Positions 1 to 64,000 of a stretch of DNA of 64,000 nt are shown piece by piece. Each line of letters starts with the position of its first letter. The first letter of the stretch is position 1. The DNA is from Tetramitus jugosus (Eukaryota; Protista; Heterolobosea), in NCBI GenBank assembly GCA_937625935.1, contig OW569351.1:434001-498000 (forward strand). The letters are read 5' to 3'. The position numbers and the translations under genes were made by a program. The notes below the pieces were generated by a model that saw nothing but the letters and a program-made list of their open reading frames with translations, searched no databases and was not told the origin of the DNA.

Positions 1-1
1 A

Positions 2-1585
2 GATGATGATATTGATCAGTTAAAAATGTTATGTGAGGAGTTAGATCGAACAAGATGGCTTCTGGAGGAAGACATAAGAGCATTTCAACAGGAGGCAAAG
101 AGTTCAGATCAGAGAGCTTCTGTTCTACATAGACAAAATGAAGAGCTCAAGAGACATTCTTCTGAACGAAATATGCAGATCGAAAAACTTCAAGCCTCAA
201 TTTCTGATTTGGACTCAAAAATTGATCAGTTGTCCAGCCAACTCGATGACAGTGAGATTAAATGTGCTCGCATTCAAGATTCTCACGACAATTTAGTAGC
301 AGAGAATGAAGAATACAAAAGGAATTCTCATGACTATCAAATCAAGCTTGAGAGGCAGATACAACAGATAAAGGACGGAGAAAGACAAATTGCTCAACTT
401 AAACACACAATTTCTCATTTGGAAGAACAGCATGAGTACATTAGCCAAGAAAACCGCCTCAACAAAGACGAAATTCACAATGTGTCGGATGATATGAAAC
501 GATTGAAAGAGGAGAACCAGTATCTGCATAGTCAAATTGCAAAAGTGTCTGCAGAGATTGAAGCTTCCAAGAAGCAGTGGGAGAACTCTGTCGCTGAAGG
601 AATAGATTTGAAGCATATCATATCAGCCAAAGACGAAGAGCTCGATCAACTGGTATCCTCATATCGGGAGATGAGTTCAGAATACAACAAAACCAAGGAT
701 AGTGTCTCTATTCTCGAGAGGGAGTGTTCTGATCTCAAACTTAAACTTAATCACAAAGACCAGGAGTTGCAGCATCTCGCAAATCGATTGCAAGAGATGG
801 AAGAGAGAGAACATCAGATGATTGTAGATTTAAATTCCTTCCATCACCAGAACGAGTTGCTATCAAACCAAAATGTATTTTATTCTGAACAAGGAAAAGA
901 GATCGAACAAGAGAAGGAAAATTTGATGCACGAAATCTCTCATCTGAAACACATGAACATTGAGACCGAAAAACTATTGGCTGAAGCTAAAACCGAATTG
1001 ATTCAAAAGAGGTTAGACTTAGAACATGTGACAGGTTTATTAACTGATCTAGAAGGTCAAAAATCGAAGATAGAGGACGAAAATAGACAGGAAAAGGGCC
1101 ATATCTTTGATATGGAGAAAAGAATGTCAGAACTGAGTGTTCAACTCCTATGTTCAACAACAGCCGAGAAGGAGAATAAGATGTTAATACAACAATTAAC
1201 TCAGAGACTGAGTGAACTAGAACAAACAAATGAAAGCTTGTCAATACAAGTCAAGAAGAATCGAACAATGGAGTTGCAGTTGCAGGAAAAAGCCATCCAA
1301 CTCGAAAACTCGAGGATAAAAGTGGAGGACTTGAACCAAAAGATTGAACAGCATATCGAATCTCATTTCAAACTATCCAAAGATATGGAAGCAATGAAAG
1401 CTAGTTTAATTCAAGCAGATGAACAAATTGACCAACTCCATCAAGAACTGAGCACTGAAAAATCAAGCAAAGATAGTTTGTTGCATGAGATTCAGGACCT
1501 TAAAGATGAATCGAAGCAACTCAAAACAATGTTGTCTGCAATGAGACAAGACAACCAACGACTTCAAGATTTGCTGCTCGAATAA
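2..1585 (+). CDS. Long coiled-coil protein, C-terminal part; probable Cep135/Bld10 (centriole/basal-body cartwheel) homologue, 5'-truncated by window edge
   Basis: Frame is open from position 2 to TAA at 1585 with a continuous heptad pattern. The segment DDMKRLKEENQ...E...E...ISAKDEE..QLV fits in register the Cep135 C-terminal pattern I recall (DDLATMARENQ...LMAAKEKENQDLL). Confidence 0.6.
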   Translation, partial: DDDIDQLKMLCEELDRTRWLLEEDIRAFQQEAKSSDQRASVLHRQNEELKRHSSERNMQIEKLQASISDLDSKIDQLSSQLDDSEIKCARIQDSHDNLVAENEEYKRNSHDYQIKLERQIQQIKDGERQIAQLKHTISHLEEQHEYISQENRLNKDEIHNVSDDMKRLKEENQYLHSQIAKVSAEIEASKKQWENSVAEGIDLKHIISAKDEELDQLVSSYREMSSEYNKTKDSVSILERECSDLKLKLNHKDQELQHLANRLQEMEEREHQMIVDLNSFHHQNELLSNQNVFYSEQGKEIEQEKENLMHEISHLKHMNIETEKLLAEAKTELIQKRLDLEHVTGLLTDLEGQKSKIEDENRQEKGHIFDMEKRMSELSVQLLCSTTAEKENKMLIQQLTQRLSELEQTNESLSIQVKKNRTMELQLQEKAIQLENSRIKVEDLNQKIEQHIESHFKLSKDMEAMKASLIQADEQIDQLHQELSTEKSSKDSLLHEIQDLKDESKQLKTMLSAMRQDNQRLQDLLLE

Positions 1586-1734
1586 ATCTATTCCATGATG
1601 CAATCAAGTTTGAACGGGTATTCTTCACAAATTCCCATCCTCAACATGAAGTTTCCAATTGGCACTAGGCCAAAAAACAGAACAAATCAAACCATAAAAA
1701 CTGATTGTTGTTCCAGAGACAGAGGAGAAAGAGC

Positions 1735-3369
1735 ATGACTAACCATACTCATGAGGATATCATCAGAAGGCGAAAAATGGTGAATCCGAATCACTTGCAC
1801 AGATCCTCCACAACAACAACAACAACAACAACAACAACAGTGATGCGCAACAGTGATGACGGCAATCATGATGATGAAAATTCACTCAATCTCATGTATG
1901 ACAATAACAACAACAGTATGAATCATAATCATGCATCACCAATGGTGATGATACTTGATTCATTGAGCAATGATGTCATACAGGAGATTATGAGCTTTCT
2001 GACCTATCAAGAACTACTTCTCTGTGCATCGTTTGTCAACAAGAGATGGTTTGGATTGGCGTCGAGTGATCACTTGTGGACACATCATTTGGATTACGAA
2101 CGAAATCGATTGTCGCCGTTCACACTACGGAAACGCAAGGAAATTTCAGATCAGAAACAACAACGAAAATTATTATTACAACAACGACAACAACAACGAC
2201 AATTACAAGTGCACACCAAATCAAGCAGTGGTGATATCTATAGAGCAAGAGAAAATGATGATGATTACTTGGCGATTAGAGGACGAGATCATGATGAGTC
2301 GTCTACATCATGGAATCAGCAGAGTCAGAATGATGTTGATGAATATCACTATGGAAATCATCGGATGCATAACGGTAGTAGTAGTAGTAGTAACAGCTCG
2401 AGTAGTGCAAAAAAAGACTTTTTACACTTGCTAAAGATGAATGCGAGCGACCGGAGCATCAAGCGCAAAATTTTGCAGGTCATGACTGCGAAGCGAGTGT
2501 TTCAGAAATCGTATGGCATCGTGTTACCAGTGTTGTTCTTTGTTGGACTGTCCTTGAGCTCTCTCATGTTTCCATTTGGTGAAGGATTGATATCGTGGTA
2601 TATGCCGTTCCTGTTCCTGTCTCTGCCCAGTTATCTACTGATATTGCTGTCCGTGTTTATCGATCCATTCTTGCTCAGTTATATTAAAGATCAGTATCAT
2701 CATGTGTTAGGCACGCAGTTGCACTCAGTGGGAGATTTTGAAACGGTCAAGAGCATGAATCTGCTAGTGTGGTCTCTGAGTTGGATACCGACATCGTTGT
2801 TGTGCATCTTTCTGAGAGGCAGGTTCTGGCCCAGCGCAACATACAGTGTCTCTCTTAGTCCCATATTTGCCATGTGTAGTGTATTGCTGCTGGTACCTCC
2901 CATGATTTGGTTCAATCGATACAAGAGAGGTATCCTGAATTTTCAGCAAAACATCTCCGTGTTCATCGTGTACTGTTTGTGTGCTGTCATCAGTTTGTTT
3001 ATTGTGGTTCAATTCGGCCTCATATCTGGAAAGCTCGACGGAACGATCGATTACACCTGGGGTAGCATATTCATTCCCATCTGGCTCATGTTAACAGTCA
3101 TTATCCATCTGTGTCCCATTACTTGCTTCTTGAGTGTTAGAGGCAACAGTGAATTTTTTGCCGGGTTGAGTTTCGGTAGTTGTATCATGTGCATTGGTGT
3201 TCTGCCACTGACAATCTTCATGATACTCCTATCGCTCAAACTTGACAACAAGATACACTTACAATGGTTTCACTTGTTCCTTCCATTGTATGTCTTTGAA
3301 ATTGTCTTGCTGCTATTGTTGCTCGTGTTTGGATTACCAGGCATCCAAGAAGGACTACCAGATATATAA
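1735..3369 (+). CDS. F-box protein with C-terminal multi-pass TMEM185/TMEM203-like membrane domain
   Basis: First in-frame ATG is at 1735. F-box LDSLSNDVIQEIMSFL...VNKRW...SDHLW. About 8 hydrophobic helices, with the motif repeated as KLDGTIDYTWGSIFIPIW and LKLDNKIHLQWFHLFLPLY. Confidence 0.8.
   Translation: MTNHTHEDIIRRRKMVNPNHLHRSSTTTTTTTTTTVMRNSDDGNHDDENSLNLMYDNNNNSMNHNHASPMVMILDSLSNDVIQEIMSFLTYQELLLCASFVNKRWFGLASSDHLWTHHLDYERNRLSPFTLRKRKEISDQKQQRKLLLQQRQQQRQLQVHTKSSSGDIYRARENDDDYLAIRGRDHDESSTSWNQQSQNDVDEYHYGNHRMHNGSSSSSNSSSSAKKDFLHLLKMNASDRSIKRKILQVMTAKRVFQKSYGIVLPVLFFVGLSLSSLMFPFGEGLISWYMPFLFLSLPSYLLILLSVFIDPFLLSYIKDQYHHVLGTQLHSVGDFETVKSMNLLVWSLSWIPTSLLCIFLRGRFWPSATYSVSLSPIFAMCSVLLLVPPMIWFNRYKRGILNFQQNISVFIVYCLCAVISLFIVVQFGLISGKLDGTIDYTWGSIFIPIWLMLTVIIHLCPITCFLSVRGNSEFFAGLSFGSCIMCIGVLPLTIFMILLSLKLDNKIHLQWFHLFLPLYVFEIVLLLLLLVFGLPGIQEGLPDI
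1810..1839 (+). repeat. (ACA)n trinucleotide microsatellite encoding poly-Thr
   Basis: About 10 perfect ACA units in frame. Similar CAA/ACA/CAT tracts occur in many ORFs of the window. Confidence 0.9.
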
Positions 3370-3516
3370 ACAGAACAAAAAGAAAGATTCTCCTTTCGAA
3401 CATGACCTCTTTTATCCACACGTGAGCAACAATAGCAGCAAGAATAATCATGTGTGACACAACAACAAACAAATCAGTTCTCCTTGTTGAGAACAAAAGA
3501 CACAGATTGCAAAAAA

Positions 3517-5148
3517 ATGAACCAACAACAAAAGAGGCGAAAAAGAAATGAAGATCAAACGAGAATACTAGACGAGAAACGAGATAGCACAACAAGTCTA
3601 CTCGTGGGAGGTGAACCATACCACATGAACCGTATCATAGCTTCTAATGAAGATGACGAAGATGATGCACAACAACAAATTGTTTTGTCTTCACCTTCTT
3701 CTCCATCTTCATTGTCACCACAGCTCCCTGTTGTTCGGTTGTATCACTATCGTTGGTTTCAATTGTTCATGTTTAGCTTATTGTCGTTCAGTAACGCTTG
3801 GATTTGGATTTCTTTGGCGCCAGTCGCGACTCTTGTTCAGAAATTTTATGGAATTGAGAGCTTTTTGGTCAACTTGCTCAGCACAATCTACATGTTTGTG
3901 TTTATACCGGGAAATCCTGTTTGTGGAGTCATTTTGGAGCGATTTGGCTTACGTGTGACTTTGTTGGCAGGGGCTTCGTTGAACATGTTGGGTAGCTGGA
4001 TTAGAGTCGCCGGAAGCAATCAACACAATTATTATGCTGTGTTGTTTGTGGGTCAGTGCTTGTGTGCTGCAGCTCAGTGCTTCATTTTGCATATACCGCC
4101 ATTGTTGGCTGCTTTTTGGTTCAGTCCTAGTGAGCGATCATTGGCAACGAGCATTGGTGCCGTGTGTAATCAGTTGGGTATAGCTGTGGGATTTTTGGTG
4201 ACGACTCTGTTGGTGAATGAAAGCAATTATCGAAGTCAGTTGGCCATTGTTGCCTGTATTTGTGCCGCAGTGTCAACAGTGTCCGGCGTGTTACTGCTGC
4301 TGTTCTTCAAGGAGAAACCACTGTTACCACCGTCCATTAGTCAGATCCAATCTCCTGTTGCCATCTCAAAGAATAATGGCCATTCACGAGACCAAGAAGA
4401 AGGATATGTAGCGCCGAAATGGTACGAGAACAACTCATTCGTATCTGTATTGATCAGTACAAAGAAAATATTTACCAATGTTCATTATTTGAATCTGGTA
4501 ATTGGATTTGGAGTGTCACAAGGTTGTTACTATGCCTTGAGTACATTGTTAGATCAACTTGTAGAGCCGTTCAATTATGGCACGAGTGTCGCTGGAACAC
4601 TCGGCTTTATATTAACGATTGCAGGCATTTTCGGTGCTCTCGTCTCAGGTTTCATTGCAGACAAGACACACTACCATCGAGCGCTGCTGCGAATTTGCTT
4701 TGTCATGGCAGCTCTTTCTATCGTTGGTTATACGGTATTGCTGCAGAGGCCTGGTATGTTCTATCCGTTGTGTGTTGTGAGTGGGCTATTTGGATTCTTT
4801 ATTACGAGTTTATTGCCTCTGTCATTCGAGTTGGGAGTCGAGTGTACGTTCGATCCAAATGCGTCATCTGATCTCGAAGCTTTGACTGGCGGATTTCTCA
4901 TGATAGCGGCACAAGTGTTTGGCATTGCATTTACATTTGCAATGGATGCGCTGACTCGCAGAGGATACATACGGATAGCAGAGTGGATCGTCGCAGGTGT
5001 TTTGTGTGGTAGTGCTCTGTTGGTTGCAGTTGGATTCCATGGACGGTTGAAACGGCTAGAGTATGAACGTATTCAATCTTGTGATGATCTGGTGGAAACC
5101 GTGGATTCAACCACACCAACCACACCGCAACAACAAGCTGATGAATGA
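3517..5148 (+). CDS. MFS transporter, FLVCR/SLC49 family
   Basis: First in-frame ATG at 3517. Motifs LYHYRWFQLFMFSLLSFSNAWIWIS, GQCLCAAAQCFIL..PPLLAAFWFSPSERSLAT and LPLSFELGVECTF; about 12 TM helices. Confidence 0.9.
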   Translation: MNQQQKRRKRNEDQTRILDEKRDSTTSLLVGGEPYHMNRIIASNEDDEDDAQQQIVLSSPSSPSSLSPQLPVVRLYHYRWFQLFMFSLLSFSNAWIWISLAPVATLVQKFYGIESFLVNLLSTIYMFVFIPGNPVCGVILERFGLRVTLLAGASLNMLGSWIRVAGSNQHNYYAVLFVGQCLCAAAQCFILHIPPLLAAFWFSPSERSLATSIGAVCNQLGIAVGFLVTTLLVNESNYRSQLAIVACICAAVSTVSGVLLLLFFKEKPLLPPSISQIQSPVAISKNNGHSRDQEEGYVAPKWYENNSFVSVLISTKKIFTNVHYLNLVIGFGVSQGCYYALSTLLDQLVEPFNYGTSVAGTLGFILTIAGIFGALVSGFIADKTHYHRALLRICFVMAALSIVGYTVLLQRPGMFYPLCVVSGLFGFFITSLLPLSFELGVECTFDPNASSDLEALTGGFLMIAAQVFGIAFTFAMDALTRRGYIRIAEWIVAGVLCGSALLVAVGFHGRLKRLEYERIQSCDDLVETVDSTTPTTPQQQADE

Positions 5149-5200
5149 AGGAACGATTGATTGTAGATTTTTTTGGCAAACGTTTTTATTTATGAAGCGT

Positions 5201-5416
5201 TTATTTACCTCGACACTTTCGACATTCCTTCTTGTCATGCTCCCAGGCCTCATAATCTTGACATTGGGCACCTGTTTGGTTGATCGCATGCTGTTTCTCT
5301 TCTGCATCATTCACATAGTGATGTGTTCGGATCCATTCTTGATATTCGCTGGGACACATCAACTTGTGCTCATTTAACTCTTTGTCAGACAGATCATTGA
5401 AATTCTTCTTGTCCAT
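5201..5416 (-). CDS. Small hypothetical protein (71 aa, 4 Cys)
   Basis: ATG at 5416 preceded by A-rich sequence, TAA at 5201, AATAAA-like signal just downstream. It fills the gap between two genes; no family recognised. Confidence 0.5.
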   Translation of the reverse strand: MDKKNFNDLSDKELNEHKLMCPSEYQEWIRTHHYVNDAEEKQHAINQTGAQCQDYEAWEHDKKECRKCRGK

Positions 5417-5533
5417 TGTTTCTTTCTTCTTCACAGATGAGAAACAATCTGCGAACGACGCTAAAGAAAAACTCTTGATCGACACGTTGTATTGTCCCAA
5501 AATACATCAGAGCTTTACTCCGCAACATGACAT

Positions 5534-7177
5534 CTACAAAGGAAAAGGTTGATTCGAATTAGATTCATATTTGTTCCTCGGATTGTTGCCTCGATGGAAC
5601 ACGACCAATATGATGACTACGGAAACGAAAATGAAACCAATCGCTAAGAGAAGCAACACGACACCCAGGATGATATACTTTGTATGATTAGGTGCTTGTT
5701 TCGTGCATGGAGCGAGAACTTCATTAGATGTACACTCGGTGCCAGTCAACTGAAAATGTTGTTCATACTCAGCTGTGTTCTGGAAGGATACACCTAGAAA
5801 AGGGTGACTCATTCCCAAGTAGAGACGAGTGTCGTTCTCTAAATGAATTCCCAAATTTTCGATTCGATGAGCTCCATAATTCACGATCTCGCTCGTTTGT
5901 TCCACTTTCTTGGTGGGGTATTGAAATTTGTATGTGCAAGAGGATCGAGTACACTCTCCGAACACTAAGGTTTGACCTATACTGTACTGAAGAATTAGTT
6001 TTCCATCTCTTCGGAATGCTACTTGAGGTTCCTGGACATTGAATGTTCGTGGGGGATTGATCGAGTCTACATTATTGAATTCGAGTGCAACATAATCCAC
6101 AACATAAGATGAACACACTGCTTGAATGGAACACCATGAGAGTACCACCTGTAGTAAGTCTAATGAAGGAATATCCTGAAGCTCAGCAATCCTAAAGTAG
6201 GCTACAACAACTTCATTGCTTTTAGAGACCGCAACACTACCAACCAGTCCCCTGCCATCCAATATAGTTGAGCTACAATGAAGCTGATCGTCACAAATGC
6301 TTAAAGTTAATTCCTGAAGTAATTTTACATTATTGTTCGGTTGAGCAACAGCCCCATTCTCCCAAAATCCGATAGTAGACAGTATCAAGTACTTCTTGAG
6401 GCCGTGAGAGTACTCAACTGACAAATAAGGAATATTCTGTTCTCTCCACACAACGTTCATATATTCACCCGTTTGATAGAGGATACTACTTTGAGGTATC
6501 TCATGAGTCAACAGGACCGATCGTTGTTTCTCCTTGAAACCAACGGAATCCATACTTTGGAATACCAAATCCATGCTCACTTGATTCCTATCACCATCAA
6601 GTTTTGTTCCGATGAATACTAGCTGCCGTGTCGTTGAATTGTTATGATGAGGCAGCAACCTTATTGTCCTTCTTCCTACCAAGTAATCCTTGGCAAAGAT
6701 TCTGGATGACTCCAATCTTAGTTTAATGGCTCCCTTGCTCCTCTCATCCAATAGAGTGTACAAGTGGAGCATTGATTGTCCATTTGTAGAATGAACTACA
6801 TCTGAAAGTAACGCAACTTGATAGTGGTCGTCCTTTGAAACTAGGGAAACTTGACTGGGTCGACTAAAACAACCCAAAGAGACCTCATGAGTCTGGTTCA
6901 GGAAAATGGAGTAGTTTCCCGTGTCCACTTCTTGAAACAACAAGAGATTAACAGTACCAAAGTTAGTTTCATTGCCATAGAAAACATTCTGGCAAGACAA
7001 CATTGGTGATATGGACTCGTTGCTTGAAGAAATCAAGAACCTCGATAAACGAGATGGAGATTCCTGACTCAACGGGTGTAATCGAGCAACATTGGTGAGC
7101 TGTAGTGACCAATCAACACAAATTGAAAGAACTACCAAAAGTGTGAGTGCCCAAGGTAGGAATAGAGCTTGAACCAT
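5534..7177 (-). CDS. Type I single-pass membrane glycoprotein, unknown family
   Basis: ATG at 7177 followed by a signal peptide (LFLPWALTLLVVLSIC), a beta-rich ectodomain with N-glycosylation sequons, and a C-terminal TM helix (YIILGVVLLLLAIGFIFVSVVIILVVF) with a short tail. Confidence 0.75.
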   Translation of the reverse strand: MVQALFLPWALTLLVVLSICVDWSLQLTNVARLHPLSQESPSRLSRFLISSSNESISPMLSCQNVFYGNETNFGTVNLLLFQEVDTGNYSIFLNQTHEVSLGCFSRPSQVSLVSKDDHYQVALLSDVVHSTNGQSMLHLYTLLDERSKGAIKLRLESSRIFAKDYLVGRRTIRLLPHHNNSTTRQLVFIGTKLDGDRNQVSMDLVFQSMDSVGFKEKQRSVLLTHEIPQSSILYQTGEYMNVVWREQNIPYLSVEYSHGLKKYLILSTIGFWENGAVAQPNNNVKLLQELTLSICDDQLHCSSTILDGRGLVGSVAVSKSNEVVVAYFRIAELQDIPSLDLLQVVLSWCSIQAVCSSYVVDYVALEFNNVDSINPPRTFNVQEPQVAFRRDGKLILQYSIGQTLVFGECTRSSCTYKFQYPTKKVEQTSEIVNYGAHRIENLGIHLENDTRLYLGMSHPFLGVSFQNTAEYEQHFQLTGTECTSNEVLAPCTKQAPNHTKYIILGVVLLLLAIGFIFVSVVIILVVFHRGNNPRNKYESNSNQPFPL

Positions 7178-7490
7178 TTGAAAAAATAAAGAGCTGCTCG
7201 AACGTTTCTGTGATTTACAGTTCTCACAGTTATTCCGCGAGAGGTTCAATTTCCCAAATGAGATATTTGGAAGTCATTTGACGTTTCATTTTTCATGAAA
7301 CGGCTGATGTCATGTCGGAACTTATCTGAATCAAATATTCTCAAGGCGAGGTTGTCGCACAATTCGCGTTCTATTGTTGTATTTACGTTGGTCAGAATCA
7401 ATTATGATGCGAGTCCAATCATGGATCTAACTCAACTACCAACAAATCAACAACTTCCCAAAGTAACTACTTTTTCTTGCTACTCTGAAC

Positions 7491-8945
7491 ATGTTCTTGA
7501 AACGTAGATTGAGCAGTGTTTTCAGGCAATTGAAGCAAAACACTTTACCAGCTCCCATTTGGGACCGAGACATACCGGAACATTGGATCGGACTGGAATG
7601 TGAACTCAAGGAATTCATCTTGAGTCTCTCCGGCACTGCCAACAGTTTTCTGTTGAGTAAGGATCGTTGTCAAACTGACCCGTTTGGTCAACCGTTTCAA
7701 TTCGACATGAAAAACGATAAAAATCTTCAGTTGATTCGTTGTATGCTGGAAGCAGATCCCAGAATTGAACAAAGACAACGAGAACTCGTTCCTGACACTG
7801 TAGATGAAGAATCTTTTTGGAGGAGTTACTTTTATCTGGTTCAGGTGATCAAGAACGCCAAACGTGTACATTTGCTGCCACAGTTGTTGGCTAGCCTTCA
7901 ACTGCAAGCAGCAAAATCAACAACAGCAATGAGTGACGCAATTGCACTGGTGTCTGGAGGAGGACAGACAACGCAGACTGCAGCGACGACACCCATGGAT
8001 GACGACGGTGATGATGCAGCCGAAGCACGAAGCCACTACTCTGCAGGCAGCGACTTTAGGAGCCCTCTGAACACTCCTACCACATCTCCTACGACGAGCA
8101 CTTGCTCCACAGGTTCATGCTTGTCCACGGCTAGTTCTTCATCCGATGTCGAACAACTGTCACATACAAAGAGAAAACGAAAATCCACGCGTGGTGCGAG
8201 ACAAAGGAATGACACGCAATGGACTGACACGATGATCCCTGGTCGAAAGAAGAGAAGAAAGAGAGCACAAGCGATGAAGCGTATCAAGAGCTCTGACAGA
8301 TTGACAACATATATTCCAGAGTTGTTGAATGCCAATCGATCAGACAAATCCTTCACGACGACGATGCAGCGGTGTCTGCTGTGTCGTCAGTTGCCTCCAA
8401 GACTGCGATTAGAGTCGTGGGTACTGCTCTATAGTACGAGAGAGCACGGAACGTCGATGAGGACGTTGCTTTCACAGTGCAGCTCAATGGGAGAGGTTCT
8501 CCTCTTTGTTCAAACAGTTCATGGAGTCATAATGGGAGCCTTCATCTCCGAAGAGTTGCTATCGGAGAGTCACTACTATGGCAATGGCGAGTGCTTTGTG
8601 TTTACCTTTTCAGATGCCAAGGGTCACTCGAAGGTGCATTCCTTCAAGTGGAGCAAGAGAAACTGTTGCTTCACCAGGAGCACTGAACACGGTGGTATTT
8701 CAGTCGGAGGTGACGATGAGGGAAGGTGCAGCTTGAGGGTAGAGTCAGATTTACTACATGGATATTCCCAACCATGTGACACCTATAACAACAGTTGCCT
8801 GAACACACTTAATCATAAGCTTATGACAGAGGAGCACTATGACAATGAGAATGAACACTTTGACATCTTGAATGTGGAAGTCTGGGGATTTCAACAACCA
8901 AAGAAGGCACCAACAAAAGTAACGAGTCCATTTCATCCAATGTAG
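7491..8945 (+). CDS. BSD-domain + TLDc-domain protein (OXR1/NCOA7-like)
   Basis: BSD motif DPRIEQRQRELVPDTVDEESFWRSYFY. TLDc motifs WVLLYSTREHGTS, MGAF, YYGNGECFVF, ISVGG and FDILNVEVWGF. Confidence 0.88.
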   Translation: MFLKRRLSSVFRQLKQNTLPAPIWDRDIPEHWIGLECELKEFILSLSGTANSFLLSKDRCQTDPFGQPFQFDMKNDKNLQLIRCMLEADPRIEQRQRELVPDTVDEESFWRSYFYLVQVIKNAKRVHLLPQLLASLQLQAAKSTTAMSDAIALVSGGGQTTQTAATTPMDDDGDDAAEARSHYSAGSDFRSPLNTPTTSPTTSTCSTGSCLSTASSSSDVEQLSHTKRKRKSTRGARQRNDTQWTDTMIPGRKKRRKRAQAMKRIKSSDRLTTYIPELLNANRSDKSFTTTMQRCLLCRQLPPRLRLESWVLLYSTREHGTSMRTLLSQCSSMGEVLLFVQTVHGVIMGAFISEELLSESHYYGNGECFVFTFSDAKGHSKVHSFKWSKRNCCFTRSTEHGGISVGGDDEGRCSLRVESDLLHGYSQPCDTYNNSCLNTLNHKLMTEEHYDNENEHFDILNVEVWGFQQPKKAPTKVTSPFHPM

Positions 8946-9050
8946 CGATACCTGGAAATCGTCATTCCTGCTTCAAAATTCTTGGTTGTATTTTTCTCCG
9001 ATCTAGGCGGGAGAAAACTTGACCGTTACCGAAATCTGAGTCTGAGGGGA

Positions 9051-9944
9051 ATGACAAACACAAAACAGAAGTTCGTATTGCAACCCGAAACACAGCGAAT
9101 AAAGATGATGAGTATCGTTGCCTGTTCACATTTGGAAGAAGCAACTTCGAGCCAACCTCTATGCACCACACCAGTCGTCAGTAGAAAGAACAACAATAAG
9201 CGAAGAAGAAGAAAAGCAGGAAAGTCTGTGGATCCAAGTCTGCTTGGTACTCCCACCACTCCCACTACACCAACAACTCCAGTGACACCTTTGACTGATC
9301 CGACTCCATGTCACAAGAAACCATGTATCAAGTACACTCCTGTGCAGAACAAGTCTTGGAGCCGTGTTCAGCAGATGAACACTATGGTTTCGACGCCCGA
9401 AGAGCCCGAGGTACGACATGATGTTGTTTCCCACTCTCCAATCGAGTTGTCAACAATTCAAGATGATTCAATTCATTTGACACCAAAGAAGGATGAACCT
9501 TGCTTGGTGGAGCAAGAAACTGGATTCCTGTCTCCAAATATGAAAGTTCTCACTTCCCCTAATCCATTCACTCCGAGATCAATCAGACGAAACACAATAA
9601 AGACTGAAGAGCTAACTGTGCAGCTCTTTGAATCAGATGATGAGGAAGAAGAAGTAGATCTAGAGGATGAAGAAGACTCAACAAAGGTGCAGAGTGTCGT
9701 GCCCGAAGCACCAATTCCAGAGGTACGGCGAAGAAAGATGCGAACAACAGTGGTGCTGGAAGATGAAGAAGTAACTGCCAACACGGTCGATAAGGAAGTT
9801 ACACACGAAAGTAAGTCGATTGGTGACGATGAAGCGAACAAGGAAAACTTTGCCGATCCAAATAACTTTGGTGACGAGCTGATCCAGGAAACAAAGATTG
9901 TTTCGCGAAAGTCAAGAAGCAACCGTAGACAACGAAGAAATTAA
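9051..9944 (+). CDS. Hypothetical disordered S/T-P-rich protein with KEN motif
   Basis: First ATG at 9051 (alternative 9105). Many TP/SP sites, basic NLS-like stretches, an acidic tract, and ANKENF near the C-terminus. Confidence 0.65.
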   Translation: MTNTKQKFVLQPETQRIKMMSIVACSHLEEATSSQPLCTTPVVSRKNNNKRRRRKAGKSVDPSLLGTPTTPTTPTTPVTPLTDPTPCHKKPCIKYTPVQNKSWSRVQQMNTMVSTPEEPEVRHDVVSHSPIELSTIQDDSIHLTPKKDEPCLVEQETGFLSPNMKVLTSPNPFTPRSIRRNTIKTEELTVQLFESDDEEEEVDLEDEEDSTKVQSVVPEAPIPEVRRRKMRTTVVLEDEEVTANTVDKEVTHESKSIGDDEANKENFADPNNFGDELIQETKIVSRKSRSNRRQRRN

Positions 9945-10047
9945 GATTTTCTTCCCAAAGTCTTGTAAATACACACCAACTTCTGTTTTGATAAATTAAT
10001 AACGTTTTACTTTCAAGATAAAAAAATGGGAAGAGAATATCATTTCC

Positions 10048-12273
10048 TTACTGGAAAATCGATACAATCTTTTCTTGAAACCGTATGCTGTAGAATTCTG
10101 GCGGTTGCGAACTAATACCATCCTTGTCTTTCCTCAGCACAACATGCTTCCAAATCTTTTCAGCCTTTTTCGACAGATTGAACAATTGCAAGATATCAAT
10201 GATTCCGATGAAATAGATTTCGTGCTCCTCCACGGACCAAAATCCTAAACAACCAGAGAACAATTGCTTTCCAGAAACTGTCGAGGCACGTGGCGTTTTT
10301 CTTGTACACTTGTGAATACCGATCAGTAGCGAATAATCCATAATACTACAACTAGCCAAAAACTTTGAGTCCATTTGCAGTTGCTCTCTGACAAACTCAC
10401 AATTATCACTGCTAATATACAAGGGATCTCTAATATCCATATCCAAACCCAGTTCGGAATCAATCTTTACCTCATCTTCACATTCCGTCTCTACAGTAAT
10501 CGATGTTGATTCATCATCCACCATCTGAATGATATCATTGAATGTGTTGATTTGGTTCGTTTCAGCTTCTTGTTTGTGGGCTGCATTCGACCGGTTGACC
10601 CACGATCCCTTAATATCGAACCGAGAGTGGATTGGTAAGCTCTTCTTTGGTGGGAAGATGTTTGACATAACCAAAAATATCATCTTGAATCCTTGATAGA
10701 GCTTAATGGAGTAGAGTCCGTAGATTCGAGAGATAAAGGTATCGTTATTTCGAGTCATATACTCGAGATAGTTTGGTAAGATGTTCAATAGAACCTTTGC
10801 CTCAGCTTTGCTCACAGATTTGATGATGTATTTCTCATCGACGGTCTTACTGAAGAAGGATCCGGATTTTCCTTCTGAAAACTGATCTGCAAAAGCGTCT
10901 TCAGGCAGTGGATAAGGGAAACTTCGGAGAAGGTTTTGATCTCCATCACAAAAGTGCTCTCGAAGCCTCTTGAACACCTCTGGCGCATAAATGTAGTACC
11001 GGATGGGTTGATCCGCAGTAAACACTCTGACGTACCGGTGTTTCTTGCTGGAATCAGACTCTGGCTTCTGTATGTACAATTTGTCCATTCGGTTGAAATG
11101 AGAAGGCTCGAAAGAAGCCAGATTCTCAATTGACCACAGCTTGGACGATGGTCGCAAGACATAGTTCATGCAGTACATGAGACCCATGACAACATCTCTT
11201 CTCAGTGTAATGTCGATACCACTTCCTGGTGCAATCATCTTTGAAATGAGCGTAGGTGGACTATATGATCCAGTCTTGTCGGCCAACTCGGTTTGAGACT
11301 CCAACTCTCGGTCTTGATTCTTGGCGTCTGAGAAATCATCCGATAGTACCTTGTCCTTGACACCCTGATACTTGACACACTTGAACAAGAGCATCAAAAT
11401 ACCTGGATGCGTCCCATAAACGATAATATCAACCAATGACTGCCCATGTTCAAAATAGCTCTTGGCCTTATTGAAACGATTTCTCTGTTGAGAGAACATT
11501 TTGTACTGTACTTCGGGCAAGAACATTGGAATCAATTGACCAACCAGTGGCACAATCCACAGCATGGTCGTTGCCAACGTATAGATCCAAAAACGAAGAA
11601 CAATTTGCATACGATTGACTTGTGAGCCACGAGAGGTCAATCCCTTTCTCAACGTCTTGGACACATAGATCAAAATGGGAATATTCACCATTGTGCAGAG
11701 CAACATTGGAAACGTCGTAGTCAATCGCATCAAACTGGACTCATCCGATATAAAGCACGTATTCTTGTCTTCCACAAATCGAATCTTTGATGGATCGAGA
11801 ATCGATATGACAGCCATCAACAAACTCGAAAAAAAAATGGCCAAATGATAACTGTACTTTGTGACACTGCTCCTTCGATTAAACGGATTCTTCAACATGA
11901 GCACCAAATCGATACCAATCACAAAATTCCAACCCATTGAACTGCACGACAAAAACACGTAGATAAAGCACCCTACAATGCACGTGGCATGTGGCACACA
12001 AGTCTCCACATCAACAATCTTTGATTGAGTAATGAGAGAGGAATAGAGCAGTAAATACGTGTGAAATGCCAAGTCAGACACACAATTCCAGAACAAGAGT
12101 GTGTTTGGATGTTCACGCAACACTGGAACATAGAGAAAACAGGCACTAATAAACAATTGACCACAAATGCATAATGCTCCGATGATTGTCGGAAAAATTT
12201 TCTCAAATTCCGTGGTGGAAATTTGATTGAAACTGTCGTGGGGGTACGGCGTACACACGAGTGTGGTGAACAT
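10048..12273 (-). CDS. GPCR-PIPK: 7TM receptor fused to phosphatidylinositol-phosphate kinase (RpkA/GK type)
   Basis: Seven N-terminal hydrophobic helices with LREHPNTLLFW; linker ITLRRDVVMGL. PIPK motifs YAPEVFKRLR, SEGKSGSFF, YIIKSV, FDIKGS, IMDYSLLIG and IGIIDILQ. Confidence 0.93.
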   Translation of the reverse strand: MFTTLVCTPYPHDSFNQISTTEFEKIFPTIIGALCICGQLFISACFLYVPVLREHPNTLLFWNCVSDLAFHTYLLLYSSLITQSKIVDVETCVPHATCIVGCFIYVFLSCSSMGWNFVIGIDLVLMLKNPFNRRSSVTKYSYHLAIFFSSLLMAVISILDPSKIRFVEDKNTCFISDESSLMRLTTTFPMLLCTMVNIPILIYVSKTLRKGLTSRGSQVNRMQIVLRFWIYTLATTMLWIVPLVGQLIPMFLPEVQYKMFSQQRNRFNKAKSYFEHGQSLVDIIVYGTHPGILMLLFKCVKYQGVKDKVLSDDFSDAKNQDRELESQTELADKTGSYSPPTLISKMIAPGSGIDITLRRDVVMGLMYCMNYVLRPSSKLWSIENLASFEPSHFNRMDKLYIQKPESDSSKKHRYVRVFTADQPIRYYIYAPEVFKRLREHFCDGDQNLLRSFPYPLPEDAFADQFSEGKSGSFFSKTVDEKYIIKSVSKAEAKVLLNILPNYLEYMTRNNDTFISRIYGLYSIKLYQGFKMIFLVMSNIFPPKKSLPIHSRFDIKGSWVNRSNAAHKQEAETNQINTFNDIIQMVDDESTSITVETECEDEVKIDSELGLDMDIRDPLYISSDNCEFVREQLQMDSKFLASCSIMDYSLLIGIHKCTRKTPRASTVSGKQLFSGCLGFWSVEEHEIYFIGIIDILQLFNLSKKAEKIWKHVVLRKDKDGISSQPPEFYSIRFQEKIVSIFQ

Positions 12274-12529
12274 TAGTGTGTAAACTAGCTTACTTGACGT
12301 TCGTGGTGGTGGTGGTGGTTATGATTCAGGACTGTCCAGTTTGTTTGTTGTTGCTTTTGTTGTTGTTGTGAACTACTGGATGTTTTTTTTGATGGGGGGC
12401 GGAGCAATAAACACTTCCCATGTTTATTTCAACGACAGTGGATATCAACCGTATGAAAGAATGGTGGAGGAGAAAGGGATTGTTGTGTTCAATAACTCGT
12501 TTATTTCAAGCGTACGCTATTAACTCACA

Positions 12530-15500
12530 TTACACAGCACCAGTCTTGCTAGTGTCAGTGATAGGAACAGGGAATGTTGAAGCGGCTCTTAATCCAGTTC
12601 TGTAGGCAATATCGTCGTACGACACTGACAAAAACATGTAGTAGGTGGCAGACGATGATGACAATGTGAGTGGGTTGTTGTAAACGTAAGTGCCTTCGGT
12701 ACTAGCTTGGAAGTACAATAGTGTCCAAGTTGGCACTGCACCAGTTATCGAAGTTCCAGATCTGACGTTGTAATATTGAGGAGAAGCGCCATTAGCATAC
12801 AACTTGTTAGAAGTACGAACAACGTACTTTTCAGTTTGCAAACTCCATAAAGCAAATGATGCGACATTGGTTGTTTGGAAGTTGATCTTAGTACCAAAGT
12901 TATTACAAACAATCTGGAAGAGATTTGATCTGCTCGTGGTTGGATTGAAGGCGTTGCTAGTGTACGATATTTGGGTTCCTTCAGCAGAAACGAACCACTG
13001 GGAGGAACCGGTGGAGATACCAACAATTTGACCACAGTAAGCATTAATATCAGTTCCTTCAGTGAAGGTATCACTTGGCACTGACGTATCAACCAAATCA
13101 CAACTCTGAGATTGAATTGTGGAAACAACAGTGCTGAGTTGATTCCAATCAACTGACAAGGACAAATCCTTATTGTATGACAAATCACGAATTAGGTCCT
13201 TGGCAGATGGGTTGTTCAAGTAAGGTCCAACACCAATGGACATGATTCTCCAGTATCCAAGAGCATTACCTGGTTTCCTGGCGTTGATTCTTCTGGATTC
13301 TGCCAAAACATCACCACAAGGGTTGCACTTCAAAGGACCACTCGAGGTACAATGTTGACAAGTTCTTGCTGGGTATCTAGAACTTACACATAGAGCTTCG
13401 CTCAAATAAGTAGCACCACTAGCACATTGGCTGCAAGAGCAAGGAGTGTTTGGTTCACCATCGAAAATCGTAATAATCATCTTTGGTACGCTCGTTCCTC
13501 TGCTATTTGCACCAGTCAACATTTTCTCAGCACTGAGGACACCACTTCTGATGTTTGTCGCTCCGGCATAGAAAACCAAACCATCAATAGCATTGTTGAC
13601 AGTTGTCTTGGAGGAAGACAATTGCAAAACTTCGAACACACGATTATCAAACAAAACAATACCGACTTGGGTCTGAGTTGGGCCATTACCAATATCGAGA
13701 GGTGCTACAATCTGCTTGATAAAACTCTTCATAAGATCGAAGTTGGTTTGACCAACAGAGCCAGAACAATCAAGCACGAAAACGATGTCAAGTGGTTTAA
13801 CACACTTGCAATTTTGGAATCTGACATCGAAAATGGCATATCCAATCTGTGCAGGATCTTGCACGGAATGGAACTGGTATCTGAAACGTTGTGTTTGGCA
13901 TTCAACAGATTGTTGGCTAAATCTCCATGATCCAGCACTAGGCGATGTTGGGTTCACATTACCACAGAATCCGTTAGCTGGAGGTGTAGCAGCGGAGCAT
14001 CCATCTGCTGGACTGACATAGAATGAATCAAAAGCCAACGTACCACCAAGTGGATCATTATCGTTCAACATAACTTGTAAATCTGTCATTGTGAAGAAGG
14101 TTCCTTCTTTGTGATCAACTGTGATACTTCTGCCAACAGCATTAAGCCCAGAGGTCGAAATTACAACATAGACAGTGCGGATGACACTAGAAGCGTCAGG
14201 ATCAGTGGTAGAAACCTTGATCTGACAACTTGCAGTTGAGTATGTAAAAGGACGAACGAGGGTAATGATACCGGAACTGATAGTGATGGTTTCTGCTCCT
14301 GTACATGTATTCGATACAATATTGAAAGTGAGGGCATCACCATCAGGATCAGAAGCACTAGATGCAGTCAAATAGTTCAATGTGTGGGTTCTAGAATCTC
14401 TTCTGGCCAAAATATTCCATGTGTAGTCATTGGCAGTTGGAGGCTGGCTCGTAACAGTGATTGTTAGCGTGCTACTTCCTGAGGCACCAACTCCATCGGT
14501 GCCAGTAAAAGGCACAGAGTAAGATACTTTAACTCCAGTAGGAGCAACAAACGTGAAGGTACTTCCAGATAGACTCAAACCTGCTGGTAGATTATTGGCA
14601 GAGATGGCAACTGGATCACCATTTGCGTCTGAGCAAACGACAGTGACACTCTTTGTTTGACCCTTTGCAACAATGATTGTTGCTGGTTGACAGACCGGAG
14701 CGCTGTTGGTAAAAGTCACAGTGGCAGTTGCGACATTAGAATTAACAAGACCATCATTGTACACATATTTAACTAGAAGACTAGATGCAAAGTATTCAGC
14801 AATGGTAACATCAACAGCGTTTCCAACACCAGTTTTTTGACCTCCTGAAATGATAGTTAGAGTGAGTGGATCGTTGTTGCTATCAGTGGCTCCCGGCGTC
14901 AGCAATGTAGTTAATGTGTATCTGCTTTGTCCGTAAATTCTGGAGATAGTGATACTCTTGTCAGGAGCGACAGGAGCTGTGTTGGTGAAGGTGAGAGAGA
15001 TGGTTCCTTGAGCCACTGATCGACCATCAGTGATTGAATAGGTAACCGACAGACTACCAGTTGCCTTAACGGCATTACTTGGGGTAAGAGTAATGACGCC
15101 ATTTGACACAGTGTACATTGTCGAACTCAAACCAACCAATGTGCTTTGAACAGTCAAGAAGGCCACATCAGCGTTATCTGCATCAGTCGCGTCTGCCTTA
15201 GCATTAAAAACGTAGGAAGTGCTAGATGACCAATGAGCACTAGATGAGTAGGACTTTGCTACTGGAGCATTATTGTAAACAGTGATAGTTGCTTGTCCCA
15301 CATCCGTCTGGATACCGTCAGAGACAGTGTATGTCAAGATTTCTACTCCTTCAAAGTTGGCAGGAGGGGTATAGTTGATGGTACTTCCAGATGAAGTGAC
15401 TCTTCCGGTGGTAGATCCTTGATTAGAAGTGATGGACACAACTGTAATAGTATCAGGATCGGTTGGAGTTTGAGCCACCACGTATTGAATATTCTTGCTT

Positions 15501-18500
15501 CTCCAGTGAACCGAGTCTGTTACGTCCTTTGCCACTGGTGCTTCGTTGGTAACAGTGACTGTAGCAATCTGTTGAGCGATAGATGCTCCATCAGATACGG
15601 TGTAAGCAAAACTGAAAGTGTTTCCAATCAAGCTAGCAGGAGGTGTACCGGTAATCTTTGCTTGACCACTGACAAGAACTGCGGAACCAGCTGAAGCAGG
15701 GGTAACTGATCCCACAGAGAAGAGAGTTACGGTATCACCGTTGACATCAGTGGCTCCACTGACAACATCAAGAAGTGAACCAGTCTTGTATGAAGCCCAA
15801 TGAACTGAATAAGACTTAGCCAGTGGAACTGGTGCATCGTTCGTTACATTGACGTCAGCCAAAGCAGTGTAAGACTGAACTTGATCAGTGATAGTGTATG
15901 AGAAGCGAATGTCACCTGATCCAACATAGTAGAGTCCATTAACAGGAGATCCTAGCTTGTAGACTACCTTGTTAGCGGAGAGTGAAACTGTACCTGTTCC
16001 AGCAACCATAACAGTGGAACTCAAAGTGATCGGGTCGCCATTGACATCACTCGCGTCAGTCAAAACATCAAATCCACCATACGCGGTGGTTGTTAAATCT
16101 CTCCAATGACGTTGAAGCTTCAAGTTTGGCGCAGTTGGGGCAGTATTAGTGATAGTGATGGTGACAGTAATTGTCTCAGTAGTGATGGTATCAGTGTAGG
16201 AAACTGCAAATTTGATAACGCCGATGGTCTTTGCGGCAGGCGTGTACGTAACGTTTTGTTTGTTGGCTTGGATAACCACATCTCCAGTGTAAGTAGGGCT
16301 AGCCAAAACCTTTGTGATGGATAGATTATTCTTCATGATACCTTCAGTGAGATTTAAGCTGACTCCGCTTTGAATATCTCTCCAATGGAACGTGTAGAAC
16401 TTTTGGGATGCTTGGACGGAAGTATACTTGACAGTGATTGCAATTGTGTTGGTCGAGTTGTCAAGTCCGTCATTGACAATGTAAGTGAAAATATCTGTTC
16501 CAATACAGTTGGCCTTTGGTTGATAATGAATCTTACCGTCAACAATGGTAGCAGTTCCGTTGGCTACTGAAGGTAGAACATCCTTGATGTTCAAGAATGC
16601 AACATCTTCAGAATCTTTGTCAGTGGCCTTGGCAAGCACGTCAATGTCAATACCAGAGTTAATGTATTGAGGATCCAATTCGAATGCAATCGCTGCTGCA
16701 ACAGGTGCATTGTTGTACACGCTAACTGAAATAGCACTGGTGTTAGATGAAGCACCGTCATCCAAAGTGTAACTGAATGAAGCGGATCCCTTCTTCCAAG
16801 ATGAAGTACTCGAGAATCTCAAAGTAGAAGGAGAGCCGGGAACGGTATTCTTCGTAACAACGCCATTGGCGGGATTAGTGTATGACAATGTCAAATCATC
16901 TCCATCCAAGTCCTTCAAAGTACTATAGACAGAAAACTCGGTGTATCCTGCATTTTGGAGAGTTCTCCAGTGGATACTTCTTGAGATTGGAACTGTTGAT
17001 GGTTTGTTAGCATTTGTAACAGTTACAGATACAGTTGCAGCACTGGATGATTGTTGAGCTCCATCAGTGATGCTATAAGGGAATGAACAAGTACCCAATA
17101 CTTCGTTTGCAGGGACTGTAAACTTGATGGTTCCAGCAACAGCATCAACAATTGAGGCACTTCCAACACTTGTAGGAGAGACGGTCAGGGGAGAAGACAC
17201 AAGTTTGATTGGGTCAGAATTGGAATCAACGTCATTGGTGAGAACGTTGAAAGTCAAGCTACCAGTTCTCCAATGCAAGCTGTATACATCATTGTTTGCA
17301 ACAGGACGAGCGTTGGTGACAGAGACCGTTACAGTCCCTTCAGTAACCTTATCCCAATCTGAAACATAGTACTTGAATGTCTCAGTGCCGACAAATGGTT
17401 GATTTGGTACATATCGTACACCTAGTCTTCCACTTGCAAGAACAACAACGGTTGTAACACCATTTTGTGGTTGAGACACAGATTGAACATACAAGCTATC
17501 ACCTTGTGCATCAAAATCATTGGCCAACACATCGATTGTTACACCCTCTGCAATTCTCCAGTGCACTGCGGCAGTATCAGCATTGGCCACTGGAGCAGTA
17601 TTGACGACAGTAATAGTGACAGTCGCAAAGACACTGGTGTCAGTACCATCGGTGACGCTATACGTAAATGAAGCAACACCGACGAATCCATTGGTTGGAG
17701 TATAGAGGAACTTATCTCCAGAGAGAACCAAACTTCCACTGGTAGGTGGAGTGTAGGTAGAAACATGAATAACATCACCATCAGCATCAGAATCATTCAG
17801 AATTGGCTCAATTGAAAGCGATCTGTTCCAGAAGGTAGAGACGGCATCATTTTGAACAACTGGAACAGTGTTCTTAATGTCAACAACGACAGTCGCATTA
17901 GAGGTCAAGCCGAGGTCATCAGAAACAAAATAGGTGAAACTGACCTTACCGATGGTAGTGTCAGCCTTGAATTGAACAGTCTTCTTGTCAGCACTGATAG
18001 TAATGACAGATGCACCGGCATCAGGGCCTGAGACGTTAGTGATTATCATTGGGTCATTGTTTGGTTCAACATCGTTGCTCAAAACATCAATGACAACAGT
18101 CTTCTTCTTGACGACTGTTGCAGTGTCATCATTTGCAATAGGAGCCTCGTTGAAAACGGTAATGGAGACAGTGGCAGTGTCAGTCTTGGCCTTGGATGCT
18201 GTAGTGACAACATCTCTCACAGTATAGGTGAAACTATCATCACCAACATAGGTTGCAGGGGCAGTATATCTCAAAACCTTGCTAGAAATCTTGGTAACCT
18301 TACCTCCCTTTGCGGTGGTGATGGCAGCGTCGAGAACAACTTCTAAATCATCACCATCAGCATCAACATCATTAGTAATGACATCAATGTCAACAAACTT
18401 GTTTCTTCTGCAGGTTGCAGAATCGTCATTGGCAACAGGGGCAGTATTCAAAAGAACAAAGTTGATGAAACCAGTTGTCTCATCATAGGAATCAGTGACT

Positions 18501-19792
18501 CTGAACTGAACAAAGTCATCAACATCACTTCCATGGCTAGGAGTGTAGAAAAGAGTGTAGTAGTGAGTTGGTACTTCGAACCAGGTCTCACCAGCATACA
18601 AAACTTGCTTGGTTTCCTTGCTTTCAACCAACCTGGCAGATCCATGGCTTGGTTGTTGAATGATATCAGCATTCAAGATATCCAACTCATCAACATCAGA
18701 AAACTCGAGAACAACCTTGTTGTCCGCAGTGTTCTTCACAACATTGACAGTCTTGTTCACCGCAACTGGAGCCGTATTGTACACTTCAATCGTTGCAAAT
18801 GATGTGCTGTTCAATGGCTCAAAATCACTAATTTGGTATTCGATACTGTCCAAGTATGGCGCAGTGTCTGAAGAGGCCCAATAGTTGATTAAAGTACGGT
18901 TAGCATTCATCAAGGTGTTACCCTTGGAGAATCCAATATAGGTAATAGTGATCTCATCACCGTTCACATCATAATCATTGGCCAAAAGATCCAACTTGTG
19001 AACCAAATTCTTTCTCAAACGGAAAGAGTCCACCTGTGCCACTGGAGCATCATTTCTCAAATGGAATGTCACAGTGCCGTTACAAGTTGCATTTCTGTCA
19101 GTTACATGGTAAACCAGGGATTCACTGAGACTGAACTGATTGGCAGGAGTATAGTAAATGGTCTTGTTATCAAAGTTGGCTGATCCACTGACCGATGGCT
19201 GATCCACGTTCAACAAGAACAATTCATCATTGTCCACGTCGGAGATGGATCTTCCCTCTTGAGAAACTTCAAACAGCTTGAAGGCATTGTTCTTTGAATT
19301 TCTAGAGATGGAGAATTCAAAATCAGTGCACTCTGGCGCACGATTCATCACAGTCACATTGACATAGCTCTTGGATGACAACTTGTCATTGGAGACAGTG
19401 TATTCAAACAAGTCTTGACCAGAGTAGAGACCGTTGCCACGATAGGTGACAGAAATCAAATCAGTGTTAATGGATACAGTACCATAGGTGGGTTGAGTCA
19501 CCTTGGTAATTCTAAGTTTGGCACCCTTAGGGTCCTTATCATTGTTCAATGGATAAATAGTGAGCGCATCTGGCTTGAAGACAGAGACGGCATCAGGCTT
19601 GGTCACAGGAGGTTGATAACCAACACCTGTGCCAATCAAAATAACAGTAGCTATGGTAGCGGCTATGACTACACTTGTGACGACAATACCAACAATGGTT
19701 TGACCAAATGTGCCGAGCTTGAGCAGGGAGACGTTGGCAGCATTCATACCAACAGTCTGCTGAGTGGACGAAATAATGACATTATCGTCCAT
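12530..19792 (-). CDS. Giant type II membrane adhesin-like protein: ~20 bacterial-type Ig/cadherin-like (Big_9/tandem-95) repeats + vWA domain + C-terminal beta-rich domain
   Basis: Intronless 2420-aa ORF with an N-terminal signal anchor (IVGIVVTSVVIAATIATVILIG). Repeats of ~95-100 aa follow the pattern NxAPVA..D...IDVLxNDxDxxGD...YTP...GxDxFTYTVxD. vWA domain has a complete MIDAS (VLDCSGS, GATNI, IFDGEPN). Confidence 0.9.
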   Translation of the reverse strand: MDDNVIISSTQQTVGMNAANVSLLKLGTFGQTIVGIVVTSVVIAATIATVILIGTGVGYQPPVTKPDAVSVFKPDALTIYPLNNDKDPKGAKLRITKVTQPTYGTVSINTDLISVTYRGNGLYSGQDLFEYTVSNDKLSSKSYVNVTVMNRAPECTDFEFSISRNSKNNAFKLFEVSQEGRSISDVDNDELFLLNVDQPSVSGSANFDNKTIYYTPANQFSLSESLVYHVTDRNATCNGTVTFHLRNDAPVAQVDSFRLRKNLVHKLDLLANDYDVNGDEITITYIGFSKGNTLMNANRTLINYWASSDTAPYLDSIEYQISDFEPLNSTSFATIEVYNTAPVAVNKTVNVVKNTADNKVVLEFSDVDELDILNADIIQQPSHGSARLVESKETKQVLYAGETWFEVPTHYYTLFYTPSHGSDVDDFVQFRVTDSYDETTGFINFVLLNTAPVANDDSATCRRNKFVDIDVITNDVDADGDDLEVVLDAAITTAKGGKVTKISSKVLRYTAPATYVGDDSFTYTVRDVVTTASKAKTDTATVSITVFNEAPIANDDTATVVKKKTVVIDVLSNDVEPNNDPMIITNVSGPDAGASVITISADKKTVQFKADTTIGKVSFTYFVSDDLGLTSNATVVVDIKNTVPVVQNDAVSTFWNRSLSIEPILNDSDADGDVIHVSTYTPPTSGSLVLSGDKFLYTPTNGFVGVASFTYSVTDGTDTSVFATVTITVVNTAPVANADTAAVHWRIAEGVTIDVLANDFDAQGDSLYVQSVSQPQNGVTTVVVLASGRLGVRYVPNQPFVGTETFKYYVSDWDKVTEGTVTVSVTNARPVANNDVYSLHWRTGSLTFNVLTNDVDSNSDPIKLVSSPLTVSPTSVGSASIVDAVAGTIKFTVPANEVLGTCSFPYSITDGAQQSSSAATVSVTVTNANKPSTVPISRSIHWRTLQNAGYTEFSVYSTLKDLDGDDLTLSYTNPANGVVTKNTVPGSPSTLRFSSTSSWKKGSASFSYTLDDGASSNTSAISVSVYNNAPVAAAIAFELDPQYINSGIDIDVLAKATDKDSEDVAFLNIKDVLPSVANGTATIVDGKIHYQPKANCIGTDIFTYIVNDGLDNSTNTIAITVKYTSVQASQKFYTFHWRDIQSGVSLNLTEGIMKNNLSITKVLASPTYTGDVVIQANKQNVTYTPAAKTIGVIKFAVSYTDTITTETITVTITITNTAPTAPNLKLQRHWRDLTTTAYGGFDVLTDASDVNGDPITLSSTVMVAGTGTVSLSANKVVYKLGSPVNGLYYVGSGDIRFSYTITDQVQSYTALADVNVTNDAPVPLAKSYSVHWASYKTGSLLDVVSGATDVNGDTVTLFSVGSVTPASAGSAVLVSGQAKITGTPPASLIGNTFSFAYTVSDGASIAQQIATVTVTNEAPVAKDVTDSVHWRSKNIQYVVAQTPTDPDTITVVSITSNQGSTTGRVTSSGSTINYTPPANFEGVEILTYTVSDGIQTDVGQATITVYNNAPVAKSYSSSAHWSSSTSYVFNAKADATDADNADVAFLTVQSTLVGLSSTMYTVSNGVITLTPSNAVKATGSLSVTYSITDGRSVAQGTISLTFTNTAPVAPDKSITISRIYGQSRYTLTTLLTPGATDSNNDPLTLTIISGGQKTGVGNAVDVTIAEYFASSLLVKYVYNDGLVNSNVATATVTFTNSAPVCQPATIIVAKGQTKSVTVVCSDANGDPVAISANNLPAGLSLSGSTFTFVAPTGVKVSYSVPFTGTDGVGASGSSTLTITVTSQPPTANDYTWNILARRDSRTHTLNYLTASSASDPDGDALTFNIVSNTCTGAETITISSGIITLVRPFTYSTASCQIKVSTTDPDASSVIRTVYVVISTSGLNAVGRSITVDHKEGTFFTMTDLQVMLNDNDPLGGTLAFDSFYVSPADGCSAATPPANGFCGNVNPTSPSAGSWRFSQQSVECQTQRFRYQFHSVQDPAQIGYAIFDVRFQNCKCVKPLDIVFVLDCSGSVGQTNFDLMKSFIKQIVAPLDIGNGPTQTQVGIVLFDNRVFEVLQLSSSKTTVNNAIDGLVFYAGATNIRSGVLSAEKMLTGANSRGTSVPKMIITIFDGEPNTPCSCSQCASGATYLSEALCVSSRYPARTCQHCTSSGPLKCNPCGDVLAESRRINARKPGNALGYWRIMSIGVGPYLNNPSAKDLIRDLSYNKDLSLSVDWNQLSTVVSTIQSQSCDLVDTSVPSDTFTEGTDINAYCGQIVGISTGSSQWFVSAEGTQISYTSNAFNPTTSRSNLFQIVCNNFGTKINFQTTNVASFALWSLQTEKYVVRTSNKLYANGASPQYYNVRSGTSITGAVPTWTLLYFQASTEGTYVYNNPLTLSSSSATYYMFLSVSYDDIAYRTGLRAASTFPVPITDTSKTGAV

Positions 19793-20348
19793 TTTGGCTT
19801 AAAATACAAAATATGATAGTAATATATAAGAGAGAGCTTTCTTCTTAAGGGTGGTGTGCCAGTAGTGTGTGTGTTTATGTTGTAGAGAGAAGAGGAGGTG
19901 CAAATAAAAATTAACGTGTTGCCTTTGATTATAACGTCGACTCCCTTAGACGGGTGTGGGAGGAGACGAGGCGCGGATCCTGGTTGAGTATGTGTCATCA
20001 TGTGCACAGTAGGGTCTCCTTGGGGAAAATTGGTGAAGTTTCAGGTGGACCGTCTGATTTTGACAGCGCGAGAGACACTTGATAGAGAGAATCTCGCTTT
20101 GGCGGTCTTATCCAGATTTTTTTAAGTGACGTGTGATTGTTTGGAACTTTCTCCTCGCGCTTCTTTGAGGGACGTGCATTTTGCACCCAAATGGAGAATG
20201 ATATGTGATTCTGACTAGTTTGATGCATTCCTGTTAAAGTATGAAGGATGAAGTATTGTAGGTGTGATGGGGAAGTTAATTGGGAAAAGGACTATTAAGA
20301 AGGTTGTATATTTACACGTGGTTGGATAAAAGAACGATCAATAACCAC

Positions 20349-22733
20349 TTAGCAAGTTCCCTTCACTCTCAAATTGCCATCCTTGCAGCAATAAACGTTT
20401 GGATTGTAGCAAGCTCCTCCGCATCGAGAGGTTCCTGTAGGGCACAACATCTTATCAATGCAAGTAAATGCTGCAGGGGAGTAGCACGCTCCGTTGCAAC
20501 AACTCATTCCACCTGGACAGCTAACACTCTGACAAGCTGTGTCCGTTGAGGATGGAGGAGGAGCAGGTGTAGGAGCAGGTGTTGGAGCAGGTGTTGGAGC
20601 TGGTGTTGGAGAAGGACTTGGTGAGATGGTTGCTCCGTCAATGTCTGCAAATGGATTGGCTCTCTTTGCTTGTCCATTCGATCTTGTGTACAACCAGTAC
20701 AATGTGTTGGTCCTTGTATTTCCGTCATCATATCCAGTCAACGAGAGGATTCTTGATGTTGCACCATTCACATCAAAGTTGGCTTGTGCAGACAACAGAA
20801 CACCCAACCATCCTTGAGCAGCAGTACCATAGGCATTCTTGAACACTTGATAACTTTCTCTGACCCAGTTTGGATCAAGGAGATCTTCAGCAATTGGAGT
20901 AATAGGAAGCATTTGGATTCCGTGGATGAACTCTGTGTTTGCTCCAAAGAATGTTGCATAATCGACCTTGGTCTCCCACAAAATACCAACAACCTTGTTG
21001 CTATTGAATGGAGCATCGTAGATATCATCAGCCGATTTGATATGCCAGTACTTTTGAGCGGAACGAATCTCAGTTTGAAGCAAGATTCTTCCCAAGTCCA
21101 ACAAGTTTTGATCTTGATAGACCAAACCGAGCAAGTACATTCCATAGTAAGCATTGACAGCCTCAGATGTTGATTCTTGATTTCTTGAATCAGCAAAAGC
21201 GAAAAGACCAGCAGCAAATGAGTGACCAACAAACCAGTCCTTGTTTCTCAATTTGGTGAAAGCAGGATCTGAAGAGCTTGGATTACCAAAATCTCTCACA
21301 ATTTCATAAATCTTTTGCTTGTTTTGAGAACCCCATGTCTGATCCTTCTTGATGATACAAGCAGCAGCGTACACAAAGTATCCATAATGGAAGTGATGAT
21401 CATTGTAATAGTATTGACCAAAGTCAGCTTCTGCGGAACCTACAGAGTTCTTACTGACGATACCACCATAGGTTTGTTCATAAACCATCTTGTTGTCTGA
21501 AGCAGTGTATCCAGCTCCTCCCAACCACTTGTTAAAGTATGTCTTCATGTTTGTTCTGACCTTGGATGCAATTGCTGTCTGTCCCAATTCATCTGCAATC
21601 AGAGCCAATCGTCCAAGTCTGGCAACAGCTTTTCCACCAAAGTATGGATCGATTGGTGCTGGATAAGAGTTTTGATCGCCTTGAAGAGCAGAAATGATAC
21701 TGTTCCTGGCAGCAGTGTTGACAATTTCATATCGACCGTAGAAGCCAATATCAGTGATCAATTTCTCATTCATGGTCCATGTGTCTCCAATGACTGCATC
21801 CATGTAACCCTTCATACCTCTGTATCTGATTTGTGGAGAAGCATAGTTTGGATTCTGGATAATGTCTCTGTGGTGAGGCAATGTGAACATCATCAATGTT
21901 CCACTTCCCTTCTTTTGCCAGTTGAATTTGATTGAAGCGACATCATTGCTCACAGTATAGGTCACTGTACCTCCCGATGGATAGGCTGTGCTATAGGTAT
22001 CAAACAATGATTCTTGGGTGGATGGATTGGCAACCATAGCAGCTCTCAACCAACCATTGAATCCACCAGTGGCAGTCAGAGTGTTACCGGCTCGATTGAA
22101 TGTGATGGAAGATGAAGCATAGATGATCCACGTCTGTCCATTGTTCAATGTCAGTTTAAACTTGGTTCCAGACAAAGAGCTAACACTGAGAATCGCATGA
22201 ATTGTGGAGATCTTTGGAGTGAGGCCACTGTAGACCACAGTGTGATAGGTTTGACCTCTCACAATTGGACTACTCATGTAATTGCTTCCAGAATTGAACT
22301 GAACAGTGACTGAGAGATCATCGTGACTCGTAACGACACGTTGACCCACAGACTGAGTGGCACCCATGCTCAAATTATCAATCATTGAATTGAAAATGTA
22401 AGTTTGGGCGGTAGTTCTACCTGGATAGCACAAATTGAACTGGGAGTCAACACGAATCATGTAAGGGAAAGTAACAATTGGATTATTGCCTCCCAGGACA
22501 AGATTAATCCACCAGGTGTTGGTTGGATAAGGTCTCTTGTAATTGGGTCCCCAGTTGTTGGTTGGAGGGTACTTGTGGGTGCCAGAGGTATACTCAAAAG
22601 TGGATGAAGTAGTACCAAACGCATCGCCCAGGGCTGCATTGCATGCATCAGACATCAGTAACATTAACTGCGTAACAACAAGGAATGTGATAACTAGTTG
22701 GATCACTCCTTTACCAATTGTATTGCTTCTCAT
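20349..22733 (-). CDS. Secreted endo-1,3-beta-glucanase, glycoside hydrolase family 81, with Pro/Thr linker and C-terminal Cys-rich CBM52-like repeats
   Basis: ATG at 22733 plus signal peptide. GH81 motifs PYPTNTWW, DPYFGGK, YNDHHFHYGY, NQESTSEAVNAY and HGIQMLPITP. (PAPT)4 linker followed by CNGACYSP..FTC and CGGACYNPNVYCC repeats. Confidence 0.95.
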   Translation of the reverse strand: MRSNTIGKGVIQLVITFLVVTQLMLLMSDACNAALGDAFGTTSSTFEYTSGTHKYPPTNNWGPNYKRPYPTNTWWINLVLGGNNPIVTFPYMIRVDSQFNLCYPGRTTAQTYIFNSMIDNLSMGATQSVGQRVVTSHDDLSVTVQFNSGSNYMSSPIVRGQTYHTVVYSGLTPKISTIHAILSVSSLSGTKFKLTLNNGQTWIIYASSSITFNRAGNTLTATGGFNGWLRAAMVANPSTQESLFDTYSTAYPSGGTVTYTVSNDVASIKFNWQKKGSGTLMMFTLPHHRDIIQNPNYASPQIRYRGMKGYMDAVIGDTWTMNEKLITDIGFYGRYEIVNTAARNSIISALQGDQNSYPAPIDPYFGGKAVARLGRLALIADELGQTAIASKVRTNMKTYFNKWLGGAGYTASDNKMVYEQTYGGIVSKNSVGSAEADFGQYYYNDHHFHYGYFVYAAACIIKKDQTWGSQNKQKIYEIVRDFGNPSSSDPAFTKLRNKDWFVGHSFAAGLFAFADSRNQESTSEAVNAYYGMYLLGLVYQDQNLLDLGRILLQTEIRSAQKYWHIKSADDIYDAPFNSNKVVGILWETKVDYATFFGANTEFIHGIQMLPITPIAEDLLDPNWVRESYQVFKNAYGTAAQGWLGVLLSAQANFDVNGATSRILSLTGYDDGNTRTNTLYWLYTRSNGQAKRANPFADIDGATISPSPSPTPAPTPAPTPAPTPAPPPSSTDTACQSVSCPGGMSCCNGACYSPAAFTCIDKMLCPTGTSRCGGACYNPNVYCCKDGNLRVKGTC
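20560..20607 (-). repeat. 12-bp tandem repeat x4 encoding the PAPT linker
   Basis: GGAGCAGGTGT(A/T) x3 followed by GGAGCTGGTGTT on the + strand. Confidence 0.9.
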
Positions 22734-23082
22734 TACTGTATCGCTTCTTCTCAATTAGTGGTGAGTTGTTGTGTTTTATGTGAGTGTTGCTCCCGAAATG
22801 ATCAGTATAAATGTTGAACCCGATCCAGTATATCATCCAGATTCCCTAACACCAACATTATAATAAACACCAATTTGCTGAGATCGAATCTTTCTCTATC
22901 TTCTTTTACAAACGGAACCGTATTTGAATTTACTGGGATCTAATCGGCTGGCGGTTTCAACTGCAGTCGGAGTTGACAGGCGGAAGAATGTGCGGCAATA
23001 CAATCATTTTTTATAAAAAATGTCAACAAAGATTAGAATCACTTGGATGATTGGGATTTCAGCATCAAAGGAGTTGAACTGC

Positions 23083-23682
23083 TTAATTGTGACAAATATC
23101 ATCAAACTTGTATGTCTTTGGTGGTGAATCATTCATTCCACTCCACTTCCAACCTTCAACCATCTTGTTCTTCACAAAATAAGCTGAGGCACCCACTTTG
23201 GAGTACTCCCAACTGTCCTTTGCGTCCAAGTGATAGTATGCCCAATAGACACAATCTCCTCCCACGCGCATTTTCCCTTGCGACACTTCTTGCATGTATC
23301 TCTCATAATCCTTTCTCGTGATCAAGTTTTGTGTCAATGCTACGGATTGACACTGACAGAAGCATGATTGTTCAGGATAATTACAACCAGTACCATTGAT
23401 GGCACAAACACCAGCTCCCTCCTCGGTCACACTCAATGGAATGCCAGAGAGTTCCAACACTGTATACCCAGTTGCATCAGGATATTCGTTCATTGATATG
23501 TTGACGCACTTGACAATATCACCCAACTTGGTCTCAACAACGAGACCAACCTGGATATATTCATTTGCTGAATGGGCAGCAACACTCTTGCGTGTATGAA
23601 TCGTGTTTCTTCTTGGAGCAATACCTTGGACAATTGACAGGAGCAACAATAGCGCTACAGACAACAATACGAATGATCTCAT
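23083..23682 (-). CDS. Secreted protein resembling bacterial DUF4430/transcobalamin-C-terminal-like proteins
   Basis: Signal peptide, then GLVVE..G...KCV, TGYTVLELSG, VCAINGTGC.YP..SCFCQC, YWAYYH, WEYSKVGASAY and VEGWKW. This pattern resembles a bacterial family I recall from Chloroflexi/Actinobacteria. Confidence 0.7.
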   Translation of the reverse strand: MRSFVLLSVALLLLLSIVQGIAPRRNTIHTRKSVAAHSANEYIQVGLVVETKLGDIVKCVNISMNEYPDATGYTVLELSGIPLSVTEEGAGVCAINGTGCNYPEQSCFCQCQSVALTQNLITRKDYERYMQEVSQGKMRVGGDCVYWAYYHLDAKDSWEYSKVGASAYFVKNKMVEGWKWSGMNDSPPKTYKFDDICHN

Positions 23683-23945
23683 CGTGTGAATTGCAATATG
23701 AGTGTGTGAACGATAAAAAGATGTTTCGCGCTCAATCTATCTCATGGACCTGCAAAGGTCACACGTGTCCTCTCACAGGGGAATCGGGTAGAGCTTCATT
23801 TGATCAAAAGACATGGTGCGGGTGCGGTCCTTCTACCCTTGTTATTTTCCTGGAATTGGAAAGTTCACACACATTATCAGATTGTCCTTTTCTGTGCACA
23901 ACACACAAAATCACGAGAGCCAGACTTGAAGAAGAAGACATTGGA

Positions 23946-25769
23946 ATGTTGCATCAAGACGAATCTGTGAATGAAGATAGAATGTTACTTTCATCTTCGT
24001 CGTCACCATATGGTGCTCATGGAGACAATCAGAACCTGAAGACTAAATTTCTGTCATTCTTGGCGAGAAACCGTGTGTTTTCAGTGTGGACACTAGTAAA
24101 CACGCTGCTTGTGATTGTTGCATGGCTCTCCCTTTTGATTCTATCATCGCGAATCAATCGGGTCAGCAATCAGGCATCGAACAACAATAGTGTTGTGACT
24201 CGTGCTTTTGCACCTGGGCCGACTCTCACTGGTGCCTCACCACTCAAAGTCGGAGACATTGTGTCATTGAACAATAAGGGTCAATTGGTGAGAGGTGCAG
24301 GTATAAGCATCTACAGATTCACAAACGAGTTCCATCAGAAGAGGCCAGTTAAGCACCTACATTCGATCACGATGCCATCCAAGGCTGGTACAGGCAATGG
24401 AGGTGGTATTGTAGTTTGCTACAACGACGACACTTCAGCTTATTTGCTCTATGGAAGGTTAAACCCTGTGTCGAACAATATTGCATGGATGAATGAAGGA
24501 GTATCTCTGAAGACTCTTCACTTGAATCAGTGTGATCGATTTGAGAGGATGAGCGACAACGTGCTTGTGATACTCTCTGGAAAGAATTTGGTGCCTGTCA
24601 CCGTGACTGAATCTGAGCGTAATAAGCAATGGACTGCGACCTTCACATTTGGCAAAGTTCGACAATATCTGAGCAGTTATACAATTAGTCCTGAGTTGGC
24701 TGTTCTGTCACCTACCTCCGTTGCTCTGAGCTACTTTCATACTACTGCTGATGGAACCTCTATTGAAACTCTTGTGGCTCAATTGAGTGGCTTCTCTGAA
24801 AATTTAGAGTTCTCAATCTTGGATCAAGTCCGGTTCTCTGACGATCACATGTCTACTCAGATTATGGCTTTCTCTCCGACTGTATACGTTATTTGTCATC
24901 CTAACAACACTGCACCATTAGATTCTGGTGCTAGTCCTCTCTCGTGCTCTCCTATCAGTCTTAACAGCAAGAATAAGATTGTCATTGGAGAAGCAGTCTT
25001 CCTTGATTATGTTAAGATGGATTACTTTTTCGACATGGGACTACTGTCACAAAATAAGGGAGTTGTAGTATTCACAGATGAGACCATTGGAAATGGTATC
25101 AGGGCTGTTGTTGTTGAGCTTGTTGCCTTGGGTGATGGTAGTTATACCTTGGACTATGGATCATCTGTCATTGTTAACACTGGTCACTCCTCAGGTCCGC
25201 TCCCAACTGGAATATGGACCTATATCAACCTCGAAGTGCTTCGAGAGAACACCTTTGTTGTTGTTTACTGTGATCTGTCTAACGATGGAAGAGTAACTTC
25301 CATTATAGTGGAGTTGAATCAAGCTTCGAGTTTGTTGCTCTCTACGCCCGAGTTTGTCCTTTCATTGCCTAATCCAAATCTCAACAAGGATTACTACTGG
25401 ATAGATGTGTCTATCGTTGACCCATCCATGTTTATTGTAGTGGACTCTCTGACCGGTCCAGATTCTCAAGGTGGTGGCATGGTTAGTATCGGCGAGGTTA
25501 AGAATGGCGTCTTGGGTGTTGTCGAAAAGATCTCTGGCAGTAAGTACCAAGTCTCCCTGACTGGTGTCATCAAGGTCACCAAAACACTCACTCCAGGATC
25601 TACCTATTATTCAAACAGCAAGGGAGATATGATCATGGGCGGGATTGCCCACAGCTTCTCTCAAGAGAATCCACAGGGCTACATCACTCACAACTCTCAT
25701 ATTGTTTCTCATTCCTCGGCGATAGGCATTGCTGTCTCCACAAATGAAATACTCCTCAATCTGGAATGA
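23946..25769 (+). CDS. Type II membrane protein with beta-propeller-like ectodomain enclosed by a split phage structural-protein-like domain
   Basis: Likely ATG at 23946 (the longer ORF call overlaps the opposite-strand gene). One TM helix, repeated beta-strand blades, N-terminal LKVGDIVSLNNKG and C-terminal LTPGSTYYSNSKG...IGIAVSTNEILL. Confidence 0.75.
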   Translation: MLHQDESVNEDRMLLSSSSSPYGAHGDNQNLKTKFLSFLARNRVFSVWTLVNTLLVIVAWLSLLILSSRINRVSNQASNNNSVVTRAFAPGPTLTGASPLKVGDIVSLNNKGQLVRGAGISIYRFTNEFHQKRPVKHLHSITMPSKAGTGNGGGIVVCYNDDTSAYLLYGRLNPVSNNIAWMNEGVSLKTLHLNQCDRFERMSDNVLVILSGKNLVPVTVTESERNKQWTATFTFGKVRQYLSSYTISPELAVLSPTSVALSYFHTTADGTSIETLVAQLSGFSENLEFSILDQVRFSDDHMSTQIMAFSPTVYVICHPNNTAPLDSGASPLSCSPISLNSKNKIVIGEAVFLDYVKMDYFFDMGLLSQNKGVVVFTDETIGNGIRAVVVELVALGDGSYTLDYGSSVIVNTGHSSGPLPTGIWTYINLEVLRENTFVVVYCDLSNDGRVTSIIVELNQASSLLLSTPEFVLSLPNPNLNKDYYWIDVSIVDPSMFIVVDSLTGPDSQGGGMVSIGEVKNGVLGVVEKISGSKYQVSLTGVIKVTKTLTPGSTYYSNSKGDMIMGGIAHSFSQENPQGYITHNSHIVSHSSAIGIAVSTNEILLNLE

Positions 25770-26088
25770 TCCACCGTACAGTAAAAACTCCTGACACAGC
25801 CGTCAACCAAAGGTTCGAAAGATCTATTCTTGTCTTATCCCTTGCCTGAGAACGCTGACTCAACACAAAACAACCAAAGTAAGCTTGCATCATATTCACC
25901 TTGAGTAACATTATCACACTGAACAGAGTTTTGTTGAAGAGTCACATGTTGAACATCAAAAAGATTCCTTTTCTTCAGACGACACCCAACCAAAAGAATA
26001 TCTCAAACTCGAAGCGCGAGAAGAACAACACCAAGTCGAACAACAACAAGCTGCAGCAGAAAAAGAATCACTCCCCACACAAACAACC

Positions 26089-27450
26089 ATGATGATTTCT
26101 GATGAAGCTGAAGAGCACCAACAGCTCTCCACCCCTACAACTACCACTGCCACAGATTACGATGATACCTATCATCACCATCACCATCACCATCACCAAC
26201 AACAAGAAGAAGAACAAGTAGTTCACACAGAACAGAACAACATGACTTCTTCTTCTTATGATACGAGTCATGATGTCAATGACTTGATTGCTCAATTCCC
26301 AACCACCACCACCACCACCACTACTGACAATCATTATCACAATCATCACAATGATGACGATGATGACAAATTGGATCATTTCAGAGATGAACCACTTCAT
26401 CATTATGATGATGAACCATTCCAACAAGAACAACAACCACAACCATCCTATGAGAGTTGTAGTAGTAGCACTTTTCCATCAAGTAGTACTACTACAACGA
26501 CTGCTGTACCACCACCTCTTCCATCTCATCTCAAAATCAACAAGCAACAATCAGCTGTTTTTCCTCCCATTCCATCCAATTTATTGTCTCTTCAACAACA
26601 ACAACAAAAGCAACAACAAGTGTTACCCTTGTATTCCATTCAAAAAATATCAAACAACACTGGTTTAATCATACGATTCTATCAAATCAATGCTTCATTA
26701 CAGCTCAACTTGTATCATCCCTATGCTAGAATTGTGATGCAAAATGAGAGTACTGTTGGTGGTGGTGGTCTTTTTCAACAACCATCATCGAATGCGAGTG
26801 TTAATGGTGCTAATGGTGCTAGTGGTGATAATGACGATGAAAGTGATGAGAGTACATGTTCATTGTTGCAAAGTATTTGTGCAACGAGAATGAATCAAGA
26901 AGTGGTGATTGCATTCGCACATCCAAACACTGAACAAATGAGATTTGAAACAGTTGTCGTTCCATCTTCTAAACAGACAGGACTAGGAGTATCTACTATG
27001 TCTCTGTTTGTGAGATCGTTTGCATTGGTATGTGCCGAGTCACATGTTCAAATTTTGAAGATGAATGATGACAATAGCAATAATAATGAAGAGTGTCAAA
27101 TTGATTTCTCCATGAGTGGTCTCAAGAATCAATTCTATCGATTATCAGTAACTGGTGTTGGTGGTGTTAGTAATGATGCAAGTGTCGTGTTGGCTGTACC
27201 TGGTTCTCTGTACACTAAGATTCTTTGCTCTTCTCCATTGGCGGCCACAAGTCCATCTGCACAAGATGCACAAGGCAATATGGATGCATGGATTGTTCGA
27301 TCAGATCGATTGATTGCATTCGAATCGACAGTGATCGTATCCAGCGTGAGTGACAGTGGTAGTCGTACTGATCGACTTGTGAGTCCAGCAAGTGAGAGTT
27401 GTCCATTGGTGAGATTGAGTGGCAAGGGAAGAGTCTATCTATCCATTTAA
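26089..27450 (+). CDS. AIM24/TRAP-like domain protein with low-complexity His/Thr/Gln N-terminus
   Basis: The C-terminal half has AIM24-like segments (FYRLSVTGVG..VVLAVPGSL, WIVRSDRLIAFESTV, LVRLSGKGRVYLSI). Confidence 0.7.
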   Translation: MMISDEAEEHQQLSTPTTTTATDYDDTYHHHHHHHHQQQEEEQVVHTEQNNMTSSSYDTSHDVNDLIAQFPTTTTTTTTDNHYHNHHNDDDDDKLDHFRDEPLHHYDDEPFQQEQQPQPSYESCSSSTFPSSSTTTTTAVPPPLPSHLKINKQQSAVFPPIPSNLLSLQQQQQKQQQVLPLYSIQKISNNTGLIIRFYQINASLQLNLYHPYARIVMQNESTVGGGGLFQQPSSNASVNGANGASGDNDDESDESTCSLLQSICATRMNQEVVIAFAHPNTEQMRFETVVVPSSKQTGLGVSTMSLFVRSFALVCAESHVQILKMNDDNSNNNEECQIDFSMSGLKNQFYRLSVTGVGGVSNDASVVLAVPGSLYTKILCSSPLAATSPSAQDAQGNMDAWIVRSDRLIAFESTVIVSSVSDSGSRTDRLVSPASESCPLVRLSGKGRVYLSI

Positions 27451-27580
27451 GGTGGCGGTCTACTGTCCATCAAGCCATAATAAAAACATTATGATTTCCC
27501 GATAAGACACCTTAACGCTCCTACATAATCGGGACTTACATAGCTGCTTGATGGAGTGAGCCTTGGAGGTGTTCCACCAT
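27447..27580 (-). ncRNA. Structured RNA, candidate Fanzor omega-RNA scaffold
   Basis: Perfect stems at 27466-75/27546-55 (10 bp), 27497-503/27528-34 (7 bp) and 27476-81/27488-93 (6 bp). An 8-bp loop-to-end pseudoknot pairs 27508-15 with 27447-54. Confidence 0.6.
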
Positions 27581-27761
27581 TTTGATTAATTCTTTTGCGA
27601 CCTTTTTCTTCCTCTTGAAGGCATCGGGACGTGACTGTCCATCCATTTCTGTTCACAATTTAGCTATCCCAATTCAGTCTCTTCACCTTCGGATTGCAAT
27701 AAAAATTCAAACAAAAATCATTCTATACGACGAGCCCTATTTATACGAAGGAGTTGGTACC
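27451..27761 (-). mobile_element. 311-bp non-autonomous element flanked by TTAA; candidate Fanzor/TnpB-derived mini-element
   Basis: Boundaries TTAA(27447-50)|GGT...ACC|TTAA(27762-65). Minus-strand peptide remnants IVNR and MDGQSRPDAFKR. TATACGA direct repeats near one end and a structured RNA at the other. Confidence 0.6.
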
Positions 27762-27867
27762 TTAAAAAATCGCAATTTACAAGTCATATAATAATTGGTG
27801 GTTTTGAGTTGGGGTAGATGTTCGCTTTATTGTACAAGAAATGTGTGTCCACATTCTTTAGGGGAGG

Positions 27868-28299
27868 CTATTTGTGCCACACATATGCTGTATGGTAGTG
27901 TTGGTCACCAAAAGACCTGGTTTCAGATTCAACCAGTCCAAGTTTGCTGTAGAATCCACGTGCGCTCTCAACAGACCACACAATCAGATTCTGGGGCTGA
28001 TACTTTTCCATTACGTCCTTCCAGACTGCATCCCACAACGCACGACCAACTCCTGCTCCTTGATACTGTTTCTTTACGAACATGTTGTGTATTTCATACT
28101 CATAGAAAACTCCATCAGCTTCTTTGTGTACCGGAATCACTTTCCCTCCACGTGCCCAAGCTATAATCTGATTGTCTGATGCTTCAATGACATGGAATAC
28201 GAAATCTGGGCTAGCAAAACGAGGACGCCAGTTTAATAATCTGCCGCTTAACTCCTCTTCTATGAATGCTGCCAGAACTACTCCGCAAATTGGACGCTT
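27868..28299 (-). pseudogene. GNAT N-acetyltransferase, N-terminus missing (5'-truncated or unrecognised first exon)
   Basis: Motif A EIHNMFVKKQYQGAGVGRAL and motif B ARGFYSKLG. The frame stays open and GNAT-like up to 28299 but has no ATG upstream of motif A before a TAA at 28300-28302. Confidence 0.6.
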
Positions 28300-28408
28300 T
28301 TATTTCTTCTTTGTTTTCTCTGTTCTTCTCCTTGCGAACAGGTACCAGGAGGATAAAATCCGGGTTTGGATCACCTTTGTTTCCACAATCAATCAATTCG
28401 GGAAAAAG

Positions 28409-29062
28409 ATGAAAGTTCTTGTCACAATTGTCTTGTTGTGTAGTGTGCTCATCACATGTGTTTTAGCCCAACTACCATTCGTACCAAAGCCTCTCTTCAG
28501 AAGTGCAACTCTCGCTGCTCGTGCCAAAACTTCTGATGGACCAGATCAAATGACTGCTAATCTCCAAGTATTCCTTGATTCGAAGAACCAAAAGGTAGCT
28601 ATTCAAGCGACTGATGTTCAGTTCTTTGGGGGTCCACAAAGGTATTATGGAACACTCTTAATTGACTACAAGGCAAATAAGGAGTTTGCAATTTCAAACT
28701 TAAGTCCAGCTGGTTCCACTACTCTCAAATGTGAAGAATATGCTGTATTCAATGATAACTTTTTTGAGTTTAATAGTTTCGAACATGCTCGCTATGAGGG
28801 TCTCGCTGTCAGAGGTGGAAAATTGGTCTCTTTGTTTACTAATGTACTGATAAACATTGACCCAAGCACACAATTTGATTTTGCAGTTGCTTTGGATGCG
28901 TTTACTCAGGCGGTAACATTCGTTGAGGGTCAATTCTACCAGTTGAATGTTACAAGCTATGTGGAAGGAGTCTCTGATCCATCAGTGTTTGATGTCCCCC
29001 AAGGAATGAAATGTGAAAAGCATGGAGCACAGAACTCTCTCCTCAGAAAGCTTTGCAAGTGA
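28409..29062 (+). CDS. Secreted ependymin-related/LolA-fold-like protein
   Basis: ATG at 28409 plus signal peptide MKVLVTIVLLCSVLITCVLA. About 200-aa beta-rich body ending in SDPSVFDVPQGMKC, a C-terminal pattern typical of EPDR-like proteins. Confidence 0.65.
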   Translation: MKVLVTIVLLCSVLITCVLAQLPFVPKPLFRSATLAARAKTSDGPDQMTANLQVFLDSKNQKVAIQATDVQFFGGPQRYYGTLLIDYKANKEFAISNLSPAGSTTLKCEEYAVFNDNFFEFNSFEHARYEGLAVRGGKLVSLFTNVLINIDPSTQFDFAVALDAFTQAVTFVEGQFYQLNVTSYVEGVSDPSVFDVPQGMKCEKHGAQNSLLRKLCK

Positions 29063-29081
29063 ATATTCAGCTTCTGAGAAA

Positions 29082-30983
29082 TTAAAATTGCTTATATTCA
29101 CGTTTATCTTCTTCTTCGTGAACATATGGATCGTACACCAACCAACTTCGTTCAAATCCTTCGGATAATCTACGCATTGTTCCAGATTCAAAAGCCTCAC
29201 TGATATCATAATGAGTCTCGGTAATAATCCATGGTCTCACAGCAATGATCTGTTGTGACTCAACTCTGGTTCTTAATATTCTTAGATCTGGCCAGTTTGT
29301 GTCCTTCTCCAAGAGTTCCAACAGAGTTTGACCAAACACAGCAAGTTGTTTCTCAGCAGCTCCTTTTTCTTGGCTGTGCACAACGTAGTCCATATACTCT
29401 AAAGCTCGCAGATTCGGACATGCTTTGACTAAGGCTTGTAGCCACTCATCTGATTTTGGCGGTAGTGCACCAGTTAAGCATAGATTCTTGAGGTTGGTCC
29501 ATGAGCATGAATTCAAGTGATTCACAGTGATTGGGTACCCAGATCCAATTGTTAATGTTTCTAAACTACCAAGTCGGGTTAGCATTTCAATATCTGAAGG
29601 TGGACTACTCCTTCGAAGATCAATGTATTTAATGTTCTGAGCACCGCCCACAATCTTGTCCATTTTCACCTTATCAGAGATGATTTCGGTCAGATTTGGA
29701 GCAATCTCAATAATACTGTCTGTGAAATTGTCTGGCAGTTCTTCATAGTATCCTTCAAAGATTAAGCGTTGGAGATTCTTCAATTCACCTCCTCCAAAGT
29801 GCACATCATCATACTGGTCGCAAAGATTTCCATTCGTGGCAATTCTTTGAATCAGCAAATTCTGCAGCTTTGCTCCACATCGCCCAATCTTTGTAAACAC
29901 TTTACCACTCACTTCACAGCAGTGATGTAAGATTAGATCTGTAAGTTCTGGAAGGGCAGTCATGAAGTCCAAAATACCCTCGTCTGTAAATTGGTTCTCT
30001 AATGGAGTAGCACTATCATCGCCCTGCACGTACAACTTCTTGAGCTTCGGACAATGCTTGGCCAAATGTTTAAGCAATCGATCATCTGGATCCTTGGTAT
30101 AAGTAAAATCAAAGCTTTCTAGGTTTGGTGCAATCTGTAGAAGATCAACTACAAATTGGATACTGGTTTCGTCGTCATAACAAGCACTAATAGTTAACTT
30201 CTTTAGAGAGTGGAGGACTGGGATATATATAGTGTCTGGATGAACTTCCTCGTTGTCATCGGTAGTCGCTCGTTTGCGATAGGAACCGGAATCCTCTATA
30301 CAAACACTCAATGACTCCAATGCATAACAACCGGACAACATTTGGTACAACTCCATCCTTGAGCACGTGTTAAGATTCAAATTTAAATTCTTCAACGAAG
30401 ATGCACAAGAAATTGGGATTTTGACGGTCTTCTTTTGCAACAATGTTGAATAGTCTGCATCTTCGTATGACATACTCCTTTTCACATCATCATCGCGCCA
30501 TTCGATAGTCACAACATCTGCTTGCCTTTCACCATCAGTAGCCTGTGTGGATAGAAGTTTAATACAATCAAGAGCCGATGGATCTTTTCTATATGCTCTA
30601 GATATTTGCAACATCTCTGTTAATTGACTTATTTCCAACTTATGCTCCTTCACCAAATTTCCCAGCTGAACTAATTGGTCGTTCTGGTTCAGTGTTAACT
30701 TGCTTCTCGTTCTCAATGCTTTAGTGATACTCCAAAAGGGAGCCAACACATGAGGTTGATCATCACGAACAATGGATTCAATTTTTGTTTTCAATTCCTT
30801 GCTTGCCATTGACAACATCAATACTTCACCAATGAATAAGAATGGAAGAATGGAGGAGATTTCATCAGTGGATAAGAGACTGAGGGGCACATCTTGAAAT
30901 GGCTTAATTGTGGCATCATTGTGTTTCACTTTCTTGACCAATGGGGAGTCACTCTGGGATGATTCAACACTTCTCTTAGACAT
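29082..30983 (-). CDS. F-box/leucine-rich-repeat protein
   Basis: ATG at 30983. F-box-like LSLLSTDEISSILPFLFIGEVLMLSMASKEL. Cys-containing LRRs (LAKHCPKLKKLYV, LVKACPNLRALE). Confidence 0.85.
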   Translation of the reverse strand: MSKRSVESSQSDSPLVKKVKHNDATIKPFQDVPLSLLSTDEISSILPFLFIGEVLMLSMASKELKTKIESIVRDDQPHVLAPFWSITKALRTRSKLTLNQNDQLVQLGNLVKEHKLEISQLTEMLQISRAYRKDPSALDCIKLLSTQATDGERQADVVTIEWRDDDVKRSMSYEDADYSTLLQKKTVKIPISCASSLKNLNLNLNTCSRMELYQMLSGCYALESLSVCIEDSGSYRKRATTDDNEEVHPDTIYIPVLHSLKKLTISACYDDETSIQFVVDLLQIAPNLESFDFTYTKDPDDRLLKHLAKHCPKLKKLYVQGDDSATPLENQFTDEGILDFMTALPELTDLILHHCCEVSGKVFTKIGRCGAKLQNLLIQRIATNGNLCDQYDDVHFGGGELKNLQRLIFEGYYEELPDNFTDSIIEIAPNLTEIISDKVKMDKIVGGAQNIKYIDLRRSSPPSDIEMLTRLGSLETLTIGSGYPITVNHLNSCSWTNLKNLCLTGALPPKSDEWLQALVKACPNLRALEYMDYVVHSQEKGAAEKQLAVFGQTLLELLEKDTNWPDLRILRTRVESQQIIAVRPWIITETHYDISEAFESGTMRRLSEGFERSWLVYDPYVHEEEDKREYKQF

Positions 30984-31154
30984 GTTCTCTTTGTTTGTGT
31001 CACACAACTTTGTCTTGGAAAATCGGTATGATAATTGCCGATTCCTTGTTTGGTTGATATCCAGAAATTGGTGGAAAAGTCACGTCGAATCCTTCCAGTT
31101 TCATCTTCGAAACCAGCCGATGAGAAAACAAGACTCTTAATAAAATGATTAACT

Positions 31155-32411
31155 TTACATGATATGACACTTGAGACAGTTTTGTTTGCGTCGATTGGTG
31201 TTGTTGTTGGGTATGCTGCTGTTCGGTCTGTTCCCATTGTTGTTCAACGATGGATTGTTGTTCGTGGGTGAGACACCGTTGGGATTCGACCGACCGTCTC
31301 CTCCTATGTGGTTCGGCTGTCTGATATTGTAAAAATTGTTGCTGTCTTGCGCGGCACTGCTGGAGGGTATCGTGCCCGAAACGTTCATCGTAATGCTCTT
31401 TGTTGTAGATGGCTCTGGTGGTTCTCTGGTGCCTGTCCGGGAAGACTTTTGTTGCCAATCGTAGAGATCATCCAGTTGGAAACCATTCATGTCGCACACC
31501 TTTTTCAACAAGCCCTTCAAGTAGGCATAATCAGGCTTATCACCATACTTTAGACTCTGCAAATGTTTCATGAACAGGAGGAATTCGTGCGGCAGTCCTT
31601 CCACCAATGTCTCATTTGTGAATCGCTTCTTGATCGCTAGTACTTGACTCTTGTCTCTCATGTTCATCCATGGCAGAGCGCCTGTTGCAAACTCGACCAA
31701 GCTATAAAAAACACTCCACAGGTCATCGTGTGGCCCTAGTTCGTGCATCTCATGAGAGTTTATACTCGCATAGCGCACTGTTCCTCTAAAGCCAGCAGAG
31801 GCTCTCGGAGGCCGAATATCACCATTTGCCAAAATATATCTCCTAGCCAGCCCAAAGTCAATGACGTGAACAGTGACGATACCAGGCAGTTCACTATTGG
31901 ACAAGTTTGTGACAAAGTTTGCAGGTTTGACGTCCCTGTGTACGAAACCTAGTTGATGCACACCTTCGATGCAATCAATCATTTGAATGCCCAGTCGCAG
32001 AGTAGTGCTCATTGAGAATCTCGCCTTTTTTCCATACTCTTTTCTCAGTTGGGCCAAATTGTCACCCAATTTTTCCATGACCACAAAATTCACATCTTGA
32101 AATCGACCACTGTGAATGTACCGTACGACTCGATTGCACGGTTGCAGGTGTTTCATTGCTGTGAGCTCCAATTTGAGTACTTGTTTTCTGCGATCACATT
32201 TTTCAACCTTGATGGCCACGTTCCTAGGATACTTTGAATCATTCTGTATATCAATGGCACTGTAAATTTCTCCGAATGATCCCGCTCCTAATTTACTCTG
32301 AATTTGCCATCGATTTTTTATGATGATTCCTGGTGAGAGCAATGGTTTTGTATTGTTGTTGTTGTTAGGGTTGTTGTTGTTGTTGTTATTAGGGTTGGGA
32401 CTATTGTTCAT
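31155..32411 (-). CDS. TTBK: Tau-tubulin kinase-like Ser/Thr kinase (CK1 group) with C-terminal CaaX
   Basis: GAGSFGEIY, VAIKVE..QVLKLE, HRDVKPANF, IDFGLAR, AGFRGTVRYASIN and DDLWSVFYSLVEF..G.LPW. Ends NCLKCHIM*. Confidence 0.9.
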   Translation of the reverse strand: MNNSPNPNNNNNNNPNNNNNTKPLLSPGIIIKNRWQIQSKLGAGSFGEIYSAIDIQNDSKYPRNVAIKVEKCDRRKQVLKLELTAMKHLQPCNRVVRYIHSGRFQDVNFVVMEKLGDNLAQLRKEYGKKARFSMSTTLRLGIQMIDCIEGVHQLGFVHRDVKPANFVTNLSNSELPGIVTVHVIDFGLARRYILANGDIRPPRASAGFRGTVRYASINSHEMHELGPHDDLWSVFYSLVEFATGALPWMNMRDKSQVLAIKKRFTNETLVEGLPHEFLLFMKHLQSLKYGDKPDYAYLKGLLKKVCDMNGFQLDDLYDWQQKSSRTGTREPPEPSTTKSITMNVSGTIPSSSAAQDSNNFYNIRQPNHIGGDGRSNPNGVSPTNNNPSLNNNGNRPNSSIPNNNTNRRKQNCLKCHIM

Positions 32412-33267
32412 TGTTGTTAATGATGCTTGTTGATGTTGTTGTGAATAGGGTGGTGATGAGCGATGCTTCTCTCAACTACTACTACTAGAACTTGTTATTG
32501 TTGTTGTGACGACGGTCAATCCTATGTATTGGTCGTTGTTAGTATTTTTTTTTCGATATGTGATTGTTGTTGGTTGTTGTTGGACTGATGATTCGTTACC
32601 AATGTTGTTGATCCCACTTTTTTGGTAGTTTTTTGTTGTTATTGGGAAGAAGGTCCCTCGATGATGATGTTGATGATTCGTCGTTCGTTCAAACTCGTTG
32701 GTCGTCGTCAGTTGTGTGGTGTGATGATGAGCGTTCCAGTTGATGAGGTGGGAGAAGCTATTGTGCGTCGCGTGTTGTTGTGTTTTTTTTCGGGCGCACC
32801 ACGCGGAAAAAGGACAAGTCACTTTGGCCAGGCAAGGAGAAACTGACGGCTTTTTTGGTCTTTGGGCCTGAAACCAAAAAGACTGATTCTGAAATGATTT
32901 TTATTTGGACCGTTCCGAATGCCGACTGATGTTTTTAATGTCGTGATAACACAATGTTAGTTTTCTTCAGAAGAATCCTGCAGCGTACTTTTGGTCAGCA
33001 ATGTAACTTGTTCACCGATGGCTGGTGTCGACAGAACACTGTAGTGCAGGCAATTGAATCTTGAGAACACTAAAGTCCGAAAAATCGTTTGTAATGATGT
33101 TTCGAATTTTCCCGCCTAGCCTGTTCGTCAATCGACAAGTTCTTCATCGTCATTCTAACATCACCAAAAAGCGACGCCCGACCCTAATAACGAAAGCACA
33201 CAACAACACACGCCAAGCCATACCTGACTGCTCTTGCCCAATCATCAGTTTTCAAAAACAAAGACGA

Positions 33268-35224
33268 ATGATGACCGAGGACCACGAGCACAGAGTTTCG
33301 CTCATCTCTCGTTTCATTCACCGAAAGAGCAGCGGTGTCATGTCACCTTCAACTCCCACCACATCTTCTCAGACTCTTACTCCAACAACAACGGCAATGA
33401 TGATAACATCATACGACAGTGTTTCTTCTTGTCCTTCCATAAAACCTTCTCCTTTTTCATCGCTGCCCAGAGAGATACTGTGCGTCATTTCAAGCTTTTG
33501 CGATTTGCATTCAAACTTGCAGTTGAGTGTCTGTTGTCGTGAATTGTCCATTGCCAGCGCTAGAAACGATGTTTGGATGTACATTTTATTTTCTAATGTG
33601 GGAATTAATCAGAATGTGCATGATATATTGGAGTCGTATAATCGAAAGGCGAAAAAGGGTCGATTGACCGCCATTGAAGCACAGGTCATGCAACAATCCG
33701 GTAGCGAGTTCTTAAAGTTTTTGAATGTGAAACTCATTTGTCAGTTGAATGATTTGGATTTTGATAGTTTTATTCGTGGAACAAATGGTGCAATGGATGG
33801 GAGTCATGTGCCGTACATGTCCACGTTGAGCGCAATCACGAATAGTTATCAGACATCGTATCATCTCAATAATCATCACCATCAACAACAACAACAGCAC
33901 AATCATCAGATTATGATTCATGATCATCAGGAGGTTGCGCATGAAAGCGAAAATACGGACAATGAATATATGTTTGGTGATTATTCATCGTTGCAATGCC
34001 GAGTTCGCGAAGCATTTTCAGATGAGCTGAGTTGTATAAATTACAAGAGTCAATATGTTGAATTGATGAGGAATCATAAGCAAGCAGTGGAGAAACGGAG
34101 AATACGGCGGTTGGAGAAGAGTCGGAGGCAGAATCGACTATTTACAGTGGCTTCTGTATCATTTTTGCTACTGTTGTTGGCTATGGCTCTGTACTTGACT
34201 ACACAGGGTCTCTATTTGGATGGCATCATTCCGCAGAGACGAGAATTTTGGTTAATACCTTTTATGCCACTAGTTTTGTTGTTAGTTCCAGCATTGTCTT
34301 ATATGATTGGTGGATTTGCCATTGCGATCAAGTGGAACCCAGTTGTGCACCAGAATTATTTCACAACATTGAGTAAGCACACAAAGAACTATTTTGTGTT
34401 GTCGTTAGCTCATCTTACGTGGATCATTTTGATGATTATTTTGGGTGGTGCCAAGATGATTGGTCAGCGGGGTACACCGAACTGGAGTCGGTATATGATA
34501 CCAGTGTATTGCTGTTGGATGGTCAATATTGTTGTGAATGCCATTTTGGCTTTTGCAGTGTACAGGGAGCAGAAAATTGAGATTAGTCATCTGTTGGACG
34601 TGCAGAATGATTCGAGAGGATCTCAAAAAATGAGAAAAACTGGGCGTGCTCTGGATTGTGCCAGAGCTAAGATTTCTTGCTCTCGATTCCTTTGCGTTGC
34701 GTTATTTTTTAGTTATTCGTGCATTCTAGTGTCTACGGTTCTTGCTTTGCAAAAGTATGATGCCTTCCTAGCCAAAAGGAAGTCATACAAGGCTGGATAC
34801 AGCGTTTTGTTGATACCCATCTATGTGACCATTCTGTTCTGGATCGTCTGTATGCCCATACTTCTTCGTCACATTGTATACATTCTACTAGGTTCTCCAG
34901 CACCGCAGAGATCAATGGACTTCTTCCAGCTTGCACGTGGAATGTTTATTGTCATTACGAGCTTGTGTGCAGAAATTCTAATGTTCCCATTGCTGGTGTC
35001 CGCCATACTATTTGGACTAAGATTGGACAACTTGATTGGGATTCGATATGTTTGGGTGTTTAGGTATGTTAATGACGTGAGTTGACCTTGTTTGTTTATT
35101 CCAAACACTAACCCTCAATTATTGTGTGCACAGTCCCATCTCTTTTACGTATTTGATCGTGTTTAGCACGTTTGGCCTCTTGTGTCTCTATGTTCTGTAC
35201 TCTCTCATGAAGAACAAGTACTAA
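33268..35224 (+). CDS. F-box protein with TMEM185-like membrane domain; 2 exons (33268-35063, 35134-35224)
   Basis: F-box FSSLPREILCVISSFCD...LSVCCREL...NDVW followed by TM helices. Intron 35064-35133 (GTATGT...CACTAAC...CAG) restores LRLDNLIGIRYVWVFSPI and a final TM helix. Confidence 0.82.
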
Positions 35225-35335
35225 CAGGATATCACCCAGCCGACCCTAACTTCACCTAGGTTTGCCCCCACTGTTCTGCTTTGCCGCCAAAATAAAATTT
35301 CGCGCCAAAAACCATAACGAAACCAAAAGAAAAAA

Positions 35336-36952
35336 ATGACCGAACAACAACAGATTATCGTGCTTGACACTTTTGCCAAGGATGCAGCCATCTCCGAAAG
35401 CAACAACAAACCAGACAACTTGATTGTGATTGGTTATTTCCAGTCCAATGAATTGAAACAGTTTTTTGTTGAACAAATTGCCAAAAAGCAAGCTCAATCT
35501 GATGAGACTGTTACCTTTTATGCATGCCCACTCGATGGATCATCATCAAGTGACGTCGTGGCACTGATTGAGACATACAATGAAGGTGATTTGCTCGGTG
35601 AAAAGGAATATTCATCTGAAGAGAGATTGGAAGAGATTCAGAGTGATATGAACATGTTTGTGATGGCAGAGTTATTTGCTCACAAGTTTGCTGATCAGAT
35701 GCCAGATGAAGATGACGAAGAGGAAGACGACGAAGAAGAGGAGGAAAGTGAAGGAGTAGACGAAGAAGAAGAAGAAGCAGACGAGGATGAGGAGGATGAA
35801 GAAGAAGAGGAAGAAGAAGATGAAGAAGATGAGGAGGAGGATGATGGAGAGACAGTTGTGCTAACACATATTACGCAACAGGATTTGCAACCTGCTTGGT
35901 CTAAAGTGTATGAAGATCTAAGTGGAAACTCTCTTGCGTACACTACGTTTAGAAATTCTGTCGGAGGTGTGATCAGAGATGTCTTGTTTGTGAATAATCC
36001 AGTGATGAAAATGATGGCACAAATTTCGGATCCAAGTGCTCCAGAGAGACAGGATTTGCTCGAGTTGGTGAATGAGGCTTCTCAATTGCCATCTGAAGCA
36101 ATCAATCCTCCTGTTAGTGATCAAGTTCGTAATGAAATGAAAAATATTCTTGAATTGAAGAAGAAATTTGTAGAGCAGAGTACTGTTGCTGATGAATTCC
36201 AATACTTCCTGCAATTTGAAGAAGAGGAGAGTGAGGTCATCAAGCAACATGAGCAACAACAAAAGATGGAATGGAAAACATTTGGAGCAGACTTGCAGAG
36301 ATTGCAAATTGGATCGACATTTTCGATTGGAAGAGGCTACAGAGGTCAATTCCGTGTTTTGGTTGACCCTGAGGCATTGCAATATCAATTGTTTGATTTT
36401 GAGCATGATGAGGCAGATGAGAAGCAGCTCGCAGAGGATGCAGAGCATGTTCGACAATATATTCTGTCACAGGCTCACAAGTTTAAAGAAAGTTCCAAGC
36501 GCTACAGAATCAGAATTCCATTCGGCAACATCAGTGCTATTCATTACCATGCATCTCAAGTTGATCCAGGATTAGGATTGCTTGTTGTTGATTTGGTTGA
36601 GTATCCAGAATTTGCTGTTAGATCAATCACAGAGAAGTCATGGACATCCGTAAGTGACTTTACCGTCGACCAGATGGCATCCAAGAACAAACGCCACTAC
36701 GTTGTCGGTAATCACGAAGAGTTGTCCAAGGTTCTATCACTTCTTTTAAGCAGTAATGATTCACTTGCTCGTCTGTACACCGAAAAGAAGTTAGATTTGA
36801 CCACTCAAAGCGAAGAGCAAGCAGAAATGAACATCGCCGAGTCAAACGTAGTCAGTCCTTTTGCACATTTGAATGACGATGGCACCAAGGAGCCATCACG
36901 TGAGGAGGATGGTGCAGAACAGCAGGAAGGTCGTGAATGTATACTGATGTAA
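35336..36952 (+). CDS. Acidic protein with TRF2/HOY1-type PH-like domain and C-terminal CaaX
   Basis: About 50-residue D/E tract. Domain pattern YRIRIPFGNISAI...LVVDLVEYPEF...WTSVSDFTVDQMASKNKRHYV. Ends RECILM*. Confidence 0.7.
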   Translation: MTEQQQIIVLDTFAKDAAISESNNKPDNLIVIGYFQSNELKQFFVEQIAKKQAQSDETVTFYACPLDGSSSSDVVALIETYNEGDLLGEKEYSSEERLEEIQSDMNMFVMAELFAHKFADQMPDEDDEEEDDEEEEESEGVDEEEEEADEDEEDEEEEEEEDEEDEEEDDGETVVLTHITQQDLQPAWSKVYEDLSGNSLAYTTFRNSVGGVIRDVLFVNNPVMKMMAQISDPSAPERQDLLELVNEASQLPSEAINPPVSDQVRNEMKNILELKKKFVEQSTVADEFQYFLQFEEEESEVIKQHEQQQKMEWKTFGADLQRLQIGSTFSIGRGYRGQFRVLVDPEALQYQLFDFEHDEADEKQLAEDAEHVRQYILSQAHKFKESSKRYRIRIPFGNISAIHYHASQVDPGLGLLVVDLVEYPEFAVRSITEKSWTSVSDFTVDQMASKNKRHYVVGNHEELSKVLSLLLSSNDSLARLYTEKKLDLTTQSEEQAEMNIAESNVVSPFAHLNDDGTKEPSREEDGAEQQEGRECILM

Positions 36953-36996
36953 AACATAAAATTGAATAACTTATTTACGATAGATAGATAGATTGA

Positions 36997-38958
36997 TTAG
37001 TAGTCGGTGCTGCCATCACTAGCAGAGTCATCGATCATTTGTCCATGAAAGGTAGATGCGGACTTCCTTGGTCTTCCTCTCCCACTGCTTGTGGTTTTAG
37101 CTTTGCTTGTCCTGTTCTTCTTCTTGAACCCTCTTCTTGGTCGATCATTCAAATATTTCAGATAATCCAACGAAAACAATTTCAAAACTCGTGTTTCATC
37201 TCCCGATCCTCGTTTCGCTCTAAAGTGACTACTGTCAATCGATGGATTGAATTTACGCAGATCATCCAAGTGACTATCGTCCAAGGAAACGAATGCCTTC
37301 TTTTTTGTAGTGTTCCAGTATCGATCTGTACGATTCGGGTGATCGGGATCGTTCAATCCAGTTAAAACCTTTGCATCCTTCTTTATCACGTAGAGACCAT
37401 CGTTCAAATTGATGTAATAAACACCGTTTTTGTCAGCTCCATGATTTGCAGAGGGCTCATTGAACACGACTCGATCTGTAGATCCTGCACCGCCAGCCAT
37501 TTCTTCTCTGTCCTCGTACTCATCTCCCTCGTAATCATTTCCCTCTGACTCCCCATCATTGTTATCGTGTTCGTCTCGCGTGTCAATCTCTAACTCATCG
37601 TGTGTATCTTCTTCATCGCTGTTGACATCACCACCATTAGAATATCTCTTATGGAGTTGCGACTGTTTGTCCCGAGAGTTTTTAGGTGAGTCATGCAATG
37701 ACAATAACAAGGAAGATGTCTCATCATCATATCTACCACGACTGGTGCTATTGGTATTGCCATCTCGTCTTTTTCGTCTTCTTCTCTGTTGATCGGCAGT
37801 ACTAGTGCCACTACCACTAGCGACACCATTGTATAAATTATTTCTTCTTGATGATGATGCGCCTCCAGCGGTATTTTGTTGATGACGAGATGACATATCC
37901 CTGTTCACATTGCGATTGTAGATGATTGAATCTACTTGATCTTCCATGTAATGATCATTATAATCATTGTGGGCACTTTCTTCTTCACGATAACCCTCAA
38001 AATTAATATTCTCCTCATCATCGTCATAATAATACTCTTGGTTGTAAACATTGTGATGGTCATCATCATGATTCATCCCAAAATTGGCTTGTCTCTCATA
38101 CGAGTATTCATAGTCATCATCATCACCATTGAGATCAAATTCTCTATTAGCAGTAGCAGGTGATTTCTCCATTGCTCTCCTTCTTCTCTTGGCTTGTTCC
38201 TCCTGAACTGGATCATACATGTGTTCACTTTCATTCAATTTTCTCTTTGAAAGTCTACCGTTATTGTTGTTATAGGAGGATAAGGATGAGGAAGCGATAG
38301 GACGTCCAGACGCCGAGGAGGAGGATAATGGTGCTGTCGTTCCAGATGACTGTGTTTCACTCATATGTTGAATGATATCACTGTAAATACGTTTTTGCAT
38401 CAACCGATGCACCAAGTTTGCAGTTTTGGGCAGAAGCATGTTTTTCACACGGTCATCATGAGCCACATCAATGGCACCACTACCATTACTAGTATAAGCG
38501 ACGTGGTCAATATTTGGATTTGTGGTGTCCATAACTACATCATCACCATTTTCTTCATTATCATCATCATTTAAAATGCTCATTGTTTCTGCCTCTAAAG
38601 CTTCCAACATGGTTAAAGAGTGCTTTATGTTATCGATGACATTGACAATGGTCTTTAGCTTTTGCTCATGTCTGTCCTTTTGGCGCTCCAACAAGTCAAG
38701 ATACTGCTGTAATTGATCACTTGATTTGACATAGTGATGATGATTTTTGTTTTGAAGTTGTTGTTGATTGACTCCATGGTTGTTGGGAGCTGTTGTTGTA
38801 GAGGTTGCGGAATAATTATTTTTGGCGGCAAGAGTCATGGTGTGGTTGTTGTTGGGTGTCAAAGATTTTTGGGAGGAACCAGGGTGGTGCTGTTGTTGGT
38901 TCACGTGTTGGTGTGACGGTGATTGAATGGGTATTGTTGTCGTTGTTTGATGAGTCAT
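36997..38958 (-). CDS. Low-complexity nuclear protein with coiled coil and C-terminal AT-hook
   Basis: N/Q/D-rich, with a short coiled coil, NLS-like KRRRR and RRRRKRR, a small globular segment near the C-terminus, and GRGRPRK. Confidence 0.7.
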   Translation of the reverse strand: MTHQTTTTIPIQSPSHQHVNQQQHHPGSSQKSLTPNNNHTMTLAAKNNYSATSTTTAPNNHGVNQQQLQNKNHHHYVKSSDQLQQYLDLLERQKDRHEQKLKTIVNVIDNIKHSLTMLEALEAETMSILNDDDNEENGDDVVMDTTNPNIDHVAYTSNGSGAIDVAHDDRVKNMLLPKTANLVHRLMQKRIYSDIIQHMSETQSSGTTAPLSSSSASGRPIASSSLSSYNNNNGRLSKRKLNESEHMYDPVQEEQAKRRRRAMEKSPATANREFDLNGDDDDYEYSYERQANFGMNHDDDHHNVYNQEYYYDDDEENINFEGYREEESAHNDYNDHYMEDQVDSIIYNRNVNRDMSSRHQQNTAGGASSSRRNNLYNGVASGSGTSTADQQRRRRKRRDGNTNSTSRGRYDDETSSLLLSLHDSPKNSRDKQSQLHKRYSNGGDVNSDEEDTHDELEIDTRDEHDNNDGESEGNDYEGDEYEDREEMAGGAGSTDRVVFNEPSANHGADKNGVYYINLNDGLYVIKKDAKVLTGLNDPDHPNRTDRYWNTTKKKAFVSLDDSHLDDLRKFNPSIDSSHFRAKRGSGDETRVLKLFSLDYLKYLNDRPRRGFKKKNRTSKAKTTSSGRGRPRKSASTFHGQMIDDSASDGSTDY

Positions 38959-39559
38959 GAAGGGAGGTTCAAGTATTTTTTAACGATGGATAGTGGTTGT
39001 TTCTTATAAGAAAGGCTTTTTATAACAGAAAAAATCAACCAGATTTAACTTGATGGCTTCTGATTGCTGGTTGAAGAATCAAGGAAACGAGCAGAAGAAT
39101 CTCAAAGTTCCGAGCAGGCCACCAAGCCTTGCCATGGATCAGTGGCAACCCAACACAATGTAGAGGGTTCGGGCATCACTGAAAACACCATCTGAACCCA
39201 ATCGTGTGTGGTGGAAGTATCGGCTCAGAGGAACAAACCAACCGTCAGAATCTGCACTGAAGATTGACACCTCCAACCTGGCCACAAAAGTGGACAATAA
39301 CATGTACATCTCAGCAAGTGTTACTTGGGCTTTTGTCGTCCTGTTGAAGGAGCTAGTTGTGTCATTCACTCTTTAGTACCTATGACATCCCTATCGTTCC
39401 CAACAACAATAAGACGAGGGTCTGACTATTCTTCTAGAAGCTCCAAACTAAGCATTGACTAGTTGTTAGTTCATTGAAACTAAACGTCGCCAGACACCCA
39501 GAGTTGTAGAAGTGACGACGTGAAGCGGATAAAAAGAAGAGAAGCATTTTGCACGATCC

Positions 39560-40519
39560 ATGAAACAAAACAAGGAACCACAACCACGGTCACGAACAAC
39601 AACAACAACCAGAACGATCAGAACATCAACCAACCCAAACCAACAACAACAACAGCAACAAGAATCTGAAGAGCAATCCTCAACTTATCAACCTGGTGCT
39701 TGGTTTTTTCGGTTACAAGATGAACTACTACTATCCATCCACCCTAAGCAAACAAGACATGGACAATCAACGACAAATGATCTGACGGAAAAGAACACCC
39801 GGAACAACAAGGATGCGAGTCCACAGAGTCTCCCTGTGGAACATCCACTCTTATCACTGCATCATCGCTTTGCTCAAATGCTGATTGCCAACAAGTTGAA
39901 GGACAACAGACAAGGTGATTCACTTGATGATAATGTGAGCAAAAGTGGAGACAAAGAAGAACAAAATCAGCAAATTAATGGCCAATCTCTGTTGGCCAAG
40001 TTGAAGAATTGGTTGTTTTTTCGGGAGGACCATGGCTCCTTTAAGAAACGATCAATCAATAGGAGTGCAAGAGGCACAAAACAGGCAAGCAGCAGATCGA
40101 TATCGAATACGACAGAGTCTGAAGAATCTTTTTCTTTTGTTCAATGGTGTTTTCAAATTCTTCAGCGATTCAATCCAATGATTAATATGTTGGAAGCACT
40201 CATTTATGCACTTGATAGTTTAGGAATGCACTCCTTGGCTCACTTGGTGGTAGAACTGCGCAAAGTTTTGCTTGTACTCTTTCGATTGATATGGGACATG
40301 TTCTTTTTGTTTGATGAATCTGGCAGGAGAAGGGCTCTACTCGAGAAACCAATGAGATCCGAGCAGATGAGAGACTCATCACAACATTATCCCCATCAAT
40401 ATCGACATGGTTATCGTAGTCCTACGATTGGGAATGATTATTATTCTTCGGGTGATAGCTATGATTATCGAAACTATGATGGTAGGAGCTCACCATATGG
40501 TGAGAGTTATGGCATTTGA
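39560..40519 (+). CDS. Hypothetical protein
   Basis: 319-aa ATG-initiated ORF with poly-T/Q N-terminus, amphipathic helical segment and Tyr-rich C-terminus. No family recognised. Confidence 0.6.
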   Translation: MKQNKEPQPRSRTTTTTRTIRTSTNPNQQQQQQQESEEQSSTYQPGAWFFRLQDELLLSIHPKQTRHGQSTTNDLTEKNTRNNKDASPQSLPVEHPLLSLHHRFAQMLIANKLKDNRQGDSLDDNVSKSGDKEEQNQQINGQSLLAKLKNWLFFREDHGSFKKRSINRSARGTKQASSRSISNTTESEESFSFVQWCFQILQRFNPMINMLEALIYALDSLGMHSLAHLVVELRKVLLVLFRLIWDMFFLFDESGRRRALLEKPMRSEQMRDSSQHYPHQYRHGYRSPTIGNDYYSSGDSYDYRNYDGRSSPYGESYGI

Positions 40520-41184
40520 CAGAGGTTTGTAACTGAGTTTTCATGACCGCTGATGTTTTTGCATGACTTGCAATCACACTTGCACAGTCAACTGTGACAC
40601 ATCGATCACTAGAAATCTGTTTTGTCAATCTTTTCAATGACTGTCTGGCCCTTATCATGAGGTAATCGACATCATGGCTAAACTGCTTCATCTGTTTCCA
40701 GATAAATAAAATCCTCTTTCCTGGTTTACATGAATTGAACTTGTAATCTTTGAAAATTAACATGAGCCGAAATTGGCTCTCACTAGTACAGCTCCTTTAA
40801 AGAATAGTAAACTTCCATGGTTGTTGAATGGTTTTTGTGGTAATTGTATATCCTGAACCCTCGTTTTAAAAATGACCCAACCAGTTAATGTTGTTTCCCT
40901 GAGGTATCACCCTTCAACCTTATTTCAATCAATTCAAACTATTTAAATCCATCAACAGCCACGATTCCTTGGTAAATACAATAGGGGTAGAAGGTGGATG
41001 AAACATTGGCTGCCAATGAATGAGGGCAACAGTGAGATCAATCACCTCATGCTCGACCACGTCGCTAGATGTTCTCTTTCTTTTGATTTTGATTGTATTT
41101 TATAGTGTGTTTATTGTAAATACATTGTAAAACTCGTTGTAAATAAAAAAGTCCGTCAAAAAGCTCTGGAGACAAAAAGTACAT

Positions 41185-41257
41185 CGCCCACCGAGGGGCT
41201 CGAACCCTCGACCACAAGGTTAAGAGCCTTGCGCTCTACCGACTGAGCTAGACGGGC
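41185..41257 (-). tRNA. tRNA-Lys (CTT)
   Basis: GCCCGTCTAGCTCAGTCGGTAGAGCGCAAGGCTCTTAACCTTGTGGTCGAGGGTTCGAGCCCCTCGGTGGGCG forms a complete cloverleaf; T5 terminator at 41174-41178. Confidence 0.98.
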
Positions 41258-41342
41258 ATTGATATGTCAATTCTTTCTAATTTACTCAAAAAAAGGAAAA
41301 AACAAAAATTTAGTGCTTTGCTAACCAGGGTCCAAGTCGCGT

Positions 41343-43210
41343 TACATCAACAACAGTTACCCATTTGTTGAATCCTTCAAGACAGCCCTCAAGCACAACG
41401 TGGATTGTGCCAGGAAGTTCGTCCTCCACGGTGTCAAAGGTAAGACGACAATCCTATCACAAATGGTATGCAGAGAGGATGCACACGCACGACATCACCC
41501 TATGCACCAACAAAAGAAGGCAATGTGACGACTGCTGCCTCGCTAGATACCATCTACTATGCTCGAGAGGCTTTTCCAAGCAGGTATAAACAGCCGTGAC
41601 CAATTAGTTGTTGATGGACAGTCACTGGGTCTCAAAGAATTCAAGTTCTTGTTCCCTAAGTGCAAAGTTGAAGTCAGATCCCACCAAGTGCTGAATATAA
41701 TGATTGGTCAAATGAAGGAATGCATGTGTTCCCAGCAAATCAATAGGGGAGAAAAAGAACCCTCACTCTACAAAGGGATGTTTCACATAGAAAACAGGAA
41801 GCATCTGCAGTCGCTATTTGACCAGGAAAGGAACAGAAGAGTGGAAGAATGTGAGAGGTGGTGGCTACAAAAGGCCGTTAGAAGTGAAGCGGACTTCAGC
41901 TTCCTCAGAAGTCCCCGCATTATAGACAGGCAGCTTGGGTGGTTTCAGATGGTAGACTTCATATGCTCTGATACAGCAAATTTAATAACAAGTATACACA
42001 GAGTATCAATGTGGTAATCTCCCATGTAGATTATATACAGCAGAGGAAGGAGACAGAGATGAGTTAAAGTATATCGCCAAACTGTTCCCAAAACTTCAAT
42101 GGGCATCTGTATCTCCAGTGATTGTTATGGGTGTTAATGATGACAAGTCGATGTTTCTTTTGGTGTAACACAACATTGACAGTGCAAGAGCAAATGCAGC
42201 AGATGGCAAGACCAAGACACGCGACTACTATCAAAGTATGGTGGCAGAAGATGGGTCCTTTCAACTATTCTACGGATATCCAGCAAATAACTGATAATGT
42301 TGCTAAGGATGTTGAAACATACACTGATATGTTACCTGCTGATCTGAGAGTAATGACTGTGGATCGATTTGGAAAAAGGACGATCTGCGTCAACAGTTTG
42401 TTTACACGACTCTGCTGTTATTATACAAGCAACTATAACATTGGCAGGAATGATCCTTTTGAAAGATTGAAAGATCTCTTAGAGATCAAAGGTTTCACTA
42501 TCAACTACAATCATACAACACTGTCTGTTGACAAAGAAACGCGTTTGAAGGAACTGTTGAAAAGAGCGAAACAAGAAGCATTGGACAAAGTAAGGCATCT
42601 CTGGGACAATGTCTCTTATTTACCTTATATAGAACGTAACCAAAAGCCTAACGATAAGAAATCAGTGAATCAATGGAAAAAGAATGTCGAAATCAGTAAC
42701 AGAATAGAGATTCTAGGAATGATACAGTAATGCATATTCTCACAGATGGGTATGACAACTATCTTAATCTCTGCAAACTACTCGCAGGTAGAGACGATAT
42801 AGAACAAAGAAGAAAAGAAGAGTTTCCAGAATTGGGTCTTAAAGATGGATTCACGAAAGTAGATGCTTGTTATCTGCTAGAGGAAACTCTTGGTTTAAAG
42901 AGATTCGAGTTTGCTGATTCAGAGTCAATTCCCAAACAAAGAAGGATACTGAAGAAGTGTTTAACATCAGACGAGATGAAATTCCTGATAAAAGTATCCA
43001 ACACTCGAAGCAAGAAGTATGCAGACGATGAATATCTGAAGTTGTTCTCTATTCTGAAACTTCTGTACAGCTATGCACCAACATATTTGTTACAGAGCGA
43101 GTTACCAAGAAGAGAACAGCTACTTACAACGATAAGATGATCAAATCTTGTCTTGAGATGTACATGAGAAGCAGAGATAGTCCTTCAAGTATCCTGACAT
43201 ATTATCCAAA
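41343..43210 (+). pseudogene. Degraded SF2 helicase of the UL9/origin-binding-protein type (viral/plasmid-like)
   Basis: Frameshifted fragments in collinear order: Walker-A-like LHGVKGKTTIL (~41424-41456), motif V-like SVSPVIVMGVN (~42106-42138) and motif VI-like QEQMQQMARPR (~42185-42220). Multiple stops. Confidence 0.5.
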
Positions 43211-43443
43211 TATTGTGGAATGGTAACTATTCTAAATGGTTGTTATAACATTTCATATCCAACAATACAAGACATTCCTCTTTGAGAAATCAGACAATAC
43301 AGGAGATTTCCTATGACAATTTGCATCGAAATTTTGTGAAGAAATTGTATAAAGAAAAATTACTATACTCTCTCCATAACAAATTGTCATAGACTTTTCC
43401 TGTTAAAACTGTTTATCAAGTCACCAGACACTTCCTTGAAAGG

Positions 43444-44087
43444 CTATTGTGGATCATTCTGTCTTCTGTCTTCTATTATGTCTCCAATAAACCTATATTG
43501 TTTGATGTAAAGATGATTTAATCGTACTGGGAAGTGGTAATACTTTTTCAGTAACTCCAGATCGTACTTCCTGATAGAGGTGGAGGCATTTCTTACTAGC
43601 AGTTCTATTTGTACTCCTTCATCGTGTAATCTCTTCGCAGTAGTATACTCAGTACATACATGCTTATGTGTATGATAGTGGTCTACTTCACAGTTTTTAG
43701 AGCAGTAGACTTCGCTTTTACATTGACTACAGTAGTGATAGCAGTCGTTCATCTGTTCAAGTTTTGCTGCAATTTGCACAGACTGCCTTTTGCAATAGTG
43801 CGTGAGGATTGTCGATACAGAGCTGTTTGGATATGTTGAGTATATCTTCGTTGTTCATTCGTTTGTTGAGATTGTTTGCTCAGAAAAGTCTTCTTTTGTA
43901 ATAACGAATTTACAATCTGTAGTCTACAGTTCAGACAACAACGTATTTTCTGCGTGAAGTGTTGTGTGGAGGTGTTGGTGGTGTTGAAGTCTTCTAGAAA
44001 CAAATGACGTCGTGCACAAGGAACTCCCCATTGAGACTCTAACAGTTGATATTGCCGCAAATAATGCTCCTTTATTTTATGATACAA
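43444..44087 (-). pseudogene. MYND-type zinc-finger protein remnant (frameshifted)
   Basis: CSQCKSEVYCSKNCEVDHYHTHKHVC. Two overlapping ORFs in different frames with non-ATG starts. Confidence 0.6.
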
Positions 44088-44422
44088 CTCCCACAGACAA
44101 TACTACTGGGGGTGATATGTACTATGATAGCGATGACGGCAATGGAGAGATTAAAGACATAGATTCATTGTTTTGATTCATTCAAAGCACCTATCCGATG
44201 TTTAGCAATTTCTAAAAGTTTTTCCTTTGCTTCACGAGACTGACTCAACCGCTCCAATTCTTGTTTCATAACTTCTTCTTTGTCATTTTGCTTTGTTGCA
44301 TGTCTGAATGAATGTTGTACACTGGGGAAATAATTAAAGTCTGTCATTCTGATAGGTGAGTGCATGTTCTATATTTCTGTCTTTTTTTTGTCGAGCTTTA
44401 CTGCGCTTTTTGCCAACTATCC

Positions 44423-44848
44423 ATGATCGGCACTGTTACTGTCACACAAATTGATCCACATTCAAGAACTACTAATGCTCTACCATACCTCGAACTTCAT
44501 CGCATTTACTTTTCTGCATCTAATATGTTGACCCTTTCTGTTACACGATTCAACGTGGTAGCGATGTCGCACGGACAAAACTACAGACCTCTGGACTTGT
44601 GCGTTGATGGTTCGCGATATGTATTAGCTTTTTACATGGATTATTATGACAATACCTATAAGTTTGTTGTAACATATGACAACCAGATCATACGCAGCAA
44701 TACTATCGTATATGTTTTGGAAGAGTCAATTGTTTATACAAACCATAGTTATGATCCACCTACAGAATTTATGCGGTTTCAACCTAGTGAACATGATGAT
44801 GATGATGAGATCATTGAATTTGACGATGATTCAGTACTTCTTACATAA
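44423..44848 (+). CDS. Orphan 141-aa beta-rich protein inside the decayed island
   Basis: ATG at 44423, uninterrupted to TAA at 44848, with an acidic tail. No family recognised. Confidence 0.4.
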   Translation: MIGTVTVTQIDPHSRTTNALPYLELHRIYFSASNMLTLSVTRFNVVAMSHGQNYRPLDLCVDGSRYVLAFYMDYYDNTYKFVVTYDNQIIRSNTIVYVLEESIVYTNHSYDPPTEFMRFQPSEHDDDDEIIEFDDDSVLLT

Positions 44849-44929
44849 TTATTAGTCATGTTAGTGGTCCCATTAAATACGACATTTATCGTTGTTCGAG
44901 TTGATAAATCAATTTGACTAGCGCAGCAA

Positions 44930-46030
44930 TGCTCCATGCCAGGGCAGCAAATCCACACAACCAATCACCTTCTCTTGCTTCCAAAACACAATCACAGGGG
45001 TTTCGATAGCAGATTGTTGTACGACCTTTGTTTTAGGTCATTCAACGCATCAATCGAATACCAGTCTTTTCTCGTGTACTTGTAGTGGCCCTCCTCATTT
45101 TTCTTCACTCTTCCAAACACATACACACCGTCCTGCCGAACACCGTCAGAGCGAGACCCAAACCATCTCTTCTACAAGGGTAAATAAGAATTGGTTGGAT
45201 CTTTGAACAAAGTGACAACAAGATTGATACGACTTACATTCATTGCATGTAACACTTTCATCGTACCTTTGTGTGTCATGCAGTTCAAGCGATCTTCGAG
45301 ATACTGCAACAAGGGAATGGTCTCGCAAATACCTTGATCCACTCGATACGTTCCATGGATTGATCGAAGAATCACTCGGTTAAATCTCTCAAAAGGAAAA
45401 GCTGTGTAACACCACAGAGGTTTATGCCTCTTTACACAATCAACCAAATGGGTGACAAGATGAACATTTAATGTAACATACCGATCGCCATACACTTCCT
45501 GGGACTGATTCACATAATGGGTCAGCTCCAATTGTATTTTATCCAATTGTTGCATTGTCATTTCAGGTTGAAGCAGCTCATACAGGGAATTGACCAGAAT
45601 CATGTGTTGTTCAAAATAGGGAGTGTTCGCTGGAAACAAGTGTTTTGTTAGTCTTGATGTATAGATCATGAACACAAGACACTTTGATGCTTTAAAGTAT
45701 CGATGATGCTTAAATACTTAGATTGACCTGATATTTCGACGAAACACAGATGGGAGCTGTTGCTGCAAGAGTAATTGATCGAATGACTCCCACATTTGCT
45801 TGCTCCCAATCTGTAGTTGTACTGCATGAGTGCCATGAATGAATGTAAACAAAGAGAGTGCCGTGGAGAAGGAGTGCAAACAATGAAATATCACATACCT
45901 TGGATTCTGTCCAAAGTTTCATCAACAAGGAGCTCCATCAAATGCATGATATCAATACTTCCAAAACTTGTCCATTCCCAGTAAGGAAGCATTTCTGAGA
46001 AGATCGAAATGCCATTGTGCTCATTGATAA
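44930..46030 (-). mobile_element. CACTA/EnSpm (CMC superfamily) transposase pseudogene, C-terminal portion
   Basis: LPYW......IDIMH (45942-45989), LPSVFRRNIRSI*VFKHHRYFKAS (in-frame stop at 45718-20) and TLNVHLVTHLVDCVKRHKPLWCYTAFPFERFN..I..SIHGT. Frameshifts lie between the blocks. Confidence 0.85.
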
Positions 46031-47027
46031 CTGGTAGATCAGACCAAGCCACTCCTTCACTGAGTAATGTTCGGTACTTTTTTGTGTATTAGACGTGCCA
46101 ACTTCTTAGTATGAAAAAAAAGAAAAATCAAATTTTACAATGGAGGTAAATTGTAGCGAAGACCTCCAAGAAAACCTACAAGGAATGCCTTAAAGGAATG
46201 AGGGGCACCAAGGTAGATGCCATCGAGCAGGTAACAGATGTGCAAATGATGGAGGACTCAAGTGAAAGTTGTGATTTGGTACTACACCATGATTCAACGA
46301 CGTTGTTGGATGCACCAGAAGTGTCATTTGAAAACAGTTCACAACCAACCAATGAGGTGGTGTCCAATATCAAGATATCCTAGAGACAGTGTGCCAGAAG
46401 ACTCAACCTTCGCAACAACTATACAAAGGAGTCCAGAATTGAACGATGAAGTCACAGATGATGTTCCTATAATTTATGATACCGTTAAAATTTAAAGGTA
46501 AAGCTATTGATATCGTCAGTTTCATGGAGTCAGAAGAGATCGATTTTTGTAATGCTGCAAGAAGTCAGGCATCAATAGTGCCAAAAATTAAGTTGATTCT
46601 TGACCTGGATCAACTGTGTACTACTATGTCAACTAACTACTATCGTGTGTATTGCAACAGTTCCGTATTAAGCTCTCCTGGATAAATGTTTAAGGCAGGA
46701 TGCAGAACCTACTGCAACACTAGTTATTTGATGGAGATAATCAAGTTCTTGAATAGCTTATTGGATAATTTGTCAATTAGTTTGTAATTTCAGTAAGTTT
46801 TCTGCTTCAAGTTGGAATAGATTTGTCATCGATGTACTAGCTTTTGCTGGTAATGCTTCTTGTGCTTTGTATTCGTAAGAAACTGCATTCCTTTTGTTCG
46901 AACCAACCTCGGGGATTCCAGTTCGCGAATTTGTTCGAGGGGCGGAAAAAGCGAGATTCGATAAAATTAACACCCAAGAACAAAACAACATCAGAACAAA
47001 AAGACACACAAAGAGAGAGAAACAGTG

Positions 47028-49068
47028 ATGACTTCTTCTCCGTCATCATCTGGTGAACAAACTGACATCACCCACAATCACGAAAAAAACAATGAAAAAC
47101 AAACATTGCTCTCTTCGTCTCACAGCAGCACAACAGTAGCAGCAGTCGCAACAGGCACATCAACCATCCACTACAAACCATCAACACCACACTTTACACG
47201 CTTCCAAAAACTTCAATTCAAAATATTCAGTCCATGGGTCCTCCTGCTCTTCCTCTTTATCATCAACATTTTTATTTATTTTGATCGTGGTGCAATCTCT
47301 GCGATTCAACCATCGATTGAGAAGCATTGGAAAATCAGCAAAACTCAGCAAGGTGCACTCTCTAGTGCATTCATGGTTGGTTACATGCTTTTCTGTCCCA
47401 TTTTTGCTGAGCTCGCTTCACGTATCAGCACAAGTGTCATTCTAGCAATTGGATTGTTTGGTTGGTCCGTCATGACGTTTGCTTGTGGTTTGAGTGGAGG
47501 TTCCAGTCAACACATTTGGGGTTACTATATGCTTGTGACGTGTCGTTGCTTTGTGGGTATTGGTGAGGCTGCATTTGCACCTATTGCACCCACTTTGATT
47601 GATGACTGTGCACCAGAGAAGCAAAAAACTGTACGTTTTTTTTTATTGTTGTTATTGTTCTTGTTGTTTTCGATTCTTGTTGTCAGTTGAGAGCTTTCTT
47701 GTATTGACCTTTTTTTTGTATGTAACAATTGATTGATTGATTTTTTGTTTGTATGGAGTAGACATTTATGAGCATCTTTTATATAGCTCTTCCATGTGGT
47801 GCTGCACTAGGATATGGTGTCAGTGGTCTCTTGGCATCCAGAATTTCATGGAGAATTCCATTTTTTGCCGAAGGAATCATCATGTTGGTCCTCTCCTTGT
47901 TGTGCCTCTTGATTCCATCCACTGACAAATACAAGGAATACCAACAATATAAACAATCGTTGGCCGCTAGTGGTGGTGATCCTGTCGAAGGCTCCGAGAG
48001 TATGACTGTTGTGTTGGAAAAGGCGAGAGCTTCATTCAGAGAAGACGCTGAATCACAAGGACTCTTGAACAACAACAACAATAACGACACCATGACTGCA
48101 ACTGTAGATGAGATGAGCGAAATGGGAATGACGAGAGAAGAATTGCTTCAAATGAAAAAGGACAAAAGGTACAATATTTTACAGGCCATTGTTGCACTAG
48201 GAACCAATCCTTGCTATGTGTTTGCTGCATTGGCCGCAACTGCCTATACGTTTGTTGTTGGTGGATTGGCGTTTTGGGCTCCGACTGTTGTCGCTGATTT
48301 GTTGGATTGGTCTCCAGAAAGAGCCAACTTGGCATTCTCTGCTGTTTGTGCCGTGACTGGATTGTTTGGATCGTTCTTTGGTGGTATTTTCTTGGATCTG
48401 ATTGGTGGAGCAAGTGGCATGAAGGGTGCTTCAAGAGCCTTCTTGCTGTGTACCATTTATATTGGAATTGCTTTGCCGTTGGGAACTGTAGCCTTTTTGA
48501 TGCGAAGTCCAGTTTTGTTCTTCTTGTTCCTGTTTATGGCCGAATTGTTTGTTGTATGTATTGCTTGATTTATTTGTATTCCCAGTGGGAAACGGACGTC
48601 ATTCTGAACTAACCCTTCGTTTTCACACCATCACCCACCAGTTTGGTATCACTTCGCCGATGAACGTTGCCTTTTTGGCGATTGTGAACAAGAACCTGAG
48701 AAACTTTTCCATGTCCTTCCAAATCTTTTCAGTATGTATTCCTAAACAAGGGCTAGCTCGACCTCTCTCTCTCTTACGTTTCTTGTGTATTTTGAAAATC
48801 GCCTACTAACCATCATAACTCTGTGTAGATTCATTTGCTTGGTGATGTGCCTTCACCAATTTTGTTTGGTTTACTAGCGGATGCAATTGGAAAGAAGAAG
48901 GGAACACTGGTTTCAGTTCACTTCCTCTGGGCTGTTCTTCTCCTTGCAATCATCTTCTTCTTCTTTGCTTTCCTGATTACGAGAAGCAAAGCCAAGAGGA
49001 GAGAAAGAATCGAGGAACATATGCAAGCCAAAAAGGAAGCAATGACCCAGAATCAAAGCATGGAATAG
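47028..49068 (+). CDS. Spinster-family MFS transporter; 4 exons (47028-47630, 47762-48553, 48642-48731, 48829-49068)
   Basis: NIFIYFDRGAI and RCFVGIGEAAF..IAPTLIDD. Spliced junctions give KQKT|TFMSIFYIALPCGAALGY and QIFS|IHLLGDVPSP. Three GT-AG introns, all phase 0. Confidence 0.92.
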
Positions 49069-49279
49069 CTCTGATCAGTCTGAACTGGCGATTGGAAATG
49101 TAAATTTGCAACAAGTAGTATACAATCGTAAACAAAAAAAGAATGTCATTATTCATCAATCATCGGAGAGGGTGGTAGGGTAGGTTGTATCGTTCGTTGC
49201 TGTTTTTTTTAATCTGTACAAAATTGGTTGAGTTATACATCAATGTAGTAGGCCTCTTGTTTGAATGGTGCGGTCATGT

Positions 49280-49768
49280 TCATCTTCTAATCTTCACCAC
49301 AGAGGATGGGTCCTTCTTTGACTGCTTCTCCAAATTGTTTTGTTCTTCAATGGCCGTCAAAATCTCATCCTTGTTTGTCTCGAGAACCATTCCTCCCATA
49401 ATAATCTCATCCAAGATGAAATTGACCTTGTCAGAGTGGAAAATGAGATCCAACTCACACACATTCTCAAAACACTTGTCCAATGCTTCGACAAACACTT
49501 GAATCAAATCCAATATGCCCAATTCACTCTCACTCTCATCGACAACGAATATAAAGTACAGTGTAGCATAGTGACGATAGATTAACTTAGTTTCTCTGCC
49601 ATAGATGCTTCCTCCCTCCAAAAAATTACAGACAATGTCAGGGCGCTTCGATATGAGTTGATAGCACTCTGTGATGGCTTGTTGTTGGAGACCAAAGGCA
49701 ATTGGCTCATAAAATTTCACTAGCCTTGGCTTTCCGTGATTGTTGACGACAAGCACACCTTTGATCAT
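49280..49768 (-). CDS. AP3S: AP-3 adaptor complex sigma subunit
   Basis: MIKGVLVVNNHGKPRLVKFY...LIYRHYATLYF...SESELGILDLIQVFVEALDKCFENVCELDLIFH, diagnostic of sigma-3. Confidence 0.97.
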   Translation of the reverse strand: MIKGVLVVNNHGKPRLVKFYEPIAFGLQQQAITECYQLISKRPDIVCNFLEGGSIYGRETKLIYRHYATLYFIFVVDESESELGILDLIQVFVEALDKCFENVCELDLIFHSDKVNFILDEIIMGGMVLETNKDEILTAIEEQNNLEKQSKKDPSSVVKIRR

Positions 49769-50303
49769 GATTTCTGTGTTTGTTGTTTGTTGTGTTGTGG
49801 GTTGTTTTTTTCTTCTTCCTTTGCGAGTCGGTGTTTTGTGTGAAGTTTTTATCTCCGACTTGGAGGAAAAAAGTTTTTGTTTTTGCTCTTTCTATCAGTG
49901 AGGCTTCTGCAGGATCTTCAAGACCAAAGATTCTGAAAGATTGGAGGATCAGATTACTGTAGCTGTAAACAAAGGGTCAATGTGATAGTTGGTTGTATTG
50001 ACCACTTTGGCGGACAAACTCAACGAAATTTTTGATGCAAAAGCACAATTCAGAACGGCTGGTTGCTGGAATCTGACTCTTCACATTTGACTCAAACACT
50101 CATCAAGGTAGGTCAGTGAGATCCAGGCAATGCTGTGCCACATCCAGAGAGGAAAATGTTTTTGTCGGGTATTTGTCGTTTGAACCATCAATAAATTTAC
50201 AACATTGAATTTCAGTCAACTGGGAAAAAATTTGTCCAACAACAAGCACACAACAACGCATACCATCACCCTTATTTTATCCCATTTTTGATATCAGCAA
50301 AAA

Positions 50304-51254
50304 ATGATGAACTGTATTAGAGTTGTCAGAGCGGCAAGAAACGTCACTCCAGCATTCAAGAGAGGTTATTTCACACAAACCTTCTCTGATAAGGATAAGT
50401 TTACTACCGAATTGAAGGGCGATTATCCAACCATTGTCGAAGGTTTGGAAGGTGAATTCGCAAAGGAATTGTTCCGTTATGCATACAACAATAATCAATT
50501 GGGTTACTACAAAGTCGCTTTGGAATACGTGAACGGACTCAATGCTCCTCACAGATTTGCTGAAGAAGAATTCCAAGCTTCATTGAAGGATGCTGGTGTT
50601 CCTGATGTCGTCAGAACCGAATTTTTGAGCAATGTCTCCGAATCTTTGTTGAGTAACAACTTCCCTGAAATTGTCGCTGCTTATGAAGAACTCTACAAAG
50701 CAAACTACCGTGTTGAATTTGGAACAATCACCCTTGGTACTGTAAGTGTCGTCACGATCTCGTCTATTTTCTATTTATTTTCTTCTCATTTATTGTTTCA
50801 ATTGAAGATGACCATTTTGCTGACTGAAATACGTTTTTTCTCATCATGCCCTTATTTTTTATAATTCTGCAATGTGCAAAAAAAAATGAAATCATCATCA
50901 CCACATAATGCAAAATACGAATAATACGAATGATGAACGCGATCACAACGATGAATGGATACACAATATGTTTTGTTGACGCTCGTGTACGAAATTGACT
51001 GTTTGAAACAATGACAACGACTACAACGCACTCAACTACAGCACTACTCCGACAAGTATGAATCCTTTAAGAGAAAGATTGCTGAAATTTCAGCTCCAGC
51101 TGTAGCAAACAACACCAGAGTCGAATGGAAATATAAGCTTGTTCCTGCTGATTTGTCTGGATGGAGATCAGCTGCCGCTTCCTCATCAATTGATGCTTCT
51201 GGTACATCTGCTCTCGAAGAGGAAAAGTTGAAGACTACTGACAATATTTTCTAA
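50304..51254 (+). CDS. Mitochondrial ATP synthase OSCP (subunit O)-like protein; 2 exons (50304-50741, 51042-51254)
   Basis: Arg-rich presequence, then EGLEGEFAKELFRYA and NNFPEIVAAYEEL...RVEFGTIT. Intron GTAAGT...CAG (50742-51041) joins to an exon with VEWKYKLVPADLSG...SIDAS. Codon usage looks like a highly expressed gene. Confidence 0.7.
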
Positions 51255-51353
51255 GTTTGATGCACTCAAACATAGAGGAGGGCAAATAAATATGAACTGC
51301 TGCTTGTACAGGTCTTGGGGTGTCATAAACAATAATATTATCACAACAACTTC

Positions 51354-52388
51354 TCACAATTTGGATTTTACTAGGCTAGTTTTCTTCTTGTTAGCTTTGC
51401 TGTTGTTGTGATGACCGGGATCATCAGAGCAATATCGCTCATAGATTTCTTGACAGTGACTTGGAATGATCTTGATGCTCGGATGTGCTTGGTGAAGGTT
51501 GTGAATACTCCTCAGCGTTTCCTTGTACTGCTCCCAATTGTCATGCACCAGATACTTTGTCACAATACTCGGCAGTTCGTTCCTCTTGAAGGCCGTAGAT
51601 GACCAGCATGCATCTCCCACGAGCAGGTAGCTCTCTTCGTTTTGAGCATGAACCAAAAGACCACAATGACCAAAATGATGTCCAGGCAGCTGGACGATAA
51701 ATACTGTCTGATCACCGAACAGATCTTTACCTCTGATGTTCGTATTGTACAGGTAGGACCATTCACCACAATTACTGTCATTCTCATCATCACCGTCTTG
51801 GACAAGTATCACTCGCTGATCAAAATCCTTGGGCAGCAGATCAGGTAGAAAGCCACATGACACTGCAGACAAGCCCTTCCTATTCCGTATTTGTTCGTAT
51901 CCAGATTGCAGACAAATGAACTTTGCACATGGAAAATGACTCAGAGCTCCGATATGATCTGCATGAAAGTGAGAAATGACAATGTAGTCAACCTGGTGAG
52001 GTTCAATCCCATACTGTTGCATCAATTGTTGAGATGCTGACTCATTTGGATGCACGGTCACTGGTGTTGCATGTGCATAGAGGCAATAGGGACAATGGGC
52101 AGTCGCTCTGTAAAAGTCTGTACTGTATCCCGTATCGAACAGAATGTAGCGCAATTTTTGCTTGCCTTCCTGACTGGTGGTGGCGGCCAAGTTTGATGCA
52201 GAGATGAATTGACGAATCAGAGAGAACATGCTTGGGAATCGAATGGTTTTGAATTGGCCCGATTCACTCAGCGTGATACGTTCATTGTTTGTGCAGTAAC
52301 CAGCAGCATGAATCGTCAATAGAGTTTCTGTGGTTGTGCTCAACGATCTTCTCATGTGTTCAGCTGGATGATTTGTTTTGGTGCCCAT
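51354..52388 (-). CDS. Metallo-beta-lactamase-fold hydrolase, bacterial-like
   Basis: AGYC..., ILFDTGY, ISHFHADHIG, DLFGD, LPGH..GH, LVGDACW and PSH. ATG at 52388 or 52355. Confidence 0.9.
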   Translation of the reverse strand: MGTKTNHPAEHMRRSLSTTTETLLTIHAAGYCTNNERITLSESGQFKTIRFPSMFSLIRQFISASNLAATTSQEGKQKLRYILFDTGYSTDFYRATAHCPYCLYAHATPVTVHPNESASQQLMQQYGIEPHQVDYIVISHFHADHIGALSHFPCAKFICLQSGYEQIRNRKGLSAVSCGFLPDLLPKDFDQRVILVQDGDDENDSNCGEWSYLYNTNIRGKDLFGDQTVFIVQLPGHHFGHCGLLVHAQNEESYLLVGDACWSSTAFKRNELPSIVTKYLVHDNWEQYKETLRSIHNLHQAHPSIKIIPSHCQEIYERYCSDDPGHHNNSKANKKKTSLVKSKL

Positions 52389-52475
52389 CAAAAAAAATTT
52401 CCATGTTTCTTCCTTGTGAGCGCCACACCCAGAAAAGCGAAAGCAAGAACAAAATCAGAATCTTCCAGTGCAGCA

Positions 52476-55400
52476 ATGTCGAATCGTGATCACAATCACA
52501 ACAATCATTATTTGCACGAGAGAAATTTGTTGTTGTGTCATATTCTGAAACAACATGAGAGCAAATTAAAGTTTCCTCCCATCTATGCCGACCAAATCAA
52601 AAAGCTATTGTCATCATCGTCAATGAGCAGCAACGATGATTCGCTCAATCAAGCTTTTCCAGAGCTTCTTTCCAGAATTCAGGTGCCTCTTCTTCTCCAT
52701 CAACTGTCAAACAACGAGCCAACAATTGACTTGACGAGCTATTTGCTGTTGCCAAATCACAGCAATAGTGCTACGAGTAGGACTAGTGCAAGTAGTAGTA
52801 CGAGTAGTAATGACAATAGAGCTTCAAAGTCTCTTCCTTCTCTTCCACCGGTTCCCACATCTGGTCAACAGAGATCGTTGCCTACGGTTCCTTTGACTGT
52901 TGTTGGTGTTGCTGCCTCACAACAGAATTCATCTCCAAACAATAATAGCTCATTAACAAAAGAGAGTAATGGTGCGACGGTAACTTCCCAGATAACTTTA
53001 CCACCTGTACCTGTAATATCACCAAGGAAGCAAGAGAATGTTTGTAATGCACCACTTGATGAGTCCAACGATGCCAGTGCAAGTGTCACAGAGGTTGTTG
53101 ATCGACAAGAAATTACTGTGTCCTATTCGATGACGTCAGTAACAACGACACAGTCATATGCACTGTACCCTACTGTTCACTCTGCAGAACCTGTTGAAAT
53201 GGATGACATGGACGATACATCGAATGATGATGAACTTTCCAGTCAGATGAACAAATTAATGAAGTTTGTGATGGGCCATGCAGTTCTAGCAGAGGATCCA
53301 ACCAGTAAGTTCCATCTTTCGATTCCCATGTCTGAGCATGACATGATGCTTGTGAGTTACGAGTCTATTTTGCTTGGTTCCACAGCGATGACTGAGTTGA
53401 GTCAAGAGGAGAGGACTGTTGGTTTAAGCAGTGTACGAAAGTATTGTAATATTAACGAAAGAGATCATTTGGACATGATTTCCCATTTTACGTTGGATTC
53501 AGCAGTGTCTCAATCATTGAGGGCAGCAAACGACATTGAACAACAAATGAAAGTGATTGTGGCGTCGAAAAAGTTGTTTGTGAGTGAACGAGAGAGAATG
53601 AAGCTACTGATTTATCGATGGTTAGTCGTAAAATCCTTCAGATATTCAACAAGGTCCAACAATGCAATAGATTTCTTTGTCAGGCAGATCAAGTTGTTTG
53701 CGAACACAATTGTAATGCGTTTGAGGATTTTGAATCAAGCTTATTTAGTGCATAATGATGTTTCGATAAGAAAGAGTGAATATGAGTTTATACTTGTGGG
53801 TTTGTTCGAGAAACTGATCCAAACCTTTGAAAACGAGCCTTCCAAAGTCACACCAATTATTCGAGAGGCAGATGATACAGTGAATAGTTTCTTGAGTCAG
53901 CTTAGCGACGAAAATATTGATGGAGTTACGTTCGTTAATCCGTTCAATCTTCATTTGTATAATTACTTGATTCAAGCAAAATTAGGTTATATGCAAAATA
54001 TGCTTCACAAGTCTGATGAAGATTCAGAGGCAGATGTCGATACAGACGAAGATTTGATAGAAGACGACGATCCAGTAAACGAACTTTTGACTTATTCAAG
54101 AGTTGTATTGGGAGTCTCTGACATTGAAGATAAGTTATGTTTTATCAATCAATTGATCGAGAGTGCTCAGCATTCCAGCTATGTGTCATCCATGCATTTG
54201 GAAAAGCAGTGCATTAGGGAGTTGGAGTACTTCTCTCAATTCGATGACAAGGATTTGGATAATAGTACTGAGACATTGAAGACTTTTGTTTTTGCACGAG
54301 TTTTTAACCTCTATGGAGTGAAGTTGGGTGACATCTTCGATCATTATCTTGAGGATACTGATTTGCTCAAGACGCATCTAAAATTGTATAATACTACTCT
54401 AAGGAGGTGCATCAAGCGTGCATCTTTTGATTCTTTTCAGAAGGAGAGCATGAAGGCTATCGTACAGCTATCTACCATGCGCGATTTTATTCGTATGAGG
54501 GATGCACGAATCAATATAGCTGCAATACCAAAGATTGAAATCGAAGGTTTTGAGGATATGGGAGATCCAACGAAAGCACCCTCTAAGGACTATTCAAAGC
54601 TTATTGAGTTCGCTGAAGAGCTCTATAATGAGTTGAGTACTGCTATTGATTCTCATTATTCGATTGTAGACATCTTTTATAACAACTCAGGCATAGAAGC
54701 TATATTAACCACGATCGGTTTGTACTCAAATGAACTGATTCATGTGATGCGAATGAATAGCGGACTGTCTCCCGAAACTGCGGTGTATTTTGCAAAGTTG
54801 CAGAAGCTGATTGATTTGTTGTCGAGTAATACTGAGGATCGGATGAGGGTTGGCTCAACGACTGCCACTCGTTATGACATCTCTCGGAGATTGATCGAAG
54901 TTGTTGACCCACTGTCGAATGCTATGGTCCCAATTTTGGAGAATTTTATCCGTTTGGCTCAAGAGAGATTCACTGGATACATGGAGCGGTCTCTCAAATT
55001 GGAGAAGTGGACGCCAATGTCAGATGAAAATCTGCATTCCTCTTCCCTGCTTGACTTATTCACTTTCCTAGAGCAACCTACGAATGATTTATTCTCTGTT
55101 GTATTGCCGAATCTCTCTCATTTTTATCGTGGTTATGCTCAGTGTGTGTCTGGTATTGTCCAGAGATATTGTGAGCTCATTGTTCGAGATATTCCTTCTC
55201 CTCAGGATCTTGTACCCCAAATCCCCAAGATACCTAAATCAAAGAAGGGGTTGGCAAAGGTGCTCAGCAACCCTAACTCTACCAAAAAGAAAACGAGTGC
55301 CATGCAAGCTGCCATGGCAGAAGAAAGACGATACGCTCTTGGAAAAAAATTTGGATATGAGGAGCTGTTTGTTCGACTCAATAATCTTACATTTGCTCGA

Positions 55401-56318
55401 AAGAAGTTTATTACTCTCGTGGATGATGTTGTGCACGGATGGAACTCAATGCGAGGTGTCTACTTGCTCAAAGGTCATACTGAAAGAAGACCAAGGAAAA
55501 AGAAAGCTCCTGCTGATGACACAGAGTCCGATACTCAGTCCTCATCATCTGAAGCATCAGAGAGCGCTAGTGATCATGATCAGGACACATCGCATCGAGA
55601 GGAAGACACGAACGAAGACAAGGAAACACCTGAAGACAGTACCTTGTCTAGCTTCTTGCCGACGATTGATCTTCAGTCAACTATTGCAGGTACAGGTGGA
55701 TACATTGTTTCTCTCATACAGAATTTGTGTGAGTATATTGGAACGAGAAATATTTACATTGAACTGTATCCTGCAATATTCAAGAATCTTTATATACCAA
55801 GTGTAGATGACAATCGATTAGAGCATGTGTTGGAAAAGAATTTTGATCCGTGCATGGAGTCGCTTCACGAATCAGTAACTGATGCTTTCTGTTCAGAGTT
55901 GATTATGAAGACAATGTTTAGAAAATTAGTTCGAGCTATATTTACAGTGATTCTGGATGGCGGACCAGAGAGGTGTAGATTCAAGCCAACTGATGCACCC
56001 CTGCTACTCAAGGATATTGGAGCGATTGAAACCTTGTTTTATGCGGACGGATCTGGTATCAAGTCTCTGCCCTACATCAGAAAGTACACTCTCAAGCTTC
56101 GAACGATTGTATCGACGGTAATGGACAAATCTACCACACAAATACTGGCAGGGTCCGAGGGAAATGATTGCTTCGATCTCTTGCCTGAAAAGAAGCCACT
56201 CTTTCCTGATTCACCTTGGACGAAACAAATTGTCTTCCGTGTGCTGTATCACCGAATATCGGTTGACCCCATGGCTAAAAAATGGTTTGAAAAACACAAG
56301 ATGCGATATGACTGGTGA
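52476..56318 (+). CDS. Munc13-like MUN-domain protein (MHD1/MHD2; PATROL1/DUF810-like)
   Basis: EKWTPMSDENLHSSSLLDLF, LFVRLNNL and VILDGGP.R..F...D..LL..D...IETLFYADGSGI. Likely ATG at 52476. Confidence 0.85.
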   Translation: MSNRDHNHNNHYLHERNLLLCHILKQHESKLKFPPIYADQIKKLLSSSSMSSNDDSLNQAFPELLSRIQVPLLLHQLSNNEPTIDLTSYLLLPNHSNSATSRTSASSSTSSNDNRASKSLPSLPPVPTSGQQRSLPTVPLTVVGVAASQQNSSPNNNSSLTKESNGATVTSQITLPPVPVISPRKQENVCNAPLDESNDASASVTEVVDRQEITVSYSMTSVTTTQSYALYPTVHSAEPVEMDDMDDTSNDDELSSQMNKLMKFVMGHAVLAEDPTSKFHLSIPMSEHDMMLVSYESILLGSTAMTELSQEERTVGLSSVRKYCNINERDHLDMISHFTLDSAVSQSLRAANDIEQQMKVIVASKKLFVSERERMKLLIYRWLVVKSFRYSTRSNNAIDFFVRQIKLFANTIVMRLRILNQAYLVHNDVSIRKSEYEFILVGLFEKLIQTFENEPSKVTPIIREADDTVNSFLSQLSDENIDGVTFVNPFNLHLYNYLIQAKLGYMQNMLHKSDEDSEADVDTDEDLIEDDDPVNELLTYSRVVLGVSDIEDKLCFINQLIESAQHSSYVSSMHLEKQCIRELEYFSQFDDKDLDNSTETLKTFVFARVFNLYGVKLGDIFDHYLEDTDLLKTHLKLYNTTLRRCIKRASFDSFQKESMKAIVQLSTMRDFIRMRDARINIAAIPKIEIEGFEDMGDPTKAPSKDYSKLIEFAEELYNELSTAIDSHYSIVDIFYNNSGIEAILTTIGLYSNELIHVMRMNSGLSPETAVYFAKLQKLIDLLSSNTEDRMRVGSTTATRYDISRRLIEVVDPLSNAMVPILENFIRLAQERFTGYMERSLKLEKWTPMSDENLHSSSLLDLFTFLEQPTNDLFSVVLPNLSHFYRGYAQCVSGIVQRYCELIVRDIPSPQDLVPQIPKIPKSKKGLAKVLSNPNSTKKKTSAMQAAMAEERRYALGKKFGYEELFVRLNNLTFARKKFITLVDDVVHGWNSMRGVYLLKGHTERRPRKKKAPADDTESDTQSSSSEASESASDHDQDTSHREEDTNEDKETPEDSTLSSFLPTIDLQSTIAGTGGYIVSLIQNLCEYIGTRNIYIELYPAIFKNLYIPSVDDNRLEHVLEKNFDPCMESLHESVTDAFCSELIMKTMFRKLVRAIFTVILDGGPERCRFKPTDAPLLLKDIGAIETLFYADGSGIKSLPYIRKYTLKLRTIVSTVMDKSTTQILAGSEGNDCFDLLPEKKPLFPDSPWTKQIVFRVLYHRISVDPMAKKWFEKHKMRYDW

Positions 56319-57092
56319 GACAGTGTCTTGACTTAATCATAGTCTATCTCAATTTGTTGACTGTCTTGAACAAATCTGTTCGGCATATCAACATGGATTG
56401 GATATCGAGTTTATATCAGATGCCAATCAACCACAGTGGTACCATCATCTCACTCGATTTGTAATTTATTTAAGGTGGTGATAAAGAACCATTCACACTG
56501 TTCTTCGACTCTTTGAATGATGCCTTAAAATTTTCACTTCAGGAACTTTGTTAATAATAGGCTGATACCACTTTGGCTCTCTACAGTCGTATCAATTGTT
56601 TTCTGTCTTCTTAGCTGAATCGTCTTTTCTAATGCTAAGCTTGTCACATTTCAGTGATGCTGGAGCAAAAATGTACTTGCAACAACAATCCAATACTGGC
56701 CTCGGAACAGCAGAATGTTATCTTCCATCGACTAAATGCAATGAGCTTTACATCTACAGTGGCAACCCACCCTTCTTTACCTGAGAACCAAGTATTGATC
56801 GTAGGACTACCAGAAGCTGCAGAGATATCCTTTATCGTGTTCCTTGGGGGATCTTGTCGAGCATGATTGAGAGATTGAAACACTCTGATCAAGGCTTGGC
56901 TCAGAAGTCTTGCTGTAAAGATACGCCTGCATGAAAGGAATTGTACATTAAACGTATGTGGATACGTTTCACGGGAAAAATTTCAAGCTTACATCAACTC
57001 AACAATGCTTTATTGTTTATTGGTCCTCATCCAATCAAGAAGGAAGAGAAATGTTCAAACGAGGTTGACGTTTCGTTCAATGAACATAAAAT

Positions 57093-57521
57093 TTACTTTG
57101 GGACTGTAAGGCAAACAGATGCAGAGTTAACATGTCCTCCAGTGCATTGGCATAGGGCTTCAAACTTTACACCATTGATGCTAAATTTCTCAACGAATGG
57201 TTTGTAGTCATGATCATCCATGTTCTTCCAGACATTTGTTCCGTCTGTTCCGACACCGAGCTTGTTTGAGCCCACCGATGGATTAGAGAAACCAATGGTA
57301 ACGGAACCGTTGTTAAGAACGTAGGTTACAGAACCAGAGCACCCAGCTAATGCATTATCTTTCTCGTAAGACTCGACCTTGACATGATCGTTTGAATTGA
57401 TATGTTCTGGATAGGAGTAGCCATCTGCGACTCTACCACTATCGTACCAATCACTTGAAAAAGTCAAGTCGTAAGGTGTTTTGTTCTGGATATCGAGGAT
57501 GATAACGTGTTTCTTAACCAT
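57093..57521 (-). CDS. Aegerolysin/actinoporin-like small beta-sandwich protein
   Basis: ATG at 57521, 142 aa, no signal peptide. Pattern IQNKTPYDL.....YDSG, GCSGSVTY and IGFSNPSVGSNK. Confidence 0.6.
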   Translation of the reverse strand: MVKKHVIILDIQNKTPYDLTFSSDWYDSGRVADGYSYPEHINSNDHVKVESYEKDNALAGCSGSVTYVLNNGSVTIGFSNPSVGSNKLGVGTDGTNVWKNMDDHDYKPFVEKFSINGVKFEALCQCTGGHVNSASVCLTVPK

Positions 57522-58071
57522 TGTTAGTCGTGTGTTGTTTTGTTGTTTTGTTATTTTGTATTGTTTATACTGTGCAATGGCTTGGATTTTATACTTCGAA
57601 GGAGAAAACCAAATTCCTGCAATCAATTAAATTTGATGTGACAAGAGATTAGTACATGGGCAATTCTTGTGAGAAATTCTCTCTTGGATTCGAGTTAAAG
57701 AACTGATCGGAGATATGTGGGAACTAATTCTTCTCTTGTTATCCGGCCAGAAGGAAAAGAGTTGGGTAGTCTGATTGGGAAAGGCAGTATTTGGGTAGTG
57801 TTCTGTGATCTGTCGCTATCCGGACAACGGAAGAGTGGTACTTTGTTGGATCATCCGTTTCCCAAAACTAGCCTGGTTGAAGGTGGTTACAATCAAATTC
57901 TCCCATTGGTGGACCTGGGTTCGATCGGAAGTCATTGTATGTATCAACAAGCTCTAATGCATCAATCCACGTTATCGTTGAGAAAAGGACAACGTTAAAT
58001 TGTGTTGAGAAAGCTGAATGATAACGTTCCATTGTCTGAAGTGGCGGCAATCATACTCGATTTATTCTGGC

Positions 58072-58280
58072 TCATCGTCGTACTGCAGAGCTGTAGCTCT
58101 TTTCATCTTCAGCAAGATTTTTCCACAACCTACCCAACCTCTTCATCACATCTGGATTGATATATCTCGGTTTTTCTTTTGCAACACTGTTGCTATCCCT
58201 CAGTGGTCTTGCAGGATCTCGTTGTGTTTGACCTCGTCCAAGAACAATCACACTGACCGGAAACCAAACAAAGTTCTTAA
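58072..58280 (-). pseudogene. HMG-box remnant
   Basis: The minus-strand frame reads RDPARPL...AKEKPRYINPDVMKRLGRLWKNLAEDEKSY. Helix 1 is largely missing, there is no upstream ATG, and it stops early. Confidence 0.5.
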
Positions 58281-58761
58281 GTCAATAGCATATACATATT
58301 CTAGTTGGTTCTTCTGTTGTTTTCCTGGTGTTTTACCTTTGGTTTACTCGTTCTGCCGTTGGCCGGTGTGCACACCAATAGACAGGTAACGTTCAACAAG
58401 GGTACCATGGCGAAAAAGAGGTTAGAAAAACAAGACTTGTTATGACTGGTGAGATTGTGTGTCAATACAAAACAACTCTAAAGGACTTCTTCTTCCTTCA
58501 CATGTGATTTCGTTGCCAACACTAAAAATGGAAAACCCGATTTTTAGACCCTCCTGTCGCACACAAAGCAAACAGAACCGCTCCAAATATCCCGGCCGAA
58601 AAAAAGCTCTTACCACAACTGCAAACTCACTGACATACCAACACCAATTGTTGTACGCGCGTGTGACCGGAGAGAGCTGTCACATATTTGCTGGATATCA
58701 TATCATCCACAACAACAACAACAACAACCACCACCACACATCGATACAACATTAAAAAAAA

Positions 58762-60447
58762 ATGCTAAGCTCAAACACCACAACCACAATCAACAACAAT
58801 CATCATAGTAATCAAATTGGCAAGTATCCTTCGTCATCATCATCATCGTCATCATCAACAGCGTCGATATCATCCAACGTTGATCCCTCTGGTTCCAATG
58901 CAGCCTCCACAACATCACTTTCACCACCATCCTCATTGTCTTCCTCTTTTCCTCTCTCATCATTCATCAATAGTAGTAGCAGTAACAATAACAATATGAC
59001 CACAACAAAACAACAAAAATTAATATTATTATCAAACAAGCAACGTCATCATCATCAACAAAGCAACAACATCAACTATTATTTGAGTCCAATGTTTCTC
59101 CTACTGTCCTGTATTCTATGTATTCTACTGTTTTTTGTGATTGTGAGGTATAGGCCAATGGAAACCATTAGCAACACGACGAGTGACGTTCATCTCTCCT
59201 ATCATCTCAGCAACAATCACAACAATAACAATAACAACAACAATCACCATTATAAAATAAACAACAACAACAACAACAATCATAACAACAATGAGAATCA
59301 AAAGTCGTTGAAAACCAAAACAACAACAACAACAGCACAAGAAGTACATTCAAAGTTGAAACAGAGTGGTATTCAAACAATGGACAAACTTGCAAAACAA
59401 CAACAACAACACTCAACAACAACAACAACAACAATTGTTGACAATAGCAAGAATCGCAAGAATCACAACAACAACAGTAGTAGTAGTAGTAACAGTAAAA
59501 AAGAAGGAAAAAACAATCATCCAGCAACAACAGCAACAACAACAGCAACAGCAGTGCTCTCCGAGAAGACGAACAGCACCAATTCAAGTCAGAAAACAAC
59601 CACACTTGTTAAAAAAAAGAGAAAAAAAGTGCCCATGAATATTGTGGATGGACACCCACCCGAGAGTACCACCAAAAACAGTAGTAAAATGAAGATGAAT
59701 GACATTGCTGTTGTTGAAAACAATCATAATAACAACAACAACAATCATAATAATGGCACAAAAATTCTAGTGGGATGGAAAGAGAGCATCTCATTGCCTC
59801 ACTGGGGCATTCGTAACCTTGTTTCCAAGACGGATACAGGTGCGAGGAGCAGTGTCATTGATTGTGAAAATATTAGGGTCAAATCGATTCACGGTGGTAA
59901 GAAATTGGTGGATTTTGATGTTATTTTGGATCGAAAAGATCGAAAAAATCGAATTCGAATGACCAATGTACCAGTCAAGAGTGAAGCCAAGGTACGATCG
60001 AGCAATGGACACACTTCAGTTCGCGTCCGTGTCACAACAAGTGTCAAAATAGGTGATCAAGTGCTGGAGAATGTTGATTTTACGTTGGCCACGAGAGCCA
60101 ACATGCTTTGTCCGGTTCTGTTGGGTCGAGATGCTGTCAAGAGTCGATTTGTGGTCGATTCGCACAAACGATTCGTGTTGAGTCGCAACAGAAAGACTCG
60201 TGTCAGTCATGTCATTGACGCCAATGGTAAGAAGAGAGCTGGTGGTGGACGGAGGAGAACGACATCTGAAATTCTAATGAATGATGACTCCTCTCTGTCG
60301 TCACCAACAACGACAATAGCTCCTTCAATAATCCCAACGGTGGTGCAAGAACAAAAGACTAATAGCACTCATGTGAATGGAACATCAACGGCCACAGCGA
60401 CGACAACGACGACAACAACGACAGATGCCTCAAGGATGCGATCGTAG
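58762..60447 (+). CDS. Membrane-anchored retropepsin-like protease of the bacterial RimK-associated 'ATP-dependent Zn protease' family
   Basis: TM helix FLLLSCILCILLFFVIV. Domain LVGWKESISLP..GI..L.SKTDTGARSS, VRSSNGH and FTLATRANMLCPVLLGRDAV..RFVVDS, with long N/T/S low-complexity flanks. Confidence 0.88.
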   Translation: MLSSNTTTTINNNHHSNQIGKYPSSSSSSSSSTASISSNVDPSGSNAASTTSLSPPSSLSSSFPLSSFINSSSSNNNNMTTTKQQKLILLSNKQRHHHQQSNNINYYLSPMFLLLSCILCILLFFVIVRYRPMETISNTTSDVHLSYHLSNNHNNNNNNNNHHYKINNNNNNNHNNNENQKSLKTKTTTTTAQEVHSKLKQSGIQTMDKLAKQQQQHSTTTTTTIVDNSKNRKNHNNNSSSSSNSKKEGKNNHPATTATTTATAVLSEKTNSTNSSQKTTTLVKKKRKKVPMNIVDGHPPESTTKNSSKMKMNDIAVVENNHNNNNNNHNNGTKILVGWKESISLPHWGIRNLVSKTDTGARSSVIDCENIRVKSIHGGKKLVDFDVILDRKDRKNRIRMTNVPVKSEAKVRSSNGHTSVRVRVTTSVKIGDQVLENVDFTLATRANMLCPVLLGRDAVKSRFVVDSHKRFVLSRNRKTRVSHVIDANGKKRAGGGRRRTTSEILMNDDSSLSSPTTTIAPSIIPTVVQEQKTNSTHVNGTSTATATTTTTTTTDASRMRS

Positions 60448-60763
60448 TAGTTTATGCTCATGTGAGGACATTTGAAATGTAATCACTGCGATCATCATCA
60501 TCGAGCAAGCAAGTCATTGCTTCCCACAAAACGATAATTTATATCTGTAAAAGTCAAGTCAGACCGGTAACACTATTTTGTCCCGGGTTGGCCTTTTGGC
60601 AGATCATGTGTTTTCATACATTAATAAACATGTGATGACCGTAGGGTAGAAGTTTTATTTCATTTCTCTGTCGTCCCATCTGTCTGTGGACGACGTTGTC
60701 TGTACAAAAATGCTCATGTGAGGAGAAGAGATAATATCCCACACAAAAGGTGATGTGACCTGC

Positions 60764-61672
60764 TTACTTTTTTGGTGCTACTTCTCCAAAGAGCAGACTC
60801 ATCACATATTGGACAACCTTTTCGGATTGACCCATAATGCTGTCCAACTGCAGTTGCTTCACACCAAACGTATCACCAATCAACAATGAAGCACTGATAA
60901 TCATGACGAACAGCAGGAAATTGTTCGGTATCTTTGCTGAACCAGAGTCACTGTCATAGTACAAGTGGTGCATTGTCCGATAAAAAGCGGACTTTAGCAC
61001 ACCAGACTTGTACTCTGTGAGGAAAATGGTGAGTGCCGATGTCAGTCCAGCAAATATCCGGAAACCGTTTGGAGTTCTCACGTCCAACACCTCTGGAATA
61101 ATCTTGGCGTCAGAGCCCCATGTAATCATGCCCTCTAGCGCACGCGCAAACAAGTACAGAATAATTTGATTGTTGACGGATCCGGATATGCCCGAACTGT
61201 CACCAAACGCAATGCTTCCACCAATGAAGCCACACAAGACACTCTCAATACCATTTGTCATGTTCAAATACCTCCGACACAGGAAACACATGGTCTTGTA
61301 CAGGAGAATAAACGTGCCTAGGTTTCTACCGTGATGGAACATGTGTTTCATGACTTCGGTCACTCTTGTCCTATAGTACTTTTCCTTGCTGTACAGTAGG
61401 CAGTAGATGACTGCTTGGAAAATGTAGGGAAAACGGATTCTGGCACCAGCGATCACTCCATTACGATATCCTCTATATTTATATATAAAAAGGTTGGTTT
61501 GAATTTTGAACGAGCGAGTTAGTACATTGTGTGGTTGGAAGAGGATGACTGTTTGAAAACACTACGAAAGCTTTTCTTTTTGTTTGTTCAAAAATACATA
61601 CCGGAATGAAGACAGGAGAGCATTGGTCCAGTTCTCGTTATAGTTAATGTTGAGTTTCGATTGACCAGTCAT
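60764..61672 (-). CDS. PXMP4: Peroxisomal membrane protein 4 (PMP24); 2 exons (61672-61602, 61472-60764)
   Basis: Intron 61601-61473 (GTATGT...TACTAAC...TAG) gives SSFRGYRNGVIAGARIRFPY. Also HGRNLGTF..LYK, GFIGG..AFG, SVNNQIILYLFAR and MHHLYYDSD. Confidence 0.92.
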
Positions 61673-62218
61673 TCCAAAAAAAAATTATTGTTGTTGTTCT
61701 TGTGTGTCGTTTTGTTTGTTGTTGATAAGATTTCGTGGTTGTTGTTGAGGCAAAGGATTGTGTGCAGTGTGATTGATGTTGTTGTTGTTGTTGTTATGAT
61801 TGATTAGTTATTCTTAAAAAGTTGTGGCTGTCGTTCGCATTCTTGAAACAGAAGGAATTTAGTTCATTGTTCGAATTTTTTAGATCCTTGTAAGTAATAA
61901 ACTGAAGTGAGGGGTGACTGATGCACGACGCAGACTTTTCGCACGTTAGATGATTATTTTCCAAGTTTCGAACTTCCGCGTCAACAGTCAGGACAAAAAA
62001 TGGTTGATTCGACATAAATGGCGCAAACGCATCCAGGCATGAATATTCTTGTCCGTTGCCGATCTACTGTTAACGTCGACCGCACGAAATAACTCCCTTG
62101 TTCGCTCATTGTTCGATCACAACCAACAAATTTGTATCCCAAAGCATGACTACCACCGGCAACGAAATTAGACTAAATATAGATTTTTGAGACAACATGC
62201 ATATTTTGACAATAACCA

Positions 62219-62291
62219 GGCTCCTTAGCACAGGTGGCAGTGCGCTGTCCTAGTAAGACAGAGGTCACGAGTTCGAGTCTCGTAGGAGCCT
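62219..62291 (+). tRNA. tRNA-Thr (AGT)
   Basis: Acceptor stem GGCTCCT/AGGAGCC, anticodon arm CTGTC-CTAGTAA-GACAG, T arm GTTCGAGTC, and TTTT at 62296-62299. Confidence 0.96.
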
Positions 62292-62586
62292 AAAGTTTTC
62301 CTTTTGTCGGGTGGCTGAAACATGCACAACGTTCCAATATCAAAATGGAATCCCCGGGAGGAAGGTGGGAATAAACTTGTCGCCAGACAAAAACCCCAGG
62401 TGAACGCAAATATTTTTGGTTGTTTCCAACAACAAAACAACAGAATCAGAAAAGAAAAAGCAATCAGAAATCAACGAATCCCCAACAAACACAACCACTC
62501 ACCCATCCACCTGCACACTCCTTTGCATCAAACTTTACACACGAGTTCCAACATTAACTTGTGAAACTGATCAACACACCACAATC

Positions 62587-64000
62587 ATGGACAACAACAA
62601 CAATACGAACAAGAATAATATACCACCACCACAACCTTCACAACCACAACCACAACAATACAATCAACAATTCAATGCAAACGAATTGGAAAAACTGGGT
62701 AGAGGATGGAAGCGCATCCAACACAGAAATGCGCTCACTGCCAATGACAATGAAAAGAGAGACATGAACAAGAAGATTCAAAAATTTCGATCCTATGACT
62801 TTTTGTTGAGACAGGAGGAGGCCAAGCGATGGATCGAATCCATGCTCGACACCAAAATATTTTTCGAGCACCACATTCCGACACAGTCACCAAACACGCC
62901 TTCATCATTGGCTTCCAATGGTCAAAATGGTCGATCACCTAGTCCCCCAATCGATCCAACCTCGTACAACAATAGTGCAGCAAGCACAGACTTTTTTCAT
63001 CAGTTGAGAGATGGTGTTACGTTGTGTCGGTTGGCCCAGTGTTGGATGACTGGTGAGGAACCGAGGCTCAAAATGAAAAAATATCACAGTAATGTCAATG
63101 CCAAGAAGGGAAGTCCATTGGAGCTCATGATTGCAACGGACAATGTTCACACATTTTTCCAGTGCTGCCGTGCCATTGAATTTCCACAGTTTTATGACTT
63201 TACGGTGCCTGACTTGTGGGAGAGAAAAAATATTTGGCAAGTGGTTCACTGTATTCATGCGTTGGCTCACTTTTTGGATCGTCAGGGATTGTTGAAGAGT
63301 GATGCACTCAGGATTCAAGATTTGACTCATTCGGGCATTCAGTTCTCAGTGGAGGAGATGGAGAGAGCAGAACAGGATTTTATCAAAATGGAGCAGATGA
63401 ATCTCAAGATTGACTATGATTTCATAAAGTCGAGCGATGATCGTGACGGTGAGAACGAAGACGAGGAATTGCAAGTATCGGTTCACTCTGTGTTTCTGTC
63501 TGAAGATGACACTGCACTAATTGATCCTGATCAGTGTACCATTGAGGGCAAGGGAGCAGACACGGCCGTAGCAGGCGAACAAAACAAGTTTTATATTGTG
63601 ATGAGAAATAAGAGAGGTGAAGTGATCACGGATCAAACAGCACAACATGAATTCCTGGTCAATTTGGTCATGTTGTCCAATCCGAGTATTGTTGTCACAG
63701 GTCAGTGCGTTGATCTCGGCGATGGAAGGCATGAGGTCACCTATGTTCCAACTGTTGCTGGTCGGTACACATGGGACATTACTCTGGACAATGACAAAAA
63801 ACTGACTCATAAATCGATTGGTGGAGTTCGAGTGATGCCTGGTGATGTGTGCGTACAGAATTGTGTCGTTATTGATCCACACAATCTGCAAGTCAATCAG
63901 ACTGAGGGAGAAACGTTCTCTTTCCACATTCAGGCCAGAGACAAGTGCGGCAACAAGTGCATCAATGGTGGTTACAAATTTCAGCGAGCTCAGTTACTTT
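62587..64000 (+). CDS. IQGAP-type calponin-homology domain followed by filamin/ABP120 repeats; runs off window
   Basis: Not in the ORF track. My translation from ATG 62587 is open to the end: SYDFLLRQEEAKRWIE, LRDGVTLCRLA and DLWERKNIWQVVHCIHALAHFL..RIQDL, then IDPDQCTIEGKG..TAVAGEQNKFYI and DLGDGRHEVTYVPTVAGRY. Confidence 0.88.
   Translation, partial: MDNNNNTNKNNIPPPQPSQPQPQQYNQQFNANELEKLGRGWKRIQHRNALTANDNEKRDMNKKIQKFRSYDFLLRQEEAKRWIESMLDTKIFFEHHIPTQSPNTPSSLASNGQNGRSPSPPIDPTSYNNSAASTDFFHQLRDGVTLCRLAQCWMTGEEPRLKMKKYHSNVNAKKGSPLELMIATDNVHTFFQCCRAIEFPQFYDFTVPDLWERKNIWQVVHCIHALAHFLDRQGLLKSDALRIQDLTHSGIQFSVEEMERAEQDFIKMEQMNLKIDYDFIKSSDDRDGENEDEELQVSVHSVFLSEDDTALIDPDQCTIEGKGADTAVAGEQNKFYIVMRNKRGEVITDQTAQHEFLVNLVMLSNPSIVVTGQCVDLGDGRHEVTYVPTVAGRYTWDITLDNDKKLTHKSIGGVRVMPGDVCVQNCVVIDPHNLQVNQTEGETFSFHIQARDKCGNKCINGGYKFQRAQLL

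Follow-up and report, generated by a model that had tools for sequence, protein, structure and literature searches.

A 311-bp segment in the genome of the soil amoeba Tetramitus jugosus lies between two TTAA tetranucleotides directly behind a host gene, and raises the question of what it is, how it arose, and whether it still acts as a unit of its own. It occupies positions 27451-27761 of the window (the whole stretch of 64,000 nt that was analysed), and a check of the sequence bears out the flanking TTAAs at 27447-27450 and 27762-27765. The initial annotation had read it as an internally deleted Fanzor transposon with both ends and its guide scaffold preserved, derived from an autonomous Fanzor family with a TTAA target-adjacent motif (TAM).

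A deletion derivative at the end of a host gene

A DNA search of the assembly (26.35 Mb, 56 contigs) with the segment gave 66 matches, many of them 92-99% identical over its last 211 bp, and in long copies the remaining parts of the query match 0.4 and 2.4 kb further on. The matches include longer, TTAA-flanked Fanzor copies and are not chance, and a family alignment with a full-length parent confirms the proposed internal deletion: the window copy arose by deletion from subfamily A of a young family of non-autonomous terminal inverted repeat (TIR) transposons. Relative to the parent it keeps positions 1-62 (minus 8 bp of the left TIR), 2061-2113, and 2482-2692. What remains is 51 bp from the left end, an internal 53-bp piece of the ORF, and the final 211 bp, which include the predicted omega-RNA. 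Its features, from the left to the right end of the element, are as follows.

27766, minus strand: T that with the left TTAA forms the predicted TAM; A or T in 21/22 family insertions
27762..27765, no strand: left TTAA target-site duplication (TSD), from the sequence
27711..27761, minus strand: left-end remnant, a TIR without 8 of its 13 bp, and two subterminal TCGTATA repeats
27742-27748 and 27724-27730: the subterminal repeats (TATACGA on the plus strand), a pair common to A and B left ends
27658..27710, minus strand: 53-bp island of the Fanzor ORF, NFYCNPKVKRLNWDS, parent positions 2061-2113, overlooked in the initial annotation
27536..27657, minus strand: final 40 codons of the Fanzor1 ORF with its stop, behind a 368-bp deletion
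27447..27515, minus strand: predicted omega-RNA core, 69 nt, from conserved terminal pairing and fold z-scores
27451..27463, plus strand: intact right TIR, 13 bp, type A, same as in full-length copies
27447..27450, no strand: right TTAA duplication, its TAA being the stop of the upstream host ORF
27432..27446, minus strand: predicted guide, ~15 nt of host flank, from Fanzor1 architecture (PMC10432273)

In its alignment with parent positions 5-62 the left remnant lacks 8 bp and has 1 bp in excess, and the idea that both ends were kept therefore holds for the right TIR and fails for the left. A 1998-bp deletion, joined at a TTGA microhomology, precedes the 53-bp island, and the 368-bp deletion that follows it took out the zinc finger and the NRD motif and left a scrambled joint. 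The minus-strand tail MDGQSRPDAFKRKKK ending at 27536 is present as had been described, and the two TATACGA repeats noticed at the same time are the subterminal repeats of subfamilies A and B. The adjacent IVNR had been taken for a remnant of the RuvC-III NRD motif, an identification that we reject: the parent has LVTHNRD at element positions 2439-2450, a part that the 368-bp deletion took out, and IVNR is an off-frame reading across the deletion junction. The last 40 codons are part of a 3′ segment that is ~99% identical across divergent ORFs. With the island and these codons as its only coding remains, the window copy lacks an intact nuclease ORF; it is unable to make protein, its left TIR is damaged, its whole predicted omega-RNA end is kept, and it is probably immobile.

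The host ORF (26089-27450, 453 codons) is ended by the TTAA at 27447-27450, so the left-hand TTAA of the plus strand does supply its stop codon; the AIM24-like identity given to this gene is weak, with a match (E 0.015) below the cut-off. An empty allele would have the same stop, and the insertion thus leaves the 453-codon host protein unchanged; the predicted guide matches the empty allele at the host-ORF end. A host ORF of 100 or more codons takes its stop from the TAA within the TTAA at 7/42 element ends, versus 8/318 TTAA sites of the window (p 0.0006), a coincidence that probably reflects survival at harmless sites in a gene-dense genome. A GNAT acetyltransferase fragment (window 27868-28140, minus strand) lies on the same strand as the mini-element and points towards it, and transcription reading through from this fragment could cover the predicted omega-RNA.

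Alleles of the window copy

None of the other copies found in the DNA search of the whole assembly has the junctions of the window copy, and as a single copy with these junctions it is not an amplified MITE in this assembly. A left TIR short by 8 bp and junctions unique in the assembly likewise place it outside a ghost or MITE class. A contig from a groundwater metagenome, an independent sample, covers 27670-27891 without a gap, so that both the left junction and the TIR deletion are genuine, and we reject an assembly artefact because this outside contig has both. The empty allele that had been anticipated is found in two outside samples by match coordinates: element-free contigs that pass from 27450 directly to 27796 occur in the same groundwater run and in a soil RNA run. 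In run X12, from another isolate, the right junction is present (window 26992-27475) and no contigs lie over 27712-27825; this isolate perhaps carries a third allele.

The parent encodes a Fanzor1 protein

The parent copy (G000:C33:223080-225771) is 2692 bp long, with TTAA on both sides, 13-bp TIRs (GGTGGCGGTCTAC), and one 642-codon ORF (G000:C33:223754-225679); full-length, TTAA-flanked members of the family span 2.7-4.6 kb. Longer copies with a RuvC and zinc-finger ORF had been predicted from the mini-element, and the genome indeed holds 19 full-length, stop-free Fanzor1 ORFs at 66-100% identity. The RuvC triad D378, E541, and D592 is conserved in the parent ORF and its relatives, as is a C4 zinc finger (C548/C551/C580/C585), with E541 about six residues before the finger and D592 as the D of NRD. 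The parent ORF matches the Pfam Cas12f1-like TNB profile (E 7.9e-10), and a PDB sequence search returned SpuFz1 as the sole match (E 4e-14). Its AlphaFold model (pLDDT 90.4) is closest to SpuFz in a fold search (TM 0.70, E 5.5e-24), with SpuFz, PpFz, and GtFz at TM 0.61-0.70, a mimivirus Fanzor2 at 0.25, and TnpB at 0.23. By every feature testable (triad, zinc finger, sequence, size, and predicted fold) the parent ORF is a Fanzor1, and with dN/dS values of 0.09-0.28 for the pairs where these are computable, the Fanzor ORFs are under purifying selection.

Relatives elsewhere are four metagenomic proteins with 61-76% identity, and all others fall below ~35% over long stretches. Two of the metagenomic homologues retain the right TIR GGTGGCGGT and TTAA. 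Two others (L051:2437-4521 and L052:1631-3862, 62-63% identity) have a common short 3′ end without these TIRs or TTAA, which indicates that the clade also occurs with other ends; no transposase lies beside the homologues at these two loci. No relatives were found in viral contigs at the sensitivity of that search, and a viral origin was rejected on this basis.

Three end types, mosaic ORFs, and host cargo

The family has three end types (A, B, and C), each with TTAA followed by GG..CC. Sequence comparison among copies shows that the ORF interiors are mosaics, 57-80% identical, yet the last 280-340 nt are ~99% identical, and almost every intact ORF has in front of it a 126-bp segment that is missing from the window copy. 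A Vps35 fragment belongs to the B and C elements and lies beside ~20 elements as against one intact host gene, and Vps35 fragments fill much of the 5′ parts of C copies. Subfamily B has a second cargo ORF (L046:1009-1773 and L045:919-1383, both minus strand), for which the CCCH zinc-finger match is weak (E 0.003) and in which F-box-like and chromodomain-like stretches can be made out by eye. One A-ended element (L043, G000:C34:437609-441689) has a B/C-type block including Vps35 pieces inserted before its Fanzor gene, and a deletion within the predicted RNA stem. A 2.2-kb element with C-type ends (G000:C32:2808-4989) encodes a Fanzor that shares only 39-44% identity with the A protein, and we conclude that the end types are older than the current burst.

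A putative transposase moving the family

The A and B copies examined in full encode a Fanzor and cargo only, with no transposase. The suggestion of an uncharacterised autonomous Fanzor family is thus right as to the Fanzor and unsupported as to autonomy, since these A and B parents are themselves non-autonomous. Searches with PF13843, PF20700, PF10551, and the TIR pattern revealed no element combining family ends with a transposase. The piggyBac-type profile DDE_Tnp_1_7 (PF13843) has 12 genomic matches, none bracketed by family ends, though such an enzyme might work in trans, and the six MULE matches (PF10551) all lie away from TIR sites; PF20700 gave no match, and its control was also blank. 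Metagenome matches to the left end were too short. TIR matches without a nearby Fanzor occur at G000:C25:365140, C11:254181, C47:119538, C8:617477, C22:240592, C32:442476, and C47:28099, and some of these may be chance.

Kolobok elements, known from Naegleria, are recognised by a TTAA TSD and RR..YY termini, in contrast to piggyBac (PMC9587614). The T. jugosus family has the same TTAA TSD, and GG..CC in all three end types, and on this end signature it is a candidate Kolobok member; the Kolobok superfamily has its own DDE transposase, with a C/DxxH signature, whereas none was found with the T. jugosus family ends. Of the two superfamilies, a 2026 review lists piggyBac and not Kolobok as a host of Fanzors (PMC13565253). 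The ends might instead belong to a piggyBac-type transposase, which would change the host superfamily and not the rest. That listing and the use of TTAA by piggyBac speak for this assignment (PMC13565253), as do several DDE_Tnp_1_7 ORFs in the genome, two in identical pairs, but none of these ORFs lies between family ends and the GG..CC termini obey the published Kolobok rule (PMC9587614), so that we think a piggyBac origin of the ends rather unlikely. The paired ORFs, which have identical scores (G000:C18:38735 with C39:393561, and C18:150749 with C30:266267), were possibly mobile recently.

A predicted omega-RNA at the right end

In the predicted 69-nt core, an internal UUAAGGUG pairs with the terminal CACCUUAA, TSD included, around an AU-rich hairpin; the 69 nt are the core only, and the 5′ end of the RNA may lie upstream. 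Pairing of internal UUAAGG with terminal CCUUAA, over 6-10 contiguous bp, is possible in 16/16 distinct right ends that retain the internal TTAAGG, including those of homologues at 61-76% protein identity; one copy is without the internal motif. Because this pairing involves CCUUAA, the TSD would be part of the predicted scaffold, an arrangement already described for Fanzor1. Since the terminal stem does not vary, it offers conservation without covariation support (the nested stem was examined), and shuffle z-scores are -1.9 to -2.3 for the window copy and -2.9 and -5.9 for homologues. The predicted end has no match in Rfam, and a bacterial promoter scan was blank. Together we infer a putative omega-RNA that would run through the right TIR and TSD into a variable flank guide.

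A predicted five-nucleotide TAM and duplicated guide stretches

A or T stands immediately before the left TTAA in all 13 A/B insertions and 8/9 C insertions (21/22 in all), versus 58% of the TTAA sites in the window (p 1e-4). The flanks are asymmetric, with C or G beside TTAA in 1/22 left flanks versus 11/29 right flanks (p 0.007), and the base after the right TTAA is G in 10/29. These statistics favour a predicted TAM of WTTAA (5 nt) over the TTAA alone that the initial annotation had put forward; an orientation-biased transposase is an alternative source of the flank bias. In Spu-1, conserved bases upstream of the left end are part of the TAM (PMC10432273). A filled site still presents TTAA and guide at its right end, but C precedes that TTAA, and with a WTTAA TAM empty alleles would be cut and filled ones spared.

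Three copies without a left TIR (on contigs C52, C48, and C2) start with TTAA plus the first 11, 9, and 9 nt, respectively, of their own right flank. The rough chance probability of three exact TTAA-plus-guide duplications is 2e-8; A or T precedes the TTAA in 3/3, and 2/3 are joined at a 3-nt microhomology. For right-flank sequence to end up on the left side of the element, an empty allele must have been broken inside the stretch that matches the guide, and its repair from a filled allele must have begun on the right and stopped early. Fanzor cleavage with abortive homing predicts such scars, and breaks from transposase excision sit at TTAA and would not put right-flank bases on the left. LINE retroposition as a source of these 13-15 bp duplications was rejected, the ends being precise TIRs with no poly(A). 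To the left of the C2 copy lies the beginning of a host ORF that is at least 249 codons long, and three B elements carry the first 38 codons of this ORF and a near copy of the duplication, from which they appear to be descended from the C2 locus. About six other truncated copies show no guide duplication in the DNA examined. The window copy has no duplication of its own guide, and its TTAA flanks are clean; its origin therefore cannot be tied specifically to Fanzor.

Origin of the window copy and spread of the family

The best explanation overall, and in our view a probable one, is that the window copy is a deletion derivative left by incomplete repair in a family that moves in trans and whose Fanzor1 homes into empty alleles reading W-TTAA-guide. 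From the sequence patterns we infer omega-RNA expression, the TAM, cleavage, homing, mobilisation in trans, and the origin of the window copy by incomplete repair. The family would be mobilised by a cut-and-paste DDE transposase, with ends that fit Kolobok. The Fanzor1 of intact copies would load an omega-RNA that crosses the right TIR and the TSD and reaches into the flank, and the resulting RNP would cut empty alleles and spare the filled allele with its C before the right TTAA. Repair of the break by copying from the filled allele would constitute homing; incomplete copying with template jumps at microhomologies would yield internally deleted copies like that in the window, copying from the right side only would place TTAA and 9-11 nt of guide before a 5′-truncated element, and mosaic ORFs, exchanged ends, and captured pieces of host sequence would result from jumps to other copies or host DNA. 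The window copy itself would most likely be a dead-end product, contributing at most a guide RNA supplied in trans.

The 9-11 nt footprints fall short of the 14-21 nt at which other Fanzor1 proteins have been measured to cut, which calls for the assumption that ends were trimmed, and the deletions in the window copy could equally follow transposase excision or in-place decay. We advance a broader proposal only tentatively: a Kolobok-type family in a diploid amoeba may use Fanzor1 homing, with a TAM one base beyond the TSD telling empty from filled sites and abortive homing leaving scars, and the same repair may shuffle nucleases on a shared omega-RNA end and capture host genes, the mini-element being a product that may donate a guide without protein.

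A transposase acting in trans might also spread the family alone, with the mini-element arising by gap repair after excision or by deletion in place, the duplications as local repair accidents, and the flank bias as the transposase's own. Cut-and-paste elements that lack a Fanzor, such as Ac/Ds and P, typically show internal deletions at microhomologies; the clean TTAA flanks of the window copy agree with this account, and the isolate that has the right junction without the left part of the mini-element would fit in-place decay of a longer allele. Against this account, three exact TTAA-plus-guide duplications far exceed what chance would produce (rough p 2e-8), the flank bias expected of a dimeric transposase is a symmetric one, and the Fanzor ORFs are under purifying selection, all of which makes decay without Fanzor activity unlikely. 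It is more improbable still, and in our view very unlikely, that the mini-element is a maintained "ghost" or MITE-like element, at once a functional guide donor and a mobile unit like the ghost Spu-1 loci. Its predicted scaffold is intact, the same allele occurs in an independent sample, and SpuFz1 ghost omega-RNAs work in assays (PMC10432273), but a single copy in the assembly has these junctions, its left TIR is damaged, and the 126-bp segment before nearly all intact ORFs is missing, whereas the Spu ghosts, at 134 loci, have been amplified as a class and bear TIRs of their own (PMC10432273).

Comparison with known Fanzor systems

Spu-1 of Spizellomyces punctatus, which encodes SpuFz1 (PMC10432273), likewise has a ~640-aa Fanzor1 ORF between TIRs with no transposase, many near-identical copies, and ORF-less derivatives that keep the omega-RNA end. 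It has 30-bp inverted repeats, whereas the T. jugosus family has a TTAA duplication and 13-bp GG..CC TIRs; the two Fanzor1 proteins are ~18% identical in a structural alignment. Unlike Spu-1, the T. jugosus family has three end types, host cargo, and mosaic ORFs, and unlike the amplified class of Spu ghosts, the window copy is a single deletion product. Judged from sequence, the family appears to work like Spu-1. GtFz1 of Guillardia theta is also a Fanzor1 with TTAA in its TAM and a fold match (TM 0.61), but its loci are reported without inverted repeats and it has N at the third catalytic position, where the T. jugosus family has D592 and clear TIRs. NlovFz2 of Naegleria lovaniensis comes from a heterolobosean host too, but is a Fanzor2 with a CCG TAM and loci reported without inverted repeats, whereas the T. 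jugosus protein is a Fanzor1.

The Fanzor1-bearing Helitron2 elements CRe-1/2/3 of Chlamydomonas (PMC3627910) share 5′-truncated copies, intact 3′ ends, and variable duplications just after the target tetranucleotide. These duplications were interpreted at the time as one-ended rolling-circle transposition (PMC3627910). CRe-1/2/3 have Helitron ends, a TTTT target, and 7-19 bp duplications, whereas the T. jugosus family is a TIR element with a TSD, to which rolling-circle transposition is therefore not applicable.

The window copy by itself is a relic, of value as a pointer and a polymorphic test site, and the weight rests on the family-level evidence. With 19 intact Fanzor1 ORFs of several sequence types on one shared predicted RNA end, the family would extend Fanzor1 by a heterolobosean clade and bring in Kolobok as a candidate for a further host superfamily. 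Fanzor homing can be tested directly in it, as the host is culturable, insertions are polymorphic, the TAM prediction is specific, and the genome holds scars that match abortive homing. Cleavage of the empty site with restorative homing has been shown for bacterial TnpB and IscB, and not for Fanzor according to a 2026 review (PMC13565253). If true of the T. jugosus family, Fanzor1 homing would be a case of a Fanzor cutting empty sites and copying its element back, as in those bacterial systems, in a eukaryote.
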